DNA from: Zygnema circumcarinatum SAG 698-1b
Lineage: Eukaryota; Plantae; Zygnematophyceae
Reading direction: 5' to 3'
Assembly: GCA_037447605.1 (NCBI GenBank)
Contig: CM074823.1
Location: 682,001 to 746,000, forward strand
DNA length: 64,000 nt
Shown: positions 1 to 64,000 of the stretch, piece by piece
Numbering within the stretch: the first letter of the stretch is position 1
Layout of the letters: every line of letters starts with the position of its first letter
Made by a program: the position numbers and the translations under genes
The notes under the pieces: generated by a model
Database searches by the model: none
What the model was told of the DNA's origin: nothing
Seen by the model: only the letters and a program-made list of their open reading frames with translations

Positions 1-87
1 GCGCAGGCCCTGATCCGCCGCTTCAAGGCACGCCTGCATGCAGAGGAGACCGTCAAGAGCAGGCGGATGAAGGAAGGTCATTCTTGA
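1..87 (+). CDS. Possible 3' end of a gene entering the window (AQALIRRFKARLHAEETVKSRRMKEGHS*), with an IQ-like motif
   Basis: Open GC-rich frame from base 1 to TGA at 85-87, followed by AT-rich UTR-like sequence. QxxxRxxxxR resembles an IQ motif. Too short to identify. Confidence 0.3.
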   Translation, partial: AQALIRRFKARLHAEETVKSRRMKEGHS

Positions 88-462
88 AAGAAAGGGGGAA
101 AACGACCAGCGAAGATTTTAAGTATAATAGGAAAAGCATCCGTTACTTGAATGCAACAAATGACCAGTCTAGGGATTGCAATAAGATAGCGTTTAGTGTC
201 GAGGAAGAGGATTATAACGCATCTCTCGTTATAAAAAAAAACTAACTTCCCATGAGATAGCCTAATGATAACAAACCAAGTATTGACTGCAACGCAACTT
301 TTTGGTGATCTTCAAGTTCAACGATTGTGCAGAATCGAATCTAGTCATTCCAAAATTATCAGAAAAAAGACAGGAACAAATTTTAACATTACGCAACAGC
401 AGCCATAGGAGAAGGCAAGGGACAAGACGAAGAGTACCAGTATCGGTAAAGGTACGAGAGGC

Positions 463-3400
463 TCAAGGAGAACGGCTCGGAGGAGGTCGCCGAGGAGGGG
501 GCCGACGGCTGGGAGGAGGATTACGTGGAGGGGGCCTTTTTGGAGGGGGTCGAGGACGGGGAGGAGGTGGACGCGGAGAAGGGGGTGGTGAAGCTGCAGC
601 AAATCAGGGCATTTTATGAGTTCCTGTTCATAAGTAAAGGTGGACTAACTTCTTCCATAGCTTACATATTCTAATCAAAACACGCCTGTATAAACGTTCT
701 GGGAGGATGCAGAACGAAATGAAAACCATTCAGAATGAGCTTACTTCAAGTCTTTTCACGTGATATTCCGTCATATATGTGCCTCTCAGGCTATGCATCT
801 CCACGGAAAGGCAGATTCCCATGTCATTTCTTGGGCTACGCAATTTTCTCTTTAAAAAGCAGTAAAGTCAAACTAGCACGTTATCTAGCTACTGCAAATG
901 GAGCCGAGATATGCTGTATCTTGCATGAGATTGGAATGAGTCGAGAAGATTATCGAAAGCTAAACCAATGATGTCGGAGCAGCACTCATCCTAATAAATT
1001 CTGCACCATTTTCTGAATGAGATTGCAGAGTTCACCAAGTAATACTTGCCATATGCTTCTAGAAGTTCAAGAATTGAATCTCTTCTATTGGCGGCATCAC
1101 ATGGATCGCATTCAGTGTGCTCTAACAGCAATGACAGGGTAGTAGTAGTTGATAGAACTGCTAAAAAAAAACGAATCTATGAGTTGCAAGTTGAAGCGTA
1201 CCGCGCCTAACACACGTGCCGGATGCCAGCGCATATCCCTTGTCGCATGTGCACGTGGCCGTGTCGTACCCGCACGTGCCGCGGCCCCCGCACGCTCCCT
1301 CGGGCGAACCGCTCTGGCAAAAGGCCGCGCACTCTTGCGGAGGTCTCTGCGCTTGAGGGACGCCACATTCGAGTGATGTGCCAGTGCGATAAATGCAGTT
1401 GTTGGTATAGTTGGACAAGTCGTAGACATATTCAGGGAGGCAAAAGGGTCGCCCATTTTTTGTAATGTTGATTGGCCCGGAGAAGTAGTTGCCTTGGATC
1501 CACACACGGTAAAGGTTACTGCTCGCAAGAGTTATGGAGCCTGTCAACTTGTTGTTGTCTAACCGCCTGATGACATTAAGGGTGGCGTGTTAGAGAGAGA
1601 GAGAGGAGCTTTCCAACAAAACCCGTTCAAGTCTTCTTTGAGTCACTGCCACTGGAAACATTTGCTTCTGCTCTCTGCAAAGTCTCTGACTCCGTCTTCA
1701 CGACCCTACGCAACTTTCAGCCTTCAAACACTAAACCGAATTCAGCCTGCAATCCCATGAACCCTGAACCCACTAAACCCCCATAGCTTCTAAACCCCAT
1801 GACCTGTAAGTCCCTAATCCCCTCGAATTATAAGACCTAAAACCTTTAGGGGTAAACCCTAACCCTAATCCGTAAACTCTAAATACTACACTCCAGAAAA
1901 TAAAGTCCAATCTCCCGCATGCATAACTGAGCGTCATTGTGCGCCAAAAAATCCTGCGCTGTGACAGAAGTGACTAAACCACAACCATGTTGAATAAAAA
2001 CATGAGATAAACTCAATACTCGTGCAAGCGCGCATGTAATGTAATAGTTTGAGAGGTACGAATGTTAATTGCCGATAATAAAAACAATTTAAACTGCAAA
2101 TACAACGTTATCGATGCAGCAGTGCTCACAGTTCTCTCAGTCGGGTGAGTTTACTGATGAAGCCGGACACTCTCCCCTCCAGTTTGTTGTCGTGCAAGTA
2201 CCTACAGACACAACGAAAAAAATCTCAACGGGAAGGATTAGGCTGATTTTGATCGGAACAGGATATTCGAACCAAATCAGGCATGCAACTCCACGTTCTA
2301 AAGTGCGTGAAACACAAAATGAGGAACCAAGAACTATTTATTTTTAAGGTCTGCAGATCCCCAAAGAACTGTAGTGCATATGCATAAAAAATATAAGTCT
2401 CTTATAGTCGAATTCTCAAACACAGTCTCATAAAACGCGGTGCGAGATTAAGAAATGACTCGAATAAAAACACCAAAAAATGAAAACAACGGCGGCGGCA
2501 ACGATTTGGCTCGCAGTCATGGATACGCAACATCGAAAGTTGCTGCTTTGCAAGATGCAATAAGTCACTACTCACAGTTTCAGACTAGTACAGAAAATCA
2601 AAGAGATCATACAAATTTAAGAGGGTCCCAATAGAGTTCGGGACAAAGCCCCTCCGAAGCGTGTGAATGTGAATTAGCATCCACCGATCTGCATAAAAAG
2701 CTTCACGTGGTTTGCAGGAATCGGTAAAATATGGAACTCGTGTTGAAATGATTGCTCAAATCAAAACCGCAGCTCATAGTCGCCACGTGCCAAAAACCCA
2801 ATCAGATCACGTACACGCAACTGACTGTGCAGCGCTTTGGTCGAATCCTTATTTTGCTTGAAGCAATTTCCTTGCGCGAGCAAACAAGTCAACATTCAAA
2901 GCATACTTTGCAACAGTTTAAAAAGCTGCAAGCGCAGTACCTGTTCTCAATTTCAAGGCCATCCCCTGTTGTGTAGCACTGGCCGTACGGTCGATCTGCG
3001 CACGCGGCTAGGCGGCAGATCCGGTCAAACGAAAGATTTGACATGACCCTATGATTTCGATCTTACGGTTGTATGGTTTGGATCCTGCACGTTTGGAGCG
3101 CTTTTGTCGAGAATAGAATATACTTCAACTTCAAATTTTGCTTGAAATTTAGAAGCCTGGAGGAGATGCCGACGAGGGAGGGACATGCGCTATGCACACA
3201 TGCATAATGCATGCACGAGTTGGGGGGTGCGCTGGCACTTGCGGGACGCGACGTGTGTGCTGTGGATGGGACCGCCTCTGTGACGCGACGCCATTGGTTG
3301 ATGCGATGGCATGCCGGCCGGGCTCTCACGCGAGGCTGGCCCCCGCCATGACTGACGTCATGCTTGCGTCGCGCAGCATCAATGCTGGCATTGGCGGAGG

Positions 3401-6400
3401 CAAATGAATCTGTGGCTCCTCTGTATGGCGGGAGGTTGCCGGCTGGCGGAAAGCCGCTCGCCGGCCGGTAAGGGCCGGCCGGCACCGTCAGGATGTAGAA
3501 GTTAATGGTACGGCAGCGTACGGATCAGAGAAGTGGCACGAGGCAGAATCTGAAGCGTATCTGGCAGTGCAACGTGATTGGTTCGATGATTCTCGCCACG
3601 TCAGTGCGATCTGATACTGGGCGAGGGGCTTCCAGATTTCTTGAAACCAACCAACTACCGGTTGGCGCGTGCCTGCGTTGTTGCGATTGCGACGGGGCAT
3701 GAAATGTTGGAGCCCTAGAACATGGGCCGCGTGTGGGCATCATGCACCCATGCACGCATGCGGGACCTATGGCGGATAAACAAGATGCAACGAATAGCAT
3801 TTCTATCACTGGCATTCCTCTGTCTGGGCATTCCTATCACCTTCATTTCAGATTTATGGGGAAAAATACTTACAAGTAGTACAGAGTCGACAGGTTGCGG
3901 ATAGAATCCGGGATAGACCCCGTTAGGGAATTAGTATCCAAGTATCTGCCAAAAAAAACAAATATAGGCACTGAATAAACATGCTGCCACACCCAGCATT
4001 TCTGTCACTGGCATTCTTCTATCTGGCATATGTTTCACTTTCATTTCAGATTTATGGGGAAAAATACTTACAAGTACCAAAGATTCGCAAGGTTGCCGAT
4101 AGAATCCGGGATAGACCCCGTTAGGGAATTATGCTCCAAGTGTCTGTCAAAAATAAAATAAAGGCCCTGAATAAGCATGCTGCCACGACTAGTGTTTCTA
4201 TCACTGGCATTCCTCTGTTTGGCATTTCTATCACTTTTATTTCAGATTTATGGGGGAAAATACTTACAAGAAGTTCAGATTCCGAAGCTTGCCGATGGAG
4301 TCTGGGATAGACCCCGTTAGGGAATTATACTCCAATCGTCTGCCAAAAAATAAAAAAAGAAGGCATTGAATGAACATGCTGCCACGACTAGAATTTCTAT
4401 CACTGGCATTCTGTTTGACATTTCTATCACTATCATTTCAGATTGAAGGGGAAAAATACTTACAAGGAGTACAGATTCTGAAGCTTGCCGATAGAACCCG
4501 GGATAGACCCCGTAAGGTAATTATTTTGCAAGCCTCTGCCAAAAAAAAAAAAAAAGAAGGAACTGAATAAAGATCCTGCCAAGACTAGCATTTTTTGTCA
4601 CTGGCATTCCTCTGTCTGGGCATTCCTATCACTTTCATTTCAGATTTATGGGGACAAATACTTACAATGTTCGCAGATTCACAAGGTTGCCGATAGAATC
4701 CGGGATAGACCCCCTTAGGGAATTAGAAGACAAGTATCTGCCAAAAAAAAAAAAAGCACTGAATAAACATGCTGCCACGACTAGCATATCTATCACTGAC
4801 ATGTCTCGGTTTGGCATTTCTATCACTATTATTTCAGAGTTATGGGGAAACATACTTACAATTCACGCAGATTTGAAAGGTTGCCGATAGAATCCGGGAT
4901 AACAGATAGGGAATTTCTCTGCAAGTGTCTGCCAAAAAATAAAAAAGAAAGCAATGAATAAACATGCTGCCACGACTAGCATTTCTATCACTGGCATGCC
5001 CGTTCGGCTTTTTTATCACTTTTTTCACAATTATGGGGAAAAACACTTACAATTCACGCAGATTTGCAAGGTTGCCGATAGAATCCGGGATACCCGTTAG
5101 GGAACTATCCTCCAAGTGTCTGCCAAAAACAAAAAAAGAAGGCACTGAATAAACATGCTGCCACGACTAGCATCCCTACTACTGGCATTCCCCTGTCTGG
5201 CATTTCTATCACTTTCATTTCAGATTTATGGGGACAAATACTTACAATGTTTGCAGATTCACAAGGTTGCCGATAGAATCCGGGATAGACCCCGTTAGGG
5301 AATTACCCTCCATGTGTCTGCCAAAAATAAGAAAGCAGGGCACTGAATAAGCATGCTGCAACTACTAGCATTTCTATCACTGGCATTCCTCTGTCTGGCA
5401 TATGTGCCACTTTCATTTCAGACTTATGGGAAAAAATACTTACAACCGTTCCAGATTCGCAAGGTTGCCGATAGAATCCGGGAGAGACCCCGTTAGGTAA
5501 TTGCGATACATTAACCTGCCAAAAAAAAAGGGGGGCTTCACGAGTCTGGCCGATGTTGGAGGCAACAAGCATCACTCAAGTGCAATGAATGCTCGAGTGA
5601 ATGCGAGGAGCGGAGTTAAGCAGAGACAATACGTCCGCGGGCGTGCACGTGACGTGACATTCTGATCACGAATAATCTTATCTTGCTCTTATCGATAAAA
5701 GCTCTATTTCAGATTCAGGTTGAGTCCGAGGGCTTTGCGCCAATTTTTTCTTTCTTTTCCTTAAGAAAACTGCGCGCCATAAGCCAGCGCTATCAGCAAT
5801 TAAAACTTCTTCTCCCTCCCTGGCAGCTTGTATTTTTTCTCCACAATGTAGACGGTAGATATATATATATATATATATTTTTAAATGGATATAATTTGAT
5901 TTAGGCGTGTGCCTGCGCAGCCAGCCAGGACGCGAGCACGCACGCATTGGCAGCTCCGCTTCCCTGAAAGTTGCAGTGCTTCTACTAATTCAACATCTGA
6001 GCCCTCCCTACCACTGTGTACCCGCAAACATGCATGGAACGCATCCTTAACGAATGGAGCCACTCACAAATATGACAACTCTGTCAGGTTACCGATGGCA
6101 GGTGAAATGGTTCCTCTAACGCCATAGTCAAATAAATCTCTGCATACGGCAGGTTAGCAGTGTGAGCGTCAGAAGAAGAAAGGGGCGCGGGCAGTAGAGG
6201 GACTGCTCCGGGCGGCCTTCTGAGGAGGCTTCTTCCCGCAGACCCTCCTTGCTATGTAACCCGCGGAGCCCTTCAAAATCCCAAGCGGTGGTCAGTCTAA
6301 GTGGCTCACATGAAAGTAACGCGCCCACTTAAGTCGCATCTGATCCCACTCCAGGTGCTGCAGTCGCGGTTACTCCAATACCAGGAGGTGAGACGATACA

Positions 6401-6700
6401 CGTCATAAAATTCCGCTTTGACAGCGAGAAGAGCGTCCCCTGCGCCCAAGCGCGAGCAGATGCAAGATTGGGGCCGAGGTTCGGTTCAAAAAGCACAAAC
6501 AGAGGCCACGACAAGACGCGACGCGGGCAGTCCGCCTCTCCCCTTCCATAGAGGGCGGGCGGGCGGGCGGGCCGCGGCGGCTCACTGTCTCGCGGGTCAA
6601 TCTTCACAGCGGCGGCTTCGCGCGGGGCGGCGGCGGCGGCGAAGAGGAGGACCGCCACCGCGAGAGAGAGAGAGAGAGACCGACACCGCGCGCGCGCCAT
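463..6700 (-). CDS. Secreted leucine-rich-repeat protein, ~508 aa, 15 exons: signal peptide, LRRNT cap, plant-type LRRs, Cys-rich/EGF-like domain, Pro/Arg-rich tail
   Basis: GT-AG exons 6700-6586, 6439-6310 (DALLAVK..LTSW..CSTWSGIRC cap), 6139-6068, 5515-5444, 5317-5246, 5119-5051, 4928-4860, 4737-4666, 4535-4464, 4339-4268, 4143-4072, 3945-3874, 2201-2130, 1566-1202 (LRR end plus CAAFC..CGGRGTC..CTCDKGY..C) and 593-463 (SPPPSPRPPPPRPRPPPKRPPP..*). All phases are compatible and the total is 1527 nt. Confidence 0.9.
3785..5530 (-). repeat. Tandem array of nine ~195-205 bp units, each one LRR exon (72 or 69 nt) plus a ~125-130 nt intron
   Basis: The + strand motifs ATACTTACAA..GGTTGCCGATAGAATCCGGGATAGACCCCGTTAGGGAATT..CTGCCAAAAA..GCACTGAATAAACATGCTGCCACGACTAGCATTTCTATCACTGGCATT recur every ~200 bp. 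Confidence 0.97.
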
Positions 6701-7618
6701 CGCGGGGAGACGGCCAAGCGCCAGACGGGACGGGAGACGAGCAGAGGGGAAGAGTAGGGGAGGGGACTGCGGTAAATGAGGGCGGCTTCCTCCGCCATGG
6801 CTTCCGGGAGGGCCACGCGGCGCGCCCTCATTCGCTGCCGGGAATTACTTCAACGGTTCATATCAGTAAAATAACCGTCACTGGGTTAGGACAAAAGTTT
6901 CCTACACCTAATCCGTACCGTATATTCGTTCGGATGGACTTTTCGACATGTGCCTTCCTGCGATTGGCCGCATAGGCATCTAGAGGCAGTGCGAGCAACA
7001 AAATTTCCCTTGCTTTATGGTGCCCGTACTGTTCGTAGGGCATGTCGACATGGTCGTAGACTCGTAGTCGTGGCCACTACCAGCAGAATTTTGTCGCAAG
7101 TGCCAACCGACAGGCTGCCAGCTGTCAGTGTCGGCGCGGCCGGAACGCGATGGCGGAAAAAGTCGGCATCTGGACTTCTGGACTGATTGGGAACGTGATT
7201 TCTCCAGTCGTTTGACGCCACGTGGTCATAACTCGATTCGTCTGGATGCCATGCTGGCGATGCGGATGGCACGCTGTCGCGCAACCACCGACCCGCCGTC
7301 ATCGCCGGTCGCAGCAAATTGCCGGCGACCGCGAGGTGGCCACGTGGCGAGCAAGGACCGCGAGGACCTCAGGGTGGACCCATGGTGTTGTTGTTGTTGA
7401 GCATGGACCTATGTTGTTGTTCAACATGAAACCTATATTGTTGTTGAACATGAACATACTGCTCCACTGTACTATTCATTAGATAGGCGCTATTGGAATG
7501 GAAATCAAAATACGTAGATGCGAGCATAACATGGGTATAACAAAAGGGACGAAAAAAAAAAGGGGCACCCTTTTGTTAGAAACATATCGGGTCTTGTAAA
7601 AACAAAAAACGCAAAAAA

Positions 7619-7781
7619 TAGCAGTGGTCAGACTTAAAAATCGCCAGTATGTCCATTCGTCAGTTTTTACACCAGAACAAGTATTCCGGTGATATCACGG
7701 ACCCCCCTGAGGACGAGTACTTTTGTAACTTTTGTTTTCGTATCGCTTTTCGTAAGATTTTGCTAAGTCTGACCAGTGCTA
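7619..7781. mobile_element. MITE-like element (~163 bp)
   Basis: 18-bp terminal inverted repeat TAGCAGTGGTCAGACTTA (7619-7636) / TAAGTCTGACCAGTGCTA (7764-7781) with one mismatch. No clear TSD beyond the terminal TA. Confidence 0.55.
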
Positions 7782-7808
7782 ATATCGTACACAAGAGAGA
7801 AAGTGGTC

Positions 7809-7926
7809 GATGCAACATCTGACTTCACGGGAGGTCACCCATCCCAGTACTGTTCCGGCTCACAGGCGTTTAGTTGCGGAGTTCTGATGGGATCAAGCGA
7901 ACGGGTACTAGCATAGGTATGATTGC
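7809..7926 (-). pseudogene. Degenerate solitary 5S rRNA copy (pseudogene or 5S-derived element)
   Basis: The minus strand reads GCAATCATACC..GATCCCATCAGAACTCCGCAACTAAACGCC..AGTACTGGGATGGGTGACCTCCCGTGAAGTC..TGTTGCATC, colinear with plant 5S rRNA. Box C is intact, box A is altered, there is a small insertion near the 5' end, and no strong oligo-T terminator follows. Confidence 0.85.
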
Positions 7927-7980
7927 TTAAATTATGTTTTGATTTATTTTATTTGTTTTTGTATTGTATTAATGAGAGAA

Positions 7981-8040
7981 CAATTTGCATTGATCTCACG
8001 ATGGCAAGGCCATCAAACGTACAGGGAGAAAATCATGGGG
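7981..8040 (+). repeat. Dispersed repeat family A, copy 1 (others at ~8345-8425 minus, ~14030-14097 minus, ~39197-39470 plus)
   Basis: Shared motif GCATTGRnCTCAnnATGGYRAGGCCATCAAAYG..CATGGG, seen by eye at four sites. The copy near 8400 is the most diverged. Confidence 0.7.
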
Positions 8041-9219
8041 AACCAACAGAATTGGTCACAAAGGACATAAAAACAAGGAAAGAGCTGATAACCGGAATGC
8101 TACGCCTAGGCCCAACAACACGGCACTAGAAGCAGCCGCGAAGGATAATAAATCGCTGCAGGTCGGATCAGCCAACACGACATCCCCAAAAATACGCTTA
8201 GAACCATCCAAAGAGCAAGATCAAGGCACACGGCCGAGGTGGTATAACATGGCGAGGCCATCATCATTGTATTAATTGTTTTATAGATACCACGTTTCAC
8301 TCCCAACCTCTATTTCTTCCATAGCATAGGCCATGTGTGACTGCCTCCCATGCCTTGCCCTTGCCGATGTCGATGGGCCACGTCATGGTATCACCATTGT
8401 GAGATCAATGCCCATTTTCTCCCCTGGGCCCTGGATAATGTCGGAACATAACACCAAACGGCTGCAATGACTTGCCACTCACTTCCTGAGGCAGCCTCAA
8501 GATCATGGCCCACTAACAACGGCACCGTTGTCTAACAAGGACAATCATCCACTTCAGTAAGCATGGCTTTGTAAAATCGACGAAGGCAGGCTGAGTTCCC
8601 AACATGCATCAACCCAAGCGGCTGGTTCTGTCTCCCCATGTCTCAAGCGCTAAGGATGCTCTTCAGCCGTGAGGTCAGCCTGGCGCACCACTGCAGTAAA
8701 CCGATTCCTACTGATTCCTACTGCAAAAGATTCAAAAGGGACCCACATGAACCAACCTTGCAAAGGACTGAAGCAAAGGCCATGCGAGACCTCCGACTGC
8801 ATCCATGCTTCCTTCGATGTCTACATCCTGTCCCATCATGCTACAAAAAACCGGAGTCAATCAGTGCTATAAATCCTGTTATTTCTCAGAGCACTGTACA
8901 AGAGAGCTTCCGAAGCCGAGATGTCGCTTATTTCGCTTCTGTTTCTACGCCTAGCGCGAGCTATATCTCGGATAAAACTGCAACAAAAAAGGGGAAAGTG
9001 ATTCTGCAGGCTCAAGAGCAACGCTAAAATGATGGCCGACACCAACATCCCTCAAGTCTCAAATGTCTCGAAGGGAATAAACGGTCACAGAATAAATTTT
9101 CCATAACAAGAAATCTGCACTTGTGGGGTTTCCTGAGCGCTCTTGACGTTGAACGACTGGTTAAAAAAGCACGCGCTATCCTTCATGCGTGGCTTCTATG
9201 CATGTCATCACATTCAGGG

Positions 9220-10197
9220 TCACGAACTGCCCTCCGCGTCCTGCATTTACGAAGGAATTGACAAGAACAGAAGAAAAATAAGGAAGGAGATGAAAATGCA
9301 AGCAAGCAAAAATTCCATCAGTCAACACGAAGCAACAGGTTTCAGAAAGCTGGACATCAAATGTCAAGAATCAGCACAGATACAAGCGAGGTATCACGCA
9401 GTGCAACGTAAAGCTTGTGGTGGCGTCTCCGTAGTTAGAACCAAAGGTGCCGAAGCTTCAATGATGCAGATAGTCCTACAAGCTGACCTAAACGCCTGAC
9501 GTTGTGATGATGTCATAAACAAAGGAGCAAATTGATGCAAGCACAGTATGAAGCACACTGGAAAGTAGGCACTCGGTCTCCCATGAAGAAAGAGCTGCAC
9601 CTTTGACTCTATCCCAGCTGCTGCAACGGAGCTCTTCCCAATGTCTGGTGTTAAAGAACCGGCTAAATTTCCAGTCTCTAAAGTCGCTCTTCAATCGTGA
9701 TCTTGTAGCCTTCGGCCTGTGCTTGACATCAACCAGAACAAGAAAACATCCTTCCCTTGTTTAGCTGTTGGCTGAATAGCATCCACCAAGTTCACTGTTC
9801 GTTGGAAAACAATGTAAGCAGGAAAGAACAAGTCAATGCAGGAAAGCGTCAGGAGACTAAAAAGGAAAACTGATAATAACAACAGAAATCTATCCACCAG
9901 ATCCTGCTTTTGATCGTGCAGCCCAGCCCTCCAGACTTACTGGAAAATGCAAAAGGCACCGAACCTCGTATCCTTCCTGGCTAAGATACAGCAAGCATCA
10001 AAGAGCCACCATTTAAGAAAAACCAGAGAGGCAGCACGCCTTTATCCCTTCTATGCCCCTTCATTTATCTTGCGCTCCAAAAAAAACATTCTGCACCTGC
10101 TCAGTGAGCACCCTATGGCTTGCCCACAGGTCCCGCTGCAGTAGCACCAACGCTCCTGCAGAGGCCACTGCAAACCCCGCCAAGAAGGCGCAAAATG
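9220..10197 (-). pseudogene. Broken copy of a small plant/algal membrane-anchored protein gene (FLAGFAVAS...LWASHRVL..IEERL.RLE type)
   Basis: Exon ~10197-10097 FCAFLAGFAVASAGALVLLQRDLWASHRVLTEQ|GT. Exon 9716-9601 AEGYKITIEERL*RLE has an in-frame TAG (9680-9678) and an apparent frameshift. Possible last exon 9240-9220 DAEGSS*. No start codon seen. The family assignment is from memory of small plant 'RLASFFAG..D...SH....Q..LE.RI..LE' proteins. Confidence 0.45.
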
Positions 10198-10630
10198 GGT
10201 TTTTGGGTGGTGGGGGGCGGGGGGGGGGGAGAAGGAGGGGAGGAGGGGGAGGGGGAGGGAGTGGAGGTGGGGGAAGGGGAGAGGTGGAGAGAGGGGAAGG
10301 GAGGGGGGGGGAGAGGGGAAGGGGAGGAGAGGGGAAGGGAGGTGGGGGAAGAGGGGAAGGGATGGGGAAGGGGAAGGGGGAGAGAGGGAGGGAAGAGGGA
10401 GGGTGGAGAGTGGGGGAAGAGGGGGAAGAGGGGAGGGAGGAGGGAGTGGAGGTGGGGGAAGGGGAGAGGTGGAGAGAGGGGAAGGGAGGTGGGGGAAGAG
10501 GGGAGGGAGGAGGGAGGAGGGAGGAGGGAGAGGGGAGGGAGGGGGTGGGGAGGGGGAAGGGGGGGGGTGGAGAGGAGGAGAGAGGGGAGGAGGGGAGAGG
10601 GGGGGGGGGGGGAAGTGTGAGGTGACTGAC

Positions 10631-11193
10631 CTAAAGTCTGAGCCCCAGCAGCCCTTGATAGTGAGATGCTTTCGGTTGATCTGAAAGTGAGGGTTCATGC
10701 TGACAGTTCCGTTGTCCGTGTACTGCCCAACGACAACATATGTGCCTCCGTCTCTGCATAGATCCATGCCTTCCGTTACGGCGGCAGGGACACCTGTCGC
10801 TTCAATCACGACATCGGCCATTCTTCCCTCCGTCAGTTGTCGAACTGCTTCCACCCTCTCTGCAGGAGTGCACAGCTGCACTCAGCATGCAAAAAAGAAC
10901 AGAACAAAAAGAATATGTAAGAGTTACAGGGTTTTAAATCTTATCGGGTTTGCTTCCCATTGCTATGGAGGTGCAGCTTTGGTACATACATCACGTTGAG
11001 GAATGAAGAAGGATAAGAAAAGCTTGAGATAAAAGGAGAAGGAAAGAGAGACGAAAGTGAAGTAGACTGACCTTCTGAATGTCAACGGTTGCGTCGATGC
11101 CAAACTTGTTCACAACTTCCAGACGATGCTGAGGTGCCCCAATTACAATTACCTGCAAAAAAGAAGTGCAAGAGGGGATGGAGAGGTGGTGAG

Positions 11194-11229
<36 letters not shown>

Positions 11230-11748
11230 AGAGAGTGCGAGAGAGAGAGAGAGAGCGATGGAAAAATAACAGACAGGGAGGAGGGAGGGAAAGAAGGGGT
11301 GTCGAAGAAAGAAACATCAACAAAAATCACCTGAACTTATCATCTCCCTGCCAACCCTAAAACCATGAGTTACCCTCCATACCCCTACCAGCTCCCTCCA
11401 GAACCCTAAAGCCCTGACAGCAACCCTAAACCCTGACCTGCATTGCTCCGCTACAGCGCGCCAAAATCGCCGCGAGGAGGCCCACCGGGCCGCTCCCCTG
11501 CACCACCACGCGGTCCATGAGCCGTACGCCGGAACGGTCAACGGCATGGAGCGCCGTCGGTAAACTGCGCACAGGGAACCGTTGCAGACTACGGCGAGAT
11601 CAGGGAGGGAGGGAGGGAGGGAGGGAGGGAGCACATGTGCTGGAGGAGGGAGTTGAGGAGAGAAGAGAGGAAACAGAGATAGGGGGGAAGGGAGAAGGAT
11701 GGGGAGGGGAGAAACAAGAAACTAAGGAGGGAATTGGGGACATTGGGG

Positions 11749-11844
<96 letters not shown>

Positions 11845-12159
11845 AGAGAGAGAAAGAGTGAGAGAGCGAGAGAGAGAGAGAGAGGCATCATGATGTGACA
11901 AGCAGGTTCCTCTAGAAGGAAGTAAAGATAAGAAGTTAGGTATGGAAGGCATGAAATTTGAGATCTCTACGCACCCGCAGCCGCCTGCCATGAAGACTTT
12001 TGGAGGAAGTTTTGCGGGCAGGTGAATATTTTTTGTGTTTGGGGGCAGGTATATGTGCGTAGACCACCCTCCCAGAAGTTTCCTTATGTTGACCGAACTG
12101 GCCGGGCAGGTGATTCCCAAAATTCGCCGGTTTGGGCACCTCGTGCTCTGCTTGTCCAC
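10631..12159 (-). pseudogene. Internal fragment (4 exons) of a zinc-dependent MDR dehydrogenase, TM0436/CamD (5-exo-hydroxycamphor dehydrogenase)-like
   Basis: Exons 12159-11975 (STRCPNRRILGIT..LLGGWSTHIYL..GGCG), 11564-11438 (LPTALHAVDRSG..VVVQGSGPVG, the Rossmann glycine motif), 11152-11071 (VIVIGAPQHRLE) and 10875-10631 (ADVVIEATGVPAAVTEG..GGTYVVVGQYTD..GCWGSDF). The frame is intact, but I found neither the catalytic-Zn N-terminal exons nor the C-terminal exon. Confidence 0.75.
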
Positions 12160-13122
12160 CTTTTGAGTGTACACATACAAAGCATTGGAATTTTCCGCTC
12201 AATATACTTTCAATTTAACACCTTCAATTCCCAAAAAGACATTAAAAACGACATATAACAATCTACCAGAATTAGGCCCCCCCCCCCCCCCAAAAAAAAA
12301 CCCGACCAAGAGAATGCAACTTTAGAAATAGGAACCCCTGAAACCCTATGCGCGCTCTGAATAGCGCCATGGCGGTTCTCCAACCCTTGTAAGAGGCGAG
12401 GGGGAACAAACAGGCTCTGAGAGGCGGAGCGGACGAGGGAGGGAGGGAGAAGGGGAGCGGTGGATCCAGAGATCATCCGCTCGGTAGATCAGGCAAAACC
12501 CGGAAATCGCGGAGAATCTAACTATATGGACTCGGAGATCTGATTGTCTGAGTCGGATCCGTTGAGAGCACGTGGGACGTGACGCCCAATTAGGGATTGC
12601 CACGTCGACCAAGATGCACACGTGGCAGCCTGGGCCTTCCGTTGATCTTGTGGTCGAACAGTAGAACGTGGGCACATGGTTCATGATGTTGTGCATGGAT
12701 GATGGGTACAACATTTCGGGCCTAAAGAGAGCTTGCATTCGCTCTTCCTTCAAACAAATCAATCCTTGCAACAAATCAAAAAACAGTCATAGTCACAACA
12801 ACACAGTAAGAAAAAAGCCAGGCAATTGAGAGAGTTTAATGTTAAAAAACAATTTCAAATATTTCCCTATTGGGTATAAGTTAAGGAGCCTAAGGAGAAC
12901 ACCAGAGTCCCCATGTACTGTAAACCCTTCTGCACTTCAGTCAGCCTCCTGGTGGTGGCTACATGTGCTTCCACTGAGCTCTAGTTTCCGAACAAAAACT
13001 GAAGAGCCCAGAAGGGCATGTCACTGGGCCTGTTTGCTCAGAGTTAGGAGCACCAGGAACTGGCTTTGTCGCATCATCTTGATGGCTTGGGAGGTGGGAG
13101 GACCCTCAATTGGACCAGACCC

Positions 13123-13385
13123 TCAGACCTTGACCAGCGCCAAACCAAATCCGCGAGCCCGTCGGGCCAATTCCGCGTTGTACGGCAGGCCTTTTCGCCA
13201 AAAGTGGACGTTCGACAGGCTCGGTCTCCGAGCCTGTATCTCATTTTTGTGACCTTTTTCGAAGTACGGACGGGACAGAGGTTCGGGGGAAGCCGCGGTT
13301 TCCGAGCCGAATTCTGCAATCGAAATCAATACCTTTCCGCCGGAATCGGAATCTTTCAATTCCGCGGGCGATGGTCAAGGTCTGA
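13123..13385. mobile_element. MITE-like element (~263 bp)
   Basis: 18-bp terminal inverted repeat TCAGACCTTGACCAGCGC / GCGATGGTCAAGGTCTGA with one mismatch around a GC-rich interior. No TSD recognised. Confidence 0.6.
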
Positions 13386-14139
13386 CTCCCCCTATTGAAA
13401 ACTCCGACGGAAGGGAGCCCTCCGCCAGTATCAGCAGCAACTGCATTTGCGGAAAATCAATGCCTTCCCTTCTCGCCTCCATACACGCATCGACAAAATC
13501 CTCCATCGCAAGCTGCAGCAAAAAGATATTTCAAACGGCTCAAGCGAAAAATCAATGGCCATTAAGCCTGCCTTTTGGTCCTCAAAGACCCAACAAGGTC
13601 ATTGCAGCCCGAGAATAGTTGCGCAGACTTACTGCTGTAAATGTGACTGCTCCAAGCTATTCGGGTTCCGGGATATGAGGATCTTCTTTGAACTTTGGAT
13701 CAACATGTCATGATTTTAATGAACGCTTAAGAAGGCATTTGACCGATGGTTCATTAAGAATTTTTTGCGGCAAAACCTCTGGTTACGGATACGCACTATC
13801 TTTGTTCATTCAAAGGCTTTTCTTAATGAGAAGGAGGAGGCATCACCTCAAATGGCTTTCCCTCGTGCTGATTCGCTGCGCCGACATCCTGACGCCACGC
13901 CTTGTCATTTCTGACTCCCCGTGGTACTTCACAACGCATACATCTCCGAAGTCTGCACGGTTGCTTAAGAGCACACCACACCCACACAAACTAAGTACCA
14001 AACAATGCTAGTGATTAGCTATCGTACATCAACACCCCATGCTGACTTCGTCCATGTTCATTTGATGGCCTCACCATCCTGAGACCAATGCAAATCCCCT
14101 TTTCTATTGTTGCACAATGTTGGAAGTCAGTAGTGAAAA

Positions 14140-14370
14140 GGAAAAAACAAGGGGGTGCGATATCCAAAATAAGGGGGGTGAAATATCCAAAACAGGGGGC
14201 GAGATAACCAAATTGGGAGGGCAAAATCTTCAAAAAGGGGAGTGGGATATCCAAAACAAGGGGGATGAAATATCCAAATCAGGGGGGGGGAGGGGGTAAA
14301 AATAGGAGGGCAAGATTTTCAAAAAGGGGGGATGGGATATCCAGAATGGGGGGTGCAGTATCATTCTCCC
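14140..14370. repeat. Dispersed repeat family B, copy 1: ~21-bp GGGG..ATATCCAAAA subrepeats ending in GGTGCAGTATCATTCTCC (probable DNA-transposon end)
   Basis: A second copy at ~62086-62204 has the same subrepeats and the same 18-nt end, in the same orientation. Confidence 0.7.
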
Positions 14371-14799
14371 TAAAGTAAGGATGAAATGTTCTCATTACTT
14401 CACACCAAGTGTTGTACATGAAGGCGTGAGCCACAACCGTAACCATCCAACTCCCGCCCACAACGTCACGTCACGCCCGAGCGAGCGAGCGAGAGAGCCG
14501 GCGGGCGGCGGCTGCAGCGCGCCGCGCGGTGGAATGTCGCGCTACACGACAACATTTTCGGCGGTTCCCGCTCGCTTTTCCGCCGATTTGGCTTCGGTTC
14601 GGAGTTCCGAAAAACGCGTTTTGGAGGTTGCGGAAAATTCTCCGCTCTTTGCGGTTGACCACGCGCGAGCAGCGTCGCAATATCGGAATATATCTGGATA
14701 TCAAATATCGCGATATTATCTCCAGTAGCGTATCGCAAATATGTAACTGTATTCTCGCAACGGCTCTCCCGCGCTTTTTCCGCCGCGCCTCGCGGACTT

Positions 14800-15052
14800 G
14801 GGATTCAGGGACATTAGGGTTCAGGGAAATTAGGGTTCAGAGAAATTAGGGTTCAGGGATATTAGGGTTCAGGGCCGGGGTGTAAGGGCCCTTCCCAGCA
14901 AGGTTCAGAGCTGCTTCGCAGTCGTAGTCTTAGGGTTGCAGGCGTCAGGGCTTCGGAGTTACGCAGTTAGGGTTTGTAGGGTTCAGGGTTCAGAGTTCTT
15001 CAAATTTAGTCGTTGAAGGGTTTGGAATATTAGGGACTAGGGTTCAGGGTTT
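14800..15052 (+). repeat. Degenerate telomere-like/telo-box repeats (TTAGGGTTCAG) upstream of the SecA start
   Basis: Repeated ATTAGGGTTCAG(G) and TAGGGTTT motifs. Confidence 0.6.
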
Positions 15053-15069
15053 TATTGTTAAAAACCTCG

Positions 15070-34851
<19,782 letters not shown>

Positions 34852-35870
34852 GACCGATCGTACCCCATTTGTACCCCATTCTTTTTTCCATTAGTGAAAC
34901 CACCCCCCTCTCCCCTCGCGCTAACCTTTTCCTTCATATTTTTCCTTATTTGTCGTCGTGTTTGGATGGGAGGGAGTGATGAGTGAGATTGAGTCTGCCA
35001 TCCCAAAATCTCAATGTCCCAATGACCGTACAGTGTTTGTATCGTTGGTAATGTCGGTACAAGTAATTTCATAATCTCATCGGAGGAGAGATTTAACAAC
35101 TCATTAGAGAATCCTGTGAAGTTCAATGACACCTCTGCTTTACTGCAAACCTTTCCTTCATCATCTCTAAGCTGCTAACCCTAATTTTTATTATAACTCC
35201 AAATATAGCTTACAACAATCGATTTCGAATTGTATTCTTTCCTCCGCACAGAAAAAGGATCACAATGGGGCGTGCCAGGCTTTGACGTTTCTTGAAGATT
35301 TACTATTCAAAACTGACACATATTTTCCGACAACCTATGAATTACCCTCCTGAATTTTGAAATAGATCTAAGCTTGTCACGCCCTACTATCTGCTGTCTT
35401 CGACACTGCGAAAAAAGGAAAAATAACATGGAGCCCTAATTTCAGACTTCCTCTATTTTGCTGTAGTGAAATCACCATCGTCGAGAAGACTCATCCAAGA
35501 AGCACTCTTTTAAAAAATAACAAAAGGAAAATTCGCACCAAAGGAAATGATTGGAAAATGGAAAGTCAATTTCTAAATCTCCTTAAAAATCTTAAGGCGG
35601 TAAATATACAATTTCGGCCTTCCTCTCAAAAATACAAACAAAAATTTACAGCTCAGCGCCGTTGAAGTGACTATGTTACGCCAACATCGCTAATTCCTAC
35701 AAATGTACATTCTTCCAACTCCACTCCCCTCTCCTTCCCCCTCTCTCCCCTTTCACCTCCCTCCAACTCCCATTCCCAATTCCACTCTCCCTCCCTCCCA
35801 CCCTCTCCCTCTCCCTCTCCCTCTCCCTCTCCCTCTCCCTCCCTCATTCCCTTGCCCCCTCTCTTTCCTG

Positions 35871-37654
35871 TCACCTCCCTCCCACTCCCACTCCTACTCC
35901 CAATTCCACTCTCCCTCCCATCCTCTCCCTCTCCCTCCCCCACTCCCTCCCCCTCTCCCTCCTCTTCTCCTCCCACCACCTCCCGTAGTCTCCCGTCAAC
36001 CCCCTCAGCAGCGCTCCCTGCATTGCCGCCAAAATTCCGTCGAGAATTGCATCCCCCGCCGCCTCTACCGCGGGCCCCGGCAAAAAGTTGAAGGGCGAGG
36101 GAAGGTCAACGCGGACCCGCAAGTCAACGGCGCCCTCCAAAGAGCAGGTCTCTCCGGGGGTCCACGTTCCATGTGGCCGTCGAGCGTTCAGTTTTCCGTC
36201 AAGGAGGAGATCGAGAGGGATATCCTGCCACGTGGCAGGAAGGCCCGCCATGTCGAGACGAATATCGCGGGAAAAGATGCGGAGAGCTCCGTCCTCTTGC
36301 CAGGCCCTGTGGGGGGGGGGACAAACATGCAATTAAAATTAAAATTTAAATTGGTTCTTAAGGAATAGAATTGTGAGACAGTTACTTCGGAGTTCAATTG
36401 GCGTTGGGGTTTCGTTTGAGGGATTGTGAAAGGGGTTTTTTAATTTTGAAGTGATAATTTTCCTTGTCTTTCCCTTGACTGAATGGCAGCTGTTTCGATA
36501 GAGAGTGAGAAAGGGAGGGGGGGAAGGGAGAGAAGGAGGAGGTGAGGGAGGAAGGGAGGGAGAGAGACAGAAAGATGGGGGGAGGGATTTAAAAGATAAG
36601 AGAAATGGGGCAGAAGGAGAGGATGAATGTAAAACAGGTGCATGGCGGGGAGAGTGAGGGAAGGGGAGGAAAGGCGTATGCACAGAGAGAATTGTTCAAG
36701 TGACTGCACGAGAGCGTGGGAGGAATGAGAGAGATAGAGAAGAGAGTGTGAGAGAGAGTCGAGAGTCGAGAGTAGAGAGGCAGAGAGAGAGAGAGAGAGC
36801 ACAGAGAAAGAAAGAGAAAGCGAGAGAAAGAAAGAAAGAGAGAGCACACAGAGAGAGAGAGAGAGCAGAGAGAGAGCAGAGAGAGAGAGAGAGGAGTAGT
36901 TCCATTATGTCAATCGCGATTGTATCCTCTATCGACTGCAAGTTATCCTATATCTTCCTTGAATCGACACACGTGGCAATTCACGATTGGCCCATTTAAT
37001 AGTGGACGACTAATCAGAGAAACTGAAGAAGGTGGAGCTGCCACAGCATTAAAATAGAAAGGGGGAAAAGTGGGGCGGGGGGGAGGGAAAAACACCGTGA
37101 ATTAAGAGGATTCAAATTTAAAAGTTCGACTCTAAAATCTGCATTTTACACTGATTGCAATTTTAATGAATAATTAGATCGTCATAATTATGATCTTTTC
37201 CAAAAAAATAGATACTGATCCTGATTTATTTATCTATTTATTTATTTTCTTACATGTAATTCGAGAAAATTTACCGGAGGTCGCAGACCGGCGTGGCCGA
37301 GATCGTAAAAAAAGTGACCGGCCGCAGCCTCACGCGCCACGTGTCGCCCCCCAAGTGGCGGATCCTCCGTGAATCAGGAAACGCCACGCGTACAATCCTT
37401 TCCGTGTCGGCGAAGTAGTCCTCCATCGCGAGCGTGCCCTCACGGCACTTGAGGGCCACCGACTTGCGGGCCTTGAACCCTACCTGCTGGGCGCGCGGGG
37501 CTAAGCCCGCGGGGGGGGAACTGGGAGGAGGGCCCTGAACCCTGGCATGCTGGGGGGGGCGAGGGGGGAGGAAGCTTCCTGGGAAAGCGCGGCGGGGGGG
37601 GAAGGTTCCGAGGAAGGTTCCTCGGGTGAGTGTAGGGGAGGGGGAGGCGAGCAT
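35871..37654 (-). CDS. DUF1997-family (SRPBCC/START-like fold) protein, probably plastid-targeted; 2 exons
   Basis: Exon 1 37654-37275 has a Pro/Ser/Arg-rich transit-like N-terminus then YFADTERIVRVAFPDSRRIRHLGGDTWRVRLRPVTFFTISATPVCDLR. Exon 2 36306-35871 contains LRVRVDLPSPFNFLPGPAVEAAGDAILDGIL..LTGDYGRW. The phase-2 junction is consistent. Confidence 0.8.
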
Positions 37655-38097
37655 GGCTCTGGGGAGAGGGAGGGGGAGAGGGACAGGGAGAGGGGAGGGG
37701 GAGAGGGAGAGGGAGCGGGAGTGGGACAGGGAGAAGGAGAGGGAGAGGGAGAGGAAGGGAGGTGAAGTGGGGTGGGCAAGGGAGCGGAGAGGGAGGGAGA
37801 GGGGAGATGCGATGGGGGGCGGAGGAGAGAGAGCGAGAAAGAGAGGAGAAAGAGAGTGGGGGAGCGAGAGAGAGCCAAGCCTCGGGAGGGGCGGCAGTTC
37901 CTGGCGAAGATGGCGCCACGTGGCGGCCACGCTGGCGGAGCGGGTGGCGCGAGAGAGGGGGGGAATCGGAGGGAGGCTCTCGCCGGAGGCAGGAGCGCCG
38001 TTGGATTGGAAATCGTCCGACAGCTGGATGTGCAGAAGGCGAACCGTTGGATCACAAAAGAAAGAACCGTTGGATACAATGATAGCTTACCGTTAGA

Positions 38098-39137
38098 TTA
38101 AGTGGAGGAGGACCCTAGGATGACGTGAAGGAGAACCGTACGATTAAGTGAAGGATAACCGTAGGATGAAGTGAAGGAGGACCGTAGGATAAAGTGAAGG
38201 AGGACCGTAGGATGAAATGAAGGACGACCGTAGGATGAAATGAAAGACAAGTGAAGAAGAACCGTAGGATGAAGTGCAGGAGGACCGTAGGATGAAGTGA
38301 AGGACGACCGTAGGATGAAGTGAAGGAGGACCCTAGGATGACATGAAGGAGGACCGTAGGATGAAGTGAAGGAGAACCGTAGGATGTCGTGAAGGAGGAC
38401 CGTAGGATGGAGTAAAGGAGGACCGTAAGGTAAAGTGAAGGAGAACCGTAGGATGGAGTGAAGGACGACCGTAGGATGAAGTAAAGGAGGACCGTAAGGT
38501 AAAGTGAAGGAGAACCGTAGGATGAAGTGAAGGAGGACCGTAGGATGAAGTGAAGGAGGACCGTAGATGAAGTAAAGGAGGACCGTAGGATAAAGTGAAG
38601 GAGGACCGTAGGATGAAGTGAAGGAGGACCGTAGATGAAGTAAAGGAGGACCGTAGGATAAAGTGAAGGATAACCGTAGGATGAAGAGAATCAGGACCGT
38701 AGGATAAAGTGAAGGATAACCGTAGGATGAAGAGAATCAGGACCGTAGGATGAAGTGAAGGACGACCGTAGGATGAGGTAAAGGAGGACCGTAAGATAGA
38801 GTGAAAGTGAACCGTAGGATAGAGTGAAGGAGAACCGTAAGATGAAGGGAAGGAGGACCGTAGGATGAAGCAAAGGAGGACCGTAGAATAAAGTGAAGGA
38901 CGACCGTAAGTTGAAGTGAAGGAGGACCGTAGGATGAAGGGAAGGAGGACCGTGAGATGAGGTAAAGGAGGACCGTAGGATGAAGTGAAGGACGACCGTA
39001 GGATGAAGTGAAGGATGACCGTAGGATGAAAAGAAGGACGACCGTAGGATGAAAGTGAAGGACCACCGTAGGATGAAAGTGAAGGACCACCGTAGGATGA
39101 AATGAAGGAGGACCGTAGGATGAAGTGAAGGAGGACG
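38098..39137. repeat. ~23-bp minisatellite GAAGTGAAGGAGGACCGTAGGAT, about 45 copies
   Basis: Head-to-tail units with point variants and no unique spacers. Confidence 0.95.
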
Positions 39138-39394
39138 AGGAGACAGCTAGGAAATAGGTCGGTGCTGAGGCGTAGGGCATTGAATGGCACCTTGGGAGGG
39201 GGAAAATGGCATTGAACTCACACGGCGAGGCCATCAAATGTACACCATGGACAACAACAGCAGCATGGGAGAGCGAGAGAGAGAGGAGAGAGATGTAGGG
39301 AGAACGAGGGAGCGAGGGAGAGGAGAGAGAGGAAGGGAAAGCGAGGGAGAGGAGAGAGAGGGAGGGAGAGCGTGGGAGAGGGAGGGAGCGCGAG

Positions 39395-41822
39395 GGAGGA
39401 GAGAGAGGGGCTAGGATTATCCCTTGCCCACTGCTTCCAATGAATGCATTGGGCGGGCCCAAGTGCCACAAGAGGGACTCTACGACATGTGGAATGGCAC
39501 ATGTATTAATTCTGCAAACATTTGACATGGGGATTTGAGGGTTTTTAGGACACGCCTATATCCCCTTTATACCCAATAACAAGATTCAATGGTTATTACA
39601 CTTTTATTTCATTTTGAACAAACCCCAAAAATCTGCTCCGCAATTGCCCATCCTTCAACTTTTTTTATTTTGGTTTCTTCGCTTAATTCTGCTCACCTGC
39701 AATTTCTGCTTCGACTTCTTCGCAGAAGAAGGGTTTTCCTTTTTTTTTATAGTTTTTGACCGAAAACTGACCCCCCCCTCACCTTGATTTTTCTTCCTCT
39801 TCTTTTTCTTCACTGTTCCAATTTCTCTAATTTCACTCCCATTTTCTGAATCCCCCTTTTTTTCCTCATGCAGATTTTCCAAACCCTCAATTTCTTCCTC
39901 CAAACCAGCCCCTTTCCCAAACTCCGCCTCACTGATGGCCCCCTTTTTTAATTTTTTCAAAAGGCGGTAATCTGAATTTAACTCCTCCAAATCGTCGATT
40001 TTTGAACTTTTTCCCGAACTGCCCGAACTCCGCTTTCGAGCCTCCTCCTTCCTTTCCGAAACTTTTTCATCCCCTGCCCGTTCCCCTGCCTTCTTTCTTT
40101 CCACTGCCTGCGGCTCCTCTAACGCGCGGGCCTTCAACTTTTGCTTCCGCTGCTTCTCTCTCCCTTTGTCCCTGCAAATCCAAATAGCCCAAAAACTCGG
40201 TTTCTCGCGAAAAACCCATCTCCGCAAACAAAAAAACAGTCCCATTGCACTCATTTCCGAAACATATCCCACAGATTCAACGGGTTTTTAACATTTTTAA
40301 ACGGATTTTTAACAGTTTTTGAACGGTTTTTGAACGGTTTTTGAACGGGTTTAACGGTTTTTTTTGCATGGAAGGGAGTCTCCAATTACCGGAAGGGGAT
40401 GGCCTGCAGGTCGATGCCCTCCGCGGGGACGAAGTGAAGGGCGGCGTCCTTTCGGCGGCGGAGCTCGGGCATGGAGGGGAGGTGGAGGAGGCCGAAGGCC
40501 ATGGCCAGACGGCCGAGAGGGAGCTCCTTCCACCTGGGGGAGGGAGAGAGAGAGGGAGGGAGGGATGGAAATGGGAGAGGGAGGGAAAGAAGGGGGGAAA
40601 GAGAGGAGGAGGAGAGAGAGGGGCTAGGATTATCCCTTGCCCACTGCTTCCAATGAATGCATTGGGCGGGCCCAAGTGCCACAAGAGGGACTCTACGACA
40701 TGTGGAATGGCACATGTATTAATTCTGCAAACATTTGACATGGGGATTTGAGGGTTTTTAGGACACGCCTATATCCCCTTTATACCCAATAACAAGATTC
40801 AATGGTTATTACACTTTTATTTCATTTTGAACAAACCCCAAAAATCTGCTCCGCAATTGCCCATCCTTCAACTTTTTTTATTTTGGTTTCTTCGCTTAAT
40901 TCTGCTCACCTGCAATTTCTGCTTCGACTTCTTCGCAGAAGAAGGGTTTTCCTTTTTTTTTATAGTTTTTGACCGAAAACTGACCCCCCCCTCACCTTGA
41001 TTTTTCTTCCTCTTCTTTTTCTTCACTGTTCCAATTTCTCTAATTTCACTCCCATTTTCTGAATCCCCCTTTTTTTCCTCATGCAGATTTTCCAAACCCT
41101 CAATTTCTTCCTCCAAACCAGCCCCTTTCCCAAACTCCGCCTCACTGATGGCCCCCTTTTTTAATTTTTTCAAAAGGCGGTAATCTGAATTTAACTCCTC
41201 CAAATCGTCGATTTTTGAACTTTTTCCCGAACTGCCCGAACTCCGCTTTCGAGCCTCCTCCTTCCTTTCCGAAACTTTTTCATCCCCTGCCCGTTCCCCT
41301 GCCTTCTTTCTTTCCACTGCCTGCGGCTCCTCTAACGCGCGGGCCTTCAACTTTTGCTTCCGCTGCTTCTCTCTCCCTTTGTCCCTGCAAATCCAAATAG
41401 CCCAAAAACTCGGTTTCTCGCGAAAAACCCATCTCCGCAAACAAAAAAACAGTCCCATTGCACTCATTTCCGAAACATATCCCACAGATTCAACGGGTTT
41501 TTAACATTTTTAAACGGATTTTTAACAGTTTTTGAACGGTTTTTGAACGGTTTTTGAACGGGTTTAACGGTTTTTTTTGCATGGAAGGGAGTCTCCAATT
41601 ACCGGAAGGGGATGGCCTGCAGGTCGATGCCCTCCGCGGGGACGAAGTGAAGGGCGGCGTCCTTTCGGCGGCGGAGCTCGGGCATGGAGGGGAGGTGGAG
41701 GAGGCCGAAGGCCATGGCCAGACGGCCGAGAGGGAGCTCCTTCCACCTGGGGGAGGGAGAGAGAGAGGGAGGGAGGGATGGAAATGGGAGAGGGAGGGAA
41801 AGAAGGGGGGAAAGAGAGGAGG
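39395..41822. repeat. Direct tandem duplication, unit 1213 bp, containing the last two helicase exons and 3' flank
   Basis: The ORFs at 39655-40272 and 40868-41485 are identical with an offset of 1213. The junction lies in GA-rich sequence at ~40608. Confidence 0.95.
39655..40533 (-). pseudogene. Duplicate copy of helicase exons 10-11 (40533-40390 and 40171-39655)
   Basis: Matches 41746-41603 and 41384-40868, including splice sites. Confidence 0.75.
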
Positions 41823-43412
41823 GAGGGAGGGAGAGAGAGAGAGAGAGGGACGGAAATGGGAGAGGGAGGGAAAGAAGGGGGGAAAGAGAGGAGGGAGGGA
41901 GGGAGAGAGAGAGAGAGAGAGGGACGGAAATGGGAGAGGGAGGGAAAGGAGGGGGGAAAAGGGAGGGAGGGAGGGAGGGAGAGAGAGAGAGAGGGAGGGT
42001 GAGGGACGGAAATAGGAGAGGGAGGGAAAGGAGGGGGGAAAAGGGAGGGAGGGAGGGAGGGAGGGAGGGAGGGAGGGAGGGAGAAAGTGGGGGAGGGAGG
42101 GTGAGGGAGGGCAAGGAAGGAGGGGGACAGGGTGAGGGAGGGGAGGGAGGGGGGTTGAGGGAGGGGAGGGAGGGGAGTGAGGGGGGGTGAGGGAGGGGAG
42201 GGAGCGAGGGGGGGTGAGGGAGGGGAGGGAGAGAGGGAGGGTGAAGGAGGGGAGGGGGGACAAAGGGAGGGAGGGACAGAGGGAGGCACGGAGGGAGGGA
42301 GGGAGGGAAAAAGGGTGAGAGTAGAGAGAGAGGGGGGGAGGAGGGATGGTGAGGGAGCGATGGAGGGAGGGAGGGAGGGTGAGGGAAGGGAGGAAGGTAG
42401 GGAGGGTGAAATAGGAGAGGGGGGAAACAGGGAGGGAGAGAAAGGAAGGTGGGGAGGGTATGGAGGGAGGAGGGAAAGGGAGGGAGGGAGGGAGGGAGGG
42501 AGGGGGAAAGGGAGAGAGGTAGAGAGAAAGGGAGGGAGGAGGGATGGTGAGGGAGAGATGGAGGGGAGGAGGGAGGGAGGAGGGAGGGAGGAGGGAGGAG
42601 GGATGGAAATGGGAGAGGGAGGGAGAGAGGAGAGAGAGGGAGGGAGGGAGGGAGGGAGGGAGGGAGAGAGGGAGAGGGAGAGAGAGAGGGAGAGGGAGAG
42701 AGAGAGAGAGGGACGGAAATGGGAGAGGGAGGGAGAGAGAGAGGAGAGGGAGAGAGAGGGAGGGAGGGAGGGAGAGACCTGAAGATGTAGTTGCAGTGGT
42801 GTTCTTTGTACCCCCGCACAAAGGAGACATAGGCGCGCAGGCCCTTCTCCATGACGTCACGATCGTGAGCAGCAAAGGAGCGAAGCTGCACTCGGACCCC
42901 CCCCATTGCTTTCATTGGAACCTGTGGGTGGACAAGGGATAGTCCTGGCCCCTCTCTCTCCTCTCCCTCGCTCTCTCTCCTCTCCCTCGCTCTCCCTCCC
43001 TCTCTCTCCTCTCCCTCGCTCTCCTCTCCCTCGCTCTCCTCTCCCTCGCTCTCCCTCCCTCGCTCTCCTCTCCCTCGCTCTCCCTCCCTCGCTCTCCTCT
43101 CCCTCGCTCTCCCTCTCCAACTCCCCTCCCTTACTTCCTCCCCTTCCTCATCCCACTCTCATGGCTCCTTATCCCTATATATCTCTCTCGAGGTCGTTCT
43201 CACTCATCGTATGTCCATACCACCCTGCTGCCCTCCCTTTCCCTCAAGTTCTCCCTCTCCGTCTCCGTCGTCGTCTCCACCATCCCGCCCAATGTGTCTC
43301 TCTCGCCCTTTCTCTTGTCAACTCCCTCTCCTCCCTCTCCTTTCCCCCTCTACTCTCTCTCCCTCTCCCTCAATCTCTCTCTCAATCTCTCCCTCTCTCA
43401 CTCTCTCTCTCT

Positions 43413-43455
<43 letters not shown>

Positions 43456-45489
43456 CCTCCCCCACACACCTGAGGGGTGACGTCAGGCGCCCCCGGCCTT
43501 GGCCTCTCCTGGAGGGGCACGCCCTGAAGGCGGAGGAACTCCACGTAGGCGTCCTCCTGCAATCCGTCAACCATAACGGAATCCGTTAACCATGTCCGTT
43601 AATCATAAAGGAATCCGTAACTATAACGTAGTCCATCATGCAGATCCACAACATAGTCCGTCATTCCTAACAAAATCCGTCCACCATAACGAAATTCAGA
43701 ACGAAATGGTGACGCAATCTGTCATCCATAACGGAATCCGTCATCCATAACGGAATCCGTGACCCATAACGGAATTCGTCAGGCACACACTAAAGTTCCC
43801 AATAACAACGAAGTAACAAAATCAAAGACGAGCAGAAAGAATAAAGAGGAATGGGGAAAAGTACGAAAGGAAAGGAAAAAAAGGCGGGCGGGTGAGGGAG
43901 AAGAAAAAAGACGAATGCCGGTTTAAATTAACTTGTTTTTTTTCCCTTTCCTTTTCTATAGATACAGGACTATTTATCACTATTATTACTATTATTACTA
44001 CTATATTTTGGTTTCTCTTCTCACCTTGGGAGTGAGGAAGATAACCGCGCTTCCGCTTAATCCCATTCGGGCAGTCCGCCCCGCTCTGTGCACGAAAGAT
44101 TTAGGGTCCTGGGGGGGGTCCAGCTGTAGAGAGAGAGAGAGAGAGGGAGAGAGAGAGAGAGAGGGAGAAAGAGAGAAAGGAAGAGAAGAGGGCGAGAGAG
44201 AGAGAGAGGGAGAGAGAGAGGGAGAGTGGGTGTGAGTGAGAGAAAAGGAGAGAAGAGGGAGGGATAGAGTGAGGGAGAGAGGGAGAGGAAGAGAGAAGAG
44301 GGGGAGAGAGAGAGGGAGAGGGAGAGAGAGAGAGAGAAGAGGGAGAGAGAAAAGGCGAGAGAAAGTGAGAAGGGAGAGGGGAGGGAGAGAGGGGAGAGAG
44401 AAAGACACAGTGAGAGAGGAGTGGGGGGGGAAAAAAAGAGGGAAGCGAAAACAAGTCTAGTTTATTGGACAACATGCTAGTTATGATAAAGTTTGCCCCA
44501 ATGAGATCCTGCCACGTGGATACATATGGTTCAGATATTTTTCACCTGAATAATGGAGGCCACTCCCGGAATGTCAAGACCTCGGGCAGCCACATCCGTA
44601 CAAAGCAAAATTCCTTCGGGCAGCTCAGAAAACTCTTTTAGGGCAGCTTCTCTCGTCACCTGAAAATAGAGGAAAGGGCGGGAATCCGTTTGGAAGCAGG
44701 ACGCAGAGAAAAAAAAAACGAAAAAAAAAAGGTTCAAATAAAGGTAAAACAAATTCTCCTTCTATTTTGCTGTTCGCAGAAAGGTTTTAACCTGACCTGC
44801 TTCATTTTTCCATGGAGAGCGAAAAATTTGAAATGGCGGAGGGCGGGGAGGCGAGGGAGAGTGCAGGCCCAATAGTCAATGCAGGCGCATGTCAGGGCGT
44901 ATCTGCAAAGAGAGAGGGGGAGAGAGAGAGGCAGAGAGAGTTAGAGAGAGAGAGAGAGAGAGGGAGGGGAGGGAGGGGAGGAGGGAGGGGAGGGGAGGGG
45001 GAGGGGGAGGGGAGGGGAGGGGAGGGGGAGGGGAGGGGAGGGGAGGGGAGGAGGGGGAGGAGGGAGGGGAGGGGAGGGGAGGGGAGGGGAGGGGAGGGGA
45101 GGGGAGGGGAGGGGAGGGGGAGGGGAGGGGAGGGGGAGGGGGAGGGGAGGAGGGGGAGGAGGGAGGGGAGGGGAGGAAGGGGAGGGGAGGAAGGGGAGGG
45201 GAGGGGAGGGGGAGGGGAGGGGAGGAGGGAGGGGAGGGGAGGGGAGGGGAGGGGAGGGGAGGAGGGGAGGGGAGGGGAGGGGAGGGGGAGGGGAGGGGAG
45301 GGGAGGGGAGGGGAGGAGGGAGGAAGAAGAAGAAAGAAAAGGATGGAAAATGAAATGAATAGGAAAAAGGGGATACAAAGCCCATTGTTGCAAGTGCTTG
45401 CGGAGGCCCAGGATGGGAGAAAGGAGGGGTAGGAAGACATGACGAGCGAGGGGAGAGAGTGGAGGGTTGGAGAATGGGGTTGGGGGGGG

Positions 45490-45559
<70 letters not shown>

Positions 45560-48500
45560 GAGAGTGGGGGAGGGGGGCGCATACACAATTGTCTTCAGAT
45601 GTCCACATTCCGCCAAAAGCTGGACGAGCAGTGAGGTCTTCTCCTCCACCTCACACACCGTGTACTGCACAGCCAATGCATTGAAAGAAAAAAGGAATCA
45701 AAAGTCTTAATTCTAATGAGATTATAGAAAGTGCACAAACGTTCAATATTAAAAAAATAATCACATAATCAACGAAGAAGTGACAGAACGAATGAGCACG
45801 AGAAATTGGTTCGATCGATCGAAGAAGGAGAGAGAGCGGGAGCGAGAGAGGGAGAGTGAGTGAAAGTCAGGGGCTTAAGACCCCATCTCCCATTCCATCA
45901 CCCCCCCCACCTTCCCCCCCCCCTCCCCTCCTCCCCTCCCCCTCTCCCTTCCCCTCTCCTCCCCCTCCCCCTCTCCCTCCCCCTCCTCCCTCCTTCCCTC
46001 CCTCCTCCTCCTCTCCCTCCCCCCCTCCTCCCTCCCCTCTCCCTCCCTTCCCTCCCTCCTCCTCCCTCCCCCCTCCTCCTCCCTCCCCCTCTCCCTCCCC
46101 CCCTCCCTCCTCCCTCCCTCTCCCTCCCTCTCCCCCCTCCTCCTCCCTCCTTCCCTCCCCTCTTCCCTCCCTCCTCCCTCCTCCCTCTCCCTCCCCCTCC
46201 TCCCTCCTCCCTCTGCCTTCCCCCTTCCCCTTCCTCCTTCCTCCCCTCTTCCCTCCCTCCTCCCTCCCTCTGCCCTCCCCCTCCCTCCTTCCCTCCCCCT
46301 CTTCCCCCTCCCTCCTCCCTCCCTCTGCCTTCCCCTTCCCTTCCCTCCTTCCCTCCCCCTCTTCCCTCCTCCCTCCCTCTGCCTTCCCCCCCTTCCCTTC
46401 CCTCCTTCCCTCCTCCTCTCCCTCCCTCCTCCCTCCCCTCTGCCTTCCCCTTTCCCTTTCCCTCCTTCCTCCCCTCTTCCCTCCCTCCTCCTCTCCCTCC
46501 TCCTCTCCCTCCCCCTTCCCTTCCCTCCTTCCTCCCCTCTTCCCTCCTCCCTCCCTCTGCCTTCCCACTCCCCTCCTTCCCTCCCCCTTTCCCTCCCTCC
46601 CTCCCCTCTGCCTTCCCCTTCCCCTTCCTCCTTCCCTCCCCTCTTNNNNNNNNNNNNNNNNNNNNNNNNNNNNNNNNNNNNNNNNNNNNNNNNNNNNNNN
46701 NNNNNNNNNNNNNNNNNNNNNNNNNNNNNNNNNNNNNNNNNNNNNCTCCCTTCCCTTTGCCCTCCTTCCCTCCTCCCTCTCCCCCCCCTCCATCCTTCCC
46801 TCCCCTCTGCCCTCCCCACCTTCCTTCCCGTCCTTCCCTCCTCTTCCCCCTCCTCCCCTCCCCCTCTGCCTTCCCCCCTTCCCTTCTCTCCTTCCCTTCC
46901 CCTCTTCCCCCCTCCCTCCTCCCTCCTCCTCTCCCTCCCCCTTCCCTTCCCTCCTTCCCTCCCCCTCTTCCCCCCTCCCTCCTCCCCTCCCCCTCTGTGC
47001 CCCCTCTTCCCTTCCCTCCTTCGTCCCTCTTCCCCCCTCCCTCCTCCCCCTCCCTGCCCTCCCCCCTTCCCTTCCCTCCTTCCCTCCTCTCCCCCCCCCT
47101 CCTCCCCTCCCTCTGCCCTCCCTTCCCTTCCCTCCTCCCTCCTCTTCCAACCCCCCCTCCTCCCCCTCCCTTCTCTTCCCCCCTCCTTCCCTCCTTCCCT
47201 CTCCCTCTCCCCCCTCCCTCCTCCCTCCCCCTCCTCCTCCCCCCTTCCCTTCCCTCCTTCCTCCTCCCTGCTCTCTTCCTCTGCTCCCTTCCCTCCTCCC
47301 TCCCTCGTCCCGCCCTCCCTCCTCCCTCCCTCTGCCTTCCCTTCTCTCCTTCCCTCCTCCTCTTCCCCCCTCCATCCTCCCTCCCCTGCCTTCCCCACCT
47401 TCCCTCCCTCCTTCCCTCCTCTCCCCCCCCCTCCTCCCCTCCCCCTCTGCCTTCCCCCCTTCCCTCCCTCATTCCCTCCTCTTCCCCCCTCCCTCCTCCC
47501 TCTCCCTCTGCCTTCCCTCCTTCCCTCCTCCCTCCTTTTCCCCGTCCTTTCCTCCCTCCCCCTCTGCCTTCCCCCCTTCCCTCCTCTTCCCCCCCCCCTC
47601 CTCCCCTCCCCCTCTGCCTTCCCCCCCCTTCCCTTCCCCTCCTTCCCTCCCCCTCTTCCCCCCCTCCCTCCTCCCCTCCCCCTCCCCCTCTGCCCCCCCC
47701 CTTCCCTTCCCCTCCTTCCCTCCCCCTCCTTCCCCCCCTCCCTCCCCCCTCCCCCTCCCCCCCCCTCCCCTCCCCCTCTGCCTTCCCCCCCCTTCCCTTC
47801 CCCTCCTTCCCTCCCCCTCTTCCCCCCCTCCCTCCTCCCCTCCCCCTGCCTTCCCCCCCCTTCCCTTCCCCTCCTTCCCTCCTCTTCCCCCCCCCCCCTC
47901 CTCCCCCTCCCCTTCTCCCTCCCTTCCCTCCCTCCTCCTCCTCCTCCTCATCCCCCCTCCTCACCTCCACCTCTCCCCTCTGCCCCCCCTTCTCCCTGCC
48001 CACTCATCCTCCCTCCTCTCCAGCTCATCCCTCCTCCTCCTCACTCCCACTCCTCCTCCCCTCCCTTCCCTCATTCCCTCCCCCTCTTCCCCCCTCCCTC
48101 CTCCCCTGCCCTCCCCCCTCCTTCCCTCCTCCCTCCTTCACCACTCCTCCCTCCCCCTATCCCTCCCCCCTTCCCCCTCCCTCCTTCCTCCTCCCTCCTC
48201 CTCCCCTCTCCCACCTTCCCTTCCCCTCCAGCTCCTCCTCTTCCCTCCTTCTCCCTCCTCTCTCCCTCCTTCCCTCCTTCCTCCTCCCCCTCCCTTCCTT
48301 CCTTTCCCCCTCTCTTCCCTCCTCCTCCCCTCCCTCTCCTTCCCTCTCCTTCTCTTCCTTCCTCCTATTCCCTCCTGTCCTTCCTTCCCCTGCTTTCCCC
48401 CTCCTTCCCTATTTTTCCTCTCCCCCTCCTCCTCCCCCTCTGCCCTCCCCCTCTCCCTCCTCCCTCCCTCCCTCCCTCCTCCTCCTCTCCCTCCTTCCTC

Positions 48501-50357
48501 CTTCCTCCTCCCCTCCTCCCCCTCTCCTCCTCCTCCCTGCCTCCCTCCTGGTCCGCCCTCCCTCCTCCCTCCTCTTCCCCTCCCCCTTCCCCTTGCCCTC
48601 CTTCCCTCCTCCTCTTCCCCCCTCCACCTCCCCTCCCCCTCTGCCTTCCCCGCCCTCCTTCTTCCCTCCTCCCCCTCCTCCCTCCCTCTGCCCTCCCCCC
48701 TTCCCTCTCCCTCGTCCCTCCCTCTCCCCCCTCCCTCCTCCCCTCCCCCTCTGCCTTCCCCCCTTCCCTTCCCTCCTTCCCTCCTTTTCGTCTCTCCTCC
48801 CCTCCCTCTGCCTTCCCCCTTCCCTTCCCCTCCTCCCCTCCTTCTCCCCCCTCCTCCCCTCCCCCTCTCCCTCCTTCCCTCCCTCTCCCTCTTCCCCCCT
48901 CCCTCCTCCCTCCCCCTCTCCCTCCCCCTCCCTTCCCCTCCTTCCCTCCTCTCCCCCCCCTTCCCTTACCCTCCTTCCCTCCTCCTCGTCCCCCCCTCCC
49001 TCCTCCCCTCCCCCTCTGCCTTCCCCCACCTTCCCTTCCCCTCCTTCCCTCCTCTTTCCCCCCCCCTCCCCCCTCCTCCCCTCCCCCTCTGCCTTCCCCC
49101 CCCTTCCCTTCCCCCCCTTCCCTCCTCTTCCCCCCCCCTCCTCTTCCCCCCCCCCCTCCTCCCCTCCCCCTCTGCCTTCCCCCCCCTTCCCTTCCCCTCC
49201 TTCCCTCCTCTTCCCCCCCCCCCTCCTCCCCTCCCCCTCTGCCCCCCTTCCCTCCCCTCCTTCCCTCCTCCTCTTCCCCCCCTCCCTCCTCCCCTCCCCC
49301 TCTGCCTTCCCCCCCCCTTCCCTTCCCCTCCTTCCCTCCTCTTCCCCCCCCCCCTCCTCCCCTCCCCCTCTGCCCTCCCCCCTCCCTTCCTTCATTCCCT
49401 CCCTCTCCCCCCTCCCTCCTCCCCTCCCCCTCTCTCCCTCCCCCCCTCCTCCCTCCTTCCCTCCTTTTCCCCGTCCCCTTTTCCTCCCTCCCCCTCTCCC
49501 TCCCCCTTCCCTTCCCTCCTTCCCTCCTCTCCCCCCTCCTCCCCCTCCCCTTCTCCCTCCCCCTCTCCCTCCTCCCTCCTCTCCCCCCCCTTCCTTCCCT
49601 CCCCCTCTCCCTCCCCCTCCTTCCCTCCCTCCCTCCTTTTCCCCGTCCCCCTGCCTCCCCCTCCCCCTCTGCCCTCCCCCCCTCCCTCCCTCCTTCCTCC
49701 TCTCCCCTCCTCCCTCCCTCTCCCCTCCCCTTCCCTTCCTCTCATTCCTCCCCTCTTCCCCCCTCCCTCCTCCCCTCCCCCTCTCCTTCCCCCTCCTTCC
49801 CTCCTTCCCTCCTCCCCCTCCTCCCTCCCCCTCTCCCTCCCCCCCTTCCTTCCCTCCTTCCCTCCTCGTCCCCCCCCTCCCTCCTCCCCTCCCCCTCTCC
49901 CTCCCACTTCCCCTTGCCCTCCTTCCCTCCTCCTCTTCCCCCCCTCCCTCCTCCCCTCCCCCTCTGCCTTCCCCCCCCTTCCCTTCCACTCCTTCCCTCC
50001 TCTTTCCCCCCCCCTCCTCCCCTCCCCCTCTGCCTTCCCCCCCCTTCCCTTCCCCTCCTTCCCTCCTCTTCCCTTCCCCTCCTTCCCTCCCCTCCCCCCC
50101 CCCCTCCTCCCCTCCCCCTCTGCCTTCCCCCCCCTTCCCTTCCCCTCCTTCCCTCCCCCTCTTCCCCCCCTCCCTCCTCCCCTCCCCCTCTGCCTTCCCC
50201 CCCCCTTCCCTTCCCTCCCTCCTCCTCTTCCCCCTCCCTCCTCCCCTCCCCTCTACTTTCCCCCTCTTCCCCCTCCCTCCTTCCCTCCTCTTCCCCCCTC
50301 CCTCCTCCCCCTCCCCCTCCTTCCCTCTCCCTCCTTCCCTCCTCTTCCCCCCCCTCC

Positions 50358-50397
<40 letters not shown>

Positions 50398-53300
50398 CCC
50401 CCCCCCCTCCTCCCCTCCCCCTCTGCCTTCCCCCCCCTTCCCTTCCCCTCCTTCCCTCCCCCTCTTCCCCCCCTCCCTCCTCCCCTCCCCCTCTGCCTTC
50501 CCCCCCCTTCCCTTCCCCTCCTTCCCTCCTCTTCCCCCCCTCCTCCCCTCCCCCTCTGCCTTCCCCCCCCTTCCCTTCCCCTCCTTCCCCCCTCTTCCCC
50601 CCCTCCCTCCTCCCCTCCCCCTCTGCCTTCCCCCCCCTTTCCTTCCCCTCCTTCCCTCCTCGTCCCCCCCCCCCCTCCTCCCCTCCCCCTCTGCCTTCCC
50701 CCCCCTTCCCTTCCCCTCCTTCCCTCCTCTTCCCCCTTCCCTCCTCCCCTCCCCTTCTGCCTTCCCCCCCCCTCCTTCCCCTCCTTCCCTCCTCCTCCCC
50801 CCTCCCCTCCCCCTCTGCCTTCCCCCCCCCTTCCCTTCCCTCCTTCCTCCCTCTCCCTCCTCCCCTCCCTCTGCCTTCCCCCCTTCCCCCTGCCCTCCTT
50901 CCTCCTCTTCCCCCCCCCTCCTCCCTCCTCTCCTCCCCCTCCTTCCCTCCTTCCCTCCTCTTCCCCCCTCCCTCCTCCCTCCCTCTGCCCTCCCCCCCTT
51001 CCCTTCCCCTCCTTCCCTCCTCTTCCCCTCATTCCCTCCCCCTCTTCCCCCCCTCCCTCCTCCCTCCCCCTCTTCCCCCCCCCCCCTCCTCCCCTCCCCC
51101 TCTGCCTTCCCCCCCCTTCCCTTCCCCTCCCTCCCTCCTCTTTCTCCCCCCCTTTCCTCCCCTCCCCTCTGCCCTCCCCCTCCTTCCCTCCTTCCCTCCT
51201 CTCCCCCCCTCCTCCCTCCCCCTCTCCCTCCCCCCCTTCCTTCCCTCCTCCCTCCCCCTCTCCCCCTCCCTCCTCCCCTCCCTCTCCCTCCCCCCCTTCC
51301 CTTCCCTCCTTCCCTCCTCTCCCCCCCCCCCCCTCCCCCTCTGCCTTCCCCCCCCTTCCCTTCCCCTCCTTCCCTCCTTTTCCCCGTCCCCTTTCCTCCC
51401 CCCCTCCCCCCCTCCTTCCCTCCCTCCTCTTCCCCCCCCCCCTCCTCCCCTCCCCCTCTGCCTTCCCTCCCCCTCTGCCTTCCCCCCCCTTCCCTTCCCC
51501 TCCTTCCCTCCTCTTCCCCCCCCCCCTCCTCCCCTCCCCCTCTGCCTTCCCCCCCTTCCCTTCCCCTCCTTCCCTCCTCCTCCCCCCTTCCCCCCCCCCT
51601 CCTTCCCTCCTCTTTCCCCCCCCCTCCTCCCCTCCCCCTCTGCCTTCCCCCCCCTTCCCTTCCCCTCCTTCCCTCCCCCTCTTCCCCCCCTCCCTCCGCC
51701 CCCCCCCCTGTGCCTTGCCCCCCCTTCCCTTCCCTCCCTCCCTCCTCTCCCCCCCCCTCCTTCCCTCCCTCTTGCTTCCCCCCTCCTTCCCTCTCCTCCT
51801 CCTCTTCCCCCTCCCTCCTCCCTCTCCTTCTGCCTTCCCCCCTCCCTTCCCTTCTCTCTCTCACTCTCCTCCTCCTCTCCCCCTCCTCCCCTCCCTCTCT
51901 CCCCCCCTCCCTCCCTCCTCCTCCTCTCCCCCCCCCTCCTCCCCCTCCCTGCTCCCTCTTCCCTCCTTCCCTCCTCCCTCTCCTCCCCTCCCTGTGCCTC
52001 CCCCCCTTCCTTCCCTCCTCCCTCCTCTTCCCCCCCTCCCTCCTCCCCTCCCCCTCTGCCTTCCCCCCCCTTCCCTTCCCTCCTTCCCTCCTCTTCCCCC
52101 CTCCCCCTCCTCCCCCTCCCTTTCTCTCCCCCTTCCCTTCCCTCCTCCCTCCTCTTCCCCCCTCCCTCCTCCCCTCCCCCTTCTGCCCTCCCCCCCTTCC
52201 TTCCCTCCTTCCTCCTCTCCCCCCCCCTCCTCCCCTCCCCCTCTGCCCTCCCCCCCTCCCTCCCTCCTTCCGCCTCCTCTTCCCATCCTCCCCTCCTCCC
52301 CCTCTGCCCTCCCTCCCCTCCCCACCTTTCCTCCTCTCCCCCTCCTCCATCCCTTTGCCCTCCCCCCTCCCTCCCTCCTTCCCTCCCTCTCCCCCCCCCC
52401 TCTCCTCCCCTCCCCCTCTGCCTCCCCCCCCCTTCCCTTCCCCTCCTTCCCTCCCCCTCTTCCCCCCCTCCCTCCTCCCCTCCCCCTCTGCCTTCCCCCC
52501 CCTTCCCTTCCCCTCCTTCCCTCCCCCTCTTCCCCCCCCCCTCCTCCCCTCCCCCTCTGCCTTCCCCCCCCTTCCCTTCCCCTCCTTCCCTCCCCCTTTT
52601 CCCCCCCTCCCTCCTCCCCTCCCCCTCTGCCTTCCCCTCCTTCCCTCCCCCTCTCCCCCTCCCCCCCCCCCAACAAGCCAGCCAGCTAGCCAGCCAATCA
52701 ACCAACCAACCAACCAACCCTTCCTCCCTCCCTCCCTCGTACCGAAATCTCGAGGCTCGCTGGAGTCTTCGAAACCGAAACCGGTCCCCCGGCCCCCCCG
52801 TCTGCGCGAGGTACTGGTTCCTGTCGGTTGGCCTTGACCCGCACCTCCACGTGGACAGGGTTGCGCATGCCCGCGGCCGCGAGGTCCTGTACGGCGCGCG
52901 TCTGAGTGGCCGAGAAGAGGCCCGTGCGGCGCTGACGTGGCAGGCGGGCCATAACGCTCGACAGCTTCACATGGAACCCCATGTCGAGGAGGCGGTCGGC
53001 TTCGTCGAGGACGAGGACCTGAACCCTAAACCCAAATCGGAGATGAATGAATGTCGGCGGTGGTTGGAAGGGGGAGATGGAGGGAATGAAGGTGTGGGTT
53101 GGAAGGAGATGGAAGGAATAGCCTTGATAGTTGAAAGAGATGGGAAGAGAAGGGAGGGGAGAAGGAGGAAGGGGAGAAGGAGGGAGGGGAGAAGGGAGGG
53201 GAGGGGAGGAGGGAGGGAGGAAGAAGGGAGGGGGAGGGAAGAGGAGGGAAAGGGAGGGGAGGAGGGAGGGAGGGGAGGGAGGGAGGGGAGGAGGTGGGGG

Positions 53301-56145
53301 GGAGGAGGGAAAGGGAGGGAGGGGAGGAGGAGAGGAGGGAAGGGGAGAAGGGAGGGAAGGAGGGAGGGAGAAGGAGGGAGGGGAGGAGAGGGAGAGGGAG
53401 GGGAGAGGAGGGAGAGGAAGGAGGGAGAGGGAGGGGAGACAGAGGAGGAGGGAAAGAAGGAAGGGAGGGGAGGGAGGAGGGAGGGAAGGAGGAAGGAAGG
53501 GAGGGAGGGAAGAAGTGAGGGGAGGGGGGAGGAGGGCGGGAAGGAGGGAGGGGAGGGAAGGAGAGGGAGGGAGGCAGTGAGGGAAGGGAGGGGAGGAGGG
53601 AGGGGAAGAGGAGGGAAAGAGGAGGAGGGAGGAGGAGAAGGAGGGAGAAGGGGAGGGAGGGAGGGGAAGGGAGAAGGGAGAAGGAGAGGGAGAGGGGAGG
53701 TGTGCATGAGCTGAGGTTGGATTGTAGAACACATTACAGGAGTAGCAGAACGGCTTTTGTGTGTGACGTGTCGGGGAAAAGCAGTTCAGCTTAGAGAGTG
53801 GGGAGAAGGGGGAGAGGGGGGGGGAGAGAGAGAGAGAGGGAGAGTAGGAGGGGCAATTCGAACATTTACAGATCTCCAGAGAAGAGAGCATTTTATGACA
53901 TTTCGCATTCTTAGGAGTTGGGTTCTTAAGACCTTTCTTGAGTTCTAAGATTTTCCGGCCTTCAAGACGTAATGTGACTTCCCCACACTCCATTCTGCCG
54001 CATAGATCAATCCTGGCCGTTGATTTCACCTCCAGGTGGCGAAAATCCAAGGACGCCACACGGTCCATGATGTCATCCAGCCGTCCAGGTGTCGCGATCA
54101 GAACGTTCGCCCCGATCTCCGCCAGCTCAGCAATGTCCGCCGCAACGGAGGTCCCGCCCACAAGGAGCGAACTGGAAATGTTGGGAACCGTTGCAAGGAA
54201 CGGAACGGCAACGGCGGATATTTGTGCAGCGAGCTCCCTCGTGGGGGAGATGATGATGGCGCCCACCTGCATGCATGCGTTCGGGAGCTGCAGTGGTGGT
54301 GATAATGAGGGATAGCTAAAGAGGGATAGTGAGAGGGGATAGTAAAGAGAACATCGGAAAAAGGGAATGGTAAAGGGATAATGTAAAGAGAGATAGTGAA
54401 GAGGGATAATAAGGAATAGTGAGAGAGGAGATAGTAGGGAGAGGGATGGTGGTGAGGATCCATGGGGGGAGAGGGGTGGTGGGAGAGGGGATAGTGGGAG
54501 AGGGATGGTGGGTAAGGAGGTGGTGGAGAGGGGATGGTGGGAGAGGGATTGGTGGGCGGGGGAGGTGGTAGAGGAGGGATGGTTAGAGGGGATGGTAGGA
54601 GAGGGGATAGTGGGGAGGGGAGTAGTAGGGAGGGGATGGTGGAGAGGGATGGTGGAGGGGGATGAGGATGGTGAAGGGGGATAGTAGGAGGAGATGGTGG
54701 GAGGGGATGGTGGGAGTGGGGATGGTGGGATAGCGGATGGTGGAAGAGGGGATGGTGGAAGAGGGGATGGTGGGAGAGGGGATGGTGGGAGAGGGGATGG
54801 TGGGAGAGGGGATGGTGGGAGTGGGGATGGTGGGATAGCGGATGGTGGAAGAGGGGATGGTGGGAGAGGGGATGGTGGGAGAGGGGATGGTGAGAGGGAT
54901 GGTGGGGAGAGAGGATGGTGGGAGTGGGGATGATCAGATGGTGAAGAGGGGATGGTGGAGGGGATAAGGGGGATGGGAGAGGGATGGTGGGAGGGGATGG
55001 TTTACGATGGGGATGGTAGAGGGGGATATAGGGGCAATTATTGGGGAGGGGAATGAAAGAACGAGAGAAAATGATGAGAGAGAGAAGGGGGTGAAAGGGG
55101 TATAGGGATGATGGACAAGGTATGAAAAGTATCACAGCGGCTTTCTGCTAATCAAAAATGGATAATCTGAATGTAATTTGAATCACGATAAGAAGCCTAA
55201 CTAGTCGCTCGGGCCCTTCTCGTTTCCATGTGTTTCCAAGGAACCATCTGAGAGAAATACGAAAAATACCATCGGTATTTCGGTAAACCGAAGTACGGTT
55301 TTTTAAAAGCCAAAACCCGACAATACACAAGGCTGAAACTAATAAACCTAGTTCTATAGATTCCTCAAAACACAAAATTTTCCAGATTTTCACTTGTTAA
55401 AAGGAAACCCCAAAATCCAGAAACCGAAAAACCCAAATCCTCGGAAACGTAAAAGCCCGAATCCTCAGTGAGCCAAACACCTAAATCCTCAAGAGCTCAA
55501 GTCTTAACCCTAACCCTAACCTTCAGCTACCTTAACCCTAACCCGAACCCGAACCCTAACCCTGCTCTTAACCCTAACCCTAACCTTAACCTAACCCTAG
55601 CCCTAACNNNNNNNNNNCCTGGTTTTTCCCAAGACCCCAGTCAGTCAATGCTCCAGATTACATAACTGGGTATCCCTTCCTTCATGCTAGTTTCGTTTAA
55701 TCACTTTAATTCCTTCAAGGATCAAACGCTCCCTCACCAAAGAACTTCAAAACAAACCAGAAAAACAAATTAAAATTTAAATCTCAATTTTAAACAAAAT
55801 TAAATAAGACTAAACAAAATTGTTTTTTTTTTAATATATATCACTTGAAATTACCTGATTTTTCTTCAACGGCGGATCAATTTTCCGCAGTATTTCCACA
55901 ACGGGCAGCACGAAGGCTAGAGTCTTCCCGGAGCCTGTAACGGCCTCCACAGCCACATCCTTATTAGAGAGGAAGAGGGGGATGGCGGCCGCCTGGACGG
56001 GAGTGGTGCGGGAGAAGCCGAGGGAGGAGAGTAGGGAGAGGGTGGGAGGGGAGAGGGAAGGGAGGAGGGAGGAGAAGGGGATGCCGCAGGCGGCGGCGGG
56101 ATTGGGAGAGGGAGTAAGGGAGGGAGAGGGGGTAGGGAGAGCCAT
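40868..56145 (-). CDS. DDX55: DEAD-box RNA helicase, DDX55/SPB4/plant RH18 type (60S biogenesis); 11 exons
   Basis: Exons 56145-55855 (GFSRTTPVQ; [11 protein letters not shown]), 54266-54030 (SPTRELA; TPGRL), 53018-52743 (LDEAD; RRTGLFSAT), 45664-45585, 44902-44797 (LHGKMKQ), 44659-44546 ([11 protein letters not shown]), 44123-44025 ([18 protein letters not shown]), 43556-43470, 42885-42779 ([12 protein letters not shown]), 41746-41603 ([12 protein letters not shown]) and 41384-40868 ([19 protein letters not shown]). Confidence 0.93.
42886..43120 (-). repeat. Diverged inverted copy of the 3' part of repeat family A inside helicase intron 8
   Basis: The minus strand GAGAGAGGGGCCAGGACTATCCCTTGTCCAC..TTCCAATGAAAGCAATGGGGGGGGTCCGAGTGCAG matches the plus strand 39400-39468 GAGAGAGGGGCTAGGATTATCCCTTGCCCAC..TTCCAATGAATGCATTGGGCGGGCCCAAGTGCC. 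Confidence 0.75.
43560..43782. repeat. ~21-bp tandem repeat (CCATAACGGAATCCGTCA-like) in a helicase intron
   Basis: Recurrent CATAACGGAATCCGT with variants. Confidence 0.75.
45880..52670. repeat. ~6.8-kb polypyrimidine/polypurine low-complexity tract filling helicase intron 3 (includes a 100-N gap)
   Basis: The + strand is almost purely C/T, with a recurring unit CCCTCCCCCTCTGCCTTCCCCCCCCTTCCCTTCCCCTCCTTCCCTCC. Confidence 0.95.
54400..55025. repeat. 15-bp minisatellite GGGGATGGTGGGAGA in helicase intron 1
   Basis: Tandem copies, best conserved at 54700-54910. Confidence 0.9.
55500..55607. repeat. Interstitial (TAACCC)n hexamer telomere-like tract next to an assembly gap
   Basis: TAACCCTAACCC/GAACCC variants ending at an N run. 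Confidence 0.8.
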
Positions 56146-56644
56146 GGATGGATGAGAGGGAGGGTTTGCTGGCTTTTCGCTGGTTTCAGCGTTTTGTGGG
56201 AGGAGAAAGAGAGGGAGTGGGAGAGAGAGAGGGAGAGCGAGAGAGAGAAAGGAGAATAGAGTGAGGAAGATGGAGAGAGAGAGAGAGAGAAAGGTCCCTT
56301 AGCCCTAGGAGGGCTGCCACGAGCGAGGACGCATAGCCGCACAGCGCAAACCCTAAAACTGCACTCCGCGCAGCGCTACCCCCAAACTTTCGAATACGAA
56401 AGCCCGCGCCCCTGTGACAGCTGTCACTCTCACTCCCCCCCACACTCTCTCGCGCTCTCTCTCTTTCTCTCTCTCCCACTCTCTCTCTCTCTCCCTCTCT
56501 CTCTCTCTACTCTCACGAGCACCTGCGCGCTCTATTTCTGCTCTCTCTCAGCCACACTCTCTCTCTCTCTCTCTCTCTGCGCTCTCCCTTTCTCCCTCTG
56601 CGCGTCTCTCTCTGCCCCCTCTCTCTGCCTCCTCTCTGTCCGCC
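56146..56644. promoter_or_regulatory. Short shared (bidirectional) promoter region between the helicase and ProXp-ala genes, with a telo-box
   Basis: The divergent ATGs are 500 bp apart, AAACCCTAA lies at ~56348-56356, and CT-rich leaders occur on each sense strand. Confidence 0.6.
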
Positions 56645-61314
<4,670 letters not shown>

Positions 61315-62085
61315 CGTGACGTGACGTGATGTGACGTGACGGGGCAGTGGGCATGGGGCATGCATGCATGCATGCATGGCGTACAACTTGCTTGTCGTTT
61401 TCTAAGCCAAATCGTTCCATGAGTTTGGACAATGTGTTGTTGTTGGTGCCAATGATGATGCATGCTTTTTTTTTTTAATCTTTTTCCAGTAGCTCTTTCT
61501 TTTTTGGATTTTAGAACTCTTTTCTGACTACTGCTTTGGGCCATGTTCGCAAGGCTCTTAGATAAAAAATTTAGGAGTTCTAACATTTCTGTCCCTGATT
61601 GGCCTCGTACGGATACTCTATGTAGCGAGTTCTGTTCGCCGTTCCGTTATTTTTCCTTAAATCGTACTATGGGCGACAATATTGACGTTGTCTCGATTTT
61701 GAAATCGAAATTGGTACTTTTGTGAGTTAAAAATCGTGAGGTCTATTAGTATCGATTTTAATTTCGTTTCTTATGCTGTGCGGTCCAAAGTTTCCCAAGA
61801 ACCTTATGTTCGTAACCAGTACATGTCTTCATTCGATCTCCGAGCTGTGACTCCGATGTACTAATTCTGAAACATTTTTGTATCCCAATGAATGGTTGGG
61901 CCTTGTCCAACTTTTGATTGTTTGATTGAAGATCTAACTCAAACTCAGTACTCTTCAATGTCACTTTTGCTCTCTACTTCGAGTTTGTCAAGTATTAATA
62001 TTTGAAAGGAATTATGCTCCACAGATTCTCCTTTAAGTTGGGCGAATTGTCCTTTTTGTTCTTCTCTTCACTTTTAAACGTGGCT

Positions 62086-62204
62086 AAAAATAAGGGGGGG
62101 TGAAACATCCAAAACAAGGGGGGGGGTATCCAAAATGGGAGGGCAAAAAATTCAAGGAGGGGGTGGGATATCCAAAATGGGGGGAAGGTGCAGTATCATT
62201 CTCC
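62086..62204. repeat. Dispersed repeat family B, copy 2
   Basis: AAATAAGGGGGGTGAAACATCCAAAAC..GGGATATCCAAAATGGGGGG..GGTGCAGTATCATTCTCC, as at 14140-14370. Confidence 0.7.
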
Positions 62205-63272
62205 TTTCTTTTTATATATATATATATATTTTTTTTTATTGTGGCTGCGGAGACCTCCCAATGATGATGACATTCGACGGAGAGGAAGAGGCTCTCAAAG
62301 GCGGACCGATTGGCCTACTTCTGAAAATAAATTTGTGCGATTTTATGATAATTTGAACTTCCGGTGGCAGCGAGGGAGAGCAGTTTCTCCCCCCTCCCCC
62401 ACCCTTCTCTGTCATTGTCCTCTTTTTTTGTCCTTTATAGACGTTAGGGCGGTAGTGTCAGTTGGGGAGTTCCTCAAATGCCTTCTGTAAATAGATTTAA
62501 GTAATTGTAAATAAATTGATAATTAATTGTAAATAGCATTGATAGTGCAATATTGGCACAACTTTGTTCCAGGAAATCAACTTAGAATCGACCCCTTCCT
62601 CTATCAAACAGCAGCAAGGTAAAAACCCTAAAAACCTAAAACCCTAAAAACCCCTAAAACTCTAAAAATCCTAAAACCCTAGAAACCCTAAAAACCCTAA
62701 AATCCCGAAAAACCTCAAAAGATGAAGCTGCTCCACCCCACCATGTGCCAGATCTGGTGGGTTGAACCTCTCTCACCCTTTTCTTTTTTATCGATTGCTG
62801 CATAAAGGACCTCCTGCTGAAGACGAGGAGGAGTTTCTATTATGTAACATTCCTCACCAACAGAACCCTTCTTCTAGACCAAGGTTTTATTTTTTTTAAA
62901 TAAATAAATAAATAAAACTCGGTTTACAGCAGCTTTGTTTCCTAACACGCAAAACACTCAAAGCAAGATGCTTCGCTTTTGGCCTAGAAACAAAAAAAAC
63001 CTCTCTCTCTCTCTCTCCCTCTCTCCTTCTCTCCTTCTCTCCTTCTCTCCTTCTCTCCTTCTCCCCCTCTCCCCCTCTCTCCCTCTCTCCCTCTCCCTCT
63101 CTCGTTCTCTCCTTCTCCCTCCCCCCCTCTCCCCCTCTCCCCCTCTCCCCCTCTCCCCCTCTCCCCCTCTCCCCCTCCCCCTCCCCCTCCCCCTCCCCCT
63201 CCCCTTCTCCTCCCCCTCTCCCTCTCTCTCTCTCTCCTGTGTCGTAACATGGAAACCCAAGCTTATCCCCAT

Positions 63273-63629
63273 TATAGATCCGTATTATACACTTCGAGGT
63301 TTAATACAATGTATAATACAGTATTAATACAGTATTTTACATTGTATATAAAACCAAACATAACATCCGTACAACCCGGACATAGAGTGATGCAGATTTC
63401 TATCTGTGAAAACTGTATGCGGAACTATCAAGGCACACGTGTCACACGTGTGACCTTTCACACGTGTTGAATTGCTGGTTGGCCAATAATCAATCTCTGT
63501 TCAATAAGCGAGAAATCAAAAGAAAATACGTTAAATACATATAAAATACACTGTATTTTTAAAATGGTGTATAACACGCATGTATTATACAGTGTATTAA
63601 TACACGCGTTTGATACATACGGATCTATA
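63273..63629. mobile_element. hAT-type MITE (357 bp) with an 8-bp TSD
   Basis: TIR TATAGATCCGTAT / ATACGGATCTATA flanked by a perfect direct repeat ATCCCCAT (63265-63272 and 63630-63637). AT-rich GTATTA/TAATAC subterminal motifs. Confidence 0.88.
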
Positions 63630-63640
63630 ATCCCCATCCT

Positions 63641-63833
63641 CTACCTGCAGCATCCATGCGCCGTTTTGAAGGGGTCCTCCTCCTCGCTGCAGCGCACCAC
63701 TTCATAGGAGACGGCCCCGAGAACAGCGCCGATGACCGGCCCCAAAATGTAAACCCAAATGTCTTCAAATTGAGCCGCCGCAAATGCGGGGCCGAGAGAG
63801 CGAGCAGGGTTCATGGATGCTCCACAAATTGGC
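63641..63833 (-). CDS. Last exon of a MIP-family aquaporin, NIP-like (rest of gene beyond the window)
   Basis: TTTTTAG acceptor then (G)[51 protein letters not shown], containing the second NPA box and TM6. Confidence 0.88.
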
Positions 63834-64000
63834 CTAAAAATATTTCAGAGATAGCCCCCTAATCTTAAAAAGGGGCTTTTTGAATTAGTTGCAATGATTC
63901 ATTAACCTAAAAATGTAATTCTTGATACTTCAGCTCCACTCCCCCCCTTCCCCACCCGGTCTCTTGCGTCTTTCTATGACTATGATGATGATGATGATAA

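Follow-up and report, generated by a model that had tools for sequence, protein, structure and literature searches.

Nine consecutive LRR exons in the green alga Zygnema circumcarinatum SAG 698-1b, whose introns are still recognisable copies of one another and whose ligand-face codons differ from unit to unit, raise the question of whether the locus is an actively diversified receptor system or an ordinary gene with a rapidly changing binding surface. An earlier note, made from the sequence alone, had proposed a recently expanded recognition surface, positively selected or actively diversified. We followed it up in the whole stretch of DNA that contains the array (the window: 64,000 nucleotides, positions 682,001 to 746,000 of contig CM074823.1, assembly GCA_037447605.1), using DNA runs (X1 and X2) and RNA runs (X7 and X20), all four of which consist of assembled contigs, which drop rare variants. 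The locus probably arose by the tandem duplication of an exon, together with gene conversion and selection for diversity, in an ordinary expressed gene for a secreted LRR protein.

The exon array and its host gene

Nine units of about 196 nt (196–198 nt each), every one made up of an acceptor, an exon and an intron, occupy positions 3776–5530 on the minus strand, which bears out the exon+intron units of the earlier note. Tandem Repeats Finder gave 8.8 copies of a 196–198-nt unit over 3776–5502 with 81% matches, and a blastn search of the 64-kb window with one unit as query gave nine matches of 80–89% identity and zero elsewhere in the window. Both ends of the array fall within intron sequence. 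The exons are bounded by AG and GT, encode one LRR each and are separated by introns that are all in phase 2, each beta-strand being split by a splice junction. Seven of the nine are 72 nt long; exons 3 and 4 (69 nt) have each lost one codon at G-S with the frame kept. All nine are in frame, both deletions being whole codons, and none of the 54 codons at variable positions is a stop. The variable (x) residues of the LxxLxLxxN motif listed in the earlier note match the translation exactly, including those at the last junction (YY|Y.HD), which the RNA joint 3871->2198 confirms. The likeness of the units had been overstated there: the introns, called near-identical, differ pairwise by 10–20% (mean 16%), the 30-nt exon core is exact in three of nine units, and scaffold silent sites, also taken as near-identical, differ by 12–14%.

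The array sits in a 15-exon gene that runs from 6700 to 463 on the minus strand and has 508 codons (1527 coding bases with the stop; Table 1). Its product consists, in order, of a signal peptide, an LRRNT, about 13 LRRs, a Cys-rich/EGF-like module and a 43-aa Pro/Arg tail. A transmembrane helix and a kinase are absent from this gene, in which RNA joins 1202 to 593 and the reading frame then passes through the tail to the stop. The same splice to 593 ruled out two alternative gene ends, namely read-through past 1202 and an acceptor at about 1160. Homologue and domain searches and the fold prediction were made on exons taken separately. The predicted fold of the Cys-rich exon has a pLDDT of 75; structure comparison with it gave zero matches at E<=0.001, weak EGF-type rows such as reelin, and a best Z of 2.1, and is uninformative, and an Atlas search returned LRR look-alikes only, under 0.9. 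As it lacks a membrane anchor or kinase, the product is a secreted binder and not a signalling receptor, and the Pro-rich tail suggests that it is probably held in the cell wall. The best reading of the gene is an ordinary, expressed one for a secreted LRR-EGF-Pro-rich protein.

Table 1. Exons and related features of the LRR gene, in window coordinates
Feature	Position	Strand	Evidence
Exon 1, with the start codon and a hydrophobic stretch resembling a signal peptide (by eye)	6586..6700	-	Translation; RNA contig loose end 6585 runs into exon 2
Exon 2, LRR N-terminal cap	6310..6439	-	Pfam LRRNT_2 E=0.004, under curated cut-off; RNA joint 6139/6310
Exon 3, single 72-nt LRR exon, outside the young array	6068..6139	-	Translation and RNA
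Array exon 1, 72 nt, its 5' half the most divergent	5444..5515	-	RNA joints both sides
Array exon 2, 72 nt, 88-nt tract common with unit 5	5246..5317	-	RNA joints both sides
Array exon 3, 69 nt, in-frame one-codon loss	5051..5119	-	RNA joints both sides
Array exon 4, 69 nt, in-frame one-codon loss	4860..4928	-	Upstream RNA joint among joints listed
Array exon 5, 72 nt	4666..4737	-	AG/GT bounds; neither junction among RNA joints listed
Array exon 6, 72 nt	4464..4535	-	RNA joint to exon 7 in X7; DNA contigs X1, X2
Array exon 7, 72 nt	4268..4339	-	RNA joints both sides in X7; DNA contigs X1, X2
Array exon 8, 72 nt	4072..4143	-	Upstream RNA joint
Array exon 9, 72 nt	3874..3945	-	RNA joint 3871->2198 in X7 and X20
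Decayed LRR exon of 113 nt, each of the three frames broken by stops	2576..2688	-	Bypassed by RNA joint 3871->2198
72-nt LRR exon downstream of array	2130..2201	-	RNA joints both sides
Exon with last LRR strands, Cys-rich linker and EGF-like module	1202..1566	-	Pfam EGF_2 E=0.01, under cut-off; RNA contig 1278-1566
Last coding exon, 43-aa Pro/Arg-rich tail and stop	463..593	-	X7 loose end at 1202 matches window 564-593; translation

RNA run X7 has joints on the predicted sites at 6310/6139, 6066/5513, 3871/2198 and 2129/1565, joint depths being 465–795, and one of its contigs passes from 1202 into 593. The gene is thus expressed, without a membrane anchor or kinase. Within the array, the X7 joints listed connect exons 1-2, 2-3, 3-4, 6-7 and 7-8, and splicing follows the genomic order wherever it is visible (these five internal and all flanking junctions); junctions 4-5, 5-6 and 8-9 are not among the RNA joints listed. 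Run X20, which has a fixed difference at 6373, contains the entry and exit junctions of the array (depths 128 and 246), but the exon 6 bin is uncovered in it and exon 7 almost so (window 4152–4545). This gap may reflect another allele, skipping, a close paralogue or a data filter, and the hole proves nothing.

Because all array exons are of phase 2-2 and each beta-strand is divided by a junction, the array might act as a combinatorial splicing cassette, in which in-frame exon skipping would join new halves of binding strands and yield many isoforms. The X20 run, with both outer junctions and the exon 6 bin empty, would fit such a role, and alternative splicing of exons of this kind has been published for brown algae, in some Ectocarpus ROCO genes. 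We nevertheless consider this unlikely. X7 gives consecutive junctions of even depth (465–708), no clean exon-skipping joint was found among the X7 and X20 joints listed, and the X20 joints between distant exons carry foreign letters between their two sides and therefore come from paralogues; minor skipping could escape, since the contigs drop rare isoforms and the joints seen are those listed. The RNA joints with foreign letters reveal expressed paralogues with other x codons.

Divergence of the ligand-face codons

The x positions line the concave face of the LRR (PMC11378527 and established LRR structure). Between units, 63% of the bases differ at the x codons (codons 1, 3, 4, 22 and 23), compared with 9% at the 17 scaffold codons; codon 19, which is not a beta-strand x site, is also hypervariable (58% of bases differ). 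The reported richness of the x positions in Tyr, His, Arg and Trp is real, since these four make up 21 of the 45 x residues (47%) as against 26% at the same positions in homologues and 18% by codon count.

A codon model of the nine sequences, with branch lengths taken from the intron tree, gave an omega of 13.9 at the five x sites with respect to the intron rate (95% range 9–26; p ~1e-29 versus neutrality), a value that is an upper bound if conversion has made the introns younger than the x codons. When units were left out, the x-codon value was 8.5–11.7. Scaffold codons change at 0.54–0.57 times the intron rate. The x sites were chosen by motif, though the earlier note had already seen variation there. 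Because the introns serve as an internal clock, selection on the ligand face becomes measurable inside one gene. It turns out that the x codons, instead of being no more divergent than the introns, as the earlier note had said would refute its proposal, change at about 14 times the intron rate, and the scaffold at about 0.55 times, in support of a recently expanded, positively selected surface.

The rate excess at the x codons is an observation; its cause is less certain, and diversifying selection is the one that we infer from these comparisons of sequence. As the x codons are near saturation, selection is weakly separable from a higher local mutation rate or from introns made younger by conversion: for the five sites, a rate multiplier of 10.5 with omega=1 and a model with selection differ by <1 log unit. 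With the faster clock allowed, omega=1 is rejected for six variable sites, codon 19 being added (p=0.007), and gives p=0.067 for the five.

It is quite unlikely, in our judgement, that positive selection played no part, the x codons being simply unconstrained and older than introns homogenised by conversion, with the rate gap an artefact of the intron clock. Such an account is helped by the nearly equal fit of the rate multiplier at the five concave sites and by the conversion that is shown for one tract (see below). However, conversion would have to stop at codons lying 2–12 bases from the splice sites, on both sides and in all units, and this itself needs selection; the aromatic and basic bias and the zero stops point to function; and the test that includes codon 19 rejects omega=1.

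Recombination, paralogous units and the neighbourhood

Units 2 and 5 have in common an 88-nt tract with one mismatch, which reaches across the exon core and the x codons on the 3' side into the start of the intron (permutation p=0.0004) and is a case of gene conversion. Distances among 5' exon halves, 3' exon halves and introns show no correlation. A PHI-like test was marginal (p=0.04–0.05 at two of four window sizes), and no Mantel test of x codons against the preceding or the following intron was significant. A model with multi-base codon changes gained 4.9 log units at the x sites of all nine units (simulation p ~0.004) and nothing on the scaffold; the gain at the x sites is zero without units 1 and 5. 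A multi-base codon mutator was therefore rejected, the signal being lost once unit 1 and the converted unit 5 were left out. The whole-codon look of the x sites is accounted for by mosaicism and by the greater age of a unit at the array boundary, and a mutator is unneeded.

The history that we favour would begin with one LRR per 72-nt phase-2 exon. Unequal crossing over between these frame-symmetric exons could have multiplied one acceptor+exon+intron unit to nine, since the reading frame survives the addition of any such exon. Conversion and continued crossing over between units would prevent introns and scaffold from drifting apart and would reshuffle exon halves, as units 2 and 5 illustrate, and exchange with paralogous arrays is also probable. 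Selection over generations would then fix changes at the solvent-exposed beta-strand codons that flank each splice junction, and the exons, all spliced in genomic order, would yield a single main protein of about 13 LRRs. Binding to a changing biotic partner, such as a microbe, a parasite or a mate, would be the probable driver. The locus is a compact natural record of the growth and diversification of a plant-type LRR binding surface.

The two DNA runs come from separate studies and disagree, with the assembly and with one another, at a few sites in the flanks. Exons 6 and 7 are present, with a single changed letter, in their contigs over 4234–4655 and 4242–4610, and X1 contigs contain most of exon 1 and the upstream end of the array unchanged. 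Together the DNA contigs cover both ends of the array and units 5–7, and none spans the whole. The summed depth of contigs that are at least 90% alike is far above single-copy, reaching about 50-fold at a site in intron 7; contig depth is not copy number, yet this exceeds what nine units give, so many similar units with similar introns must be present elsewhere in the genome.

These units raise the prospect that the many young arrays of the genome form one exchanging pool of LRR cassettes, with recombination fast or directed enough for binding surfaces to vary between the clones or cells of a single strain. The likeness of at least 90%, even in introns, the one conversion tract, and the missing cover of exons 6 and 7 in X20, where both flanks are present, would suit such a pool. 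If such a pool existed, this alga, a close relation of the land plants, would possess wall-bound binders in an anticipatory repertoire; we hold this to be decidedly improbable.

Directed or somatic diversification, by VLR-like copying of cassettes or by a targeted mutator that rewrites ligand-face codons from a donor pool, is very unlikely. The multi-base gain at x sites in the full set and the many near-identical units elsewhere would agree with it, but the former disappears without units 1 and 5, and units 1, 6 and 7 are kept in DNA runs that differ at flanking sites. Moreover, a search of both strands of the 64-kb window found no orphan or inverted cassettes, and no incomplete germline gene, recombinase or reverse transcriptase was seen in it. 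The part of the earlier proposal that spoke of active diversification is not supported by these results: no cassettes lie outside the array in 64 kb, no skipping joint is among those listed, units 6 and 7 are conserved in two DNA studies, and the excess of multi-base codon changes is not robust. We see no sign of an antibody-like diversity machine at the locus. It is hardly credible that misassembly produced the array, or that it is a non-coding satellite. The assembly does contain at least one exact tandem duplication, of 1.2 kb, at another place in the window, and none of the contigs crosses the whole array; but the units are only 80–89% alike, DNA contigs cover both ends and units 5–7, and RNA joints on predicted splice sites refute the idea for the units that have them.

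In several further places the runs depart from the assembly. At 2135 and 2030 all four runs have letters other than those of the assembly, through assembly error or strain difference; that at 2135 alters the codon-22 x residue of the exon at 2201-2130 from Arg to Ser. Other letters occur at 4078-4079 and 4672, both in the codon-22 x site, of array exon 8 and array exon 5, respectively; X1 and X7 lack the reference letter at 4078, and that at 4672 may come from unit 2 sequence aligned to unit 5. Such letters may reflect x-site alleles that differ between strains, or else paralogues.

At the end of the array, within a long intron, lies a GC-richer stretch (3130-3780) with single-copy depth in the DNA runs; no second copy was found in the window, and it may be an old insertion. 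The window opens with the 3' end of a convergent gene (plus strand, 1-87, stop at 85-87); the LRR gene has its own stop about 380 bases away. By eye, exon pieces indicate a zinc alcohol dehydrogenase-like gene at 10600-11600 (minus strand) and a SecA translocase-like gene at 15370-33000 (plus strand), and the neighbouring genes have very long introns of purine/pyrimidine microsatellite. Degenerate repeats resembling plant telomeres are found within introns and between genes at 1700-1870, 14800-15050 and 15452-15676. A DEAD-box-helicase-like gene on the minus strand has at its 3' end an exact tandem duplication of 1213 nt (39395-41822; 100% identity), which is probably an assembly artefact.

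Relatives and known systems

A search with the Cys-rich exon gave 16 proteins of 33–53% identity, the named ones being from Mesotaenium endlicherianum and Closterium; a word-based homologue search with the EGF exon, constrained by length and word rules, gave nothing. Seven Cys of the Cys-rich/EGF-like module are invariant in 11 relatives. The Mesotaenium and Closterium proteins P0005, P0007, P0013 and P0016 have the same module at 33–40% identity, and the transcript product P0017 has the same whole layout, including the Pro/Arg tail. Many relatives, unlike the array gene, continue into a kinase, lectin or papain domain; in P0013 and P0014 the LRR-Cys/EGF module is joined to lectin-like and papain-like parts. 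In these algae the module has the look of a mobile cap that has not been described before.

The Closterium gene for P0016 also has 72-nt LRR exons, but its introns are mutually unrelated and not tandem copies as in the array gene. This gene structure indicates that one LRR per exon is old in the family, and that tandem copying together with the introns is recent. Local duplications are also present in the Closterium relative (L001): a 101-nt unit comprising an exon end and donor site is present in 3.4 near-identical copies (7990-8336), and the last LRR exon is repeated twice (9965-10197). For streptophyte algae we found no literature that treats arrays of this type or the LRR-EGF family, and the family merits study with regard to biotic recognition among algae related to land plants.

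Proteins of the LRX type (leucine-rich repeat extensins; PMC4769139) also have a signal peptide, an LRR domain, a Cys-rich region and a C-terminal Pro-rich tail without a membrane anchor. The array gene differs in its EGF-like module and in having one Ser-Pro3 only in its 43-aa tail, and an LRX identity was rejected because the repeated Ser-Pro3-5 extensin modules of that family (PMC4769139) are absent. The LRRs of P0017 matched GSO1, FLS2 and ERL1-type ectodomains far better than LRX2, which ranks 60th among the PDB matches of this relative. In lamprey variable lymphocyte receptors (VLRs), somatic assembly draws on donor cassettes in the flanks to complete a coding region that is unfinished in the germline and free of introns. 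Like the array gene, they have LRR modules that vary on the concave face. A VLR-like identity was rejected, as the array gene is complete, with all of its 508 codons, is spliced, and has no extra cassettes in the window.

The closest parallels are in how the exons behave. In LRR kinases of rice, phase-2 introns split the Leu of xxLxLxx, exons have been duplicated and selected sites fall in xxLxLxx (PMC3050792). Intron position, exon duplication and xxLxLxx selection are all as in the array gene, which, unlike land-plant LRR kinases, is without transmembrane and kinase parts and has introns still recognisable as tandem copies. The earlier note took such introns to set the locus apart, but LRR genes of Tetrahymena consist of exon+intron repeat units alike at the nucleotide level and generated by unequal crossing over (PMC6564038). 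Phase-2 introns, nucleotide-level likeness of units and recent clonal expansion are common to both; the Tetrahymena genes differ in their 90-bp exons, another LRR type and a link to the REP retrotransposon, and no REP-like retrotransposon was found beside our array.

Brown-algal ROCO genes have 72-nt phase-2 LRR exons, selection on the concave face, inactivated exons and splice variants (PMC3341825, PMC11378527). The array gene resembles them in its 72-nt phase-2 one-LRR exons and probable concave-face selection, and perhaps in a decayed LRR exon left in an intron. Where Ectocarpus ROCO genes have inactivated and inverted exons, there is here one decayed exon (2688-2576), and none on the opposite strand in 64 kb; where Ectocarpus uses alternative splicing, X7 is in order wherever visible, and X20, as contigs, lacks exon 6 cover. 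No ROC-COR domain follows the LRRs, since the gene ends in the EGF-like and Pro-rich exons, and what sets it apart from ROCO genes is a secreted product whose LRRs are of plant type and are followed by an EGF-like module and a Pro-rich tail. The mechanism is already known from brown algae and ciliates, and a single locus adds no new one unless within-clone variation is shown. Fixed-length phase-2 LRR exons, tandem units, a fast concave face and recombination among units, the features of arrays of the Ectocarpus and Tetrahymena kind, are all present in the Zygnema gene. It works like the arrays of Ectocarpus ROCO, Tetrahymena and rice genes, and is itself neither a ROCO, a receptor kinase, an LRX nor a VLR.
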